Assembly (NCBI GenBank): GCA_965223845.1
Contig: CBDCXR010000004.1
Location: 544,001 to 608,000 of the forward strand
Reading direction: 5' to 3'
DNA: 64,000 nt
From: Planctomycetota bacterium
GTDB taxonomy: Bacteria; Planctomycetota; UBA8108; SXIK01
The notes beneath the pieces were generated by a model. It was not told where the DNA came from. It did no database searches and was given only the letters and a program-made list of their open reading frames with translations. The position numbers and the translations under genes were made by a program. Positions 1 through 64,000 of this stretch are shown here, in pieces. The number at the start of each line of letters is the position of its first letter. Positions within the stretch are counted from its first letter, which is position 1.

Positions 1-2
1 AA

Positions 3-986
3 CGAGGGCTTACGCTCACTGCCGCGCAACGCGCGAGTCTCGATGCGCACCTAGAAACTTCGCTCGCCGATCTCACCTCTCGCTTCGATGTCGACGTCAC
101 TCGATCGGGGAGGTGGATCTCGTGGGGCGCGCTCGTCGCGTCGATCCTCGGTGCGGCCGCGTTCTCGGCGGCGATCATCCTCTTTCTTCACCGGGTCTGG
201 GGAGTCGTTCCGGCGAGCGTACAGGTCACGGTTCTCGTGGGAATTCCTCTCGGCTTGCTCGCCTTGACCGAGCTCCACGCTCGTCGGAAGGGAAAACCGT
301 TCTACACCGCGCTTCTGGCGGGAGCGACGACCGTCGCCTTCGTCGTCGAGTTGAGCTCGCTCGTCGCGGTGCTTAACGCCGTTCCGTCGGTGCATCTGCT
401 CCTCGCGGGAGGGAGCTTTGCCGTCCTCATCGCGTACGCCTACAGCCTGAGGCTCCCGCTCGCCGCGGGGTTGCTCGCGCTCTGCGCCTACCCGGCAGCC
501 TTGCTCGCTGATCTCGAGGGATCGTTTTGGCCGCTCTTTCTCGAGAGGCCGGAAACGGTGCTCCCGGCCGCACTCGCAGTGTACGCAGTTCCGTCGTTCG
601 TCTACCGCCGCGACCGAAGCGGATTCGGATTCGTGTATCGGATCTGTGGCGCCACTTCGCTTCTGCTCGCGGTGCTCGTCCTCTCGATCGTGGGCCACTC
701 GAGCTACGTCCGCATGTCCATCCGGACGATCGAAACCGTGTATCAAGTCGCCGGAATCGCGCTCAGCACGGGACTCGTCGTCCACGGGATTCGACTGGGC
801 CGAATGGGCCTAGTGAATCTCGGCGCGCTTGCCTTCGTCGTCTTTCTCTACGTGAAGCTCTACGCCTGGTGGTGGGCGTGGATGCCGAAGTATCTCTTCT
901 TCCTGCTGGTCGGTCTGATCGCGATGCTTCTTCTCTATCTGTTCCGGCGCGTTCGCGCTCGAGTCGCGAAGGGAGGGCTAGAATGA
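3..986 (+). CDS. DUF2157-like multi-pass membrane protein (5' truncated by window edge)
   Basis: Frame is open from base 3 (RGLTLTAAQRASLDAHLE...SWGALVASILG) through ORF 237..986. It has many TM helices and ends in WWWAWMPKYLFFLLVG. ATGA overlap with the next gene. Confidence 0.7.
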   Translation, partial: RGLTLTAAQRASLDAHLETSLADLTSRFDVDVTRSGRWISWGALVASILGAAAFSAAIILFLHRVWGVVPASVQVTVLVGIPLGLLALTELHARRKGKPFYTALLAGATTVAFVVELSSLVAVLNAVPSVHLLLAGGSFAVLIAYAYSLRLPLAAGLLALCAYPAALLADLEGSFWPLFLERPETVLPAALAVYAVPSFVYRRDRSGFGFVYRICGATSLLLAVLVLSIVGHSSYVRMSIRTIETVYQVAGIALSTGLVVHGIRLGRMGLVNLGALAFVVFLYVKLYAWWWAWMPKYLFFLLVGLIAMLLLYLFRRVRARVAKGGLE

Positions 987-1729
987 AACGCGCACTCGTC
1001 TGGATGGCCGCCGGAGTGCTCCTCGCTGCCAATGCTTCCGTTCTCGTCTCGGTTTCAGCCCAGCGGAGTTCGGATCTCGGCGGCACGATCGAGCTCACCG
1101 AACGAGAGCTGCGTCTCCCGGAACGGGTCGGCGAGAGCACGGCGCTCTTCCTCACGCTCGATTGGGACGCGATCTCGAATCCTCCGGGACGACGGCGAGC
1201 TCCCGTGTGGCTCGACGCCGGGAAGCTGGCCGAGCTCGGCTTCGACTGCGACGTGCCGGTGACCAGCTCCGACGCGCGCCGGCACTATCGGTCCCAAAGG
1301 ACCGCGATGGTCTATCTCGTCTTCGAATTCGAAGGCGAGTCGTGGAAGGGAGCGCCGCCCGACCGCAAGCGGGAAACGCGACTCTTCGCCGTCGATGCCG
1401 GAAGGGATCCGCAGGCGATGCGCGAACTCTACCCGGACCGCGCAAGATACTTGCTGATTCGCGGGCTCGTCGGGATTCATCTCCGCGAACACAGCGCGGT
1501 AGACCATACGCCCCTTCCCGAGCCGCGCCTTCACGGCTGGATCGTCGCCGTGCTGCCGGCGCAGATCTTCGTCTCTCGACCGCACAACGACGTCCTCGAG
1601 GATTTGCGCGCGCTCGACGGGCCGAGCGAGCGGCCGAAAGTCAGTTCCGTGCCGCGGTTCTCGGCGACGGTCTCCTGGGGCACTCGCGGCGAGCCGCGCG
1701 TGGAGCGCGTCCGTCGACGAGAGGATTAA
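983..1729 (+). CDS. DUF4824-like protein
   Basis: ATG at 983 (MKRALVW...). N-terminal TM, LTERELRLP, WLDAGKLAELGFD and RLFAVDAG motifs. This family usually sits next to DUF2157 genes. Confidence 0.65.
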   Translation: MKRALVWMAAGVLLAANASVLVSVSAQRSSDLGGTIELTERELRLPERVGESTALFLTLDWDAISNPPGRRRAPVWLDAGKLAELGFDCDVPVTSSDARRHYRSQRTAMVYLVFEFEGESWKGAPPDRKRETRLFAVDAGRDPQAMRELYPDRARYLLIRGLVGIHLREHSAVDHTPLPEPRLHGWIVAVLPAQIFVSRPHNDVLEDLRALDGPSERPKVSSVPRFSATVSWGTRGEPRVERVRRRED

Positions 1730-1740
1730 GGTCCGCCCGC

Positions 1741-2673
1741 TCAGCCACCCACGAGCGCCCCGACGTGTGCGACCACTGTCGGTCCCAGCGCCTCGAGGTT
1801 GTATCCACCCTCGAGCACCGAAAGCAGCCGGCCGGGCGGGACGCGCTCGCGGAGAGACCTCGTCAACTTGGCGAAGTCTTCGTCCTCGAGAAGCAGGCCG
1901 CCGAGCGGATCGCGGCGGTGCGCGTCGAAGCCGCAGCTCACGATGACGAAGTCCGGCGCGAACTCGCGGAGGATGCGTTCGGAGTCCTTCGCGAAGAGCT
2001 CGTGATAGCGCGCGATGGGAAACGAGTGGGGTACCGGCCGATTGAGAATCGACCCGACTCCGTCGCCCGTCCCGGTCTCGTCCTCGAAGCCCGTTCCCGG
2101 GTAGTGCGGATGCTGGTGGATCGAGTAGTAAAAAACCTGCGGGTCCGCTTCGAAGATGTCCTGCGTGCCGTTTCCGTGGTGGACGTCCCAATCGATGATC
2201 CACACGCGCTCGCAGCCGATCGATCTCAGATGCCGCGCTGCGACCGCCACGTTGTTGTAGAAGCAAAAGCCCATCGCCCGCGTCGGCGTCGCGTGATGGC
2301 CGGGCGGGCGGACGAGGCAGAACGCCGAGGCCACTTCTCCGTCCGACCGGTAGACCTCTTCCGCGGCGGCGAGGACGACCCCCGCCGCGCGCGCCGCAGC
2401 GTCGGCCGAGCTCGGCGAGTGCACGGTGTCCGGGTCGAGGTGCCCGTGCGTGCCGCGAGTGGCCTGTACGCGTCGAATGTGCTCGGCGGAGTGGCAGCGG
2501 AGGAGAGCCTCGTCGGTCGCCGGCGGTGCGGTTCGCCAATCGAGCGCCGCCGCGAACGGAGCCGCCTCCAATGCCGCCCGCATGACGCGGATTCGGTCCG
2601 CGCACTCGGGGTGCGGCCCGGTGTCGTGTTCGAGGAAGATGTCGTCCGTATAGACCGGAAGCTGCTGAACCAT
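1741..2673 (-). CDS. Histone deacetylase family (AcuC/AphA-like) Zn-dependent deacetylase
   Basis: HPE, RPPGHHA, GFC, DWDVHHGNGTQ, GFDAH and LEGGY motifs. Confidence 0.93.
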   Translation of the reverse strand: MVQQLPVYTDDIFLEHDTGPHPECADRIRVMRAALEAAPFAAALDWRTAPPATDEALLRCHSAEHIRRVQATRGTHGHLDPDTVHSPSSADAAARAAGVVLAAAEEVYRSDGEVASAFCLVRPPGHHATPTRAMGFCFYNNVAVAARHLRSIGCERVWIIDWDVHHGNGTQDIFEADPQVFYYSIHQHPHYPGTGFEDETGTGDGVGSILNRPVPHSFPIARYHELFAKDSERILREFAPDFVIVSCGFDAHRRDPLGGLLLEDEDFAKLTRSLRERVPPGRLLSVLEGGYNLEALGPTVVAHVGALVGG

Positions 2674-2808
2674 CGTCTCGCATGATAGCGCCTCGGCTTC
2701 GACGGGGGAACGCTCGCGGGCGGCACGGCAACGCCGTCGCCGCCGCGCGCGTCTTTACCCCCGAACCCGCGCGACTTAGGATGCGCGCAGGTCAGGAGAG
2801 CGAAAGAC

Positions 2809-4278
2809 TTGAGACGGTTTCTCATCGTTGCCGCGGCGGTGCTCGTCTGCGGCGGACTGGCGTACTGGCTCTACGAACCGCCGGAGCTTCGAGATCCGCC
2901 CACCGACAGCCTCGAGCCGGAGGAGTGGGAGTTCGACCCGGTCGACGATCCCGCGCCGCCGCCGATCGAAGAGCACGCGCTCGCGAGGGAACCGCTCCCG
3001 ATTGAGGGGCGCGTGTTCGACGGCGATGCCTCTCCCGTCGAAGGCGCGGTCATCGAGCTCGGGCGCATCGACGAGGAGAGCGAGACGTTCAGCGCGCTCG
3101 AGGAAGCCGCGACCGCGGCGGACGGTTCTTTCGAGTTTCCCGCTGCGGATCGTCCTCGCGTGCTCGCGGTGCGTTGTCGTGGGATCGGCGAGTTCTCGGA
3201 GACTTGGTCCGAGGTGATCGTCGGGATGGTGGAAGGCATCGCGCCGGCGGACGATCCGCACTCCGATCGCCCTCCGGCCCGTCCGGCGTTGATCCGCTGG
3301 ACACTCAACATCCCGAGCGAAGCGAGCGATGAGACGTCCGAGCGGTTTTGGATTTCACCCGGTTCGGTGATCGTCGAGGAGTGGGGCGAACGCGCGCGCA
3401 TTCGGTGCCGCGGGCGGACGAACCTCCCGCCGGGTGCTCACGTTGCTGCGAGCGCCCACTTCGATGGCGCTCGATTCCTGGGCGCGTACGATCCAGCCGA
3501 AGTGAGCGAAGGCGGAGGCTTCGTCGTGGTTCTCCCGAAGGGTGCCGAGGGGCAGCGTCTCTTCTCCGGGTCCTACGAAGCTCAGTTTTCGTTCAATCCC
3601 GTGCTCGAGCGGCCGAGCGCCATGGCGAAGTGGGAGGAGGAGTATCCGAGCCTGCCGTGGGAATCTCCTCTCGCCGAGGCCGCAGCGAAGTTCTTCGTCG
3701 GCGATCCCGCGCAGGCGCGCGACGAGGACATCGCGGCGCAGAACTACTACCGCCGAACCCTCGCGGCCGCCGAAGATTTGCGCGCCGCGTTCACGACGCG
3801 CACCAACGAGATCCGCCGCCTCGGAAAGGGGTGGTCGCCCGATACGATCGCTCGTCGCCGCGCGATGCGGAGCGGCTGGTTTCACGAGGACTTCGTGCTT
3901 CCCGACGGCTCGTTTGACGAGGCCGCTTGGCGACGTTTTCTCGATCGAGAGTGGCGGCCGACGGTGAGTGCGCTCCTCGACGCGCAGAAGGAGCGCGGCG
4001 TGCAAAAGTACCCGGACGCAGAAGGCAAGATGCTCTTCTTCCTCACCGGGATCCTCCAGGAGAGCTACATCTACTCGCGCTTCGTCGTTTACCCGCTCTT
4101 CGGTCTCCGAGGAAGTCCCGAGGATTTCTTCTTCGACGAGTACGGCATCGGCGATCTCCCCGTTCTCCAGCGGCGCCTCGCCTCGACGAGAGCGGGACTG
4201 GAGCGGTTCCTGCTGCTCGTGCCCGACGCGCCTGCGGACCCCGGCGAGGCTCCCGCGGCTCCTGGTGGCGCGAAGTAG
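2809..4278 (+). CDS. Membrane-anchored hypothetical protein with carboxypeptidase-regulatory-like beta domain
   Basis: N-terminal TM, then IEGRVFDGDASPVEGAVI...TAADGSFEF. Host-like codon usage. Confidence 0.6.
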   Translation: MRRFLIVAAAVLVCGGLAYWLYEPPELRDPPTDSLEPEEWEFDPVDDPAPPPIEEHALAREPLPIEGRVFDGDASPVEGAVIELGRIDEESETFSALEEAATAADGSFEFPAADRPRVLAVRCRGIGEFSETWSEVIVGMVEGIAPADDPHSDRPPARPALIRWTLNIPSEASDETSERFWISPGSVIVEEWGERARIRCRGRTNLPPGAHVAASAHFDGARFLGAYDPAEVSEGGGFVVVLPKGAEGQRLFSGSYEAQFSFNPVLERPSAMAKWEEEYPSLPWESPLAEAAAKFFVGDPAQARDEDIAAQNYYRRTLAAAEDLRAAFTTRTNEIRRLGKGWSPDTIARRRAMRSGWFHEDFVLPDGSFDEAAWRRFLDREWRPTVSALLDAQKERGVQKYPDAEGKMLFFLTGILQESYIYSRFVVYPLFGLRGSPEDFFFDEYGIGDLPVLQRRLASTRAGLERFLLLVPDAPADPGEAPAAPGGAK

Positions 4279-4323
4279 GCTCGGCCGTCTCTCCGTCGGG
4301 CTTGGCTCTAGACTCGGAGACGA

Positions 4324-5250
4324 TCAGTTCTTTCCCGGAGCGTTTCCGTTCGCCTTCGACTTCGGCGGTGCGTTCGACCCGGGCGTCGTCTTCGATTTCG
4401 GTTCCGGCGCCTCGGGCGTGAGTACGACGCGAAGCGCCGAGCGCGGGAATTCGACTTGGACGAGACGGCTTCCCGCGTCGAGCCAGATGTTCCCGCTCAT
4501 CGCGTTCTCGGTGGTGCGAAAAGCGTAGCGTCGGGCGACGATGGCGCGATCGCCGATCTTCAGCTTTTCGCTTCCGTTCGCCCGCAGATGGACATCGAAC
4601 ACCCGGCGCTGGTCCGGGTAGTAGAGCTGGACCGTTCGGCTCGCGAACTCTCGCGGAAGCTGGGCGGTAAACACGACCCAGTGCTCGAGCGCCTGATTCC
4701 CGCAGAGGTAGACGCTCTCATCGAGCTCGCGTTCACGCACGATCGTCGACCGCTCGACATCGTTCGGGCGATACGTCACGCGGACCTTGCGCCCGTCGCG
4801 CTCGAACTTCGTGGTCTGCTTCGTGCCGCGGTCGGGCGTGGCCGCGGGAACGAGGAAGAGCGTCTCTTCGAACCGGAGCGGAGATCCTGTCGTCGTCACG
4901 AGTGTGACCCCCGTCGCTCGTCGCGTGATTCCGTCGTTCGAGTACGTCCGAGCCGATCGGATTTCGAGGATCTTCTCGCCGGGACGCGCCGGGTGCGGAA
5001 GCTCGGTCAGCCGGAATCGCGTTTCGCCGACTTTCTGCTTCTTTTGTATCCACACGAAGCGATGTTCGTCGCCGTGCGTCCAGCCGCGCGTCGGTTCCGG
5101 GCGGACGCTCGATGCCGCTCCTTCCGGACGCGTCACCTCGCCGGCGGCGAGGGGCGCAGCGATCACGAGAGCTACGGCGGTCCAAACGACGAGCGGCGTC
5201 GGTGCCGAGTGAGGTTCGGGCGGGGAATGATTCGTCGAAGGTGTGAGCAT
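4324..5250 (-). CDS. Secreted hypothetical protein (DUF3108/DUF6134-like beta-rich)
   Basis: Signal peptide, beta-strand pattern, C-terminal GNIWLDAGSRLVQV. Confidence 0.5.
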   Translation of the reverse strand: MLTPSTNHSPPEPHSAPTPLVVWTAVALVIAAPLAAGEVTRPEGAASSVRPEPTRGWTHGDEHRFVWIQKKQKVGETRFRLTELPHPARPGEKILEIRSARTYSNDGITRRATGVTLVTTTGSPLRFEETLFLVPAATPDRGTKQTTKFERDGRKVRVTYRPNDVERSTIVRERELDESVYLCGNQALEHWVVFTAQLPREFASRTVQLYYPDQRRVFDVHLRANGSEKLKIGDRAIVARRYAFRTTENAMSGNIWLDAGSRLVQVEFPRSALRVVLTPEAPEPKSKTTPGSNAPPKSKANGNAPGKN

Positions 5251-5623
5251 GTCTCAGTGCGTGGCTAACTGGGGGCCGCGAGATGAAGCGGCGGACGAGC
5301 GAATCCGCATCGGACCGTGCCGAGAGGCGCTCGAGTGCTCGCCTCACACCGGGGCCCTGCCTCGGACGACGGGCGTCCTGACCGGGGCACAGGTACGGCC
5401 GAAGACCTCCCAAACGGGGGATTTCTACGGAATGCAAACGACGCGCCAGACGTCTTAAGGGAGAGACGGAGAACGAGAGGCAATCTCGGGATGAGTCTAT
5501 CGTCGGGGCGATGATCGGGGGATGCAAGTCCGCAGCCTCGGCCTCGCTCCCCTTGGTCGTAAGATGTTGTTTCTAATCGTTTTGCGATTCTTTCGGTCGC
5601 GGTGTTCCCGGGCCGAGCGAATG

Positions 5624-5651
5624 TCGACGCGCCTGCGAGCGCCCCTATAAT
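5624..5651 (+). promoter_or_regulatory. Candidate sigma70-type promoter
   Basis: TCGACG-16 bp-TATAAT (perfect -10 at 5646-5651) in an AT-richer divergent intergenic region. Confidence 0.4.
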
Positions 5652-5876
5652 AGATAGGTTGAGGTGAGGAACTGGCTCCAGTGAGAGAGGCGATCCGCGC
5701 GCGCTCCGTCGCCGCGTCGACGTCTCTCCGCGGGAATGTTCGTCCAGGTTAGGCGTCCGGAACGGCGCGGCAGCGAGGAGACGGCCGCGAGTGTCGACGG
5801 GCGCATCGGGAGAGATGGCTGTCGCCGCGCGATCGAGTGCGGCGGACGGGTCTGACGGGCCGGCACCAGCGCGAGG

Positions 5877-6902
5877 ATGACTTCCGTGCACCGGCTCGCT
5901 GCGAGGGTTTCCTGCATGGTGCGTAAGCTGGAGAAGATCGAGAAGGAAATCGGCTACTGCGACGTCAAGCTCGAGAAGGAGCGTCGTCTGCGGACCCAGG
6001 TCGAGTTCCTTTCCGCCGAGCTCGAGGCGGTCGGTCGGTTCCTCAAGCTCTACGAGAGCTCCGATCTTCAGCTCCACGAGCTCCCCTTCGGGGAGATCGC
6101 CCAGCAGATCGCGATCGAGCGATCGAGGAGCGAAGAGCCCGGGCCGGCCTACCAGCGGGCTCGCGACAGCTTCGTCTCTGCCGGCGTGTTTCAAATGGTG
6201 CGCGAGGACCGCGAGATCCTCAGCCGCGAGCGCGATGAGCTCCACTCGAAGTTGATGAGCTTTTCGGGGTTCCTCTCGAAAAAGCGCGTGCTCGCCGAAG
6301 AGCGCCGCATGGCGCTCGGTGCACTCGCGCCCGCTCATTCGGGTCGAGTGCGCAAGCTCGCCGACGACTTCAAGCGCGTCGAAGATCAGTGGAACAGCCT
6401 CACGGAGGACGCGCTCAACCTCGATGAGGCTCTCTTCTTCCTCTCGCGAAACGTCGACTACGTGAAGAGCGCGCGGGCGTTTCTCGTCGCGGCGAAAGGG
6501 AACTTCGACGTCGAGAACTGGCTCGACAGCGGCTACCAATCAGATCTCTTCCGCCATTCGAACATCGCGCGGACTAAGGAGATGCTCGACGGGGCGTGTC
6601 GCAACCAGAAGCTCGCTCAGAAGGAGCTGAGCTGCATGGTGCACCTTCGCGTCGAGCTCGAAGGATTCGAGCCCGTGCTCGTTGAATTCCTCGACGCGCT
6701 GTTCGGAGATATCTTTCTCGACGCAAGGCTCCACCGCTCGCTCGAGCACGTCGAGTCTGCGCTCGGAAAGTGCGAGGAACACCTCCAGGCGGTGCGCAGC
6801 CGGCAAGAGGTCCTGCACGAGAAGCTCGACCGCACCGAGAAGGAGCGGAACGTCCTCTTCCAGCGGATGGGCGGCGAGCGCCGCGGTCGCGTCGCGAACT
6901 GA
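5877..6902 (+). CDS. Coiled-coil hypothetical protein (start may be 5916)
   Basis: E/K/R/L-rich heptad pattern with host-like codon usage. Confidence 0.65.
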   Translation: MTSVHRLAARVSCMVRKLEKIEKEIGYCDVKLEKERRLRTQVEFLSAELEAVGRFLKLYESSDLQLHELPFGEIAQQIAIERSRSEEPGPAYQRARDSFVSAGVFQMVREDREILSRERDELHSKLMSFSGFLSKKRVLAEERRMALGALAPAHSGRVRKLADDFKRVEDQWNSLTEDALNLDEALFFLSRNVDYVKSARAFLVAAKGNFDVENWLDSGYQSDLFRHSNIARTKEMLDGACRNQKLAQKELSCMVHLRVELEGFEPVLVEFLDALFGDIFLDARLHRSLEHVESALGKCEEHLQAVRSRQEVLHEKLDRTEKERNVLFQRMGGERRGRVAN

Positions 6903-7140
6903 GTTTGTGGCCGCACTGGGTTTGTGGCCGCACTGGGTTTGTGGCCGCACTGGGTTTGTGGCCGCACTGGGTTTGTGGCCGCACTGGGTTTGTGGCCGCA
7001 CTGGGTTTGTGGCCGCACTGGGTTTGTGGCCGCACTGGGTTTGTGGCCGCACTGGGTTTGTGGCCGCACTGGGTTTGTGGCCGCACTGGGTTTGTGGCCG
7101 CACTGGGTTTGCGGGGGCACTGGGCTTGCGGCCGCACTGG
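6903..7140. repeat. Tandem array of 17-bp unit GTTTGTGGCCGCACTGG (12 perfect + 2 degenerate copies)
   Basis: Read directly. Starts on the base after the TGA at 6900-6902. No spacers. Confidence 0.97.
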
Positions 7141-7387
7141 GCGCCGAGGTACCGTCGGTTCCCGCGCCTCGCGGACACTCTCGAAGAGTGCTTCGCCTCG
7201 AGACCGGCCCGGTTGCGTTCAGATTCGCCGCGTCGAACGGCGCCGGTCGTCCGGAATGATCGGGGTCTCGCACCGCCGAATCGAGCGCGAGCGCACCCTG
7301 TGATCGGCCGAAAGAGTTTTTGCGCGGGCGTCGGGCTGAGCTTCTCCGTCGCCCGCTCGCCTTCCTCCGCACTTGTTCACCCTCCCG

Positions 7388-8656
7388 ATGGAATACCGCA
7401 CGTTCGGACGCACCGGACTCCGCATGCCCGTCTTTTCCTGCGGCGGGATGCGCTTTCAGAAATCTTGGAATCAAGCCGACGCCCATCGTGTCGACCGTGA
7501 GAGCCAAGCGAACCTCGAGGCAATCGTCGAGCGCGCGCTCGAGGTCGGCATCCATCACTTCGAGACCGCGCGCGGCTACGGGACGAGCGAATACCAGCTC
7601 GGGAAGATCCTCCCGCAACTCGAGCGCGATGCGTTTCTTCTGCAAACGAAAATCCCGCCCGAGCGCGACCCCGACTCATTCCGCCGTGCGCTCGACCAGT
7701 CGTTCGAGCGACTGGGGGTCGAGCGGATCGATCTCTTCTCCTTTCACGGCGTCAACCACCGCGAGTTTCTCGATCAGGTTCTCCGTCCGGGCGGATGCTA
7801 CGAGGTCGCGGCTCGCCTTCGCGACGACGGACGCATCGGTCACATCGGTTTCTCGACTCACGCTCCGACACCGCTCATCGTCGAGACCATCGCCACCGGG
7901 CTCTTCGACTATGTGAATCTCCACTGGTACTACATTTTCCAGGACAACGCGCCGGCGATCGTCGCCGCCGCCGAGAGTGGGATGGGAGTCTTCATCATCA
8001 GCCCGTCGGATAAAGGCGGGATGCTCTATCGACCGCCGGAGAAGCTCTCTCGGCTCTGTGAGCCGCTCCCGCCGATGGTGTTCAACGATCTCTTCTGCCT
8101 CGCGAATCCGAACGTGCATACCCTCTCGATCGGCGCGGCGCGCCCGAGCGACTTCGACACCCACCTCTCGGCGCTCGAGCGGCTCGACGAGGCCGCGGCG
8201 ACGATTGCGCCGATCGTCGAACGCCTCGATGCCGCGTTTCGAGAGGCCGTCGGCGAGGAGTTCGCGGCGACCTGGAGGGAGGGGCTCCCGGCCTGGGAGG
8301 AGACGCCAGGGCGGATGAACTTGAAGACGATCCTCTGGCTTTACAACCTCGCGCGCGCCTTCGACCTCGTCGAGTACGGGCGGATGCGCTACGGACTGCT
8401 CCACCGCGGCGGAGGACACTGGTTTCCCGGACGAAAATACAGCGCGACCGCAACCGCTCGGCTCGGTCGAGCCCTGGCCGGTTCGCCGCACGCCGAACGG
8501 ATCCCGAAGCTGCTCCGCGAGGCTCACCAGCTCCTCTGGGTCGCGCCGCCGCTTCGCGACTCCGTTCGCCATTGGACGCGGACGTCGATCAAGCGCGCGC
8601 GGGTGGCCCTCTCTCCTCTCAAACGACGCATCAAAGCCCTAGTGGGTGCGCGCTGA
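7388..8656 (+). CDS. Aldo/keto reductase family oxidoreductase
   Basis: MEYRTFGRTG, FSCGGMRF, HFETARGYGTSE, SFERLG, HIGFSTH. Confidence 0.9.
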   Translation: MEYRTFGRTGLRMPVFSCGGMRFQKSWNQADAHRVDRESQANLEAIVERALEVGIHHFETARGYGTSEYQLGKILPQLERDAFLLQTKIPPERDPDSFRRALDQSFERLGVERIDLFSFHGVNHREFLDQVLRPGGCYEVAARLRDDGRIGHIGFSTHAPTPLIVETIATGLFDYVNLHWYYIFQDNAPAIVAAAESGMGVFIISPSDKGGMLYRPPEKLSRLCEPLPPMVFNDLFCLANPNVHTLSIGAARPSDFDTHLSALERLDEAAATIAPIVERLDAAFREAVGEEFAATWREGLPAWEETPGRMNLKTILWLYNLARAFDLVEYGRMRYGLLHRGGGHWFPGRKYSATATARLGRALAGSPHAERIPKLLREAHQLLWVAPPLRDSVRHWTRTSIKRARVALSPLKRRIKALVGAR

Positions 8657-8877
8657 CGCTCGCGAAGCGGCCGCGGAGAGAAGAAGCGAGCCACCGACAG
8701 GGCCATTGGTCGGATAGGTTTAGGATCGAGGTAGACGCAATGGTAACTGTATGAGGGTGCCACTGCCGGCGACTCGCACGAGGTAACGGACGCTTCGGCG
8801 AGCGAGTTCCCGGAATTTTGGTTCGATTTCCGGGTTTGCCCGCGCGGATCCGGGTCAGGTGAGGAGAGGTCGCAGAA

Positions 8878-9453
8878 ATGGGCATCGTCGTCTCTCGCGG
8901 GCGCGTTATCTGGTTCCTCGTCGTCGTGGGAGCCGTGATCGGGCTGTCGGTGACCGTTTTCCGCCGCTCGCAGACGTCCGTCGAGGTCGAGCGATTGACG
9001 TCGCCCGAAGCGACCGCCGCGGAGCGCGGCGAGGCCCTCGCGGAGATCGCTCGCGGTGGGGGGGAGAGCGCCCTCCGTCGGCTCCGCTCGATTCAGCGCG
9101 ATCTCGCCGACACGCTCGCGCAAAAATCGAGGGACGACGTCGTCGATTTCCAGCACCTGAACTACGACGACATGATCCGGCTCATCGCCGACCGGCGCGG
9201 ATCGGAATCCCGCCAGCGTCTCTGGGCTGCGCTCGGAGAGATCAACGCGAAGATCCTCGAGCTCGAAGGCGGCCCGATCGCCGACCTTGCGAGCGATCCC
9301 GTGACCGTACCGTCGCCCCTCGCGCCGACCTCGCCGGCGGATCCATCGCCTCAGCCGGAAGACGATGCCGCACGGGGTGTCGGCCCCGTCACCGCGCCCG
9401 AGGCGGCGCCCGCCGCCGGCGACGGACTCCGCCCGGAATCTCAGCCGGAGTGA
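8878..9453 (+). CDS. Membrane-anchored hypothetical protein
   Basis: GAGGAGAGG RBS, N-terminal TM, helical domain and Pro-rich tail. Confidence 0.6.
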   Translation: MGIVVSRGRVIWFLVVVGAVIGLSVTVFRRSQTSVEVERLTSPEATAAERGEALAEIARGGGESALRRLRSIQRDLADTLAQKSRDDVVDFQHLNYDDMIRLIADRRGSESRQRLWAALGEINAKILELEGGPIADLASDPVTVPSPLAPTSPADPSPQPEDDAARGVGPVTAPEAAPAAGDGLRPESQPE

Positions 9454-9661
9454 AGCGCGATCGAGACGGCGCTGGCGCTCCATTCGGTCGCTCGGTTCAA
9501 TGACGTGCCGCCGGCGGCGCCTCGATGGATGAATCCGGCTCGCTCGGCCCAGCTGTGCTTCTACCGCGGCTGCAGATCCGAGTCGCGACCCATCCGATGC
9601 TCAGCCTTCGACTTGCGGTAGCGTAGGAATCCCTGGCGAGGAATTCGGGTGAGAGGTGGAC

Positions 9662-10771
9662 ATGAAGATCAAGCGCATCACGGTGTTTCAGGTCGATCTC
9701 CCTCTTCACGAAGGGAGCTACCGCTGGTCGGGCGGGAAGTCGGTCGATGTGTTCGACAGCACGATCGTCCGAATCGAAACCGACGAGGGCGTCGTCGGCC
9801 ACGGCGAGGTCTGTCCTCTCGGCCCCTTTTACCTTCCGGCGTACGCCGAGGGCGCGCGCGCGGGCGTGGCCGAGCTCGCGCCGCACTTGATCGGTGAGGA
9901 CCCGACTCAGATCGTTCCGCTCAACCGCCGGATGGACGCTGCGCTCAAGGGCCATCCCTATGCGAAGTCGGCGATCGACTGCGCGTGCTGGGACGTTCTC
10001 GGAAAAGTGGCCGGGACGCCCGTCTGTAGTCTTCTCGGCGGTCGCTTCGGCGAGAGCTTCCCGCTCTACCGTGCGATTTCGCAGGAGGACGCGAACGTGA
10101 TGGCAGAAAAGGTCGCGGGATACCGCGCCGAGGGGTACAGGAAGTTTCAGCTCAAGGTCGGAGGCGACCCGAGCGACGACATCGAGCGCATCCGAGCGGT
10201 GGCGGAGCTCCTCGATTTCGCGGGCGGCGATGTCCTCATCGCAGATGCGAACACCGGCTGGCTCATGCATCAAGCCGCGCGCGTCGTGCGCGCCGTCGAC
10301 GAGGTCGACGTCTACATCGAGCAGCCTTGCGCGACGTACGAGGAGTGTCTCTCGATCCGCCGGCGGACGAGCCATCCGTTCGTGCTCGACGAGGTGATCG
10401 ACGGAGTCGACGTGCTCGTTCGCGGTCACGCCGATCGCGCGATGGACGCGGTGAACATCAAGATCAGCAAATTCGGCGGACTGACGAAGGCGCGACTCGC
10501 TCGCGACCTGTGCGCGTCGCTCGGAATCGCGATGACGATCGAAGACAGTTGGGGCGGCGATATCACGACGGCGGCGATCGCGCATCTCGCGCACAGCACG
10601 CCGCCCGAGCTGCTCTTCACGTCGACGGATTTCAACAGCTACGTAACGGTGAGCACCGCGGAGGGCGCTCCCCAGCGAGCCGACGGACGTCTCGCCGCCT
10701 CGACCGAACCCGGACTGGGAATCAAGCCGCGGCGAGACGTCCTCGGCGATCCCGTGCTCGAAATCGACTGA
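9662..10771 (+). CDS. Enolase-superfamily (MR/MLE) enzyme, cis-3-hydroxyproline dehydratase / proline-betaine epimerase-like
   Basis: [24 protein letters not shown], metal ligands DAN / EQP / [11 protein letters not shown]. Confidence 0.85.
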
Positions 10772-10792
10772 CGGAGCGAGCGACACCCACCT

Positions 10793-12088
10793 ATGGAACC
10801 GGGATTCGGCGAGAGCCGCTGCGGGCTCTCCGCGACGAGGCATCTCCGCGAGCGCGACGTCCGCCTCCGTCTCGACGCTCTCGGTGAGATCCTCGCAACC
10901 GGCGCCGAGTTGTGGCGGGCGCACGGGCCTCCGGAAGGCGACGATTGGCGCGCGCGATTCCCAGCGGAGCGGCGGTTCGTCGACGCCGCTCGGTTCGACC
11001 GCTCGGCGATCCTCGGGCTCGATCTCGCGCGGGTTCGCGCCGCGGAGATTCCGAACGCCGTCGTTCGGACCGGACGAGACGTGGATCGACTGAGCGCGCT
11101 CTGCGATCTACCCGGGGGTGAGCTCGACCTAGGACGCGAGCTCGATCGAGGTGCGTCCGCTCGAAAGCGCGCGCAAATCGAGCGATTCGCGCGCGTCGTC
11201 GCGGGAGCACTCGGCGACGACGGCGGTGCCATCGTCGATTGCTGCGCGGGGAAGGCGCACCTCGGCCGCGCCCTTGCGTACGCCACGGGTCGCGCCGTGG
11301 TGAGCGTCGACCGCGATCCGGCCCTCTGTCGTGAGGCCGACGCCCTCGCCCAGCGGAGTGGAGTGCCGCTGCGAAGCCGCTGCGTCGACGTCCGGTCATC
11401 GTCGTTCGCGCGCGACTTTGTCCCCGGATCGACTGCGGTCGCGCTGCACGCCTGCGGAGATCTCCATCGCGAGATCTTGCGCTGCGTCGGTCCGCGCGGC
11501 GCGCGGACCGCGATCGTCGCGCCGTGCTGCTACTTCCGCACGCGAGACCTCCCGGCACGAGCGTTGTCCTCGGCGGGACGACGATCCGGGCTCCGGTTCG
11601 ATCGGGCGGATCTTCAGTTTGCGACGTGCCGTGCGACGATCGCGTCGCCTCGGGCCCGCGCCCGCGTCGCGACGAAGCAAGCCTGGTATTTCGGGATCCG
11701 CGACTGGTGGCGTCGATGTCTTCCCGAGTCCGAGATCCCGCTCCAGCGCACGATCCGCCGGGCATGGATCGCGGAGGGATTCACCGCCGTCGCGCGGCAC
11801 CTCGCCACCGCGGCCGGCGTGCCTCCTCCGAGCGTCGCGGAGCTCGCGCCCTACGAGGCCGTCGGCTGGGAACGGCTCCGGCGAGCGCTCGCGTACGAGC
11901 GAGTTCGCGATCCCTGGCGGCGCGCGCTCGAGGCGTGGCTCTTTCTCGATCGCGTTACGTGGCTCATCGAGCGAGGGCTCCGCGTTCGCGCGGGAATCTT
12001 CTGCAGCGAAGGCGTCACCCCTCGGAATCGCGCGATGATCGCCGATGCGCCTAGCCCCGTCGTCTTTCCGCGCCTGCAGCGCAGTTAG
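10793..12088 (+). CDS. SAM-dependent methyltransferase (Methyltransf_32-like)
   Basis: KRAQI, VDCCAGKAHLG, ALHACGDLH, APCCY, TPRN motifs. Confidence 0.8.
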   Translation: MEPGFGESRCGLSATRHLRERDVRLRLDALGEILATGAELWRAHGPPEGDDWRARFPAERRFVDAARFDRSAILGLDLARVRAAEIPNAVVRTGRDVDRLSALCDLPGGELDLGRELDRGASARKRAQIERFARVVAGALGDDGGAIVDCCAGKAHLGRALAYATGRAVVSVDRDPALCREADALAQRSGVPLRSRCVDVRSSSFARDFVPGSTAVALHACGDLHREILRCVGPRGARTAIVAPCCYFRTRDLPARALSSAGRRSGLRFDRADLQFATCRATIASPRARARVATKQAWYFGIRDWWRRCLPESEIPLQRTIRRAWIAEGFTAVARHLATAAGVPPPSVAELAPYEAVGWERLRRALAYERVRDPWRRALEAWLFLDRVTWLIERGLRVRAGIFCSEGVTPRNRAMIADAPSPVVFPRLQRS

Positions 12089-12318
12089 CGGCCGCCAATT
12101 CGTCTCTAACCGCCCTCCAATCTCGACCCCTTAGAGTTCAACGCAGCCGACGAAAAACGTCGCTGCTTCGGGCCGCGCTCCGCGGCGCGCCCGAAACTCG
12201 AACCCGAGCAGATCGTGGAGGCGCCCCATTCCTGCTCGCGTCGGTGAACGCGACCGCACGGGTGAGACGGGCTTGCCCGCTCGAGCGTTCGAAACCTCAC
12301 GAGTTGGAGCAAAGCACG

Positions 12319-13797
12319 ATGACTTTCGTCAAGACCCATCGCTGGGCGATTGCGGCCGGCGTCGCGATCGCTCTCTTCCTAGGGATCGCGGTTTCCGAGA
12401 GCTGGGGACGCAGTTGGAACGGTTGGTGGCGTGAATACAGCGACTCGGAAATCGAGATCCCGTTCGACGAAGCCGAGCTCTTCTTCGAGCTCAACGACAC
12501 CGACGGTGATCTCGGGATTCACTCGTCGATCGACGGTGAGGCTTGGACCGAGCTCGAGATCGAAGCGCCGAACGGACGCGAGCTCCTCGAGATCGAGCTG
12601 CAGAGTCGATTGAAGCGTCAGGGTCTCACGCAGATCGAGTTCGAGAGCGCGGAGCCGACCTTCGACGAGCTCGACCCGGAGACGTTTTTCCACCGCTTTC
12701 CCCCCGGCGAGTATGAGATCGAGGGTGAGACGCACGAGGGCGACGAGCTCGAAAGCGTCGCGATTCTGACGCATCTCCTTCCGGCGCCGCCGGCGAACGT
12801 GCACGTGCAGGGCCAGGCCTCCGCCGAGGACTGCGACGCAGAGGAGCTGCCCGTCGTCGACGGCGAGGAACCCGTCGTCATCAGCTGGGACGCGGTGACG
12901 CACTCGCACCCGGAGCTCGGCGAGACGAACGAGCCGATCGAGGTCGTTCAGTATCAGGTCGTCGTCGAGCGCGAAGAGCCGACCGAGCTGGTTTTCAGCG
13001 TCGAGCTTCCGCCTTCCATCACCGAGATCGAGATCCCGGCGAGCTTCATCGCACTCAGCGACGAGTTCAAGTTCGAGATCCTCGTCCGCGAGGCGAGCGG
13101 CAACCAAACCGCCGTGGAGAGCTGCTTCGAGGTCGAGTCCGACTCGGAATTCGAGCCGTGCTTCCCGACGACGGAAGATCTGGAGCTCTGCGATCCAGAA
13201 GAGGCGACGTTTACGCTCGACTCGACGAATCCGTACTACCCGCTCGTCGTCGGCTCGGTGGTCGTTCTCGAGGGTGAGGAGGACGGCGACGTCATTCGCG
13301 TCGAGCGGAGGACTCTTCCCGAGTCGATGGTCGTCGACGGCGTGACGACACACATCCTCGAGCACACCGAGTTCATCAACGGCGAGATCCACGAGATCGC
13401 CCGCAACTACTACGTCGAAGCGAGCGACGGCACCGTGTGCTACTTCGGTGAGGACGTCGAGTTTTACGAGGACGGTGAGCTCGTGAGCACGGGCGGAACT
13501 TGGCGCGCCGGCGTCAACGGCGCGAAACCTGGAATCATCATGCCGGCCGATCCTGCGGTCGGGCAGGCGTACTTCCAAGAGGATGATCCGGAGAACGCTC
13601 GCGATATGGCTCGCGTAACGATGACGGGAACGACCATGACGGTCGGAGAGTTCACCTTCGACAACGTCGTTCAGATCATGGACGCGAATCCCATCGACGA
13701 CGAGGACCCGTGCGAGGACGAGGAGAAGCTCTACGCACCGGGCATCGGAGAGATCAAGGACGTCGATCTGGAGCTGGTCGAGTTCGACATTCCCTGA
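12319..13797 (+). CDS. Secreted, highly acidic two-domain hypothetical protein
   Basis: ATG at 12319 after GGAG. Signal/TM, then domain 1 (FELNDTDGDLG...ESAEP) and domain 2 (NPYYPL...YFGEDV...WRAGVNGAKPGIIMP...YAPGIG). Confidence 0.75.
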   Translation: MTFVKTHRWAIAAGVAIALFLGIAVSESWGRSWNGWWREYSDSEIEIPFDEAELFFELNDTDGDLGIHSSIDGEAWTELEIEAPNGRELLEIELQSRLKRQGLTQIEFESAEPTFDELDPETFFHRFPPGEYEIEGETHEGDELESVAILTHLLPAPPANVHVQGQASAEDCDAEELPVVDGEEPVVISWDAVTHSHPELGETNEPIEVVQYQVVVEREEPTELVFSVELPPSITEIEIPASFIALSDEFKFEILVREASGNQTAVESCFEVESDSEFEPCFPTTEDLELCDPEEATFTLDSTNPYYPLVVGSVVVLEGEEDGDVIRVERRTLPESMVVDGVTTHILEHTEFINGEIHEIARNYYVEASDGTVCYFGEDVEFYEDGELVSTGGTWRAGVNGAKPGIIMPADPAVGQAYFQEDDPENARDMARVTMTGTTMTVGEFTFDNVVQIMDANPIDDEDPCEDEEKLYAPGIGEIKDVDLELVEFDIP

Positions 13798-13965
13798 TCC
13801 GGCGAGGTCTCGGCTCCGCGGTCGGAAGGCGCGCGACGTCTCTCGACCGCGGGTCCCGTTCCCGTTCCCGTCTCTTTCCCCCCGTTCTCTCACCGGCGCA
13901 AAACCTCGCGATGCGCCTAAGCACCAAGGTCTGAGACCGAACCGGCCGAGCGGAGAATCTTCACC

Positions 13966-15321
13966 ATGTATCGAGCTCGAGCTCTCCAGGTCCTTTCGCT
14001 AACCTTCGCCGTCGGTGGCGCCGCGTGCTGCGCGCTTCTCCTCGGGGTGCATGCCGAAGGCGAAGCAAATGAGCGGCTCGGCTCGGTCTGTGGCGGCGAC
14101 GGCAGCGGTTGTGAGGAGGTGGTTCTCGGCCGGTGGGGGAGACTGCCTCCGGCGGACATCGGAGCGACCGAGGAAAGTGTCCGCTCCCGCAACGCTCGAG
14201 GAATCCCCGTCGCCGCGCTCGGCCTCTTCTATTTCTCGCTGCTCGCGATCTGGTTCGCTGCGGTCGGAAATCCGCGCGGGGAAGGACGTGCTCGCGTCGC
14301 CCTCGCCACCCTCGTCGTGTGCGCGCTCGGTTCGTGCGTGTCGCTCTTCTATCTCGGCCTGATGGCGTTTGTCGTCGAAGCGTGGTGTCCGCTCTGTGTC
14401 GGTTCGCACGCGGTGAGCTTCGTCCTCTTCGGCTTGATGCTGTTCGCCTGGCTCGAGTCGAAAGTCGTTCGAGACTGCATTCGCGAACGGACCGTGGCGT
14501 TCCGACATCCGAGCCTGCGTTTTTCGATCGTGGTCTTCGCTCTTGCCGGCGCCGTTTGGGCGGCCGAGTGGAATGCGTACCGCGCGGCGGCCCTTGGACG
14601 CACCGCGGAGTTTGCCGAGGAGCTGCGACAAGACGGAGCGTATCTCGAGGCGGTCCATTTCGCCCAGCCCCGGCACGCTCTCGACGCCGCGTCTCGGAGT
14701 CGAATGCGCGACGCACCCGCAGCTACGCTCGGCGTACGTGCCGACGATCCCATGATTCTTCCGCGCGCGAACGGATTCGTTCACACGCTCGTCGTCTTTT
14801 CCGACATCGAGTGTCCGTCGTGCACGCGTTTCGATCGGCTACTCGAAGACGAAATCCTTCCGCTCTACGCGGGACACCTTCGCGTCGTTTACAAGTACCT
14901 TCCGATGGCGCGCCTCCACCCGAACGCACTTCGCGGAGCGCGAGCCTTGGGAGCGGCGCGGCTCCAAGGGAAGTTCTGGGAGATGCGAAATCTTCTCCGC
15001 GCGAACCGGCGTCTTCTCGCCGACTTCGGTTTCGCCGCGGCAGCGGAGCGAGTTGGGATCGATGCCGACCGATTCGTCCGGGACATGAGCTCTCGAGTCG
15101 TTCGAAAACGCATCGCCGAAGACCGGAAGACCGCGATCGCTCTCGAATCGAGATCGACCCCCGACGTTTTTCTGAGCGGCCGTCGCGTCGACTCGAAGAT
15201 CCGGGACCTCGTCGCGTTTTGGCGAGCTCGCGCGCACGCGCTGAAGGCGCGACGGCTCAGCGCGAATCAGGGTTGGGGGCCGGACGCAACTCACGTCCTC
15301 GCAACTGGGGGACGACGATGA
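13966..15321 (+). CDS. Vitamin K epoxide reductase (VKOR) - DsbA/thioredoxin fusion
   Basis: Loop cysteines C-GGDGSG-C, GIPVAALG, TM WCPLC. C-terminal FSDIECPSC, QGKFWEM and cis-Pro STP. Confidence 0.88.
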   Translation: MYRARALQVLSLTFAVGGAACCALLLGVHAEGEANERLGSVCGGDGSGCEEVVLGRWGRLPPADIGATEESVRSRNARGIPVAALGLFYFSLLAIWFAAVGNPRGEGRARVALATLVVCALGSCVSLFYLGLMAFVVEAWCPLCVGSHAVSFVLFGLMLFAWLESKVVRDCIRERTVAFRHPSLRFSIVVFALAGAVWAAEWNAYRAAALGRTAEFAEELRQDGAYLEAVHFAQPRHALDAASRSRMRDAPAATLGVRADDPMILPRANGFVHTLVVFSDIECPSCTRFDRLLEDEILPLYAGHLRVVYKYLPMARLHPNALRGARALGAARLQGKFWEMRNLLRANRRLLADFGFAAAAERVGIDADRFVRDMSSRVVRKRIAEDRKTAIALESRSTPDVFLSGRRVDSKIRDLVAFWRARAHALKARRLSANQGWGPDATHVLATGGRR

Positions 15322-16361
15322 AGCGCTCTACGCTTACGACTTCGCTCGCGGTTTCACTGCTCGCTCTCGGGAGCTTCGCCGTGGTCATCGTCCACCGATT
15401 CGAAACCCCATCGCGCGCTTCGATCGAATCCGGTGACGCGGACGATAATCGCGCCGGCCGGGACGACGGCACTCGCTCCGTCGCGGCGGCGAAGTCGGTT
15501 CAACTTGACTCACTCACGAACCGCGCGCACCGGCGGACGAAGCGGATCTCGGCGGACGCCGTGCGCACGTCGAGACGAGCGGGCTCGCGTGCACGGCAAC
15601 CGAGCCGTGCATTCGCTCTCCTTCGCTCGCGCGACCCCGGCGAGCGTTGCCGCGGCGTGCGTGCGCTCGAAGCCGCGGCCGAGGCGGGTACGGCTCCCGC
15701 GGCGCGAGCGGCGATTCGTCGGGCGCTCAGCGACACGCACGCGAGCGTGCGCCTAGAAGCCGTTCAGTCCCTCACCGATCTCGACGATCGCACCTCCGTT
15801 CAGCGGATACGTGAGCTGCTCGACGATCCGAGCCCGAGCGTGCGTGGAGAGACGGTCGCGGCGCTCGTCCAGCTCGGTGACGACGCGGAGGTCGACGCGA
15901 TCGCCGCCCTCGCCGGCGACTCCGACGCCGGCGTGCGTGCGGACGCCGCCGCAGCGCTCGGGCGCTTCGAGTCGTACGTCGGGCTCGATCGACTCGTTGC
16001 GCTGCTCGAGGACTCGGACGCCGATGTCCGCAGCGAAGCGATGCGATCCCTGCGTCGTCTCGGTGCCCCGTCCGCGCTTCCGGCTCTAGCCGAGCTCTAT
16101 ACCTCGACCGAAGGACCGCCGTCGTTCGAGCTCCTCGATGCGATGCGGCGGCTCGGAGACGAGGAGCCGCTCCGGCGTGAAGTCGATCGGCTCGCGGAGA
16201 TCGCGCTCGCGGGGGACGAGGTGGAAGCTCGCTACGAGGCGATCCAAACTCTCGCTCGCGAGGCTCCCTCGAACGCGCGCGAGGTGTTTCGTCGCGCGCT
16301 CAACGATCCTAGCGCACGTGTGCGCAAGGCAGCTTCACGCGCGGTGAAGAGCGCTCGCTGA
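15318..16361 (+). CDS. Membrane-anchored HEAT-repeat protein
   Basis: ATGA overlap with the VKOR gene, N-terminal TM, repeated L.D....VR..A..AL units. Confidence 0.85.
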   Translation: MKRSTLTTSLAVSLLALGSFAVVIVHRFETPSRASIESGDADDNRAGRDDGTRSVAAAKSVQLDSLTNRAHRRTKRISADAVRTSRRAGSRARQPSRAFALLRSRDPGERCRGVRALEAAAEAGTAPAARAAIRRALSDTHASVRLEAVQSLTDLDDRTSVQRIRELLDDPSPSVRGETVAALVQLGDDAEVDAIAALAGDSDAGVRADAAAALGRFESYVGLDRLVALLEDSDADVRSEAMRSLRRLGAPSALPALAELYTSTEGPPSFELLDAMRRLGDEEPLRREVDRLAEIALAGDEVEARYEAIQTLAREAPSNAREVFRRALNDPSARVRKAASRAVKSAR

Positions 16362-16588
16362 GCCCGAACGTGTCGGCCGTCGCGTCTCGCCGTCACCGGC
16401 GGTGGCCGTTCGTTCGGAGTGAGTTCGGGCGAGAGCGTTCTCGAACCCTGCCGCCCGGCTTTCGCGTCCCGGACGACGCGATGGTGCCGACTGGGATTCG
16501 CTCGCGCGGCGCGGGATAATGGGGGCGGATCGCGGCTGCATGCCTAGACGCGGCGGTCTCACCTTTTCCATCGACTCGGCCGATCGGT

Positions 16589-18367
16589 ATGAACGTTCGA
16601 TCTCCCGGTACTCTCAGAGTGCGCGAGTCTCTCGCGCATCGTCGCGAGGTACTGCGTCGCGCGCGGCGCTTTGCGGTCTCTGTCGCACTTGCGGCGCTCG
16701 CGTCGCGCGTGTCCCTCCGAGCCGACGACCTCCTGCCGGATCTCATCGTTCCGGAGAATCCCCTCTTCGGCTACCGGGTGCAGTCGAAGTCGGACGGTAC
16801 GCGCGAGCTCCGCTTCACGACCTCGACCGCGAACATCGGGCGCGGCCCGATTCGCGTCATCGGCCTACTCCCCGTCAACGAGGACGGCACGCAGGCCGTC
16901 GACCAGATCATCGAGAGCGACTCGGGCGCGGCTCGCGCGCATCGTGCCGGGAACTTCGTCTTTCACGAAGACCACGGTCACGTTCACGCCGAGAACTGGG
17001 CGAGCTATCGACTGCGCGCTCGGACCGAATCCGGAGCGCCGGGTGAAGTCGTCGCGGAAGGAGGTAAGACGAGCTTCTGTCTCGTCGACCTCGTCGTCTA
17101 CGACCGCGAGCTGCCGCGGTTCCCGAGCGAAGGCCGGTTTCACAGTTGCAAGTCGCTCGAGCAGGGAATCTCCGTCGGTTGGTCGGACGTCTACCACTGG
17201 TCGCTCGAAGGTCAGAGTCTCGACGTGACAGACGTCGCCGATGGCGAGTACTGGCTCGAGGTGGTCGTCGATCCGGCGGACCAATTCATCGAGGAGGACG
17301 AGACCAACAACTCCGCCCGGATTCTGGTTGTTCTCGGTACTCGGCCGGGTCGCCGCGATGCGTACGAGCCGAACGACTCGCCCGAGCGACTGCTCGAGCG
17401 CACGGTCGGCGGTCCGAACAGTCCGAACCTCGGTCCGGTGGGGCCATCGCTCGTGCTCTCCGATCTCACCATCCATACGGCGGGCAACGAGGACTGGTTC
17501 CGCTTCTATTCCGGCGCGGTCGGCGACGTGTTCTCGTACGTCTCGGCCGTGACCGCGGACACCCGCGGGCGTTTGACGCTCGCGCTGTTCGATTCTTCCG
17601 GCGAGAACCTCGCGGACGCCGGTCGTCCGCGCGTCGATCCGCGCGTGTCGCTCGCCGGATTGCCGGCGGGCTGGTACTTCGTGCAGGTGACGAGTAGCGA
17701 CGCGGGAGGCGTCACGTACGAGTTGACTCTCGAACCGCCGGCAAACGCACCACCGGCAATCGCGGTGACGAGCCCCGTGGGACAGCGGATCGAGCTCCGC
17801 CACGGGCTCGATCAAGTGCCGGTAGCGTGGGAGGCGAGTGATCCGGATGGAGATCCCCTCTGGGTGAGCGTGTTCCTCGCTCGCGACGGTTTCGACGACC
17901 CGCCGCAGCTTCTCGAGACGAGTCGCAACACACCGGCCGAGCACGGTGTCTACACGATCAATTCCGCGGAGGTCGACGCCGGGGAATACCGCGTCTTCTG
18001 CCAGGTGACGGACGGAGGTACGAAGACCGGCGCGTGGGCCGAGACCATTGTGGTGTTCGCCGAGCTCCCCCGGTTTATCCGTGGCGATTGTGACGGTGAC
18101 GGACGCGTCACCGGACGCGTCAGCGACGCCCTCTTTCTCCTCAATTACAACTTCGCGGGCGGGCCGACGCCGCCGTGCTTCGCCGCTTGCGATGCCAACG
18201 GTGACGGGATCGTCGTCGGAAACGTCGTCGACGCGCTCTATCTTCTCAACTACAACTTCTCCGGTGGACCACCGCCCCCGCCGCCCCTCGTCCATTGCGG
18301 CCCGGGCGTTCTCGTGTCCGACGACGCGATCGGATGCGCGGTAGAGACGGAGAGTTGCCCGGAATGA
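16589..18367 (+). CDS. Secreted lysyl oxidase family protein with PPC-like, Ig-like and dockerin-like domains
   Basis: LPDL, HEDHGHVH Cu-binding His cluster, KTSFCL, QGISVGWSDVY, E.DETNN; DAYEPND...EDWFRF; C-terminal FIRGDCDGDG...CDANGDG. Confidence 0.85.
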   Translation: MNVRSPGTLRVRESLAHRREVLRRARRFAVSVALAALASRVSLRADDLLPDLIVPENPLFGYRVQSKSDGTRELRFTTSTANIGRGPIRVIGLLPVNEDGTQAVDQIIESDSGAARAHRAGNFVFHEDHGHVHAENWASYRLRARTESGAPGEVVAEGGKTSFCLVDLVVYDRELPRFPSEGRFHSCKSLEQGISVGWSDVYHWSLEGQSLDVTDVADGEYWLEVVVDPADQFIEEDETNNSARILVVLGTRPGRRDAYEPNDSPERLLERTVGGPNSPNLGPVGPSLVLSDLTIHTAGNEDWFRFYSGAVGDVFSYVSAVTADTRGRLTLALFDSSGENLADAGRPRVDPRVSLAGLPAGWYFVQVTSSDAGGVTYELTLEPPANAPPAIAVTSPVGQRIELRHGLDQVPVAWEASDPDGDPLWVSVFLARDGFDDPPQLLETSRNTPAEHGVYTINSAEVDAGEYRVFCQVTDGGTKTGAWAETIVVFAELPRFIRGDCDGDGRVTGRVSDALFLLNYNFAGGPTPPCFAACDANGDGIVVGNVVDALYLLNYNFSGGPPPPPPLVHCGPGVLVSDDAIGCAVETESCPE

Positions 18368-20454
18368 ATGCTCGCGATCGAGCGGTGGACGGTCGACGCC
18401 GTCGCGCCGCGACCGCGCTCGAAAGAGGTGTCCGCTCCGCGGCCCTCCTGCACGTCGTCTTCGCGATGTGCGCGTCTCGGCTCGCTTCGGCTCAACCCGA
18501 AGCCTTGCTCGAGCTCGAGTCGCCCGGCGATACGCTCACGGTGAGACTCGGTCTCGACGAGACGGGTCGACCGCGCGGTACCGTCGCGAAGGGGGATTCC
18601 GTCGTCGCCACGTTCCGTCTGGGGCTCGACCTCGCAGGCTCCGGACGCGCCGTCGAAGGACTGCGGCTGGTGCACGCGGAGCGTGCTCAGCGCGACGAGA
18701 GCTACTCGATCCCGGTGGGAAAGACCTCGCGCGCGCGCGATCACCACCGCGCGCTCACGGTGACGTTCGCCGATCGTGAAAGCGGCGGCCATCGCTTCGG
18801 CGTGACACTTCGGGCATACGATGACGGCGTCGCGTTTCGCTATTCGCTCCCGGCGGGCGCGGAGGACTCGTTCGTTCTCCGCGACGAGCTCACCGAATTC
18901 ACATTCCCCGGTGAACCCGTCGCGCGGTACCTACCGCTTCCGAGCTACACGACCTCGTACGAGGCGCGCTACGAGACGCGTGCGCTCTCGGGCGTGTCGG
19001 CGGGCCTGATCGCCCTTCCGCTCCTCCTCGAGCGACCGGAGGCGGGCGGACAGCGGGTGTGGATCGCGCTCACGGAGGCGGAGCTCACCGATTACGCGGG
19101 ACTCTACACCGAGCGACTCGAAGGTACGGACGCGACACTGGTGGCGCGTTTGTCGCCTCTCCCCGGTCGAACCGATGGCGCGAAGGTCATCGGAAAAACG
19201 CCGCACGCATCGCCTTGGCGAGTCCTCATGATCGCGGACGAGCCGAGCCGTCTGCTCGAATCGAATCTCGTGTTCCATCTCAACGAGCCGAGTCGAATCG
19301 ACGATCCGTCCTGGATTCGTCCGGGGAGGACGACGTTTCCGTGGTGGAACGCGTACACGCTCGGTGACGTCCCCTTCGAACCGGGCCTCAACACCGAAAC
19401 GCACAAGCACTACATCGACTTCTGCGCGGAAGAGGGGATCGAGTACCACTCGCTCGACGGCACGGACACTGCTTGGTACGGCGGCCCGATCGTGCCGAAG
19501 GGTGTGACGGACATCACGACGAGCGTGCCGGAGATCGACCTTCCGGAGCTCTTCCGCTACGCGAAGAAGAAGGGGGTTCGCCTGCGCCTGTGGATGCACT
19601 GGCGCGCGCTGAAGCCGCAGATCGATGCCGCGTTCCCTCTCTACGTGTCCTGGGGCGCTGAGGGAGTGATGGTCGACTTCATGGATCGCGACGATCAGGA
19701 GATGGTCGCGTTCTATCACGAGGTGGCGGAGAAGGCGGCCCGGCATCGTCTCACCGTGACGTGGCACGGCTCGTACAAGCCGACGGGGATGGAGCGCACC
19801 TGGCCGAACGTGCTCACGTACGAATCGGCGCTCAACCAGGAGTACAACAAGTGGGATGAACGGGGGACTCCGCCGGAACACAACCTGAGCGTTGCGTTCA
19901 TTCGAATGCTCGCCGGTCCGGTCGATTACCATCAGGGCGCGATGCGGAACGTCCCGCCGGGCGAGTTTTCGCCGGAGTACCGCGCACCATCGGTGCCGGG
20001 AACCCGCGCGCATCAGCTCGCGCTCTACGTCGTTTACCAAAACCATCTACCGATGCTCGTCGACTACCCATCGGCCTACCGCGGGGAAGCGGGCTTCGAC
20101 TTCATCGCGCGGGTGCCGGTGACGTGGGACGAGACTCGCGTCCTTCACGCCGAGATCGGGCGCGCGATCATCGTGGCGCGACGGAGTGGCCGGACTTGGT
20201 TCCTCGGCGGACTGAACGCCGGAGAGCGGACGACCGTCAGGCTCTCGCTCGCGTTTCTCGGTCCGGACGAGTTTGCCGCGACCGTGTACGAGGACGATCC
20301 GCCGGGCGGGCCGCGGGCGCTTCGGGTGCGGCAGGTCGACGTCGAGCCCGCTCGAGAGCTCGCGGTGACGATGGCGCCCGCCGGCGGATTCGCCGGCGTG
20401 GTCCGGCCGCGCGGAGTCGAAGGGGCGGATCCAGGGCCTGCGCCGAGCGAGTAG
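18364..20454 (+). CDS. Glycoside hydrolase family 97 (alpha-glucosidase/galactosidase)
   Basis: RAYDDGVAFRY, SPWRV, SWIRPG, HYIDF, VDFMDRDDQEMV, HGSYKPTG.ERTWPN, RMLAGPVDY, WDETR. Confidence 0.92.
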   Translation: MNARDRAVDGRRRRAATALERGVRSAALLHVVFAMCASRLASAQPEALLELESPGDTLTVRLGLDETGRPRGTVAKGDSVVATFRLGLDLAGSGRAVEGLRLVHAERAQRDESYSIPVGKTSRARDHHRALTVTFADRESGGHRFGVTLRAYDDGVAFRYSLPAGAEDSFVLRDELTEFTFPGEPVARYLPLPSYTTSYEARYETRALSGVSAGLIALPLLLERPEAGGQRVWIALTEAELTDYAGLYTERLEGTDATLVARLSPLPGRTDGAKVIGKTPHASPWRVLMIADEPSRLLESNLVFHLNEPSRIDDPSWIRPGRTTFPWWNAYTLGDVPFEPGLNTETHKHYIDFCAEEGIEYHSLDGTDTAWYGGPIVPKGVTDITTSVPEIDLPELFRYAKKKGVRLRLWMHWRALKPQIDAAFPLYVSWGAEGVMVDFMDRDDQEMVAFYHEVAEKAARHRLTVTWHGSYKPTGMERTWPNVLTYESALNQEYNKWDERGTPPEHNLSVAFIRMLAGPVDYHQGAMRNVPPGEFSPEYRAPSVPGTRAHQLALYVVYQNHLPMLVDYPSAYRGEAGFDFIARVPVTWDETRVLHAEIGRAIIVARRSGRTWFLGGLNAGERTTVRLSLAFLGPDEFAATVYEDDPPGGPRALRVRQVDVEPARELAVTMAPAGGFAGVVRPRGVEGADPGPAPSE

Positions 20455-20507
20455 CGGCGGCGCGGGTCGGGTCGGGTCGGGGGGGGCGTCGAGGGCGGAC
20501 CGACGAC

Positions 20508-20535
20508 TTGACATATCGTATGATCGCGATATATT
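20508..20535 (+). promoter_or_regulatory. Promoter overlapped by inverted-repeat operator ATATCG-N8-CGATAT
   Basis: TTGACA at 20508-20513 and TATATT at 20530-20535. Palindrome arms at 20513-20518 and 20527-20532. Confidence 0.65.
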
Positions 20536-20620
20536 GATTGATCAGAGGCGGGGCATCTTCGGGTTCCGACCGGGAAGGCCTCGCCGCGCGTCCCCCGTCA
20601 CCCATCCTTGGGAGGTGCAT

Positions 20621-21175
20621 ATGATTCGGTCGATTCCCGCCCGCGTGCTGGCGACGAAATCGGAGGAGGGTCAAACCGTCGATCTCCTCGACGTCCGCAC
20701 TCCCGTCGAATTTCGTGAAGTACACGCAGCGCCCGCGCGCAACATTCCCCTCGAGAGTCTCGACGCCGACGACGTCCTTCGCGAGCGCAGCTCGGAGTCA
20801 CCCGAACCGATCTACGTCATTTGCCAAACGGGAAGTCGCGCGAAGCAAGCGGCCGCGAAGCTCGAGCGGGCGGGCGCAGAGAGCGTGATCCTCGTCGAAG
20901 GAGGAACGGCTTCGTGGGTGGCGGAGGGCCTCCCGGTAGTACGCGGAAAGAAGGCGATCTCGCTCGAGCGGCAGGTCCGGATCGCGGCCGGCGCTCTCGT
21001 ACTCGCCGGATCACTCCTCGGCTTCTCCGTGGATCGGTGGTTCTTCGCTCTGCCGGCCTTCGTCGGCGCCGGGCTCGTTTTCGCCGGCCTGACCGACACC
21101 TGCGGAATGGGAATGCTCCTTGCGAAAATGCCGTGGAACCGCGTGAAGGGGGAGTGCGGAGCGTGCACCCGCTAG
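20621..21175 (+). CDS. Rhodanese + DUF2892 membrane sulfurtransferase (YgaP-like)
   Basis: GGAGG RBS, LDVRTPVEF, active loop CQTGSR, SLERQVRI, TCGMGMLLAKMPWN. Confidence 0.9.
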   Translation: MIRSIPARVLATKSEEGQTVDLLDVRTPVEFREVHAAPARNIPLESLDADDVLRERSSESPEPIYVICQTGSRAKQAAAKLERAGAESVILVEGGTASWVAEGLPVVRGKKAISLERQVRIAAGALVLAGSLLGFSVDRWFFALPAFVGAGLVFAGLTDTCGMGMLLAKMPWNRVKGECGACTR

Positions 21176-21993
21176 CCGTTCTCTTCGGGGTCGCCGTCGG
21201 CTTCTCGCTGGGACTCACCGGCGGCGGCGGCTCGATCTTCGCGGTTCCGCTCCTCGTCTACGGGCTCGCCGTCTCGCCGCGCGAGGCCGTCGGGGTTTCG
21301 CTTGGCGCCGTCGGCGCCACGGCCCTCGTGGGTGCGGTCGCGCGGATGCGAACGCGAGAGGTCGAGCTGCGCACCGGACTCCTCTTCGTCGCGGCCGGGA
21401 AGCTCGGCGCGCCCGTCGGGATCCTGATCGGCGGCTACCTGCCGGCTTCGATTCTTCTCGGGCTCTTCGCCGGACTCATGGTCGTCGTCGCGATCCGGAT
21501 GTGGGTCGGTGCGACGAGGGATCCCGCTGCGGCCGGTGAAGTGCGCGCGCTCGGGCGATCGAGCGGAGATCGCTTCGGCCCCGCCTGCCGGCGCGATCCG
21601 ACCGGTAGATTGCGACTGAGCTCGCGGTGCGCGTTCGTGCTCTCGCTCGCCGGAGTCTCGACGGGGATTCTCTCCGGTCTCTTCGGCGTCGGCGGAGGGT
21701 TCGTCGTCGTACCGGCGCTCGTGTTCTTCAGCGGTATGGACGTTCGACGCGCGGTCGCGACCTCGCTGTTCGTGATCGCGCTCGTGAGTCTTTCGGGTCT
21801 CGCCTCGTTCGCCCTTCTCGGTGAGTCCTTCAACGGGGCGCTCGCGCTCGTCTTCGCCGCCGGAGGAGTCGCGGGGCTGCTCATCGGTGCTCTCGTCGCC
21901 CGGGCGCTCTCGGGGCCGGCGCTCCAGAAGACGTTCTCCGTCGCCATCGTGCTCGTCGCGGGCTTCACGGTCACGAAAACGATCATCGAGTAG
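21163..21993 (+). CDS. TauE/SafE family sulfite/organosulfur exporter
   Basis: GTG at 21163. GLTGGGGSIFAVP and GLFGVGGGFVVVP repeats, AVATSL. Confidence 0.9.
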   Translation: MHPLAVLFGVAVGFSLGLTGGGGSIFAVPLLVYGLAVSPREAVGVSLGAVGATALVGAVARMRTREVELRTGLLFVAAGKLGAPVGILIGGYLPASILLGLFAGLMVVVAIRMWVGATRDPAAAGEVRALGRSSGDRFGPACRRDPTGRLRLSSRCAFVLSLAGVSTGILSGLFGVGGGFVVVPALVFFSGMDVRRAVATSLFVIALVSLSGLASFALLGESFNGALALVFAAGGVAGLLIGALVARALSGPALQKTFSVAIVLVAGFTVTKTIIE

Positions 21994-22005
21994 AAAGGAA
22001 TCGCG

Positions 22006-23415
22006 ATGTACTTCTACCAGCGCTTCGTTCCCGGTCTTGCGATCTACTCGTACTTCGTGGCCGACGAACGAACGAAGGAGGCGGCGATCGTCGACCCGAC
22101 CCGCGACGTGGGCGAGTTCCTCTCGCTCGCCCGGCGCGAGGGATTCCACATCCGCCACGTTTTCGAGACTCACGTCCACGCGGACTTCGTGAGTGGGTCG
22201 GCGGAGCTCAAGGCGCGAATCGGCGGCGATGTGACCGTCCACTCCTCCGGGCTCGGAGGGGCCGAATGGACGCCGCCCTACGCGGATCACATCGTCTCGG
22301 ACGGAGACGAGATCGATATGGGCACGGTCCGTCTCCGGGCGATCCACACGCCCGGGCACACACCCGAGCACGTCTCGTGGGCGCTATTCGATCGCGGTCG
22401 AAGCGCGGAGGTACCGTGGCTCGTCTTCACCGGGGACTTTCTCTTCGTCGGCGACGTCGGCCGACCCGATCTCCTCGGCGAGGAGGCGCGACGAGTGCTC
22501 GCCTCGCAGCTTTACGCGAGTGTGTTCGAAACGCTCCCCGCGCTTCCCGATTTCACCGAGATCTTTCCGAGTCACGGTGCGGGATCCCTCTGCGGGAAGG
22601 CGATCGGCTCGCGGAGCTCCTCGACCGTCGGCTACGAGCGCCGGTTCAGCGCCGCGCTCGAGCGGAAGGACGAGAGCGACTGGGTAGCCGACCTTCTCGC
22701 GGGGATGCCCATCGCACCGCCGTACTTCCGCCGCATGAAGAGCGTGAACGCGGTGGGGCCGAAGATCCTTGGGAGCGACCTCCCCGGACAGCGTCGCTTC
22801 TCGGCGCGCGAGGTCCACGAACGCGTCTGCGATCGCTGTCTCATCGTCGACGTGCGCGGCAAAGAGGCGTTCGCTTCCGCCCACATTCCGGGCTCGGTGA
22901 ACATCCCGCTCGGGCCGAATCTCCCGACTTGGGCGGGCTGGGTGCTACCGTGCGAGCGCCCGACGCTCGTCGTCCTCGATGATTCCCGAGACATGCCCGA
23001 GGTGACGACGCATCTGATCCGCGTCGGATTCGACGACGTCGAGGGTTACCTCGAGGACGGGATCGACGGGTGGGAGAACCGGGGCTACGAGATCTCGCAG
23101 CTCGAGAGCCTCTCGGTCGAGGAGCTCGCTCGGCGCCGCGACGGCACGGACGCTCCGTTCGTCCTCGATGTTCGCACTGAGCGCGAGTGGGCCGCGGGCC
23201 ATCTCGACGGCGCGCACCACATCCACGGCGGCCTCCTCGAAGAGCGCTTCGAGGAGGTGCCGAAGGATCGGCCGATCGCCGTCGTCTGCGGAAGCGGCTA
23301 CCGCGGCTCGATCGCGTCGTCGTTCCTCAAGCGCGAGGGGTACGAGCGCGTGGCGAACGTGCTCGGCGGAATGAGCGCCTGGACGTCGGCGGGACTCCCG
23401 GTGGTGGGGACGTAA
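22006..23415 (+). CDS. MBL-fold persulfide dioxygenase-like protein with two rhodanese domains (CstB-like)
   Basis: ETHVHADFVSG, HTPGHTPEH, TGDFLFVGDVGRPDL, HGAGSLCGK, C-terminal CGSGYR. Confidence 0.92.
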   Translation: MYFYQRFVPGLAIYSYFVADERTKEAAIVDPTRDVGEFLSLARREGFHIRHVFETHVHADFVSGSAELKARIGGDVTVHSSGLGGAEWTPPYADHIVSDGDEIDMGTVRLRAIHTPGHTPEHVSWALFDRGRSAEVPWLVFTGDFLFVGDVGRPDLLGEEARRVLASQLYASVFETLPALPDFTEIFPSHGAGSLCGKAIGSRSSSTVGYERRFSAALERKDESDWVADLLAGMPIAPPYFRRMKSVNAVGPKILGSDLPGQRRFSAREVHERVCDRCLIVDVRGKEAFASAHIPGSVNIPLGPNLPTWAGWVLPCERPTLVVLDDSRDMPEVTTHLIRVGFDDVEGYLEDGIDGWENRGYEISQLESLSVEELARRRDGTDAPFVLDVRTEREWAAGHLDGAHHIHGGLLEERFEEVPKDRPIAVVCGSGYRGSIASSFLKREGYERVANVLGGMSAWTSAGLPVVGT

Positions 23416-23416
23416 G

Positions 23417-23773
23417 CCGCGATTTCGAGACATTGTCAACACCTGGAAGGCGCGGGACCAGCGAGGCTTCGCGGCGCAGGCCGAGGCCGCTGGCGACGAG
23501 GATCTCGCAGCTGCGGTCGCCGTAGCGCTTCAGCGATTCCGGAAATCGGAAAGGCCGCTCGACGTCGCCAAGTTCGCGCGAAAGATCGTTCCCGAGCCCA
23601 TGATGGCCGCGGAGCAGTTGTTCGATCAGGCGGAGGCATCCCTCGATCGTGCCGAAGCCGCGCTCGAAGGAATCCGAAAGAAGCCCAACCCGATTGACAA
23701 GATTGCGCGTGGGCAGCGTCAACGAGCTCGAGTCGCGAGAGAGGAGGAGCGAAAAGAATGGCAACCTTCCTGA
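23417..23773 (+). pseudogene. Probable 5'-truncated gene fragment at island left edge
   Basis: Open frame (FRDIVNTWKARDQRGFAAQAEAAGDEDLAAAVAVALQRF...KEWQPS*) with helical composition and no ATG/GTG/TTG start near its 5' end. Its stop overlaps the next ATG. Confidence 0.4.
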
Positions 23774-24018
23774 TCTACCGGGAATACCACGACGTACCCG
23801 GCAAGAACTCGAGCGGTATCCACGCCTGCCTCGCGAACGGCGGGGATGAGTCGGAGGCTCGGGCTACGGCTCGGGCCGCCAGCCATCTCGTGAAGGACTT
23901 CTGGGCCGCGGTTCAGGTGTCGTCGGGCGACCTTCCCGCGGAGGTCCCCTCGGTCACGCTCATCGAAGGGGACGTGCTCCACCCCGGGGCACTGACCCGA
24001 GGTGGGTCGAAGGTGTGA
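23758..24018 (+). CDS. Small hypothetical protein, possibly phage/MGE-derived
   Basis: Strong GAGGAGG RBS, 86 aa, globular composition. Confidence 0.55.
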   Translation: MATFLIYREYHDVPGKNSSGIHACLANGGDESEARATARAASHLVKDFWAAVQVSSGDLPAEVPSVTLIEGDVLHPGALTRGGSKV

Positions 24019-24027
24019 CGACCCGGA

Positions 24028-25011
24028 TTACCCCCCGGGCGGTTGTGGCTCGAGGGGTGGTTCTTGTTGGTCAGACACTGTCTCCGCTGGGAGATCGAGC
24101 AGTTCTGTTCCTTTAACGGGCTTCATTCCTTCAGAGAATATTCGATACGGAAGTTCCTGGCCCGCGTCCCCTCGACTTACATGGTAATTAAGGCGTGTGA
24201 CGTATAGGGTCTGACCGGGATAGATGACGTCATCAGCCCTTCCGGAAAACGTGTACAGATGCTTGTCGGCTAATGTCTGGATCGGTGTGAGGCCGGTGGC
24301 TCTTCTCCCGTCGACGCCCGCTGGGACGATGCCCCACGATCGAGGCGGCTTGATCGTCACCTCGAGACATGGAAATCTTGCTAGTCCTTTTCCACAATTC
24401 CGTATCCCAAGGAGGATGTCGGTCCGTTCGACGTCTTGACTGATTAGTTCGAACACGATTTGGAGCTGAGGGCGCGCTCGACGACCGAACATGTCTTCGA
24501 GATCAAAGTGCTCCATGGAGTAGAAGCTCTCGCCGCTGCGTTTGTAGTACTTGTTTTCTCCAAGTTTGGCCATGTGTGGCGGGAAATCACTCACGGGTAC
24601 GAGTGTCACGACGTAGCCATTCTTGCCATCATGCTCACGTATCGTCTTGTGTCTTATTCCGTCAACTCTTGGGCTGGTAGACTCGCCGGTCAATTGTTCA
24701 AGGCGCGACCTGAACTTGTCGGGTGAGAGGACGGGGCATAGGTCGCAGGCTGCGTCGATTCCTCCCGATTTCCGAGCGTCGATTCCCCACACGATCAAGC
24801 CGCCATCGGAATTGGCGAATCCCGACACGGCTTTGGCGAACGATTGTTTGTCGCTCTTGGCCGGACGGTCAGCTCTGGAGATCTTCTTGAAATCCAGATG
24901 TAGATTCTCTTGATGCCGTGACTCAACGAATTCGTGAAGAACCGACAGATCTAATCGTTCGAACTCGAGTTCTAAGCCCTCCGGGGGCGTGGATGGGGCG
25001 CGATCAATCAT
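24028..25011 (-). CDS. Schlafen/AlbA_2 domain protein with C-terminal beta-rich domain
   Basis: ENLHLDFK, AVSGFANSDGGLIVWGI, PPHM, YYKRSG. Confidence 0.88.
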   Translation of the reverse strand: MIDRAPSTPPEGLELEFERLDLSVLHEFVESRHQENLHLDFKKISRADRPAKSDKQSFAKAVSGFANSDGGLIVWGIDARKSGGIDAACDLCPVLSPDKFRSRLEQLTGESTSPRVDGIRHKTIREHDGKNGYVVTLVPVSDFPPHMAKLGENKYYKRSGESFYSMEHFDLEDMFGRRARPQLQIVFELISQDVERTDILLGIRNCGKGLARFPCLEVTIKPPRSWGIVPAGVDGRRATGLTPIQTLADKHLYTFSGRADDVIYPGQTLYVTRLNYHVSRGDAGQELPYRIFSEGMKPVKGTELLDLPAETVSDQQEPPLEPQPPGG

Positions 25012-25384
25012 TCGAGTTTTTGCGCTATCCGAGCGATCTCGCTCCAGCGGCTGAGGCGCGCGGCGGATGACATCGGTCGCGTCGAATCCATGCCGTGTGA
25101 GGTCGTCCTGCCCGAACGCCGCGCGAACGGCGAGTAGTAGATCGCGCGGTGGGAGACTGGGTCTGCTGTTCTCTTCGGGCGGCTATTGACACCGTCGAAA
25201 GGCGTCAAATCCGAACGACGAACGCGAGTCAAGGAAGGGCTCGGGCGAAACGTCAATGCGACACTTGGTTGAGCGCGATAGCTTACTGACTTCGGCATCA
25301 TGAGACGAATGGCCGACAGAAATGTGCGATCTCTCGTTCGTCGTATCGACCACGGATTGTTTGTCTCGTGCGTTCCGTGGTCGA

Positions 25385-26968
25385 TCATTTTCGGAGCGCG
25401 TGAATGGGGCAAATGGGTCTGTTACAGCGGCGCAAGTCCCTTCGAAGTGCCAACTCGTGGATAAACATCGGGTGGACCAAGAGTTCGTCGTCTTCGTTGA
25501 CGCGAAGGTGTCCGTCGACGTTGGGCTCGAAGGCAGCCACGTTATAGTGGCCATCTTCGTCGAGGCCATGATCGGATACCTTTCTGCCAAACACTCCAAT
25601 CTCGAACAGCATCTTTTCCAGCCACGATCCACTCGTGGTGTCGCTTGCGGATCTGAACTTCTTCGAAAGTGCTTGCAGATCCTTGAGTCGTATTTTCATG
25701 TGTAGTCCGCGAAGGTGCTCTTGACAGATAGCTTCCGCGAGAGGAAATGTGAACTTAAATACCCCTAGGACTCCTCTGACGAATTGGCGCTCGGCGTTCT
25801 CGACACCTCGTCCGATGCTCTCGGGGGTTGCGATCCCGTTCGGAAACGATCCATTAGACGCTTTTGCTACTTCGTTGCAAGCCATGATGACCTGTCGTGG
25901 AGTGAGTTGGGTATGTCGCAAGATATATGTGAATGACTCCTCCGATATGTTTGCGAAGACGCGGTTTTGCACCCTCTCCGGAAAGTGCTTCAGCCATAGT
26001 TCGTTGGCTGCCTCCGGGGTGCTATAGTCGTCGAGGCGGATTGTCTCTCCGATTCGATCCGACAGGAAAAGGTAGAACGCCAACCGGCGCGCGATCAGGA
26101 TTCTCAGCTCTCGTGCCGTCCACCGCAAGGTGCACAGTCGGGGGTACGTTTTTTCCCAGTTTGTTACATATTTGTAACACTGGCTGAAGTACTCACTGGG
26201 AACAAAGCACTTCACTATGATTTCTGCTGTGGGTTGAAAATCTGCTGCGGAAAGAAGTATCGATCCGAAGATCCTCTGTCGCTTTGCTGTCTTGAGCGGG
26301 TATTCTTCCAGGTTGTCGATGAGGATTACGAGCGACTTGTCTGAGAGGAACTCGGCAGCCTGTTCTTTTGCGTCCTTCAGACTCCCGCGGTTCAGGTCCA
26401 TCAGGGCCGAAATGACGCCAGCTGTTGAGGCGAGCTTGCCGGGTGGGATGTTATCTTGAACGGCGGAGAGTATTCCTTCGAGAATGCTCTTTTCTCCGGT
26501 TCGAGTGCGCTGGAGGAACGTCCGAATCTTGTCGAGTTTTCCTTCAGTGTGTTTGTTCAGCTTGCGAAAAACTAACACCCAAAAATAATTGTAACATTCG
26601 CTCTTGTAAATCTCGATCGGCCCCGGCTTTGATTCGTCGGGTTCTTGGATTGAGGCATCGATCCACTTGGCTAGTTCTTCTTTGCGGCAGACGATTTTGA
26701 AGTCGTAGCGGTCTCCGAGGCGAATCGCTTTTATTAGTGCCGATTTGCCGCTCCCTCTGCGTCCCATGATTAGGCGGTAGTCTGGATGGCTTGCCTGATC
26801 GAAGGAGGAGCAGGGGCTATAGACGTACTTGAATGCGGTCTCGAGTTCGCTCCCGCTCGCAGCTTTGCCGAACGGCAGGTTGTCAGAGGGCGGGTCTAGC
26901 AGGTGCTGGATCTCGCCGCGAGATATTACGTGGTCGGGTACGTAAGGGGAGTTCATGCGTGGGGCCAT
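25385..26968 (-). CDS. P-loop ATPase (Sll1717/KAP-like)
   Basis: PFG..A..E, Walker A GRRGSGKS, Walker B LVILIDNLEE, LRWT, TQLTPRQVI, C-terminal VHPMF. Confidence 0.8.
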   Translation of the reverse strand: MAPRMNSPYVPDHVISRGEIQHLLDPPSDNLPFGKAASGSELETAFKYVYSPCSSFDQASHPDYRLIMGRRGSGKSALIKAIRLGDRYDFKIVCRKEELAKWIDASIQEPDESKPGPIEIYKSECYNYFWVLVFRKLNKHTEGKLDKIRTFLQRTRTGEKSILEGILSAVQDNIPPGKLASTAGVISALMDLNRGSLKDAKEQAAEFLSDKSLVILIDNLEEYPLKTAKRQRIFGSILLSAADFQPTAEIIVKCFVPSEYFSQCYKYVTNWEKTYPRLCTLRWTARELRILIARRLAFYLFLSDRIGETIRLDDYSTPEAANELWLKHFPERVQNRVFANISEESFTYILRHTQLTPRQVIMACNEVAKASNGSFPNGIATPESIGRGVENAERQFVRGVLGVFKFTFPLAEAICQEHLRGLHMKIRLKDLQALSKKFRSASDTTSGSWLEKMLFEIGVFGRKVSDHGLDEDGHYNVAAFEPNVDGHLRVNEDDELLVHPMFIHELALRRDLRRCNRPICPIHALRK

Positions 26969-27205
26969 CGGTGGTGGGGTTGTCTCGCGTGGTTTAGGCG
27001 CTCTTTGGATTTCATGAAGGGAGGCCTCGCGCCGCGCTGTGCGCGAGATTGATTCGGGTAATCAGAGTAGGCGGTGCGAGGGGCGGAGGTCAACGAGCGC
27101 GTTTTCACAGGGGGTTTTTGGTAAACGCTGGTCGAGTCTGGTGTGGGGAGGGTCGAGCAGGTCTTTCTTCGGATTGCGTGGCAGAGGGGGGTTTTTCGAC
27201 GCAGC

Positions 27206-27225
27206 CGGTTACTATGCGGTTACTA
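27206..27225. repeat. Direct repeat CGGTTACTA x2 (11-bp period), candidate integrase arm-type site
   Basis: Copies at 27206-27214 and 27217-27225, about 50 bp from the tRNA 3' end. Confidence 0.5.
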
Positions 27226-27264
27226 AAACAAAAAAGGACTCACGGCCCACGGCCGTAAGTCCTT
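27226..27264 (-). terminator. Intrinsic terminator-like hairpin downstream of tRNA-Lys
   Basis: AAGGACTCACGGCC / GGCCGTAAGTCCTT inverted repeat (1 mismatch), followed by a T-rich run on the minus strand. Confidence 0.65.
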
Positions 27265-27272
27265 GTCGTTTC

Positions 27273-27348
27273 TGGTGCGCCCTCAGGGATTCGAACCCCG
27301 GACCCGCTGATTAAGAGTCAGCTGCTCTGCCGACTGAGCTAAGGGCGC
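27273..27348 (-). tRNA. tRNA-Lys (anticodon CTT)
   Basis: GCGCCCTTAGCTCAGTCGGCAGAGCAGCTGACT-CTT-AATCAGCGGGTCCGGGGTTCGAATCCCTGAGGGCGCACCA. Full cloverleaf with encoded CCA. Confidence 0.97.
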
Positions 27349-27526
27349 AGAGAGTTTTGTCACGTCGCCGACCGCGCCGCGGCAGCGAGTGCGCCGATGT
27401 ATAACGGCGCGCCACCCGAGTCAAGACCTTCGGTCGGAGCGCGCGGGCGACTTGCCGGGGCGCGATTCCGGGATGGCTTCGCGCGCTGGCGCGCGGCCCG
27501 CTTGCCCGGCGAAGAAGAGAGAAAAA

Positions 27527-27603
27527 TGGCGCGCCCGGCACGACTCGAACGTGCAACCAATGGTTTCGAAGACCACTACTCTATCCAATTGAGCTACGGG
27601 CGC
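27527..27603 (-). tRNA. tRNA-Arg (anticodon TCG)
   Basis: GCGCCCGTAGCTCAATTGGATAGAGTAGTGGTCT-TCG-AAACCATTGGTTGCACGTTCGAGTCGTGCCGGGCGCGCCA. Full cloverleaf with encoded CCA. Confidence 0.95.
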
Positions 27604-27980
27604 GCGGGTGAGGTCGCTCGCGGGGGAGCCCGAAATCCGGGCTGCGTGGTCGATCGGCAGGCCGGTCGAATCCGTAATCGCGGGCAGGGCGGGTCGGGCC
27701 GAGGAGCAGCAGCGCCTCGCTCGTCCTGACGCGCGGCCGGATTATGCCCGAAGCGGGTTCGCTCCCGCAAGCCACAAGAAACGGCGGCATCGGCGGTTGC
27801 GGCGAGCGCTCTCGGTCGCGACCGACCGCCGGGAACCGATTCGGCGTCCGGACGTCCGCCCCGGTGCCGATACGGACTGCGGAAACTCGCGCCAAATGCC
27901 GAAAAAGAAGTGCGTGACCCAGAGACCTCCGCGGACTCGTGTCCGCGGTCGACCGCGCCAGAGGGGACCCCGGAACCGAA

Positions 27981-28526
27981 ATGGACGCACCACAGACGCC
28001 GTTCGATCTCCCTTCGCTCGACGACGAATTTCACGAGCTCGTCGGGAGCCTGATTCAGACCCTCCAGGAGGAAAGCCGCCAACACCAGCGATTCCTCCGC
28101 GTCGTCCGGTCGAAGCGCGCGGCGATGAGCGAGCCGGACGGGCAAAACCTCGAGACGATCCTCCGCACCGAGAAAGAGGTGCTCGCCGATTGTGTCACGA
28201 TCGAGCGCGACCGCCTCGCGATCCTCCTCGCGCTGGGCGAGCGGGTCGGGGGCGAGTCCGGCAAGCCGCGCCGACTCCGGATCGCCGAGCTGGTGAGCTA
28301 CACCCATCCCGAGGACCGCGACGAGCTCCTCGACCTCCGCGACGAGATCCGCGATGTCGCCGACGAGCTCGAGGATCTCACGTCCGGAGGGTCGTTCAGC
28401 CGCCACGCGTCGGGAAACATGCGTCTCTACTTGCGTGAGGATCGCTGGGGCGACCGCGGAGGGGAGGCGATCGACGAGGACGGCACGGTCTCTTGGGAGG
28501 AGTACTCCCAGACCGAGGAGACCTGA
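27981..28526 (+). CDS. FlgN-like export chaperone
   Basis: Helical pattern L...L.EE......L......KR..M......LE.I...E......IE..R, then L..LV...RDEL..LR.EI. Matches the FlgN layout. Confidence 0.55.
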   Translation: MDAPQTPFDLPSLDDEFHELVGSLIQTLQEESRQHQRFLRVVRSKRAAMSEPDGQNLETILRTEKEVLADCVTIERDRLAILLALGERVGGESGKPRRLRIAELVSYTHPEDRDELLDLRDEIRDVADELEDLTSGGSFSRHASGNMRLYLREDRWGDRGGEAIDEDGTVSWEEYSQTEET

Positions 28527-28866
28527 GCGTGGAGCTCTCCCCGCACGGGCGAGCGCCTTCACCGACCGATCCGGGTGCCCCGGAGAGATCGCGCCGATTA
28601 GGCGGATTGTTAGGGCGTGGAGCGGCCGAGATCGCCGCGCTTCCGCTGCGGTTCGTCGCTTTCGAGCAGACCGCACCACGGGCTTGTTTCGCATCCGAAT
28701 CCCAGTACAATCCCCGGCTCGAAACTGGCCGGATGTCCGACACATCGCCATCGCGACTCCTTCGCGGTGCGACGGGCACCGAGCGTTCTCGCTCCGTGCG
28801 AAACTGGTCCGCGCGGAGCACTCGAAAGCGAACGCCCGCCGCTCACGAGATCTCGCTCGCCTCGCG

Positions 28867-29352
28867 ATGAAGTACAAACTCTTCGTCTTCGATCTCGACG
28901 AAACCCTTTGGTCCGTATCCGAGGGGCTGTGCACCCTCGTCCGCCCGCCGTTCAGCTTTCCGAGTCCGGACCGGATCGAGAGCGAAGAGGGGTTTTGGAT
29001 CGAGCTCAAGCCGGGCGTCCGCGACCTCTTCAAGTTCCTGAAGAAGCAGGGCTGCTACGTCTCTCTCGCGAGCCGAAACGACGCGAAGCCGACCCTCGAG
29101 ATTCTCGAGGCGTTCAAGCTCGCCGAGATCCTCGACTTCCCGCAGCTTTCGTGGCGCGCGAAGGAGGAGTCGATCTCGCGCATCCTGAAGGACATTCAGA
29201 AGCGCGACAAGGTCGTGATCCGGCCCGACGAAGTCTTCTTCCTCGACGACTGGCCCGAGAACGTCCAGCCGGTCCGCGATTGGGGGGCGACCGCGCTTCT
29301 CTTTGGCCAGGACGTGCAGAGCTTCGACGAGCTCCGCGCGATGCTGAAGTAG
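28867..29352 (+). CDS. Magnesium-dependent phosphatase-1 (HAD IIIC)
   Basis: FVFDLDETLW, ASRN, K, FFLDD..EN. Confidence 0.85.
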   Translation: MKYKLFVFDLDETLWSVSEGLCTLVRPPFSFPSPDRIESEEGFWIELKPGVRDLFKFLKKQGCYVSLASRNDAKPTLEILEAFKLAEILDFPQLSWRAKEESISRILKDIQKRDKVVIRPDEVFFLDDWPENVQPVRDWGATALLFGQDVQSFDELRAMLK

Positions 29353-29419
29353 AGCGAGCGCGGTCCGCGGCGGGCGAATCCGCGATTGCCTTCGGGCCGC
29401 ACGCCGCTATCGTAGGGGC

Positions 29420-29608
29420 ATGCAGATGCTCGGTCGCGGCCTTCAGATGTTCGGCCTCGTCGTCGTTCCGATGGCGCTCATCTACTATTTTTCGAATCGC
29501 GGACGCGAGACCGAAGCGAAGCTCATGTTCGGCGAGTTGACGATCCTCGCGCTCGGCGCGGCGAGCTTCTGGATCGGCCACATCATCCAGGGGCGAAACG
29601 GCGAGTGA
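29420..29608 (+). CDS. Small two-TM membrane protein
   Basis: 62 aa, two hydrophobic helices, host-like codons. Confidence 0.6.
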   Translation: MQMLGRGLQMFGLVVVPMALIYYFSNRGRETEAKLMFGELTILALGAASFWIGHIIQGRNGE

Positions 29609-29673
29609 GCCTCGCGTCTCGGCCCACCCGAAGTGACGAGTCCCGCGGCCGGGCGCGACGAACGGGGAGACCG

Positions 29674-31859
<2,186 letters not shown>

Positions 31860-31886
31860 TCGCCGCCGGGCCGGTGAGATCTCCGG

Positions 31887-31915
31887 GTGACTCCGCTCGG
31901 TGTGCACGGTAGAAT
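31887..31915 (+). promoter_or_regulatory. Candidate promoter for yajC-uORF-secDF
   Basis: GTGACT-17 bp-TAGAAT. Confidence 0.45.
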
Positions 31916-31981
31916 GCGCCGTTTCCGCTCGCGCGGCGCCGAGACGGAACCGAGGACGTCGAACTTTCAGGACTGAGATCG

Positions 31982-32392
31982 ATGCACCAGCTCATACCGG
32001 TTGTGATCGCCCAGGCGGAGGCCACGCCCCCGCCGCCGCCGGCGGACGGACAGGCGCCGGCCGCCGAGCCTCCGGGAGGGAGCTTTCTCATCCCGATGCT
32101 GATCGTGTTCTTCATCTTTTACTTCCTCATCATTCGTCCCAGCTCAAAGCAGCGAAAGCAGCGTGAAGCCGCGGTGCGGGGGGTGAAGAAGGGGGATGCA
32201 GTGGTAATGTCGGCTGGGATGAAGGGAATCGTCAAGAAGGTCGACGAACACGAAGTGACCGTGCAGATCGATCGAGACAAGGACATCCGAGTCCAGTTCC
32301 TAAAGGGAGCGATTCTCGAGGTCCTGCCGGATTCGACGGGTGAAGTGAGCGACGCGACGCAGCGAGAGCTCGCCGACCGCGCCTCGCGGTAG
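31982..32392 (+). CDS. yajC: Preprotein translocase subunit YajC
   Basis: IFYFLIIRP..KQRK, KKGD.V....G..G.V, located between tgt and secDF. Confidence 0.93.
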   Translation: MHQLIPVVIAQAEATPPPPPADGQAPAAEPPGGSFLIPMLIVFFIFYFLIIRPSSKQRKQREAAVRGVKKGDAVVMSAGMKGIVKKVDEHEVTVQIDRDKDIRVQFLKGAILEVLPDSTGEVSDATQRELADRASR

Positions 32393-32429
32393 GGAGACGA
32401 CTGGCGCAGCGAACGGAAGTGATCGGCTC

Positions 32430-32900
32430 GTGACGAAAACTCGACTTCGGTTATCGTCTCTGATCGTCTTCGTGCTCGCGGCGATGGCGCTGCGTTCGGG
32501 TGCCGATTGCCTCGGCGACCTCTTCGCACTTCCCGACGAGCGCGGAGCGCGAGCTGCGGAGAGCGATTCCGCGGAAGGATTCGTCCGGCCGTCGACGACC
32601 GACCGGCCGGCTGACCCGGCGGCCGAAACCGATGGGCCGCGAGACGAATCCGAGTCCGTCCCCGCGTCGTCGGGCGCCGGATCTTGCGCCGACGCCGGTA
32701 TCGTTGGCACGCCATCGAGCGGCCTCGTTCGCGTTCCGAGCTCCGCTCGAACCGCGACGCACGCCGTTGTTGCCACCGCCGCCGCGTCGCTGCCGATCAC
32801 GCGCGCGTGGCGCTGTGCCGGCCCGAGTCCTCTCTCGTCGCCGCTCGCGCTCGCTCGCGCGAGTGTCGCCGCGCCTCGCGCCCCGCCGTCCGAGACCTAG
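32430..32900 (+). CDS. Candidate RAPP-type translation arrest (secretion monitor) peptide upstream of secDF
   Basis: N-terminal basic + hydrophobic signal (MTKTRLRLSSLIVFVLAAMAL), disordered middle, C-terminal ...AAPRAPPSET*. RAPP codons at 32877-32888. Confidence 0.7.
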   Translation: MTKTRLRLSSLIVFVLAAMALRSGADCLGDLFALPDERGARAAESDSAEGFVRPSTTDRPADPAAETDGPRDESESVPASSGAGSCADAGIVGTPSSGLVRVPSSARTATHAVVATAAASLPITRAWRCAGPSPLSSPLALARASVAAPRAPPSET

Positions 32901-33078
32901 GGATTCGCTCCGACGCGCCGGCGACTAGTGCGGCCGTCGTCTTCTTCGCGTCGAGCGGGCGCAGAGCGCCCGGATCGACGTCCCGCTTCCGCTCCGCGGA
33001 TCCTGCGCAGCAGGCTCCGCGCCCTCGGTGCACCACTTCGCCGAGCTCCCTCAGAAAACACGGAACTTCGAGGCATCC

Positions 33079-36045
33079 ATGTACAAGAAAACCTTTTGGG
33101 GATTCACCGTCCTCGCCCTCGTGATCGCGTTCGCGATCTGGCTCCTCTACCAGGTGCCGATTCAGCTCGGAATCGACCTCCGCGGCGGCACGGAGCTCAC
33201 CTACCGTCTCGATCTCAGTCTGGTCGAGACGTCGCGCGCGGACGTCGGCGAGCAAGTGAAGAACATCATCAGCCGGCGTCTCAACGCGTACGGCCTGAAG
33301 GAGATCAACGTCTCCGTCCAGGGCGATGATCACCTCGTCGTCCAGCTTCCCGGCACGGATGCGCAATCCGTGAGCGACCTCAAGCGTCAAGTCGAGACCG
33401 CGGGTGAGCTCGAGTTTCGACTTGTCGCGTCCCCGAGTGAGGAGACTCAGGACAAACAAGCGCAGTATCAGCGACTCGAGCGCGAATACGACGAGAAGCT
33501 GCGGGTTTGGATCGCGAGCGACCGCTCGTCGCCGCGGCCGATTGCACCGGCCTACATCGTCCGGCCGGTCGTGGAGAAGGAGAACGCGAACGATCCGCGC
33601 AGCGACTTCAAGCCGACGGGGAGTAACCGCACGCTCGTCAACGACGAGGACAGCATCATCAGCGGGAAGTTCCTTTCGCGAGTCGGTCCGACGCGCGACC
33701 AGAGTCAGCGTCCCGCCGTTCACTTCGAGTTCTCGGGAAACGAGGCGCTCCGCTTCCACGAGCTCACGCGCAACAACATCGATCGCGGCCTCGCGATTCT
33801 GCTCGACGAGGACATTCTCCAGATCGCGAACATCGACGAGGCGATCCCCGGCTCCGGCCAGTTGAGCGGCGACTTCTCCGACCAGGACGTGCAGGGAATC
33901 GTGACGATCCTCCGCGGCGGAAGCATGCCGACGAAGCCGAGGCTGATCTCGGAGATGACCGTCGGCTCCGTGGTCGGACAGGATTCGATCCTCACGAGCC
34001 TCTACGCGGTCGTCTGCGGTCTGATGGCGGTGATGGCGGTGATGGCGGTCTATTACCTGTTCGCGGGCTGCGTGGCGAACTTCGCCGTCGCGCTGAACGT
34101 CCTCCTCATCCTCGCCTACATCGCGTGCTTCCGGCAGACGCTCACGCTCCCCGGAATCGCGGGGATCCTGCTCACGGTCGGTATGGCCGTCGACGCCAAC
34201 ATCCTGATCTTCGAGCGCGTGCGCGAGGAGAAGAAGAAGGGCAAGTCGCTCCTCCAGTCGCTCTCGACCGGCTATCAGCGCGCTTTCTGGGTCATCTTCG
34301 ATGCGAACTTAACGACGCTCATCACCGGATTCGTGCTCTTCAACTTCGGGACGGGGCCGGTGAAGGGCTTCGCGGTGACGCTCATCAGCGGAATCTTGAT
34401 CAGCTTCGTGACGGCGATCTTCGTGACTCGCCTCATCGTCAGCCTGTTCTACAACCTCGGCCTCGTGAAGAACCTGAAGATGTTCGAAGCGTTCGATACG
34501 CCGAAGATCGGGTTCGTCTCCGTGCAGCGTCGGTTCCTCATGCTCTCGGTCGTGGTGATCCTCATCACGTCGTGCCTCGTCCTCTTCCGCGGGAAGGCGA
34601 ACTACGGGATCGACTTCACCGGTGGCGCTCGAATCAACATGCAGCTCTCGCGGGCGGTGTCGATCTCGGAGATGAAGGAAAAGATCGACGCCCTCAAGGA
34701 GGCGAACCCCGACCTGTTTCTCGACTACGGCCTCCAGACCATCGGCGGCGACGGCGGTGAAGCTCGCGCATTCTCGCTCCGCACTCGCGTCAAGGAGGAG
34801 GGCGTTTCGATCGCCGACGCGCAGGAACCGGCGGCGGCACCGGAGGCGGAGACGCCCGAGACGACTCCACCTGCCGTCGCTCCGGCGACCGGAAACTCTG
34901 CGCCGGTCGCGCGCGACGCGGTGGAGGAGGTGAGTTCTGCGCCCGCGGCCGTCGAGGGGGACGCTCAAAAAGTCCGAGTGGTGCTCGAAGAAATGCTCCG
35001 GAGCGAGGGGCTTCTCCTCCCGCCTCTGTTCCCGGTATCGAACTGGTCCGCCGCGAGCGGAGTCGGGCAGGAGACCCAGGAGTTTCTCACGCTCGAGGTG
35101 AACTTCCTTTGGGTGAGTCCCGATCTCACCGAAGACTCGATCAAGGAGTCGATCCAGGCGGAGTTCTCGGCGCATCCGCTTCTCGGCGCGCCGACCGGTG
35201 CCGACGCGGCGAGCGGCTACTCGGGGATTCAGGTCGCGGAGGTGAAGCTCCTCGAAACTCCGCCTCCGGCGGAGGATGGGGTCTCCCGCTACCGCTTCGT
35301 CACCGCTCCGTACTCGCCGCCTCCTCCAGGCGCCGCGCGGTCGAACGTTCCTACCAAGGAGCAGGTGGTCGACGCCTTCCGAACGTACTTTCAAGACCAC
35401 GGTCCCGCGGCGACCGCCGCGGGGAATAAGCGCCACTTCGAGCTGTCGGAGCCGTTCTCCGAAGTCTCGACGGTCGGTCCGAGCGTCGCGACGAACCTCC
35501 AGCAGGACGCGATCATCGCGCTCTTCATTTCGATGCTCGGCATCATCTTCTACGTGTCGCTCCGGTTCGAGTTCATCTTCGGCCTCGCGGCGATCGTCGC
35601 GCTGATTCACGATATCGCGATCACGATCGGAGTCGTCGCCGTCGTCGACACGGTTTTCGGTGCGACGTTCCCCGTGAAGATCAACCTCGCCGAGCTGGCG
35701 GCTCTCCTCACGATCATCGGGTACTCGATCAACGATACGATCGTCGTGTTCGATCGAATCCGCGAGAACTTGCAGATCCACGCGAAGAAGCGGCTCTCGT
35801 TCAAGGAAATCGTCGATCTCAGCATCAATCAAACCCTCAGCCGAACGCTGTGGACGTCGGTGACGACGCTCATTGCGACATCGGTGCTGATCCTCTTCGC
35901 AACGGAGGCCGTGCGAGGATTCACGTTCATCTTCATGGTCGGAATCATCACCGGGACGTACTCCTCGGTGTTCGTCGCGAGTCCAGTGCTGATCTGGCTC
36001 CACGCGCGCGCCCAGCAGCGGCGGGAGGCGCTGGCGAACGCCTGA
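33079..36045 (+). CDS. secDF: Fused protein translocase subunit SecDF
   Basis: LGIDLRGG, TLTLPGIAGILLTVGMAVDANILIFER, GPVKGFA, YGIDFTGG, VGPSV, IGYSINDTIVVFDRIREN, QTLSRT. Confidence 0.96.
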   Translation: MYKKTFWGFTVLALVIAFAIWLLYQVPIQLGIDLRGGTELTYRLDLSLVETSRADVGEQVKNIISRRLNAYGLKEINVSVQGDDHLVVQLPGTDAQSVSDLKRQVETAGELEFRLVASPSEETQDKQAQYQRLEREYDEKLRVWIASDRSSPRPIAPAYIVRPVVEKENANDPRSDFKPTGSNRTLVNDEDSIISGKFLSRVGPTRDQSQRPAVHFEFSGNEALRFHELTRNNIDRGLAILLDEDILQIANIDEAIPGSGQLSGDFSDQDVQGIVTILRGGSMPTKPRLISEMTVGSVVGQDSILTSLYAVVCGLMAVMAVMAVYYLFAGCVANFAVALNVLLILAYIACFRQTLTLPGIAGILLTVGMAVDANILIFERVREEKKKGKSLLQSLSTGYQRAFWVIFDANLTTLITGFVLFNFGTGPVKGFAVTLISGILISFVTAIFVTRLIVSLFYNLGLVKNLKMFEAFDTPKIGFVSVQRRFLMLSVVVILITSCLVLFRGKANYGIDFTGGARINMQLSRAVSISEMKEKIDALKEANPDLFLDYGLQTIGGDGGEARAFSLRTRVKEEGVSIADAQEPAAAPEAETPETTPPAVAPATGNSAPVARDAVEEVSSAPAAVEGDAQKVRVVLEEMLRSEGLLLPPLFPVSNWSAASGVGQETQEFLTLEVNFLWVSPDLTEDSIKESIQAEFSAHPLLGAPTGADAASGYSGIQVAEVKLLETPPPAEDGVSRYRFVTAPYSPPPPGAARSNVPTKEQVVDAFRTYFQDHGPAATAAGNKRHFELSEPFSEVSTVGPSVATNLQQDAIIALFISMLGIIFYVSLRFEFIFGLAAIVALIHDIAITIGVVAVVDTVFGATFPVKINLAELAALLTIIGYSINDTIVVFDRIRENLQIHAKKRLSFKEIVDLSINQTLSRTLWTSVTTLIATSVLILFATEAVRGFTFIFMVGIITGTYSSVFVASPVLIWLHARAQQRREALANA

Positions 36046-36079
36046 TCGGACGGCGCCGGTCTCGTCGCCACCCACCTCG

Positions 36080-36127
36080 GAGCCGCCGTCTCGCGCCGAT
36101 TTTGCCGCGAGACGGCGGCTCGTTTTG
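36080..36127 (+). terminator. Intrinsic terminator of secDF operon
   Basis: Perfect 16-bp inverted repeat GAGCCGCCGTCTCGCG / CGCGAGACGGCGGCTC followed by GTTTTG. Confidence 0.75.
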
Positions 36128-36631
36128 CTTGTGGGCCGACGGGGCCGGCGTGGCTGCGCCCGCTCGCGGGGGACCGCGGCCGTGACGGAGGCACGCGGAG
36201 CGGCGGAGAAACGCGGTTGACCTCGCGCGCCACGCGAGATTAAAGTGGTCCGCCGAAGTTGAAGAGTTACCAGAACATTCGCGTCCGCGAGGAGTTCGCC
36301 GGATCGTCGAGGAGTTCTGGCCGGACCGTTCCGTGTGGTGGTGAGTCGCGGAGGCTCGTCGCTGCCCGGGGGAGCCCGAGTGGAAGGACCGGACCGCGGT
36401 CCAGCCGCCGGCTCGCCGTCCTACACATCAGAGGAGCACGCTCGTCCCGGTGACGTCGCGACGGAGCATCATCGATTCGGGGTCGAAGTCGCCGGAGACT
36501 TCCCGAGTCGGTGCCCCGCGGTCCATCCGGGAATGGAGTGACAGTCTCGGTGCCGATCGATCGCGCGCCGAGACGGGTGGCGCTCGTCCGAGGCTCAGCG
36601 CGCGCTCACCCACAGAGGAAGGGAGAGATCT

Positions 36632-37933
36632 ATGAGCAGCGGGACCAAGGTTGCCCTCGTTGCGTTGTTGGTGCTGATGGTGGTCGTCATCGCGCGGCTC
36701 GTTCAGGACGACTCCGATCCGGCGCCGACCGAAACCGGTGAGAGCTCGAGTTCCGCCGACGCGTCCGAGGGGCCCGGCGACGAGCCCGCATCGGGATCGC
36801 CGCGCACCGAACGCCCGTCCGACTCGCGCGCGGGGGAACGATCGAGGTCGCCGGCGATCGCCGGCGGGCTGAGCGGCTCTCAGCCGAACACTCGGGCGGG
36901 CCGCCTGTCAAACGACTCGGCGCGGTCCGGAGATCGGCGAACCGGAAATTCAGCGCGGCCGGGAACGCTGACGCGCGGGGCGGGTGGCTCCACTGGGAGA
37001 GGAAACGAGCCAGCCTCGGGTGACGTGAACTCGTCGCGTGAATCTCGGCGTTCCGCCAATCCGGGACGCTCCGGGCGCCTGAATCTCGCGGGACGGAGTC
37101 CGCGGGCGCCGAGTCCCGTGTTTCACGGGGACGAGGAACCCTCCCGCGGCGCACCGCCGACCTCGATCGGCGCGGAGCGGTCCGCCGCTGGCGATGGTTC
37201 ACGTCCACGCAACGAAGATCGCGGGGTCGTCTCGAATACCCGGCTCCGCGATCCGGCGCGGGTCGCGACGGAACGCCCCGTCGGTTCCTCGAGCGGCGCG
37301 AGCTCGACCGGGACACCCGGTGATCTGGGTAAGGGAGACTTGGCCAAGGGGGCGACGGGAGCGCGCGACGGGCGCGCGGAAAACCTACGGCTCCGCCAGT
37401 TCACGCCGTCGCCGACTCGTTCCGACTCGAAGAACCGGACGGCGACCCGTGACAATGGCGGCTCGTCGGTGAAGGATCGGGACGCGACGAACCGGACGGC
37501 AAAATTCCCCCGGAAGTACCGCATCCGTCCCGGAGACGGCTACTGGCGCATCGCGCATCAGCAGTACGGCGACGCGTCGCTCGCGAGCTTCATTCAGAAG
37601 ACGAACCCGAAGGTGCGGATGCATCCCGGGAAAGAGCTCACGCTTCTCCCGCCGCCGGCAAAGAAGCGCACGCCGACGAGCACCGCAAGCTCGTCGAACT
37701 CGCGCCTCCGCAGTGCGAATCCGGCGCCCGCCTCGAACCGGGGAGCCGGTGCGTCCGCGAGTCCTTCGTCGTCGCAGCGAAAGCACCTCGTCAAGAAGGG
37801 CGAGACGCTCTGGGGCCTATCGCGCCGGTTCTACGGGACCTACTCGGAGATCGAGAGGATCAAGGCGGCCAATCCTTCGCTTCGAACGCGCGATCTGCGG
37901 GCCGGCGAGACGATCGTGATTCCGAAAAAGTGA
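36632..37933 (+). CDS. Membrane-anchored protein with long disordered linker and two LysM domains
   Basis: N-terminal TM. YRIRPGDGYWRIAHQQYG and HLVKKGETLWGLSRRFYG...LRAGETIVIP. Confidence 0.88.
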   Translation: MSSGTKVALVALLVLMVVVIARLVQDDSDPAPTETGESSSSADASEGPGDEPASGSPRTERPSDSRAGERSRSPAIAGGLSGSQPNTRAGRLSNDSARSGDRRTGNSARPGTLTRGAGGSTGRGNEPASGDVNSSRESRRSANPGRSGRLNLAGRSPRAPSPVFHGDEEPSRGAPPTSIGAERSAAGDGSRPRNEDRGVVSNTRLRDPARVATERPVGSSSGASSTGTPGDLGKGDLAKGATGARDGRAENLRLRQFTPSPTRSDSKNRTATRDNGGSSVKDRDATNRTAKFPRKYRIRPGDGYWRIAHQQYGDASLASFIQKTNPKVRMHPGKELTLLPPPAKKRTPTSTASSSNSRLRSANPAPASNRGAGASASPSSSQRKHLVKKGETLWGLSRRFYGTYSEIERIKAANPSLRTRDLRAGETIVIPKK

Positions 37934-37997
37934 AGCGAGTGACGTTCGCGCGCTTCGGAAACCGAGGCGGCGATTTGCGAGCTCGAGAAGAAGATGT

Positions 37998-38175
37998 CAC
38001 CACGAAGGGCTTGAGAAGGGCACGAAGGAAGGAAGGAAGGAAGGCGGGCGGAGAGATAGAGATGACCGATCGGACGGATCTTCGGCCGGCTGGATCCGCC
38101 CCTCGTCAGACCTCTCCATCGTTCTCTTTCGTTCTTGATTCTTCCCTTCGCGCCCTTCTCAAACCCTTCGTGGTG
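37998..38175. repeat. REP/MITE-like element with 31-bp terminal inverted repeats between convergent genes
   Basis: CACCACGAAGGGCTTGAGAAGGGCACGAAGG (37998-38028) matches the reverse complement of 38145-38175 with 2 mismatches. Confidence 0.8.
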
Positions 38176-38242
38176 CAATCTCTTCCTCTTCCTCTTCCTC
38201 TTCCACGCACCGCGCCGGGAAGCTTCATCGCCGACTAGCGAC

Positions 38243-39874
38243 TTACCGCTTCCGAGAGCGCTTCGACTTCGACTTCTTCGCCCGAAGATTGCGCATGTAC
38301 TCGCGAAACTCATCCGCGATCGTGCTGAACCGGTCGATCGGCCCCTCACCCTTCGCCGGGATGTAGTCGGCGAGCGCGTACTTGTCGCGGATGCGACCGC
38401 CGTAAAAGTCGCTCACGAATCGAAGGAAGTCCTCTTTGTAGACTTCCTCGTCGTAGTGCATGAAGAAGTGGACGAGCGCGCCGCTCAGCGCGTAGTTCGC
38501 CGTGCGCCCGGTTTCGTGGAAGCTCTTGTTGTCGACCGTGACGAACTCTTCGAGGTCGAAGCTCCCTTCCTTCAGAATGCCGCGGGCCATCGTCAACTCG
38601 GGAATGTCGGTCTTCCGTCCCGGGTACCACTTGTCGCCGCTCCGCGCCCAGGTCTCGACGTAGACGGCGAGGCCCTCGATCACCCAGTTGTTCGCGACGC
38701 TTCCGCCGCCGGTGTCGTCCTTCGTTTCCTCGAAGAGCTGGTGGGCGACCTCGTGGAAAAGCGTCGCGTAGGTCCGCTCCTGGTCCTCGGTGAAGAAGAA
38801 CCGCGACACGCGATCTCTCGGGCTGTAGAAGCCCGCCGACTCGCGGAGCAGCTGCTTGTTGCCGTGTTTCTCACGGACGTGCTGGAGGTAGTCGTAGCGG
38901 TCCTTGAAGACGTAGACCGGGTGAAGATCGGCCTTCCCGAGCTGAAAGAGGAGCTTCCCGCTCTTCTTCTGTTCGTAGTAGCCGAGGAAAACGCGCAGGA
39001 ACTCGCGTTTGAACGAGTCGAGAATCTGCGCGAACTTCCACGCTTCCGCGCGACCCTTCTTGGTCGACACTGCGAAGAACTCGCTCGTCACGCGATAGGG
39101 GTTGTAGTCGTTGCGATTGCGGCGTTCGCGCTCGACGTCCTTCGGGACCCAGTCCTTCTCGCGCCACGGACGAAGGCCCTCGTCCCATTTCTTCTTGTGC
39201 TTCTTCTCGACCCAGCCCTCATCGGTCAGGTAGTGCTTCCTCCGTAGCTGGAGCTCCCACTTTCGTCGCCAGCTTTTCTCCTTGCTGTCCCAGGCGTAGC
39301 CGAGAGCGGCTCGCGCATTCTTCACGGCGGAATTCGTCGGGTCGTCGCTCGTCTCGAGGATTTCGTGAAGGAGCTGGAACGCCCGCGTGTAGAGCCCGTA
39401 GCGGAAGCCTCCCTCGGCGAACCGGAAGAGCGCTTTCGCATGCGCCGCGCGAGCGCGCTCGAGGTCGCTCCGAAACCGGTCGCGCGCCGGCTCGAGATCC
39501 TTGTCTTCGGACGGCTTCTCGACGTCCGTGAGCTCTCGGCGAAGTTCGGCGAGTCGTTCGTAGTCGGGATTCAGCCGGCGAATCTCTTTGTAGAGGTCAC
39601 GCCCTTCTTTGATCAGCCCCTTCTTTGCCCCCGACGCGGCGAGCTTGTCGAGCGCCGCGCTGTACTTGTCGCGGACTCGGATCGACTCGCGGCGAAACGC
39701 GTCCTTTACCTGCTCCTCGCTCGGCTTGTTCCGCCCGCGCGATTGGGCCGTGGCCCCGGATTCGCTGATCGGGAAAAGCGCGGCGATGACGACGAGGCCC
39801 GTCGCGGCGCCGAGCAGTCGCCGTCGAGCGCGCCGTCGATGGGGGCAAGAGGGCCCGCCCTGCGGGCTAATCAT
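38243..39874 (-). CDS. DUF1570-like secreted putative metallopeptidase
   Basis: TLFHEVAHQ (HExxH), WVIEGLAVYVE, YALSGALVHFF. Signal with RRRLL. Start taken at ATG 39874. Confidence 0.75.
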   Translation of the reverse strand: MISPQGGPSCPHRRRARRRLLGAATGLVVIAALFPISESGATAQSRGRNKPSEEQVKDAFRRESIRVRDKYSAALDKLAASGAKKGLIKEGRDLYKEIRRLNPDYERLAELRRELTDVEKPSEDKDLEPARDRFRSDLERARAAHAKALFRFAEGGFRYGLYTRAFQLLHEILETSDDPTNSAVKNARAALGYAWDSKEKSWRRKWELQLRRKHYLTDEGWVEKKHKKKWDEGLRPWREKDWVPKDVERERRNRNDYNPYRVTSEFFAVSTKKGRAEAWKFAQILDSFKREFLRVFLGYYEQKKSGKLLFQLGKADLHPVYVFKDRYDYLQHVREKHGNKQLLRESAGFYSPRDRVSRFFFTEDQERTYATLFHEVAHQLFEETKDDTGGGSVANNWVIEGLAVYVETWARSGDKWYPGRKTDIPELTMARGILKEGSFDLEEFVTVDNKSFHETGRTANYALSGALVHFFMHYDEEVYKEDFLRFVSDFYGGRIRDKYALADYIPAKGEGPIDRFSTIADEFREYMRNLRAKKSKSKRSRKR

Positions 39875-41573
39875 CGCCCGGATCCTTCTTGCTCGAGCGC
39901 CGCTTCTTCCTCGAAGACGTTCGCGACTTCTTTTCCTCGTCATCACTCTTGTCTTCGGTTGACGCCTTCGAGTCCGCCACCGCCGGCTCGCGCGGGCGGG
40001 TGTACTTCTTGAGGAACTTTGCGACGACCTGGTTGAAGAGCTCGGATTCTTCGGCGAACGGCATGCACGACGAATTCTTGAACGTGATCATCCGTGTGCC
40101 GTAGTACTTCGCGATCTGCTTGCAGTCCGGGAGGCTCGTATAGAGACTCGCCGCTCCGGCGAGGACGAGCGTCGGAATCCGCCGCTTGGGCGGTTTCTCT
40201 TTGAAGAGCGAGAAGTCCGGGATCGCGACGGACCCCAGCGGGCGGGACTTCTTCGGGTAGAGGACGTGGATCAGCCCGTCTTGCTCGTTTTTGAAGAAGA
40301 GGCTCCAGCTTCGCCGATCGATTGCCGGACCTTGGCCGTCCGGCTTCGGGATTTCCTTCGTCCGGTGGTATTCGTCGAGCGAGTTTTCGCCGTTCTCCGG
40401 ATTGAAGGTCCGCGTGAGGCCGAAATAGAACATCTCGAGGTCGTTCTTGTCTTGCCCCTTCGTCTTGAAGCGCTTCGTCGCCGCCCCGTATTCTCGGTTG
40501 CTCGAGATCGGTGCGACGAAGATGTTCGCCGCGACCGCGTTCGGAAACTTCTGCGCGTAACGCATCGCGATCCACGCGTTCATCCCGCAGGACATGATCG
40601 CGAAGTGCTCCTCTCCGGTCTTCTTCCGGAGCGACTCGAACGCGTCGAGAAGTTTGTCGACGGGGTAGTACGGGATTGTCGTCTTTCCGGCCGCCTTCAG
40701 CCCTTTGAAGGATTTGATCTCGGGAAGATCGATGTAATAGAGCTTGTGGTAGCGCTCGAGCTCCGAGAGGAACGGGATCATGATCTCCCGGCTGTAGCCG
40801 TAGGGCGGAAGAATCAAAATCGGGACACCCGCTCCGGAGCCTTTCTCGGCGGTCTGAAGCCGGACGCCGGAGAAAACGCGCGTGCTCGTCTTCAACTTCT
40901 TTCCGAGCCGTTCGGCCTCCCGGATCGCCTCTTCGTCCGTTCGGCCGAGCTTGAAGTCCTTGTCGCGCTTCGCCCGCCCCCACCACTGAGCCCACGCGAG
41001 CGGATCCGGACCCTGAAACGCCTTCGTGATCGCGTTCAGCGAGTGCTCGATGAACGTCCGGACGACCGGGTCTTCTTCGGTTTGGAAGAGCTCGACGAGT
41101 GCGTCGACGTTCTTCTTTCGGTTCCGCAGTCCGAGGCCGTGGACGACCATGCGCCGCACGGTCGGATCGGAATCCTTGAGGGCTTCGTAGAGCGCCCCGT
41201 AGGAGCGCTTGTCGTTCATCTGTGCGATGCCGACGGCCATGCCCTGGCGCACGAAGGGATTCTTGTGCTCCGTCAAGTACTCGACCATCTTGTCGACGAT
41301 CTTCTCGGAGCCGGCCTTCGCGAGCGCGTCGATCGCCGCCTGGCGGTCGTACCAACTCTTATCGGCGAGGATCTTGAGGATGAGCTTCAGCTGCTTCGAA
41401 TCCTCGGGATCGAGTCGCTTCCAAGTGTTGTGCCGAATGAGAGAATCAGGCGAGCGGTAGACCTGCAGCGCCTCGCGAAGTGAGACGGGCTCGCCTTGGG
41501 CGTCGAGTCCGGTGGGACGGAGAACGCCGAAGAGTAGCGCTCCCAGAAAGAGAATCGATCCTAGCCTGGTCAT
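39867..41573 (-). CDS. Secreted HEAT-repeat + alpha/beta-hydrolase-fold protein (degenerate active site)
   Basis: Signal peptide MTRLGSILFLG, HEAT repeats (ALKDSDPTVRR), W.QWW linker, then hydrolase fold (YIDLP, AMRYAQKFP, PTLVLAG, MPFAEE.ELFNQVV..FL). Confidence 0.75.
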   Translation of the reverse strand: MTRLGSILFLGALLFGVLRPTGLDAQGEPVSLREALQVYRSPDSLIRHNTWKRLDPEDSKQLKLILKILADKSWYDRQAAIDALAKAGSEKIVDKMVEYLTEHKNPFVRQGMAVGIAQMNDKRSYGALYEALKDSDPTVRRMVVHGLGLRNRKKNVDALVELFQTEEDPVVRTFIEHSLNAITKAFQGPDPLAWAQWWGRAKRDKDFKLGRTDEEAIREAERLGKKLKTSTRVFSGVRLQTAEKGSGAGVPILILPPYGYSREIMIPFLSELERYHKLYYIDLPEIKSFKGLKAAGKTTIPYYPVDKLLDAFESLRKKTGEEHFAIMSCGMNAWIAMRYAQKFPNAVAANIFVAPISSNREYGAATKRFKTKGQDKNDLEMFYFGLTRTFNPENGENSLDEYHRTKEIPKPDGQGPAIDRRSWSLFFKNEQDGLIHVLYPKKSRPLGSVAIPDFSLFKEKPPKRRIPTLVLAGAASLYTSLPDCKQIAKYYGTRMITFKNSSCMPFAEESELFNQVVAKFLKKYTRPREPAVADSKASTEDKSDDEEKKSRTSSRKKRRSSKKDPGDD

Positions 41574-41734
41574 GGGCTCGTCCTGACGCGGATGCGGCGA
41601 ACGCGGCGAGACGGTCGGCCGAGGTGGAGGCGCTCGCCGCGTGAGAGAGGGCACGGATGGAGCTGCCATCTTAACAGCCGCGGCCGGGGCGGCGCACCAA
41701 AACAGCGTGCGAAACGCGCGAGCGGAAGTGCCGA

Positions 41735-42889
41735 TCAGCGCGGGCCGCGAACCTCGAGGCGATCGGACGAGTCGAGATTCGCGCGCAGCACGGAGCGTCC
41801 CGCGATCGTCACGTCGAGCTCGGCGTCGGTGGCGACGCCCGTCGCGATGACGTCGCCCGGTCGCAGCGCGGCGATGTCTTCGAGCGCGATCGACACCGGC
41901 GGGAGCAAAGCGGCGACGTCGACGGTCGTCTTTGCGAGGCGTTCGAAGGTGGCGTCGCGCGCGGGCGCTTCCGCCTCGATCGATGGCCCGCGCGCGAGCT
42001 CGGCGAGCAGGCCCGCGAAGCGCTTCGTCGGGAAGCAGAGCTGGATGGCGCCCTGATCCGGACCGACGGCGGCGTGAAGCGAGACAACGACTGCCGGCTC
42101 GGTCGAGTCGAAGCCGCGCAGTTGGAGCGGGTTGTGCTCCGTACGGCCGAGCTCGAACGCGGCCTCCGGAACGACCTCGCGCCACAGTTCGGTGAGCGCA
42201 TCGAAGACGCGCCGGGTCACCTTCGCCGCCAGGGCGCGTTCGAGCTCCGTGAGCGGTCGAATCGGATACGCCGCATCGCCCGCTTCCCCACCGAGGATTC
42301 CGTGGATCAGCGGGAAGAGGATCGCCGGAGTGACCTCGGCGATGAGCGGCAGTCGCCCCGCGGACGTGTGGGCGATCTGAAGGTATGTCGGCGTGCGGAG
42401 CGGGCGAATGAAATCGAAGTAGGTGCACTGGCGAAGCGCGGTGAACTCGACCGCGACGGGGGTGCCCACCCAGATCGACAGATTTCGCGTGGCGACCTCC
42501 GCGAGCGCTTGGTGCCGTTTCGCGAGCGACTTGATCTGGTCATCGCTGAGGAGGAGGGGAGAGCGGAAGTCGAAGCGCTTCGGTGGCTGGCTGCGCGCGC
42601 TTCGCTCCGCCGGCGCATCGCGGTCCGTTCGGGCGCGGCGTTCACGGATCGCCGACAGCTTCGCCGCGAGTGCCCGCGAGGGCGCGTCGAGCCTCGCACT
42701 GGAGGACGCTCCGATGCGTGAGATCGCGCCCGGCGTGGCCGGCGGCGGACTCGTGCGGTCCTCGCTGCTCGGGGCTTCGCTCGGGTCGGGTTTCTGCGTG
42801 CGATCGCCAGTCGACTCCGCTCTGCCCGGGGTCTCTTCCTTCTTCACCGAAAACCTCTTCACGTTCGCTCGATCGGTTGAGAGGTTCAC
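41735..42889 (-). CDS. FliM-like flagellar motor switch protein
   Basis: FDFRSP, TY.DFI..L..PT, LGG, RPLTELE, EHNP, IQLCFP, C-terminal SpoA-like L.PGDVI. Confidence 0.75.
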   Translation of the reverse strand: MNLSTDRANVKRFSVKKEETPGRAESTGDRTQKPDPSEAPSSEDRTSPPPATPGAISRIGASSSARLDAPSRALAAKLSAIRERRARTDRDAPAERSARSQPPKRFDFRSPLLLSDDQIKSLAKRHQALAEVATRNLSIWVGTPVAVEFTALRQCTYFDFIRPLRTPTYLQIAHTSAGRLPLIAEVTPAILFPLIHGILGGEAGDAAYPIRPLTELERALAAKVTRRVFDALTELWREVVPEAAFELGRTEHNPLQLRGFDSTEPAVVVSLHAAVGPDQGAIQLCFPTKRFAGLLAELARGPSIEAEAPARDATFERLAKTTVDVAALLPPVSIALEDIAALRPGDVIATGVATDAELDVTIAGRSVLRANLDSSDRLEVRGPR

Positions 42890-42934
42890 GGACGCCGCCG
42901 CCCTCGTGTGAACCCGCCTGGTCGAACTCTTCGG

Positions 42935-44522
<1,588 letters not shown>

Positions 44523-45047
44523 TCAATCTCGGTTGTGGTATCCAGCGTCTGTCGTGGGCGGCGTTCGACTGGCTCTCGGTCGTCGCTTTTCGCTCGGCCG
44601 GCGTTCTGACTTCGCTCCGATCGGCGCTTCGACGTCCGGGCTCGGTTCCGGTCTGCGAAGGCTCGCCGCGTGACGATCGCGGGGGCGCCGGTCGAAAGTC
44701 GACTCGAGGACGTCGCGCCGAACTGGCCCGACGGATCGAGCGGCCGCTCGCGGAAATCGATCGGGCCGTTCCGGGCTGCGAGCTCTCGCCGCGAGAGGCG
44801 TCCGGCGCACTCCCGACTCGACGAAGCGAAATCCATCGCGACTCGACCCGAGACGACCTCGCTACCGACACCCCCGGGCACCGGGGCTCAGCGTGCTCCG
44901 CGCCGACCGTTCAGTCTGCGCGTCCGACTGCGGCGACCCCTCGGGGCCGGTCCGCGCGGGCGCGAATTTGCTCCTCTTCACGACTCTCGGCTTGTACGAA
45001 AGCCAGCGACCTCTGTCAACACAAATCGAGTCTGCGAGGGACTTTCT

Positions 45048-45794
45048 GTGAATTTGACCGCTGCCGAACCCGTCGCGCCCCACCCTGCGGACCTCACGGC
45101 GATCGACCGTCCATATCTCGTCCCCTGGGGAGCGCGCGAGATCTTCATCTCGGTCCTCATCTCGCTGTCTGCGGTCGCGTTCTTCGGGTATCGCGCAGCG
45201 ACCGGCGCGTGGCTGTGGTGGGTTCCGCTCGGGGTCGTTCTCGCGGTCACCGCCGCGGCGATTCTCTTCTTTCGCAATCCGAGGCGAATCGTTCCCTCGG
45301 GCGACGGCACGCTCGTGGCGCCGGCCGACGGGACCATCTGGGATGTCTCCGTGGATCCTGCGCCGGAGTTCGTCGGCGAGCCCTGCCTCCGCATCGGAAT
45401 CTTCCTCTCGATCTTCAACGTCCACGTGAATCGCGCCCCGTGCGCGGCCGAGGTCGCGTATCTCCGCTACCGGCCGGGCGCGTTCCACGATGCGCGTTCG
45501 CAGCTCGCTGCGGTCGAGAACGAGTCGCATTCGATCGGCTTCGTGGGGGCCGGCGACGGCTTCGAGGGCGAGCGCCTGCTCGTCAAACAGATCTCCGGTG
45601 CGGTCGCACGGCGCATCCTCTGTCCGCTCCGGCCCGCGGCGTCCGTTGCGCGGGGCGGGCTCGTCGGTATGATCAAGTACGGATCGAGGACCGAGCTCTA
45701 CGTCCCCGAGCGCCTCGCTCCAGAGGTCCGAGTTCGCGTTGGGCAGTCCGTCACCGGCGGCGAGACGATCCTCGTGGCGCTCCGCTCGACTTAG
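45048..45794 (+). CDS. psd: Phosphatidylserine decarboxylase proenzyme
   Basis: FFRNPRR, APADG, IFLSIFNVHVNRAP, ENE, GMIKYGSRT cleavage site. Start approximate. Confidence 0.93.
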   Translation: MNLTAAEPVAPHPADLTAIDRPYLVPWGAREIFISVLISLSAVAFFGYRAATGAWLWWVPLGVVLAVTAAAILFFRNPRRIVPSGDGTLVAPADGTIWDVSVDPAPEFVGEPCLRIGIFLSIFNVHVNRAPCAAEVAYLRYRPGAFHDARSQLAAVENESHSIGFVGAGDGFEGERLLVKQISGAVARRILCPLRPAASVARGGLVGMIKYGSRTELYVPERLAPEVRVRVGQSVTGGETILVALRST

Positions 45795-45931
45795 TTCGAG
45801 GTCGGCGGCCCGGTAGCGGGGCACCGGCCTTGTCTCGCCACCTCCTGCGCCGGACTCGTCACCGACGATCCTCGCGACCTCGCACTCGCTGAAGAATCGC
45901 CCAACTCGAACCTAGCGCGCGGAACCTCGCG

Positions 45932-46810
45932 ATGGAAGTCAATCGCAGCATCCTCCTCCCGAGTCTCCTCACGATCGGGAACGGTGTGTGCGGATTCCTC
46001 GCCATCGTGTGCCTCGCGCAGGTGCAGTCGACGCCCGAAGAGGGGCTCGCGCTCGCGTCGATCTCGAAGGTCGCGCAGGCCGCGTGGCTCATCTTCCTCG
46101 GGATGGTATTCGACGTGTTCGACGGGCGCGTCGCGCGAGCTTCCGGCGGTGGCAGCGCGCTCGGCGCGCAGCTCGATTCGCTCTGCGACCTCATCACCTT
46201 CGGCGTCGCGCCCGCGTTCATGATCCTCGCTCTCAACGTCGGGCTGCCGAATCCGGCGTGGCAGAAGGTCGTGATGATCTTCTCCATTGCGTACTTCGTC
46301 GGAGCGCTGCTGCGACTCGCGCGCTTCACCGTAGAGAACTCGCCGGACGAGAGCGCGCACCTCGCGTTCAAAGGGCTTCCGACCCCTGGCGCTGCGGGCT
46401 GCGTCGCCTCGCTCGTGATTTTTTACTGCTACGTCGTCGAGTTCCGTCAGCCCGAGCTTCAGTGGGTGTCGACATACATCGAGCCGAACACGCTGAGGAA
46501 CGCGGTGTCGGTCGTTCCGTACGCGCTGCCTCTCGTCGGACTCGTGCTCGGTTTCGCCATGGTGTCCAATCGACTCATCTTCGAGCACGCCGGGAGCTGG
46601 ATCTTCAGTCGAAAGCACAGCTTCGACGGTATCGCGTACATCGTGTTCGGCGCCGTGCTCGCCGCGGTCGTCCCCGAGATGGTGCTCCCGATCGTGTTCG
46701 TCGGGTACGTCGTCTACACGCCGATCGCGTACCTCGTTCGCGCGATCACGCGAAAGGGGCGCGGCGCGAGCGCGGAAGCGCCGGACGACGGCACCCAGGC
46801 CGGGGCCTGA
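45932..46810 (+). CDS. pssA: CDP-diacylglycerol-serine O-phosphatidyltransferase
   Basis: LPSLLTIGN, DVFDGRVAR...G..LDSLCD, LRLARF, FKGLPTP. Confidence 0.92.
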   Translation: MEVNRSILLPSLLTIGNGVCGFLAIVCLAQVQSTPEEGLALASISKVAQAAWLIFLGMVFDVFDGRVARASGGGSALGAQLDSLCDLITFGVAPAFMILALNVGLPNPAWQKVVMIFSIAYFVGALLRLARFTVENSPDESAHLAFKGLPTPGAAGCVASLVIFYCYVVEFRQPELQWVSTYIEPNTLRNAVSVVPYALPLVGLVLGFAMVSNRLIFEHAGSWIFSRKHSFDGIAYIVFGAVLAAVVPEMVLPIVFVGYVVYTPIAYLVRAITRKGRGASAEAPDDGTQAGA

Positions 46811-46819
46811 ATCGGGGCG

Positions 46820-47335
46820 ATGGCGAGACAAGACTCGAGCAGCGCCACTCGCTGGGAACGGGACGTCTCGGCGATCATCGGTCTCGGCGCGAACCTGGGT
46901 CCGCGTGAACTTACGATTGCGCGTGCCCTCGAGGGGCTCGCGGCGGAGCCCGGAGTGCGCCTCGAGCGGGTCTCGCGTGTCATCGAGACCGATCCCGTAG
47001 GCGGGCCGCCCCAGCCGCGCTATCGAAACGGAATCGCCGAAGTGAGGACACGCCTCTCCGCCGCGGCGCTCCTCGCGGCGCTCCAGCGGATCGAGGATCG
47101 GCTCGGACGCGAGCGCGAACTGCCGAACGGTCCGCGGACGATGGATCTCGATCTCCTTCTTTACGGCGATGAAGTGATCTCCGAAGAGGGGCTCGAGGTT
47201 CCGCACCCGCGGATGCTCGAGCGAGAGTTCGTCCTCGAACCGCTCGCCGAGTGTCTTCCCGAGCGGGTGCATCCGGTCTCCGGCCGGACGATCCGCGCGC
47301 ACTGGGACGCGTTCCCGGCGGAGCGACGGCACTGA
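46820..47335 (+). CDS. folK: HPPK (6-hydroxymethyl-7,8-dihydropterin pyrophosphokinase)
   Basis: IGLGANLG, GPRTMDLDLL, PHPRMLEREFVL.PL. Confidence 0.95.
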   Translation: MARQDSSSATRWERDVSAIIGLGANLGPRELTIARALEGLAAEPGVRLERVSRVIETDPVGGPPQPRYRNGIAEVRTRLSAAALLAALQRIEDRLGRERELPNGPRTMDLDLLLYGDEVISEEGLEVPHPRMLEREFVLEPLAECLPERVHPVSGRTIRAHWDAFPAERRH

Positions 47336-47343
47336 GGGACGCG

Positions 47344-48252
47344 ATGCGAGTCGTTCGCGACATCGAAGAGTTCTCGACGTGGTGCGGCCGCTACGCGGCG
47401 GCGGGTCTCTCGGTCGGCTTCGTACCGACGATGGGCGCGCTTCACGAGGGGCATTTGTCTCTCCTCCGTCGCTCGGTTGCGGAGTGCGAACGTACGGTGG
47501 TCAGTGTCTTCGTGAATCCGACTCAGTTCGGCCCCGGAGAGGATCTCGACTCCTACCCGCGGCGGCCGGCGGAGGACGAAGAGGCTTGCCGCGAGCAGGG
47601 GGCGTCGCTCGTCTACTTCGGGTCGCCGAGCGACATGTATCCGGCCGGGTTTCAGACTTGGGTCGAGGTTGAGTCACTCACGCGTTCCCTTTGCGGAATC
47701 GATCGCCCGCACCATTTTCGCGGCGTGACGACCGTCGTCGCGCAGCTCTTTCTTCTCGCGCGTCCCGATCGTGCGTACTTCGGCCAGAAGGACTTTCAGC
47801 AGGCGCGGGTCATTCAGCGGATGGCGATCGACCTCCACATGTCGACCGACGTTCGCATCTGTCCGACTGTACGCGAGCGCGACGGCCTCGCGTTGAGCTC
47901 CCGAAACGCGTACCTCGACGCGCCCGCGCGCACCGTCGCCCTCCGCCTGAGTCGCGCGCTCTTCGCCGCACGCGAACGGATCGAATCGGGCGAACGGAAC
48001 GCAGAGCTCGTCCGGCAATTCATGCGAACGATTCTTCGTCCCGGCGACGGCCTCGAGCTCGACTACCTCGAGATCCGCTCGGCCGACGATCTCTCTCCGA
48101 TCGGAGAGCAGATCGATCTCACCGAAGCGATCTCACCTCAGGCGGGGCTCGTCATCGCGGTCGCCGCGCGGGTGGGCGGCGTTCGCCTCATCGACAATGT
48201 GCTCGTCGGATGCGGGCGGGGGACTCTCGGGGGCGCGTCCGCGCAGGAGTAG
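47344..48252 (+). CDS. panC: Pantoate-beta-alanine ligase
   Basis: FVPTMGALHEGH, SVFVNPTQF, RPHHFRGV, FGQKD, DGLALSSRN, RLIDN. Confidence 0.97.
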   Translation: MRVVRDIEEFSTWCGRYAAAGLSVGFVPTMGALHEGHLSLLRRSVAECERTVVSVFVNPTQFGPGEDLDSYPRRPAEDEEACREQGASLVYFGSPSDMYPAGFQTWVEVESLTRSLCGIDRPHHFRGVTTVVAQLFLLARPDRAYFGQKDFQQARVIQRMAIDLHMSTDVRICPTVRERDGLALSSRNAYLDAPARTVALRLSRALFAARERIESGERNAELVRQFMRTILRPGDGLELDYLEIRSADDLSPIGEQIDLTEAISPQAGLVIAVAARVGGVRLIDNVLVGCGRGTLGGASAQE

Positions 48253-48258
48253 AGGGCG

Positions 48259-49212
48259 ATGCGATTCGAAGTCTCCGGCGATACGCTCTGCGTTCACGCG
48301 CCCGCCAAGATCAACCTCCACCTCGAGGTGGGACCACCTCGCTCGGACGGGTTCCACGACATCGACAGCCTCTTCCTCTCGGTATCGCTCTTCGATCGCA
48401 TCGAGTTCGCGCCCGGGCCGGACGGAGAGATCGCACTCGAGTGTGCGGGGATGCCGGCGAACGAGGAGAACCTCGTCTGGCGGGCGGCGACTCTTCTCCG
48501 CTCGGTCGGTGCGGGCGGCGGCGCGGCTCGGGGCGGCCCGTCGCGAGGAGCGCGGATCCGCCTCGAGAAGACGATCCCCGCGGGCGCCGGGCTCGGGGGC
48601 GGCTCGAGCGATGCCGCGGCGACCCTTCTCGCGCTCGACCAGCTGTGGAACCTCGAGCTCGGAGCGACTCGGCTCGCGCCGCTCGCGGCCGAGCTCGGGA
48701 GCGACGTGCCGTACTTCCTCTCGGGCGGACTCGCTCGCTGCCGCGGGCGCGGCGAGGACGTCCGGGCGTGGGGCGGTCCGGCCGCGGTCGCATCACCTGC
48801 GTTCACTCTCGCGTGTCCCCGACTAAGCGTCGACACGAAAGAGGCTTACGGTGATCTCGACCGTTCTCGCGACCCTAACTTCAACTTGACCCTCGGAAGC
48901 GTGCTCGATAGGCTCGAGTCGCCTCCTTTCGAGAGCGTCGCCTCACCGGATGCACCCGCGCGCTCGCTCTTTAATCATTTCGAGTCGGTGGTGTACGCGC
49001 GTAAGCCGGAGCTCGCGGAGCTTCACGCGCGCCTCTCGCGCCACGACATCCGCCCGGAGCGAGTTTTCCTCACCGGCACGGGGTCCACGGTCGTGGCGGC
49101 CTTTCGATCGGAAGGCGAAGCGAATCGTTGTGCGGCGGCGATCGAGGCGGAGCGGGGGGACTCGCTGCGAGCGTATTCGGTCGTCGGATTGCCGGCCTGG
49201 CACGCCGACTGA
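48259..49212 (+). CDS. ispE: 4-diphosphocytidyl-2-C-methyl-D-erythritol kinase
   Basis: APAKINL, IPAGAGLGGGSSDAA, LGSDVP, TGTGST. Confidence 0.95.
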   Translation: MRFEVSGDTLCVHAPAKINLHLEVGPPRSDGFHDIDSLFLSVSLFDRIEFAPGPDGEIALECAGMPANEENLVWRAATLLRSVGAGGGAARGGPSRGARIRLEKTIPAGAGLGGGSSDAAATLLALDQLWNLELGATRLAPLAAELGSDVPYFLSGGLARCRGRGEDVRAWGGPAAVASPAFTLACPRLSVDTKEAYGDLDRSRDPNFNLTLGSVLDRLESPPFESVASPDAPARSLFNHFESVVYARKPELAELHARLSRHDIRPERVFLTGTGSTVVAAFRSEGEANRCAAAIEAERGDSLRAYSVVGLPAWHAD

Positions 49213-49743
49213 GCCGGGGCGGGTCGCTCCGGCGTCGGCGCGAAGCCGCCGCGGCGTTCGCGCGGAGGCGAGCTCCGGATCGCGGCTCGCGGTCGCTCGC
49301 AGCGGCCGCGGCGCTCGTTCCGTGCTCCGCTTCTGCGCGGCGCGTCCGCGCGCGAGCGCCGCGTTATCGGTCTCGAATCGAATCCCGTCGACCTTTCCAC
49401 TCGCGCCGAGCGCGAGATAGAATACCCGCATCGTTTCGGTGGAATGCCCGTAGGTGGACCGCTCCTGGTCGCAGACGAGAGCTGCGTGCCGTCGTGGTCG
49501 AGCCAGGATTTCCCACCAGATTCTACTCCGCTACCCCAAGTCGCGAACTCGAGCATCGGATGCGCTGCCACTCTGATCCTCGCTGTGCCGAGCGCACAGC
49601 TCCGGTCAGCGCGGCGTCGCCTCCTTGTCAGTTCCCGGCCTACGGCGATTCGCCGCGGCGCTCACCGAATCGGGCGAGCGATCCGGGCTCAGTCGCCGGG
49701 TGGTCTGGTCGCAGCAACCGGCGGACAACAAGGAGCGACTCCA

Positions 49744-50919
49744 GTGCGAATCACCGAGGTCCGGATCAAGCTGACGTCCGGTAGAAACGAGAAGCTGAGG
49801 GCGTTTTGCAGCATCACCATCGACGACGATTTCGTCATTCGCGACTTGAAGATCATCGAGGGCACCAAAGGCGCGTTTGTGGCGATGCCGAGTCGGAAGC
49901 TGATGGCTCGGTGCCATCGGTGCAGCGGGAAGAACCACCACCGCGCGCGGTTCTGTAACGAGTGCGGCGTTCGCATCGAGCCAGATCGCGTCGAGCTCGA
50001 CGGGAAGCGAAAGCTCCACGCGGACATCGCGCACCCGATCAACTCCGAATGCCGTGAGCGCATTCAGCAGGAGGTCCTCGAGCACTACCAGATCGAGCAG
50101 GAGAAGTCGAAGCAGCCGGACTACGAGCCCGTCGACATCGACGAGGGCTTCGAGGACGAGATCTACGACGAGTTCGAAGCCGACGACGGCGGAAACGAGT
50201 GGACGACTTCGACCCGCCGCTCCGAATTCGCTGCTGACGACGAGGAGGAGCGCGCGGGCGACGATTCTCCCACCGACTCGGCGCTCGAGGATAGCGAGTG
50301 GGCGGAGCGCGACGCGGCCTCCGGCTCGCGGTCTTCGTTCCGTGAAGGCTCCGGTCGTCGTGACTCACGTGGGTCACGCGGTCCCGATTCGCGCGGAGAA
50401 GAGGGCAATGAGCGAAGGCGGTCGCGCGAGCCGTTCGCGCGGTCGGCGCGCCAGCGCGGACCGCGTGGCGGGCGTCGGCCTGGCCCGCGTCCACCGCGGC
50501 GCGCGCCGACCGGCGACCCCGATGGCCAGCGCGCCGATTCCCGCGGCGAACCTACACGCGACGGGGGCCACCGCCGCGACGGCGGACGTCCGTCGCGGCA
50601 ACTCTACGACGACCGTCGCGGAGACCGCCGTTCGGGAAGCGGTCAAGCGGGCGCCGGGCGATCGAGCGAGAGAGCACGAGCTGACGGCGGTCGGCGAGGG
50701 CAAGATTCGACCAGTGCTCCGCGCCGTTCGTCGCTCGAGGTGCCGTTCGATTCGGGGAAGCGTGAGCGCCGGTCGCCGCCGTCGGAATCCGCATCGCGCG
50801 ACCGCTGGTCAGAGCGGCCGCCGCCCGCCGAAAGTTCGGCGAGTCCGGCGCGCGCGCGGCGTGACGACGAGCTCGACACGGAGCCGGAGGATAACTTCGG
50901 CGCGGGTCTCTTCCAGTAA
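49744..50919 (+). CDS. spoVG: SpoVG family protein with Zn-ribbon insert and long disordered C-tail
   Basis: AAGGAG RBS, ITEVRI, LRAFCSIT.DD.FVIRDLKII.G..G.FVAMPSRK, CHRC...CNEC, DIAHPIN. Confidence 0.9.
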   Translation: MRITEVRIKLTSGRNEKLRAFCSITIDDDFVIRDLKIIEGTKGAFVAMPSRKLMARCHRCSGKNHHRARFCNECGVRIEPDRVELDGKRKLHADIAHPINSECRERIQQEVLEHYQIEQEKSKQPDYEPVDIDEGFEDEIYDEFEADDGGNEWTTSTRRSEFAADDEEERAGDDSPTDSALEDSEWAERDAASGSRSSFREGSGRRDSRGSRGPDSRGEEGNERRRSREPFARSARQRGPRGGRRPGPRPPRRAPTGDPDGQRADSRGEPTRDGGHRRDGGRPSRQLYDDRRGDRRSGSGQAGAGRSSERARADGGRRGQDSTSAPRRSSLEVPFDSGKRERRSPPSESASRDRWSERPPPAESSASPARARRDDELDTEPEDNFGAGLFQ

Positions 50920-51453
50920 GCGGAACGGGCGCTCGAGTGCCGTAAACGGGCTTCTTGCCCACGGTGTGTTCGTAGGCATCCGCTTCGCTCGCGTTCGCTC
51001 GACACTGGAACGGCGCAGGGATATACTTCGGTGTCTCTCGAGAGTCTGCGCAGGAAGTGCATCGGAACGATATCGGTCTTTGCGGGCGATCGCCCGCGCC
51101 GATGAGTCGGGGAGTCGTCGGACTCGCGCCGTACGAGTTCGCGAATCTCGCCTCTCAACCGGCCTCGCAACACGGTCGGTCTCGTTGGCTGGAGTGTTTC
51201 TGCGAAGACTCGTGACGCGCTCCCGCGCGCGTTTTTCGGACGATTGGGCATCTGCGCCGCGTCGGCGGCGCTCGGGACGAACCGGCCCGCTCGTCGACGA
51301 GCGCTCTCGGAGCTCGGGGGGGACGGCGGCGAGCTCTCCGCCGCCGGTGAGTCGAAACGCGCTCCGCCGACTCCGTTCTCTATCCTCGGGCGGTGCACCG
51401 CCCGTTGTACCTTCTTCCTCCGCCCGTTCGAACGCGAGGCCAGCGACCGGACG

Positions 51454-54066
51454 ATGAACCGTGCAGCTCGACCCCTCAGCCCCTTCCGCTCGCTCGCGCG
51501 ATGCGCGTGCGCAGCCGTGGGGCGCCGGTCGCACGGTCGCACGGGAATCCTGGCGGCGGCGACGCTGCTCGGATGGATTTGTGCGGCCGCATTCGCCTCG
51601 CCCTCGCTCGCGGTCGAGCCTGCTCCCACCGAGAGTCGAGACGATCGCGCCGATCCAGCCGGGGCGGTGGCCGCCAACACGGAGCCACGCGTCCACCCGG
51701 GCGGCGACGGCGACGCGGGGAACCCAGCGCCTCTCGTCATCCAGCCACGCGATCTTTCCGGCGAAGATCGAGAGAAGGCCCGCACCGCGGCGCATCTCCT
51801 TCTCAAGACGATCACCGAAGGAGAAGGTGATCGCACCCGGGAGCGACACAAGACGTTTCTGCAGCTCATCCTGAGCCCGGAGACCCTCGCGAACGGCGAG
51901 ATCCCGTGGCTCTGCACGCAGAGCGTCCTCGAAGAGCTCACTCAGTGGATTCCCCGCGAGGGACTGCCGTACGCGACGCTATCGGCCGATCTCCTCCCGC
52001 TCCTCGGTCGCGGTCCCGATTCGTTTCGAACGGCGTTCGTCGGCGCCGCCGTCGTTCTCATCGCGCACGAAGAGCAGAACAGCGAGGGCGACGCGGGCTC
52101 GACGACGTTCTCTCGTCTGCGCGAGAGCACGGTGCGCCTGCAACTGGCTACAGAGCCAGCTTTCCGCGACGCGGCCGCGATTCTTTGGCTCGCGTCGCCG
52201 CGCGGCGCTCTCGCAACGCTCGTCGAAGCACTCGCCGGGTACAGCGAGCAGGAGAACGGCGACGAGGCGATGATGTGGGTCTGCCTAGACGAGCTCCGCC
52301 AGCGGGTCGCGGTCGATTTCCCGACCTCGGCGGCGTGGCGTGAGTGGTGGGAGCGCGTGCGGACGCTTCCACTCGAGGCGATCTTCATCGATTACCAGAA
52401 AGAGGCCGTCGAGCGACAGGTGGTGACGTGGCGGAAGCTGCTCGGGCGTCTCCGCGAGACGCAGGACGCCGAGCGCGTCCTCCTCGCCATCCAGGACTCG
52501 CTTCTCGAGCTGACGCGTGTCGAAGAACGGCTCGCCGTCGTCGCCGAGCTCGAGCAGTTCGCCGGGTGGCTGCGCGGACTCCCGGCTCCCGTTGCTACCG
52601 CGGAGGAGCGTCAGGAGTTAGCGCTTCGAGCCGCCGAGCAGTTGCTCGGCGTCGTGGAGCGACAGCGCTTCGAGCTCGAGAGTCCGGACGTCGTGCGCTC
52701 AGCGCTCGCGGCGATCGGAGCGTATCAGTCCTCGCTCGAGAAAACGGATCAGTTTGACGATCGCCTCCACGCGATCGTCATCGGCAATCTCCGGGTGCCG
52801 CCGGGCACCGGAAAGGCCGGTGAACGCGCGATCTTCCGCGAGAGCGTCGAGCTCGCGGGCCTCCTTCGGCTCGAAGAGGCACGTCCGTACCTCGAGGCGT
52901 ACCTGCAGAGCGTCGAGTCCGTTTCGGAAGCGAACGACGATCTCCTCAACTCGGCGATCACCGCGTTCGGGCGCCTAGCCCATACCGGAATGCGCGACGA
53001 GATGGCGCGGCTCCTCATCCGCCACGTACAGCGCGACGGCGGCGACACGGCGGTGCGGGACCTGCGGCGAGCGGCGATGACCGCGCTCAGCGGCGCCGTC
53101 GGCAACGAAGAGCTCCGGCCGTTTCTCCTCGAGTTCTACCGGCAGGCGCTCGTCGACCTGCGCGACAAGCCGCTGCGCGTCCGCTCGATCCTCGGGCTCG
53201 GGGCCCTCGCTCAACTCAAGGTGGAAGGCGCGCTCGATTCTCTCGTCGAGCTCCTCCGCGCCGGAGAGCAGTATCCCGTCGAGGAGGTGCTCGCCGCGGT
53301 CGATGCGATCGCCTCCTACATCGCGCCTCCCGATGCGCTCGCGGTTCTCGTGCCCTATTTGACCGCGAAGCGGAAGCAAGTCGGCGATCACGTTCGGGGC
53401 AAGGTCGTCGCATTCATCGAGTCGAGCGGGCTCCCCGCCGCCGCAGAGACGAGCCAGCGACTTGTCACGCTCGGGGGAGAAGATCCTGCGTGCTGGGCTG
53501 CGGCGGGCGTACTGTTCGCGTCGCCTGCGCTCGTCAAGTTGATCGATGCGGCGCAGGCAGACTTCGCGGCTCCGAACGTCGCCCGCGATTGGTGGACGAC
53601 GCGCGCGGGGTTGATCCTCGCGGCCGACATGAGCGGGGATGATCTCGCGCTCGAGACTGGGGTCGCGTTTCTTCGCGACACGCTGCGAAAGTCTCCCGAA
53701 ATTGCCGAGCGTCACCCGGATGCGACGAAGGAGCTCGAGGTGCTCGACGCGTCGCTCGGCCGGCGGCGCGCGCTCGCCGAAGTTTTCGACGGGGCGACGG
53801 CGATCGATCCGGAGCGCCTTGCGAACGACGTGATCGACGCGTTCCGAGCGGAAACCGATCCCACGCGGCGCGCGGGTCAGTTCCTCTGGTTCGAGCGACG
53901 AGTCCGAGCGTTGGCCCCCGAGCGCGCGGCTCCCGTCGCCGGTAAGCTCCAGGGGCCGCTCGCGGCAACACCGGCTCTCTGGGAAGGTGTCGCTCCTCGT
54001 CTCCGCGAGAGACTCCTCGGTTCGCTCGGCGAGCTCGCCGGGAGTCCGAAGGACGGCGAGAACTGA
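51454..54066 (+). CDS. Large secreted alpha-helical (HEAT/ARM-like) hypothetical protein
   Basis: Signal-like segment, long Leu/Ala-rich helical repeats, AWREWWER motif. Start uncertain. Confidence 0.65.
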   Translation: MNRAARPLSPFRSLARCACAAVGRRSHGRTGILAAATLLGWICAAAFASPSLAVEPAPTESRDDRADPAGAVAANTEPRVHPGGDGDAGNPAPLVIQPRDLSGEDREKARTAAHLLLKTITEGEGDRTRERHKTFLQLILSPETLANGEIPWLCTQSVLEELTQWIPREGLPYATLSADLLPLLGRGPDSFRTAFVGAAVVLIAHEEQNSEGDAGSTTFSRLRESTVRLQLATEPAFRDAAAILWLASPRGALATLVEALAGYSEQENGDEAMMWVCLDELRQRVAVDFPTSAAWREWWERVRTLPLEAIFIDYQKEAVERQVVTWRKLLGRLRETQDAERVLLAIQDSLLELTRVEERLAVVAELEQFAGWLRGLPAPVATAEERQELALRAAEQLLGVVERQRFELESPDVVRSALAAIGAYQSSLEKTDQFDDRLHAIVIGNLRVPPGTGKAGERAIFRESVELAGLLRLEEARPYLEAYLQSVESVSEANDDLLNSAITAFGRLAHTGMRDEMARLLIRHVQRDGGDTAVRDLRRAAMTALSGAVGNEELRPFLLEFYRQALVDLRDKPLRVRSILGLGALAQLKVEGALDSLVELLRAGEQYPVEEVLAAVDAIASYIAPPDALAVLVPYLTAKRKQVGDHVRGKVVAFIESSGLPAAAETSQRLVTLGGEDPACWAAAGVLFASPALVKLIDAAQADFAAPNVARDWWTTRAGLILAADMSGDDLALETGVAFLRDTLRKSPEIAERHPDATKELEVLDASLGRRRALAEVFDGATAIDPERLANDVIDAFRAETDPTRRAGQFLWFERRVRALAPERAAPVAGKLQGPLAATPALWEGVAPRLRERLLGSLGELAGSPKDGEN

Positions 54067-54216
54067 TCGACCAGCCCGGATTCATCCGGGTCGCTCGGCG
54101 CCCAGAAACTCCGCGGTGAGCTCTGCGGATTCGACTCGGCGGACCGCGCCGGTGGGCCCGACTCGCGTGGAGCGGACGAGGACGTGTCATCGCGAACGTT
54201 CGGACGAAGTCGGCCC

Positions 54217-54927
54217 TCAGCGGGTCCGATCGCCGCGCCCGCGTCCGTGCCGAAGGTAGAGCGCGCCGATCGTCCAAAGGATCTTCGCGCCCGCGCGGAC
54301 GGTGCCTGAGATCGTGCCCGTGATCTTCGACTTCCCGATTCGCCGGCGGTAGGCCGCCGGTCGATCGACGACGCGCAGATTCTCCTGAAGCGCGCGCACC
54401 TGCATCTCGACGGTCCAGCCGAAATTTCGATCCCGCATGCCGAGCTCTCGGAGGGAGCTCGCGCGAATCGCGCGGAACGGTCCGAGGTCGGTGTACCGGT
54501 GTCCCCAGAGCCAGCGCATCAACGTGCAGGCGAGCTTGTTCCCGTAGTAGGCCTGGGGCGCGAGCGCGCCGGGCTCGCGGGCGCCGAGCGCGCGACTACC
54601 GATGACGAGATCGGCTTCGTCGGCCGCGATCGGCGCGATCAGCGCGGGCAGTTCTTCGGGATGATCGCTGAAGTCGGCGTCGAGAAAAGCCACGCAGTCG
54701 ACGTCCGGCGGGAGCGACGCGATGCCGGCGAGGCACGCCGAACCGTATCCTCGCCGCGGCTCGAGAACGACCCGCGCTCCCGCCCGCGACGCAGCCTCGC
54801 CCGTGCCGTCGTCGCTCGCGTTGTCGACGACGACGATCTCTGCGACAGCGTCCTTCGGAATCGCTTCGATGACTCGTGCGATGGACTCGCGCTCGTTGTA
54901 CGCGGGGATGATGACGACCGTCTTCAT
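54217..54927 (-). CDS. Glycosyltransferase family 2
   Basis: IIPAYNE, VVDNASDDGT, RGYGSAC, FLDAD, TDLGPFRAI. Confidence 0.93.
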   Translation of the reverse strand: MKTVVIIPAYNERESIARVIEAIPKDAVAEIVVVDNASDDGTGEAASRAGARVVLEPRRGYGSACLAGIASLPPDVDCVAFLDADFSDHPEELPALIAPIAADEADLVIGSRALGAREPGALAPQAYYGNKLACTLMRWLWGHRYTDLGPFRAIRASSLRELGMRDRNFGWTVEMQVRALQENLRVVDRPAAYRRRIGKSKITGTISGTVRAGAKILWTIGALYLRHGRGRGDRTR

Positions 54928-54934
54928 CCCGACG

Positions 54935-55810
54935 TCAGCCGGACGTTTCGTCGGCGTCGCCGCGGCTTGTCGCCGGGGGGCGGGCGATGCGGTCGATCGC
55001 GATGAGATCGCGCGCGACCTCCTCGAGGTCGCGGAGGTGGAGACTGCTCGGTCCGTCGCAGAGGGCGGAGTCGGGATCGGGATGCACCTCGAAGAAGTAC
55101 GCGTCCACTCCCGCACCCGCGGCCGCACGTGCGAGCGGCGGGATGAGATCACGGTGACCGCCGCTGCGGCCGCCGAGTTCCGCGGGCTTTTGAACGCTGT
55201 GGCTCGCGTCGTAGACGACCGGGATCCCGGCCCGGCGGATCTCGACGACGGCGCGGAAATCGTTGACGAGATCGCCGTGGCCAAAGGTCGTCCCACGCTC
55301 GGTGAGGACGACACCCGGTGTGCGCGGGCCGGTCGCCGCTCGCACGCGGTCGCCCGCACTCCAAGGCGGCAGAAACTGACCGCGCTTGATGTTGACGAGG
55401 CAGCCGGTTTCACCGGCCGCGCGGAGGAGATCGTTCTGCCGACAGAGGAATGCGGGGACCTGCAGGATATCGAGGACGTCCCCGGCGGCGTGCGCTTCGC
55501 TCACGGTATGAACGTCGGAGGTGACGGGAAGACCGGTTCTCTCCTTGACGAGACGAAGGAGCGCCAGCCCGCGCTCGAGTCCCGGGCCGCGATAGGAATC
55601 GTGACTCGATCGGTTCGCCTTGTCGTACGAGCCCTTGAAGACGAACGGGACGCCGAGGGCATCGCGGAGGCGGCAGAGCTCCGCCGCGATCGCGAGAACG
55701 AGCTCTTCGCTTTCGAGAGAATCGGGGCCTGCGATGAACAGCGGAGGGGCGTCGCCCCCGATTGCGAACGCGCCGCAAGCGATCCGTCGCGTCGTCGGTC
55801 TCGCGCTCAC
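54935..55810 (-). CDS. kdsA: KDO8P synthase
   Basis: FIAGP, KGSYDKANRSS, QVPAFLCRQ, NIKRGQF, ERG..FG, DASHSVQ, FEVHPDP...DG. Confidence 0.95.
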   Translation of the reverse strand: MSARPTTRRIACGAFAIGGDAPPLFIAGPDSLESEELVLAIAAELCRLRDALGVPFVFKGSYDKANRSSHDSYRGPGLERGLALLRLVKERTGLPVTSDVHTVSEAHAAGDVLDILQVPAFLCRQNDLLRAAGETGCLVNIKRGQFLPPWSAGDRVRAATGPRTPGVVLTERGTTFGHGDLVNDFRAVVEIRRAGIPVVYDASHSVQKPAELGGRSGGHRDLIPPLARAAAGAGVDAYFFEVHPDPDSALCDGPSSLHLRDLEEVARDLIAIDRIARPPATSRGDADETSG

Positions 55811-56994
55811 GTTGCCGGACTCTCCTCGAAGGGGCGGCGGAGCTCGTGGAGCCGGCGAGCCGATCGTTCGATCCGCTCAGACTCGACGACGCGCGCCGCC
55901 AGCGATTCCGGGATTCCGTCGCACCCGACGAAGGCTCCGGCGAGCGCGCCGCCGATGACCGCGGCGGTATCCATTTGGCCGCCGAGGCGGATGCATCGGT
56001 CGACGACCGCAGCATAGTCCGTGGGATTACGGAGAAACGCGTAGATTCCGGACAGGAGCGTCGGCACGCAATACGTTCCGAGGCCGTCCTCGCTCGCGGC
56101 GTAGCGTTCGTCGGGGTAGACGTCCTCGAAGTGGCGATAGACGCGAAACTCGGCCATCGAGAGGACGCGCGGGAAGTCGACGATCAACTCGGCCAGGTGG
56201 GCGTCGTAGCTCGCCGCACCGGTGGCCGCCGCGTCGAGAAAGTCCCCGAGGAGGAGCTCGGACACCGAAATCGCGTAGGCGACTGCGGCGCCGAAGGCCG
56301 CGGCGCAGGCTTTGACGCGCCCATCGGTGTGAGTGAGCTCCACGAGCTCGGCGACGCGTTCGGTTCGTGCGTCGCCGTCGGCGTAATTCCAGAGCGCCGC
56401 CGGCAGCGCGCGTCCGATGGGCGAGGCTTCGGCGCGTCCCGCGGCGAGGGGTCGCGGTCGGCGGCGGGCGTCGGCCGCGAGAGCACTCGCCATCGCTTCC
56501 GCGCAGCTCGCGTCGCGCTCGATGAGCTGCTGGTCCTTCCAGAGGGGGAGCAGCTCGTCGAAAGCCACCGCCGCTTCGGGGATCGCGGCCCGGGCACGCT
56601 CTGCGAGGGGGGCCAGCTCCGCACTCTCGATCGTGGCATCGAGCACCGCGAGGATGACCTGGGCATCGTCGCCGAATTGTCCGAGCGGGTGGAACCCGCT
56701 GTGGTGGCGGGCGAACTCACTCGCTGGAGAAGCGGCGAGGCTCGAGAGATAGCTGCGCGTGAAGTAAAGGTGGCCGAGAGCGAGGGCGTCGGCCACGGCG
56801 GCGCCGAGAATCGCGCCAACATACCGGTCCGCGCCCAAGGGATCGCCGTCGCTGACTTCGCTCTCGATCTCGTCGCTATCGACTGCGTCGGCTTCTCGGT
56901 CCCGGTCGGAGAGCTCCCAGCCGTTGCGTTCGCTCGCGTCGTCGCGCGTCGTCGCAGCGGGCTCATCGCGCGGTTTCGATTCGGGATGGACCAT
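55807..56994 (-). CDS. ADP-ribosylglycohydrolase family protein (partly degenerate)
   Basis: GAILGAAVADAL, GQFGDD, LTH, GGQMDTAAVIGGALAGA..G...IP. Start uncertain. Confidence 0.8.
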   Translation of the reverse strand: MVHPESKPRDEPAATTRDDASERNGWELSDRDREADAVDSDEIESEVSDGDPLGADRYVGAILGAAVADALALGHLYFTRSYLSSLAASPASEFARHHSGFHPLGQFGDDAQVILAVLDATIESAELAPLAERARAAIPEAAVAFDELLPLWKDQQLIERDASCAEAMASALAADARRRPRPLAAGRAEASPIGRALPAALWNYADGDARTERVAELVELTHTDGRVKACAAAFGAAVAYAISVSELLLGDFLDAAATGAASYDAHLAELIVDFPRVLSMAEFRVYRHFEDVYPDERYAASEDGLGTYCVPTLLSGIYAFLRNPTDYAAVVDRCIRLGGQMDTAAVIGGALAGAFVGCDGIPESLAARVVESERIERSARRLHELRRPFEESPAT

Positions 56995-57236
56995 CGGCGG
57001 TGGGTGGGGAGGAAGGGCGCGCGGCGGCGTTCTCGAACCGTTCGCGCAGCTTTTTCGGACGCTCAGAATAGCCGTCCCGTCGAGACCTGCCAAGCGAGCG
57101 CGCCCGGATTTGCCCCGCATCGACCGCGATGATAGGTTTCGACAAGAACTCCGCGCCGAGCGGCGCGGTCAACCGACCAACCCGGGGGGCACGGGATCAC
57201 TGGTAGCTCATCTCGATCGCCTCTGAGGACGTAAGC

Positions 57237-57467
57237 ATGGGATCGGACCGGAAGCTCTTCGGCGAGGTTGCCTTCGAAAAGGGGTATGTTACAACGGAGG
57301 GCTTGTACGAGGCTCTAACCGTGCAGGTGAAGGCCCAAGTCGCCGGAAAGCCGTATCGGTTTCTCGGCCAGATCTTGATGGATCTCGGCGAGATGACCGA
57401 GAGTCAGGTTCTGGAAGTCCTCAGTGAGCTTCACACCCCCGAAGCAGTCGTCGCGAGCTCTCACTGA
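57237..57467 (+). CDS. Small stand-alone MshEN-like protein
   Basis: GAGGA RBS. Tandem motifs KLFGEVAFEKGYVT...LYEALTVQ and RFLGQILMDLG.MT..QV.EVL. Confidence 0.6.
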   Translation: MGSDRKLFGEVAFEKGYVTTEGLYEALTVQVKAQVAGKPYRFLGQILMDLGEMTESQVLEVLSELHTPEAVVASSH

Positions 57468-57507
57468 CGTTCCGTTTCGTGACGACTTCCGGTCACGCCG
57501 CGCCGCC

Positions 57508-58188
57508 GTGCCTCGCGCCGTTCGCATCGCGGTTGCCGGCCTGGTCCTCTCCGTCCTCACTGCGTGCTCGACCGCCGCGTACGTCCACTCGGAGTACCGT
57601 TCGTTCGCCATCGACCGGATCGGAGTGGCGCCGGTCGGGAACGACACCGTGTTCGCCCTCGACAGCGTGACGTTCGGTGGCATGCTCCAGCGCGGTCTCC
57701 TGACGCCGCGGGTCTACGATGTGCCGAAGATCCTCGCGGGATCGATTCAGAAGACCCTCCTCGAGAAAAACTACGAGACGATCTCGCTTCCCGGATCTCC
57801 CGGCGAGGGCTGGCGCGTCGCGATCGAACCCGAGCGTGAGAGTCCCGCGGAGAGCGAGAGCGGATCCGTCGCGGCGGATCCCCCTCCGAGCGAGACTCCG
57901 TCCCCGGAGCGGCCGACTCCTCCGGACGTCGATGCGACGATGCACTGCGTCATCGTCGGCTGGAAGGCGCGCACGAGTGGGCAGCCGGAGTTTCGCATCG
58001 AGTTTTCGCTCTCGCTCGACCGCGCGGGTCACCGTATCTACGGCGGAACGTTTCGCGGTCACTACGTGGAACGCGGGCACCGCCGCTCCCACGACAGCGT
58101 TCCGCGCGCCATCCACGCCGCGGTCGAGCGGGCCCTCGCCGCACTCCCCGTCGCCGCGACGGGAGTCGAGGGCGCGGCGGCTCCGTGA
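57508..58188 (+). CDS. Putative lipoprotein
   Basis: Signal with lipobox LTA-C, then IGVAPVGN. Confidence 0.6.
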   Translation: MPRAVRIAVAGLVLSVLTACSTAAYVHSEYRSFAIDRIGVAPVGNDTVFALDSVTFGGMLQRGLLTPRVYDVPKILAGSIQKTLLEKNYETISLPGSPGEGWRVAIEPERESPAESESGSVAADPPPSETPSPERPTPPDVDATMHCVIVGWKARTSGQPEFRIEFSLSLDRAGHRIYGGTFRGHYVERGHRRSHDSVPRAIHAAVERALAALPVAATGVEGAAAP

Positions 58189-58245
58189 CCCGCCCGCCGA
58201 TCGGCTGACGACTCCGCCTCCCGGCACCCCGCGCGCGGATCCTCC

Positions 58246-59286
58246 ATGTCCGATCGAGCTCCGACCGACCGACTCCTCGACCGACTTCGCCTCGTCGGCG
58301 TACCGCTCAGCGCGATCTACGGTCGAGTCGCGGAGTGGCGCCGGCGACGCCTCTCTCGACGGGCGGTGCGTCTCGATCAGCCGGTGATCAGCGTCGGCAA
58401 TCTCACCTGCGGCGGGACGGGAAAGACGCCGACCGTCGAGATGGTCGTCCGCGACCTCGAGAAGCTCGGTCGCCGGCCGGCGATCCTCAGCCGGGGCTAC
58501 GGTGCGCGCTTCGAGCGCGGGAGCAGCGGCGATGCCGGAAACGACGAGTTTCACGTCCTCAAGGCGAATCTTCCGGGGGTCGCGCACTACCAAGGCAAGG
58601 ACCGCGTCGCCGCCGGACGGCGGGCGCTCGAGTGCGGAGCGGACTGCCTCGTTCTCGACGACGGCTTCCAGCACGTTCGGCTAGCGCGCGATCTCGACTT
58701 CGTGCTTCTCGACGCCACGCAGCCGTTCTCGAACGGTCGCGTCCTTCCGGCGGGACTGCTCCGCGAGCCGATCCGCGTCCTCGACGGCGCGGGACTCATC
58801 GGGCTCACGCGTTGCGATCTCGCGGACCCGATCGGGTTCGCGACTCTGCGTAGCTTTCTCACTCGCCGGTTCGGCTCCATTCCCCGCGTCGAGCTCTCGA
58901 CGCGGCCCGTCGCCTGGGAGTCGCTCGACGGGGAATCGGAACCCGTCGAGTCTCTCGCCGGCGCGCGCGTCCTCGTCTTTTCTGCGATCGGCAACCCGAG
59001 CGCCTTCGAGCAGCAGCTCCGCGGACTCGGACTCGACGTCGCTGCCAGCGTTTGTTTCCGCGATCACCACCGCTATACTGACGCGGACGTTCGCGACTTG
59101 GCCCGGCGCGCGCGGGAGCTCGATGTCGATCGGGTGATCGGCACGCAGAAGGACGCCGTGAAGCTCTCCGCGGGCGAGTCGACGAGCGCTTGGCGGTTCC
59201 TCCGCACCGAGCAGACGATCGTCCGCGGCGAAGAGAACTACCGGCGCTCACTCGATCGAGCTCTCGCGCAAAGCGACTCGTCGTGA
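58246..59286 (+). CDS. lpxK: Tetraacyldisaccharide 4'-kinase
   Basis: PVISVGNLTCGGTGKTP, LSRGYG, LDDGFQH, PAG.LRE, AIGNP..F, F.DHH.Y, TQKDAVK. Confidence 0.96.
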   Translation: MSDRAPTDRLLDRLRLVGVPLSAIYGRVAEWRRRRLSRRAVRLDQPVISVGNLTCGGTGKTPTVEMVVRDLEKLGRRPAILSRGYGARFERGSSGDAGNDEFHVLKANLPGVAHYQGKDRVAAGRRALECGADCLVLDDGFQHVRLARDLDFVLLDATQPFSNGRVLPAGLLREPIRVLDGAGLIGLTRCDLADPIGFATLRSFLTRRFGSIPRVELSTRPVAWESLDGESEPVESLAGARVLVFSAIGNPSAFEQQLRGLGLDVAASVCFRDHHRYTDADVRDLARRARELDVDRVIGTQKDAVKLSAGESTSAWRFLRTEQTIVRGEENYRRSLDRALAQSDSS

Positions 59287-59456
59287 GCGGGTTCGGTTCG
59301 GTCCGGCCGTTCGCGCGTCGAGTCTGAGCACGAAGCGAGTCGAGGATCGGGACGTCGATTCCCGGACGCGCGGGTCGAGCTCGGCGGTCTTGACACCACC
59401 CCGCACCCCGGTCGGTCGTTTGGACGGACCCTGACGCCACGAAGTGAGGCTTCTTC

Positions 59457-60959
59457 TTGTCGATCCAGCTCGCTCGTTTTCTCGAGTCCATCGAATCGCC
59501 GCGGATCGCCGTCGTCGGCGACTCGATCCTCGATGAATACATCTGGGGTGAAGTCGAGCGAGTCTCACCCGAGGCGCCGATTCCCGTTCTCCGCGCCTCT
59601 CACCGCGAGCTCCGAGCCGGCGGGGCCGGCAGCGTCGTCGTCAATCTCGCCGAGCTCGGTGTCGACGTGTCTTTCTTCAGCGTCTGTGGGGACGACCCCG
59701 GCGGCGCGAAGCTGAAGACGCTCTTCGCGCGAGACTCCGTGTCCCTCGATGGACTCATCGAGGAGCCGCATCGACCGACGACGGTCAAGTGCCGGCATAT
59801 CGGTTTCGTGCAGAGCGCGAACCGCGCCATGCAACAGCTCCTCCGCGTCGACGACGAGGTGCGGACACCGATCGCGCCGGCGACGATCGAGCGGATGGTC
59901 GAGGCGTTTCGCGCGCAGGCCGGCGCTCTCGACGCGGTGCTCGTCTCGGACTACGACAAGGGACTCCTCAGCGCCGAGTTGATCGAGCGACTCCGCGAGG
60001 CGGCACCACCGGATCTCCCGTTTCTCGTCGACCCATCCGCGCGGCGCGAGTACTCGCTTTACCGCCGGACGAAGCTAATCTGCCCGAACCGATTCGAGGC
60101 GCAGTCGGCGACCGGGATCGCCTGTCGCGACTTCGCTGGTTGTGAGCGGGCCGCCGAGCGACTCGCCGAGGATCTCGAGATCGACGTGGTCGCCCTCACC
60201 ATGGACGCGGACGGCATCCTCGTCTACGAGCGCGGGAAGCGTCACCAGCATTTTCCGACGCGGCAGCGCGTCGTGACCGACGTCACCGGGGCCGGCGACA
60301 TGGTGCTCAGCATCCTCGGTCTGGTGATGGCGGCGGGCGGCGGAATCACCGAAGCGATTCAGCTCGCCAACGTCGCGGCGGGGATCGAGATCCGGCGGCT
60401 CGGTGTGACGCCGCTCACCAGGCGCGAGATCGCGCAGGAGATCCTTCACGAGGGGCGGGCTGGAGCGGCGAAGATTCAGCCGCTCGAGGCGGTGGCCGCC
60501 GCGATTTCGACGGCGCGGGAGCAAGGCCGTCGCATCGTGTTCACGAACGGCTGCTTCGATTTTTTTCACGCCGGCCATCACCACCTTCTCGCCAGCGCGG
60601 CTCGCGAGGGAGACGTTCTCGTAGTAGCAGTGAACAGCGACGCGTCCGTCCGCCGCCTCGCCAAGGGCCCCGGGCGACCGGCGATTCCCGAAGCGGATCG
60701 CATCCTCATGCTCGCCAGTCTCGAATTCGTCGATCATGTTGTTCTGTTCGACGAAGAGACGCCGATTCGACTCCTCGAAGCTCTTCGACCCGACGTGCTC
60801 GTCAAGGGCGAGGAGTACCGCGAGCGGGGTGTGATCGGGGGGGAGTTCGTCGAAGGTTACGGCGGAACGGTGTCGTTTGTTCCCCACCTCCACGGATTTT
60901 CGACGACCGTTCTGCTCGAAGGGCGCGCGGGTGCATCGCCGCCGACCCAAGGTTCGTGA
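59457..60959 (+). CDS. hldE: Bifunctional heptose kinase/adenylyltransferase HldE (RfaE)
   Basis: VGD.ILDEY.WG.VERVSPEAPIPV, SDYDKG, DVTGAGD, FTNGCFD..HAGH, NSDASV, PDVLVKG. Confidence 0.95.
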   Translation: MSIQLARFLESIESPRIAVVGDSILDEYIWGEVERVSPEAPIPVLRASHRELRAGGAGSVVVNLAELGVDVSFFSVCGDDPGGAKLKTLFARDSVSLDGLIEEPHRPTTVKCRHIGFVQSANRAMQQLLRVDDEVRTPIAPATIERMVEAFRAQAGALDAVLVSDYDKGLLSAELIERLREAAPPDLPFLVDPSARREYSLYRRTKLICPNRFEAQSATGIACRDFAGCERAAERLAEDLEIDVVALTMDADGILVYERGKRHQHFPTRQRVVTDVTGAGDMVLSILGLVMAAGGGITEAIQLANVAAGIEIRRLGVTPLTRREIAQEILHEGRAGAAKIQPLEAVAAAISTAREQGRRIVFTNGCFDFFHAGHHHLLASAAREGDVLVVAVNSDASVRRLAKGPGRPAIPEADRILMLASLEFVDHVVLFDEETPIRLLEALRPDVLVKGEEYRERGVIGGEFVEGYGGTVSFVPHLHGFSTTVLLEGRAGASPPTQGS

Positions 60960-61335
60960 CGGAGCGCTCCGGCGGGCCTTGTTCGCTCGCGCCGAAGGGC
61001 GCCGGAGCGCCCGCGTCGTAGTAGAATCTTTTCCGCGACGACGGGTAAACTTGGGGCTGACTAGGGGGCCGTTCTTCAACCGGCCCCTAGCCGCAGAGCT
61101 CGTCGCTCTGAGGATCGGGGCGAGTCTCCGGTCGACCGTCCCTGCCTCCCGCGATCCCGTCGGCGCCCGTGCCCCGGCGCCTCGCGCGCTCTCCCTTTTC
61201 GTTTCGTCTTAGCCAGCTCTCGCGCCGCCAGCCCGGCGACCGCGCGCCCTGCCCGGTCACCGACTCGGTCGAGCCGAACGATCGACCGCGGCCGCGCCGA
61301 CGCCGAATTCCCGCCGATCGAACGAAGGATTCTTC

Positions 61336-62667
61336 ATGCCAACCGATGCGGACCTCCAGTTCGGACGACTCGCGATCAAGCACAAAGTCGTTTCGGAGGA
61401 GAAGGTCAAGGAGTGTCTCGCGATCTTGCAGAAGGCCGGAAACGGCCTGAGTCTCGGCGAGGTCCTCCTCCGAAAGGGATACATCACGCAGAAACACTTC
61501 GCCGCGCTGACACGAGCTGCGTCGAAGCCGGCTGCGCCGGCGAAGACGCCGGCGGATCTCGATCGCGATGCCCGGCAAGTGATGACGGCGCAGGAGGTCG
61601 CGGCGGCCGACTACTCGGGGCTCGCCGGAAAACCGATCGACGCGTACCTCGAGGAGGCGCGTCGCGTGGGGGCGTCGGACTTCCACTTTCAGGTCGACGC
61701 GCCGCCTTATTTCCGCGTACACGGCCAAATCGTCTACCTGAAGCATCCCGTGCTCAGCGCCGACGCGACGCAGGCGGCGGTGAAAGACTTCCTCGACGAG
61801 AAGCAGTGGCGAGAGCTCAGCGATCACATGAGCGTCGATTTCTGCTACGAGTCCGAGCACGGTCGCTACCGCGCGAACGTCTTCCGTCAGCGAAAAGGGT
61901 TCGACTCGGTGTTTCGCATCATTCCGCGTGAACTGCCGACGGTCGAGAGCCTCCACCTCCCGGAGGTGATCAAGAAATTCTGCGACTACCGCCACGGAAT
62001 CGTCCTCCTCACCGGTCCGGCGGGCTGTGGCAAGACGGCGACGATGGCGGCGCTCGTTCAGATCATCAACAAGAGCCGAAACGACCACATCGTGATGGTC
62101 GAGGATCCGATCGAGTACCTCATCGAGAGCGAAGGCTGCAACGTAAACCAGCGCCACGTTCACGTTCACACCGACAGCTTTGCGACGGCGCTCCGGTCGG
62201 CGATGCGCGCCGACCCGGACTACATCTGCGTCGGCGAGATGCGCGACCTCGAGACGGTCTCGATGGCGATCACCGCCGCGGAGACGGGCCACCTCGTCTT
62301 CGGAACGCTGCATACTCAGAACGCGACGCGGTCGGTCGATCGAATCATCGATGTCTTCCCGCCGAAGGAGCAGGAACAGATCCGCGCGATGGTGTCGGAG
62401 TCGCTCCGCGGCGTGGTCTCCCAGCAGCTCCTCCCGCGCGCGGACGGCCGCGGGCGCGAGCCGGCGGCGGAGATCATGTTCGCGACGTCGGCGGTGCGGA
62501 ACCTCATCCGCGAACGAAAGACCTTCCAGCTTCCCTCGGTCATCCAGACCGGCCTCAAGCAGGGAATGGTGAGCATGGACGACGCGATCGGCGACCTTCT
62601 CCGCCGGCAAGTGATAACGAAGGAGACCGCGCGCTTCCACGCGGAGAATCCGGCGCGATTTGACTAG
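61336..62667 (+). CDS. pilT: PilT/PilU family ATPase with N-terminal MshEN-like extension
   Basis: ASDFH, RYRAN.F, GPAGCGKT, EDPIEY, RADPD...VGEMRD.ET, AETGHLV.GTLH, AVRNLIRE. Confidence 0.9.
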   Translation: MPTDADLQFGRLAIKHKVVSEEKVKECLAILQKAGNGLSLGEVLLRKGYITQKHFAALTRAASKPAAPAKTPADLDRDARQVMTAQEVAAADYSGLAGKPIDAYLEEARRVGASDFHFQVDAPPYFRVHGQIVYLKHPVLSADATQAAVKDFLDEKQWRELSDHMSVDFCYESEHGRYRANVFRQRKGFDSVFRIIPRELPTVESLHLPEVIKKFCDYRHGIVLLTGPAGCGKTATMAALVQIINKSRNDHIVMVEDPIEYLIESEGCNVNQRHVHVHTDSFATALRSAMRADPDYICVGEMRDLETVSMAITAAETGHLVFGTLHTQNATRSVDRIIDVFPPKEQEQIRAMVSESLRGVVSQQLLPRADGRGREPAAEIMFATSAVRNLIRERKTFQLPSVIQTGLKQGMVSMDDAIGDLLRRQVITKETARFHAENPARFD

Positions 62668-62761
62668 GCGCGCCTCGCCGCCGCGTGAGTGACCGCGGGA
62701 CGATGATGCTCGCGACCGAAGCTGACGGAAGATCGATAGAGACTGCGAACGGATCGATACG

Positions 62762-63820
62762 ATGGCCAAAATCGACGCCTACCTGAACAAGCTCGCCGAG
62801 GTGAACGGCTCGGACCTCCACCTCACCTCGTTCGTCCCACCGAAGATTCGCGTGCACGGCTTGCTGCGAGCGATCAGTGACCGCTCTCTCGAGCCGGACA
62901 CTCTCCGCGAGATGCTCTACGAGATCCTCGACGAGCGTCGCGCCGAGATCTATCGCGAGCGCAACGACCTCGATCTCGCGTACGAGCTTCCGGGCATCGC
63001 GCGTTTTCGCGTCAATATGTCGATCACCCGGAACGGACCGGCGGCGGTGTTCCGATTGATTCCGGCCGAGATCACACCGCTCGAGCAGCTGAACGTCCCG
63101 ATGCAGATCCTCGACTTCACCGAGCTTCGGAGCGGGCTCATCCTCGTCACGGGGCCGACGGGCAGCGGTAAGTCGACGACGCTCGCGGCGCTCCTCGATC
63201 ACGTCAACCGGACGAAGCGCCGCCACGTGATCACGATCGAGGAGCCGATCGAATTCGTGCACAAGAACCGCAGGAGCTTTTTCTCCCAGCGGGAAGTCGG
63301 CGAGGACGCGGAGTCGTTTGCGAGCGCTCTTCGCGCCGCCACGCGGGAGGATCCGGATATCGTGCTCGTCGGCGAGCTCCGCGACCCCGAGACGATCGGG
63401 CTCGCGATCACCGCGGCGGAGATGGGCTGTCTCGTCTTCGCGACGCTCCATACGAACTCCGCGGCGAAGACGGTCGACCGCATCATCGACGTCTTTCCGG
63501 AATCGCAGCAGAACCAGATTCGCACCATGCTCGCCGAGACGCTGAAAGGTGTCTGCGCGCAGTTGCTCCTCCCGCGCGCCGACAAGGGGCGCGTGCCGGT
63601 GAACGAGATCCTCACCGGCTCCTTCGCCCTCAGTAGCGTGATCCGGGAAGGATCCGTGTCGAAGATCGTCTCGATCATCGAGGGGGGGCGTGGAGCGGGC
63701 ATGCAGCTCATGGACGACGCGATCATGGATCGCCTCAAAGCTGGCGAGATCTCGGGCGAGACCGCGTATCTCTTCGCGTCCAACAAGCCGCGCTTCGAGC
63801 GCTTCGCGAAGACCGCGTAG
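62762..63820 (+). CDS. pilT: Type IV pilus retraction ATPase PilT family
   Basis: GSDLHL, RFRVN, GPTGSGKST, EEPIEF, QREVG, REDPDIVLVGELRD.ET, TLHTNSA. Confidence 0.93.
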   Translation: MAKIDAYLNKLAEVNGSDLHLTSFVPPKIRVHGLLRAISDRSLEPDTLREMLYEILDERRAEIYRERNDLDLAYELPGIARFRVNMSITRNGPAAVFRLIPAEITPLEQLNVPMQILDFTELRSGLILVTGPTGSGKSTTLAALLDHVNRTKRRHVITIEEPIEFVHKNRRSFFSQREVGEDAESFASALRAATREDPDIVLVGELRDPETIGLAITAAEMGCLVFATLHTNSAAKTVDRIIDVFPESQQNQIRTMLAETLKGVCAQLLLPRADKGRVPVNEILTGSFALSSVIREGSVSKIVSIIEGGRGAGMQLMDDAIMDRLKAGEISGETAYLFASNKPRFERFAKTA

Positions 63821-64000
63821 CACCGCGACGAGCCGCGGCCAAAGCCCGGGCTTCTCAGCGGATTCAGTGAGCGAGCCAGCGAGCCACCACAAGGTGCGCG
63901 TGGACGAGGAAGTGGCGCGGCACGGACCGGAGGTGTGCTCATTCCGCAGTTCGGATCTGCGTGCGACGCATCCGTGGCTCGATTCGCGTCTCGCGGTGGC

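Follow-up and report, generated by a model that had tools for sequence, protein, structure and literature searches.

Secretion monitors described upstream of secDF

RAPP-like upstream open reading frames (uORFs) of secDF form a published family, named uDF_RQH_<order>, that includes a tested member from the Planctomycetota, uDF_RQH_WSZJ01 (PMC10987492). As described there, translation of the WSZJ01 secDF uORF, which carries R104APP, was arrested in each of the two PURE systems (fAP > 0.9), and the RQH groups share no overall sequence similarity with each other. The RAPP motif blocks peptide-bond formation and stalls the ribosomes of E. coli and B. subtilis (PMC10951233). ApdA of the Actinomycetota and ApdP of the Alphaproteobacteria are signal-bearing peptides with RAPP near the C-terminus, encoded 5' of secDF (PMC7897499, PMC10951233); no downstream hairpin that would sequester the Shine-Dalgarno (SD) sequence is predicted for them in the account of PMC7897499. 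Within the RQH family, stall-driven induction of the downstream gene is reported in PMC10987492 for a single member, uDF_RQH_Enterobacterales - secDF2 of Alteromonas naphthalenivorans. This uORF carries RGPP and precedes a secDF gene whose SD is partly hidden by a stem-loop until a stalled ribosome disrupts the structure. Finally, in the gammaproteobacterial families SecM-secA and VemP-secD2F2 an exported chain controls a Sec component through a stall that is released by translocation (PMC7897499, PMC10951233).

A small open reading frame between yajC and secDF

The window (the whole stretch of DNA that was analysed, 64,000 nucleotides) holds an open reading frame (ORF) of 156 aa that is flanked directly by yajC and secDF, all three being on the same strand. 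The features of the region are the following:

31887..31915, + strand: sigma-70-like promoter match GTGACT-17-TAGAAT 5' of yajC, a possible operon promoter (consensus match)
31982..32392, + strand: yajC, 136 aa (PF02699, E 3.2e-22)
32415..32419, + strand: GGAAG, a possible ribosome-binding site, 10 nt 5' of the small-ORF GTG (from the sequence)
32430..32900, + strand: small ORF, 156 aa, GTG start
32451..32492, + strand: hydrophobic core of the signal-like N-terminus by hydropathy, codons 8-21 (LSSLIVFVLAAMAL), preceded by K3, R5 and R7
32877..32888, + strand: RAPP codons CGC GCC CCG CCG (R150, 32877-32879; A151, 32880-32882; P152, 32883-32885; P153, 32886-32888)
32898..32900, + strand: TAG stop of the small ORF, separated from P153 by S-E-T
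32901..33078, + strand: spacer of 178 nt between this stop and the secDF ATG (C 0.39, G 0.30)
33069..33072, + strand: secDF SD, GAGG, 6 nt 5' of the ATG
33079..36045, + strand: fused secDF, 988 aa (PF02355 and others)

The signal-like N-terminus was called on charge and hydropathy: three K/R residues lie within positions 1-7, followed by an uncharged segment of 14 residues (8-21; mean Kyte-Doolittle 2.61) and then by R-S-G-A-D. From this segment to the conserved C-terminus there are 132 residues. The layout agrees with that given in an earlier note on this DNA, whose signal-like N-terminus, RAPP three codons before the stop and distance of 178 nt to secDF were all confirmed. The secDF ATG at 33079 is in line with the SecDF proteins of relatives, which align from the same Met. 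The promoter search returned one match against 0.0 expected in shuffles, and no terminator-like site was found on the + strand from yajC to secDF.

No Pfam match was obtained for the small ORF, its alternative frames or the opposite strand, and no Rfam match across 31800-33300. The peptide had zero matches, itself included, among 5.8 billion predicted proteins, which bears out the expectation that annotation would overlook the gene.

Conservation among relatives

Long gaps between yajC and secDF (480-765 nt) were found at 14 loci in two families of the order, f1 and f2, whereas the measurable gaps in its other families do not exceed 153 nt. A 15th long-gap locus (G006) was recovered by a profile search. 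A same-strand ORF with an N-terminal hydrophobic segment and R-[AG]-P-P located 2-5 residues before the stop is present at all 15 long-gap loci, and the 13 relatives fetched from the database all have the same layout. The earlier note had suggested inspecting the yajC-secDF gaps of relatives for an ORF that keeps its terminal motif while its middle diverges, and this is the pattern observed. Indeed, the invariant columns of the alignments (A1, A4) are the R, P and P of the motif, and otherwise just the start and one N-terminal Arg. The middle of the peptide is of low complexity, divergent and not alignable between genera, and an hhalign comparison of the window peptide with a profile of 17 others gave a match confined to the last 8 residues. 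The spacing is retained: in each of the 28 peptides examined, the second Pro follows the hydrophobic segment at a distance of 90-132 residues. Other reading frames at the locus are not kept open across the relatives.

Within genus g5, the sole genus with close pairs, dN/dS was 0.24-0.47 in all ten pairs, indicating purifying selection on the ORF frame there; the window peptide has no close relative of this kind. The hydrophobic segment of the g5 peptides spans 19 residues and is followed by acidic residues, and looks more like a membrane anchor. In family f2 an N-terminal block, R-L-S-x-x-F-P-L-L-L, is kept. The support is drawn from 27 protein clusters, of which one or more belong to a Tara marine data set, and from two families within a single order of the Planctomycetota. 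Some relatives are annotated as hypothetical proteins, and one in the database carries the source name 'Planctomycetota bacterium'.

The earlier note had pointed out that RAPP is easily obtained by chance in GC-rich DNA. A six-frame translation of the genome has 18,154 ORFs of 100-250 aa; R[AG]PP falls within the last 10 residues of 31 of them (0.17%), and only three, one of them the small ORF, combine it with a hydrophobic N-terminal segment. The third match (C4:6285929-6286348, minus strand) overlaps longer ORFs in other frames and is probably spurious. Of the 12 orders in which its residues can stand, RAPP (42 occurrences) is the least frequent in the 3,845 likely genes, and the same holds for RGPP (24); R-APP reaches 0.43 and H-APP 0.14 of the expected number. 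This depletion, which counts as indirect evidence of stalling at the motif, agrees with the exclusion of RAPP-like motifs from proteomes that is reported in PMC12992588. On the sequence evidence, a chance origin of the combination of signal and RAPP is excluded.

Relation to the RQH family and other monitors

Fujiwara 2024 (PMC10987492) describes four sequence criteria for RQH peptides, and the small ORF has the properties named in each. The first, a same-strand uORF of fewer than 300 aa and of unknown function immediately 5' of secA, secDF or yidC, corresponds to the 156 aa and the secDF gene 178 nt on. The second, an N-terminal secretion signal or transmembrane segment, was found by charge and hydropathy in 28 of 28 peptides, where PMC10987492 used SignalP and DeepTMHMM. 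A RAPP-like C-terminal motif in more than two uORFs of one order is present at 15 of 15 loci, and the distance from signal to motif, which should exceed 30 residues, is 132 in the window and 90-132 in all 28 peptides. The RQH branch upstream of secDF likewise consists of small unannotated same-strand ORFs with an N-terminal signal or transmembrane segment, a long variable spacer and RAPP or RGPP near the stop, conserved within an order. The small ORF therefore very probably represents, in a new lineage, a secretion-sensing switch of a kind already described. The earlier note had called it new, which overstates the case, since the tested peptides of the published family include one from the Planctomycetota (PMC10987492); the small ORF itself may already stand in a supplementary table. 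With it, the patchy map of RAPP-type secretion monitors gains a lineage that is well supported.

The closest described peptide, likened here by description, is uDF_RQH_WSZJ01 of the same phylum. Its construct ends at residue 110, which, as deduced from the construct names in PMC10987492, would leave three residues after PP, as in the window. The window peptide has 156 aa against 110 for WSZJ01, and since none of the 15 peptides of the order has that length, WSZJ01 is probably from a different order. The screen of Fujiwara 2024 is described as taking annotated upstream genes only (PMC10987492), so the uncalled window ORF would have been missed by it, whereas the relatives annotated as hypothetical proteins could be caught. 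RAPP peptide genes can thus escape gene finders in GC-rich genomes, and hence annotation-based screens. The C-terminal strings of the family did not retrieve its own peptides in the searched parts of the supplements of PMC10987492 and PMC12992588, a search that covered neither the secDF uORF table nor the figures. The short C-terminal strings that do match in those parts come from peptides that are unrelated and lie in other genomes.

Compared by description, ApdA and ApdP share with the window peptide the signal, the RAPP near the C-terminus, the position 5' of secDF and the lack of a predicted SD-sequestering hairpin. They differ in phylum, being defined in 2024 as Actinobacteriota and Alphaproteobacteria groups (PMC10987492), and the window ORF sits between yajC and secDF. 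Given its Planctomycetota database relative, the window peptide falls outside both groups as delimited in Fujiwara 2024. With SecM and VemP the proposed sensor would, by analogy, share the regulatory logic, while arrest sequences and downstream RNA switches differ. The distance from signal to arrest site is similar, about 130 residues in the window against medians of 131.5 for the long forms of SecM and 133 for VemP (PMC10987492).

Leader RNA and spacer

Minimum-free-energy folding of the leader predicted four local structures:

32865..32925, + strand: predicted hairpin around the RAPP codons and the stop, 15 pairs (32865-32881 with 32907-32925)
32948..32981, + strand: predicted local hairpin in the spacer
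32995..33021, + strand: predicted local hairpin in the spacer
33024..33045, + strand: predicted local hairpin in the spacer

The earlier note had ascribed pairing potential to the spacer. The complementary words are present (GCGCAG 32959-64 with CTGCGC 33003-08; GGATC 32972-76 with GATCC 32999-33003), but the region 32850-33100 folds no better than shuffled sequence (z = -0.43; 62 of 200 shuffles equal or better), and the hairpin at 32865-32925 has no covariation support. From the secDF SD to the AUG the unpaired probability in the window is predicted to be 0.61, whether or not a ribosome is stalled. When a ribosome footprint at RxPP was forced to be unpaired in constrained partition-function folding, the accessibility of this segment rose at none of the 15 loci and fell at 2-3, so that folding gave no support for a coupling of the stall to secDF by this route. 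This agrees with the view in the earlier note that the coupling is not a simple SD hairpin, and a SecM-like switch, in which the footprint overlaps an SD-sequestering helix, is likewise not predicted. Here, unlike in Alteromonas, some 190 nt separate the stall site from the SD, which is not predicted to be masked.

Several candidate RNA elements were rejected. GCCTCG at 32872-77 is a perfect complement of the SD region CGAGGC at 33068-73, but the predicted probability of this footprint-SD pairing is 0.01. The arrest codons could act as an anti-SD (CCU-CCN = CCUCC), the first Pro codon of the motif being CCT at 10 of 14 loci, or 11 of 15 with G006; pairing with the SD was predicted in L003 only (0.86), which does not support such a role as a general rule. 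A hairpin that is invariant in g5 (CGCGG/CCGCG around CCCUC) is made up of the R-G-P-P-A codons themselves and hence cannot be separated from conservation of the protein. Nine g5 leaders yielded a weak consensus fold (-19.9 kcal/mol; covariation term -2.25), and the six leaders from outside g5, with a mean column identity of 48%, are too divergent for covariation analysis. Since the spacers are long (69-184 nt across the loci) and SD masking is not predicted, the family forms a useful comparative set for the question of how a stall is coupled to secDF.

Proposed mechanism and alternatives

We consider it likely that the product of the small ORF is a RAPP-like (RQH) sensor, a nascent chain targeted to Sec, the stalling of which raises secDF expression; both the stall and the feedback on secDF, which the earlier note had also proposed, are inferred. 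By the geometry of the ApdA and ApdP structures (PMC10951233), the ribosome would stall with Pro152 in the P site and Pro153 in the A site. Lying some 130 residues N-terminal of the stall site, the signal would by then have left the ribosome. Engagement and pulling of the chain by the Sec machinery would release the stall, and translation would end three codons later, whereas at low export capacity the stall would persist and secDF expression would go up. Least certain is the coupling step. As a best guess, the hairpin at 32865-32925 around arrest site and stop would come apart under the stalled ribosome, which would alter the fate of the 178-nt leader, i.e. its fold or its exposure to Rho, and would involve no opening of a simple hairpin over the secDF SD. 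The picture of how RAPP peptides stall is unchanged by the window peptide.

The same stall might be read out at transcription, although we regard this as unlikely. A ribosome near the stop would keep Rho off the C-rich leader and let RNA polymerase reach secDF, and without the stall Rho would terminate within the 178-nt spacer. At TnaC-tnaA, a ribosome stalled beside the stop codon blocks Rho loading. TnaC senses tryptophan, lacks an export signal and acts through Rho; like the window ORF with its predicted stall, it combines a stall beside the leader stop codon with a long stretch between that codon and the gene under control. Rho is encoded in the genome (PF07497, 113.7 bits), and the length of the spacers together with the absence of predicted SD masking would suit such a readout, as would the excess of C over G in the window spacer and the C-rich spacers of L003 and L008. 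However, C is not above G in L002 and L004 and is barely above it in most g5 loci, and the window spacer, with its three hairpins, is predicted to be highly structured, which disfavours Rho loading. For ApdA, ApdP and ApcA, Sakiyama 2021 is on record as finding no SD masking and proposing a distinct mechanism (PMC7897499), in line with a transcriptional readout.

Less probable still is that the stall parks the mRNA: the exposed signal would dock the yajC-uORF-secDF mRNA at the translocon, secDF would not be switched on or off, and SecDF, a membrane protein of 12 helices, would be made where it inserts. In eukaryotes, XBP1u pausing is an analogue of such parking at the membrane. Folding predicts a largely unpaired secDF SD regardless of the stall, the spacer sequence is not conserved beyond one genus, and the conserved features are just those needed for targeting and pausing, all of which fits parking. 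Yet the Alteromonas stall did induce its downstream gene via a stem-loop (PMC10987492), and, by analogy, pulling by the translocon is expected to free the stall fast, so that any tethering would be short-lived.

It is very improbable that the ORF encodes an ordinary small exported or membrane-anchored protein, such as an accessory of SecDF-YajC, with R-x-P-P as a binding or sorting motif and no useful stalling. The dN/dS below 1 over the whole g5 peptide shows that the sequence matters somewhat beyond the motif, and family f2 has its conserved block. Against this stand the unalignable low-complexity middle, the invariance of R-x-P-P alone, always 2-5 residues from the stop, and the general avoidance of RAPP and RGPP in the genome; moreover, all tested RAPP/RGPP peptides of such a layout described in PMC10987492 stalled in at least one system. 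A chance, untranslated frame in GC-rich DNA, to which the ORFs of 100-200 aa in four other frames, the nearly flat codon-position GC of the small ORF (0.71/0.68/0.75 vs 0.64/0.38/0.82 for secDF) and its absence from predicted-protein collections might point, has a negligible probability, as it is refuted, to the extent that sequence can tell, by the retention of frame, N-terminal segment and motif at all 15 syntenic loci where other frames are lost, by the g5 dN/dS values and by the genome background.

A second RAPP/RGPP peptide gene in the same genome

Another conserved RAPP/RGPP peptide gene is located 3.7 Mb away, 5' of an ECF sigma factor and a secretin/Tad cluster. No uORF with both a signal and a proline motif was seen 5' of the two secA genes or of yidC in this genome. 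Neither the secDF leader nor that of the ECF sigma factor has an obvious RNA switch. We tentatively raise the possibility, doubtful as it is, that signal-plus-RAPP serves in this lineage as a reusable leader without an SD hairpin, read out by the blocking of Rho or by tethering of the mRNA to the translocon. If true, this would be a readout that no Sec monitor has so far been shown to use, and it would answer how peptides of the ApdA/ApdP type control secDF. The peptides before secDF and before the ECF sigma factor have the ending AAPRAPP in common.

The candidate secDF leader in the window

An unannotated ORF of 156 residues occupies the gap between yajC and secDF.

Features of the tgt-secDF region (window positions)
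30729-31859, forward strand: tgt
31887-31915, forward strand: sigma-70-like promoter match (GTGACT-17-TAGAAT), about 65 nt before yajC and directly after tgt
31982-32392, forward strand: yajC
32430-32900, forward strand: the unannotated ORF, GTG start, from the sequence
32877-32888, forward strand: RAPP codons (R150-A-P-P153) within this ORF, from the sequence
32898-32900, forward strand: its TAG stop, from the sequence
33079-36045, forward strand: fused secDF

In the encoded peptide, three basic residues (K3, R5 and R7) precede an uncharged hydrophobic segment of 14 residues, after which comes R-S-G-A-D; judged from charge and hydropathy, Sec signal peptides are built in this way. It ends in A-A-P-R150-A-P-P153-S-E-T-stop, and a spacer of 178 nt separates the stop from the secDF ATG. 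The earlier description of a signal-like N-terminus with RAPP three codons before the stop, at this distance upstream of secDF, was confirmed in the sequence. The secDF start was placed at the ATG at 33079 since the SecDF proteins of all relatives align from its Met, and the GTG at 33028 was rejected on the same ground. The promoter match before yajC, together with the lack of any terminator-like site on the forward strand between yajC and secDF, makes it plausible that yajC, the small ORF and secDF form a single operon.

Conservation of the candidate leader within the order

The secDF loci of 40 relatives were collected, and the yajC-secDF gap was measured in each where possible, leaving out three loci without a yajC match. 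The gap spans 480-765 nt in 14 loci, all of which belong to two families (f1 and f2) of the window's order, and is at most 153 nt in every measurable locus of the order's family f3 and of the other families of the class. All 14 long gaps hold an ORF of 136-212 aa on the same strand, with a hydrophobic N-terminal segment and PRAPP, PRGPP or [PV]RGPP 2-5 residues from the stop; alternative reading frames are not kept open across these relatives. A profile of the peptides yielded 15 matches in the 21 genomes of the order, each adjoining secDF, thereby adding one genome (G006) to the 14 loci. Three of the six genomes without a match are from f3, where the gap is short in two and the third is cut by a contig end. 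The other three (G002, G014 and G019) have no assessable secDF 5' region: the secDF matches of G002 and G014 are partial, and G019, which is 62% complete, has a marginal one (E 7e-4). Among 5.8 billion predicted proteins the profile matched 27 clusters, none with a Pfam domain and one bearing the source name 'hypothetical protein [Planctomycetota bacterium]'; in all 13 cluster proteins that were retrieved, R[AG]PP is followed by two final residues.

The only invariant columns in the peptide alignments are the start, one Arg before the hydrophobic segment, and the R, P and P of the motif, and when a profile built from the other 17 peptides was aligned with the window peptide, the match covered just its last eight residues. 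The middle of the peptide has thus diverged beyond recognition while both ends were kept. In all 28 peptides compared, 90-132 residues separate the hydrophobic segment from the second Pro, and in genus g5, which alone offers close pairs, the ORF shows a dN/dS of 0.24-0.47 in all ten of them. The expectation of the earlier note, that relatives would conserve a signal and a terminal RAPP or RGPP around a diverging middle, is borne out by 15 loci of the order. This comparative test supports both the reality of the small ORF and its interpretation as a secretion monitor; stalling and regulation by the window peptide itself would follow by analogy with characterized arrest peptides.

In one member, of 192 aa (L009:3517-4092, reverse strand, in genome G017), the hydrophobic segment is preceded by a long basic extension at the N-terminus, and a second motif, an internal RGPP, is present in addition to the C-terminal RAPP.

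Chance occurrence and avoidance of the motif

In the window's genome (G000, 65% GC), R[AG]PP occurs within the last ten residues of 31 of the 18,154 six-frame ORFs of 100-250 aa, and just three of these 31, the window ORF included, also have a hydrophobic N-terminal segment. The second belongs to another conserved family, located before an ECF sigma gene (see below). The third overlaps longer ORFs and is probably spurious.

Motif counts were made over 3,845 likely genes of G000 (250 aa or longer, with the GC pattern of coding sequence). Among the 12 permutations of its residues RAPP is the rarest, with 42 occurrences versus 65-95 for the other 11; RGPP is likewise the rarest of its 12, with 24 versus 33-75. 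The observed/expected ratio of the residue preceding A-P-P is 0.43 for Arg, 0.14 for His and 0.65 for Gln. This is indirect evidence suggesting that RAPP-like sequences impede translation in this organism, and it agrees with the proteome-wide exclusion of such motifs described by Fujiwara et al. 2025 (PMC12992588). In the likely genes, both A-P-P and G-P-P are preceded by His, Arg, Trp or Gln less often than expected.

Relation to the RQH family

Fujiwara et al. 2024 screened 30,175 genomes and defined, among the upstream ORFs of secA and secDF, the RQH family of RAPP-like arrest peptides, with 11 secDF groups (PMC10987492). All four sequence characteristics of this family are seen in the window ORF: a signal for localisation, a spacer longer than 30 residues, a C-terminal RAPP-like motif that recurs in more than two species of one order, and a lack of overall similarity from group to group. 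As a kind, RAPP leaders of secDF are already known from planctomycetes, since one tested group, uDF_RQH_WSZJ01, comes from the Planctomycetota (class MHYJ01 in the genome list of the supplement); its R104APP peptide arrested the ribosomes of both E. coli and B. subtilis, with fAP > 0.9 (section 7). The published construct implies 110 residues, a length found in none of the 15 peptides of the window's order, so that the two probably belong to different orders.

The pipeline of that screen considered annotated upstream genes only (section 16). As the earlier note foresaw in expecting the gene to be usually either called hypothetical or missed, the window ORF is absent from the collection of 5.8 billion predicted proteins; it would therefore have been skipped, and its annotated relatives could have been caught. 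The family's peptides were not found in the searchable parts of the supplements of PMC10987492 and PMC12992588, which cover neither the secDF table (MOESM6) nor the supplementary figures; short strings that did match belong, in the passages shown, to peptides of other genomes.

Proposed stalling and coupling to secDF

A stalling step can be modelled on ApdA and ApdP, whose mechanism is expected by its authors to hold for most RAPP-like peptides (PMC10951233). Applied to the window peptide, this geometry would put Pro152 at the P site and Pro153 at the A site, with the signal peptide about 130 residues away and hence outside the ribosome. Release of the stall by pulling, and the resulting feedback on secDF, would parallel SecM, VemP and one tested secDF member of the RQH family (PMC10987492, section 11).

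As to how a stall might act on secDF, the earlier note pointed to pairing potential in the spacer. The words that it named do pair in some of the several hairpins predicted for 32850-33100, but the fold of this region is no more stable than those of shuffled sequences (z -0.43). In the minimum-energy fold the arrest site and the stop codon lie within a predicted 15-pair hairpin (32865-32881 with 32907-32925), which a ribosome stalled at RAPP would melt. Forcing the ribosome footprint to be unpaired raised the predicted accessibility of the secDF Shine-Dalgarno (SD)-AUG region in none of 15 loci; in the window this SD is already about 60% open by prediction. Only a weak consensus structure was obtained for the nine g5 leaders, and those of the remaining genera are too divergent for alignment. 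The outcome was likewise negative for ApcA, ApdA and ApdP in the work of Sakiyama et al., who suggested a different regulatory mechanism (PMC7897499, Discussion). Two alternative coupling routes are therefore kept in view. Coupling by Rho antitermination would be in line with the presence of a Rho gene in the genome and with a C-rich spacer in the window, although C-richness is inconsistent among relatives. Alternatively, the operon mRNA could be tethered to the translocon.

In columns 46-59 of the alignment of the nine g5 leaders (A2), the R-G-P-P-A codons (CGC GGY CCT CCC GC) are nearly invariant at synonymous sites, despite a dS of 0.9-1.8 between g5 subgroups. They form a CGCGG/CCGCG hairpin with the loop CCCUC. 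Selection on RNA structure, on tRNA choice at the stall site or on likeness to the anti-SD could each account for this constancy.

Candidate leaders in other Planctomycetota

The regions upstream of secDF were taken from 60 loci of about 45 other Planctomycetota families, 53 of which gave a usable secDF match, and screened for ORFs (50 aa or longer) whose stop is close to secDF; the estimated starts are approximate in loci whose SecDF carries N-terminal insertions. Three candidates emerged, and nothing comparable was found in the remaining screened loci.

Candidate secDF leaders in other families
L073:904-1362, forward strand: signal-peptide ORF of 152 aa in family f54, ending LPPPHHRP-stop
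L080:347-748, reverse strand: signal-peptide ORF of 133 aa in family f54, ending LPPPA-stop
L115:528-1232, forward strand: ORF in family f94 with an internal hydrophobic/membrane segment, ending HPSRAPP plus 11 residues; start codon uncertain

The f54 ORFs lie about 90-130 nt upstream of secDF. Since the published LPPP group, uA_LPPP, was described upstream of secA, a secDF leader with LPPP may represent another variant. The f94 ORF, in a yajC-secDF gap of about 980 nt, may be another independent RAPP leader. The trait has a patchy distribution within the Planctomycetota, as reported for bacteria in general (PMC10987492).

An apparent 1-kb yajC-secDF gap in family f75 (L060, reverse strand) was rejected as a leader, as it is coding sequence of a long insertion after the first membrane helix of SecDF; such insertions are a caveat for gap-based screens.

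A probable second RAPP leader, before an ECF sigma factor

The second G000 ORF with both features encodes a peptide of 141 aa, with a hydrophobic N-terminal segment, a His/Cys-rich middle containing D-C-x-x-C, and the ending AAPRAPPA-stop; AAPRAPP is common to this leader and the secDF leader of the genome. The gene lies 80 nt upstream of a gene for an ECF sigma factor, after which come secretin and TadE/TadG-like genes. Four relatives keep the layout, with PR[AG]PP 1-6 residues from the stop; two of them belong to other families of the order, and the remaining two are metagenome proteins.

Members of the ECF-leader family
G000:C4:4255853-4256278 (= L047:1354-1779), forward strand: G000 peptide gene, from the genome-wide screen for motif and segment
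L052:1465-1920, forward strand: genomic relative
L053:1483-1917, reverse strand: genomic relative
P0029 and P0030: metagenome proteins

Family members measure 133-151 aa, have [DE]CxxC in the middle and lie 59-80 nt upstream of the ECF sigma gene; the gene that follows in each genomic relative again looks ECF-sigma-like by eye. The G000 peptide is likely a RAPP-type arrest leader for the sigma factor. The kind is already known: RAPP/RGPP arrest peptides before ECF sigma genes have been described in Streptomyces lividans and others, as have Cys/His-rich arrest peptides before metal-related genes (PMC12992588). The module of signal and RAPP is thus used at least twice in this genome.
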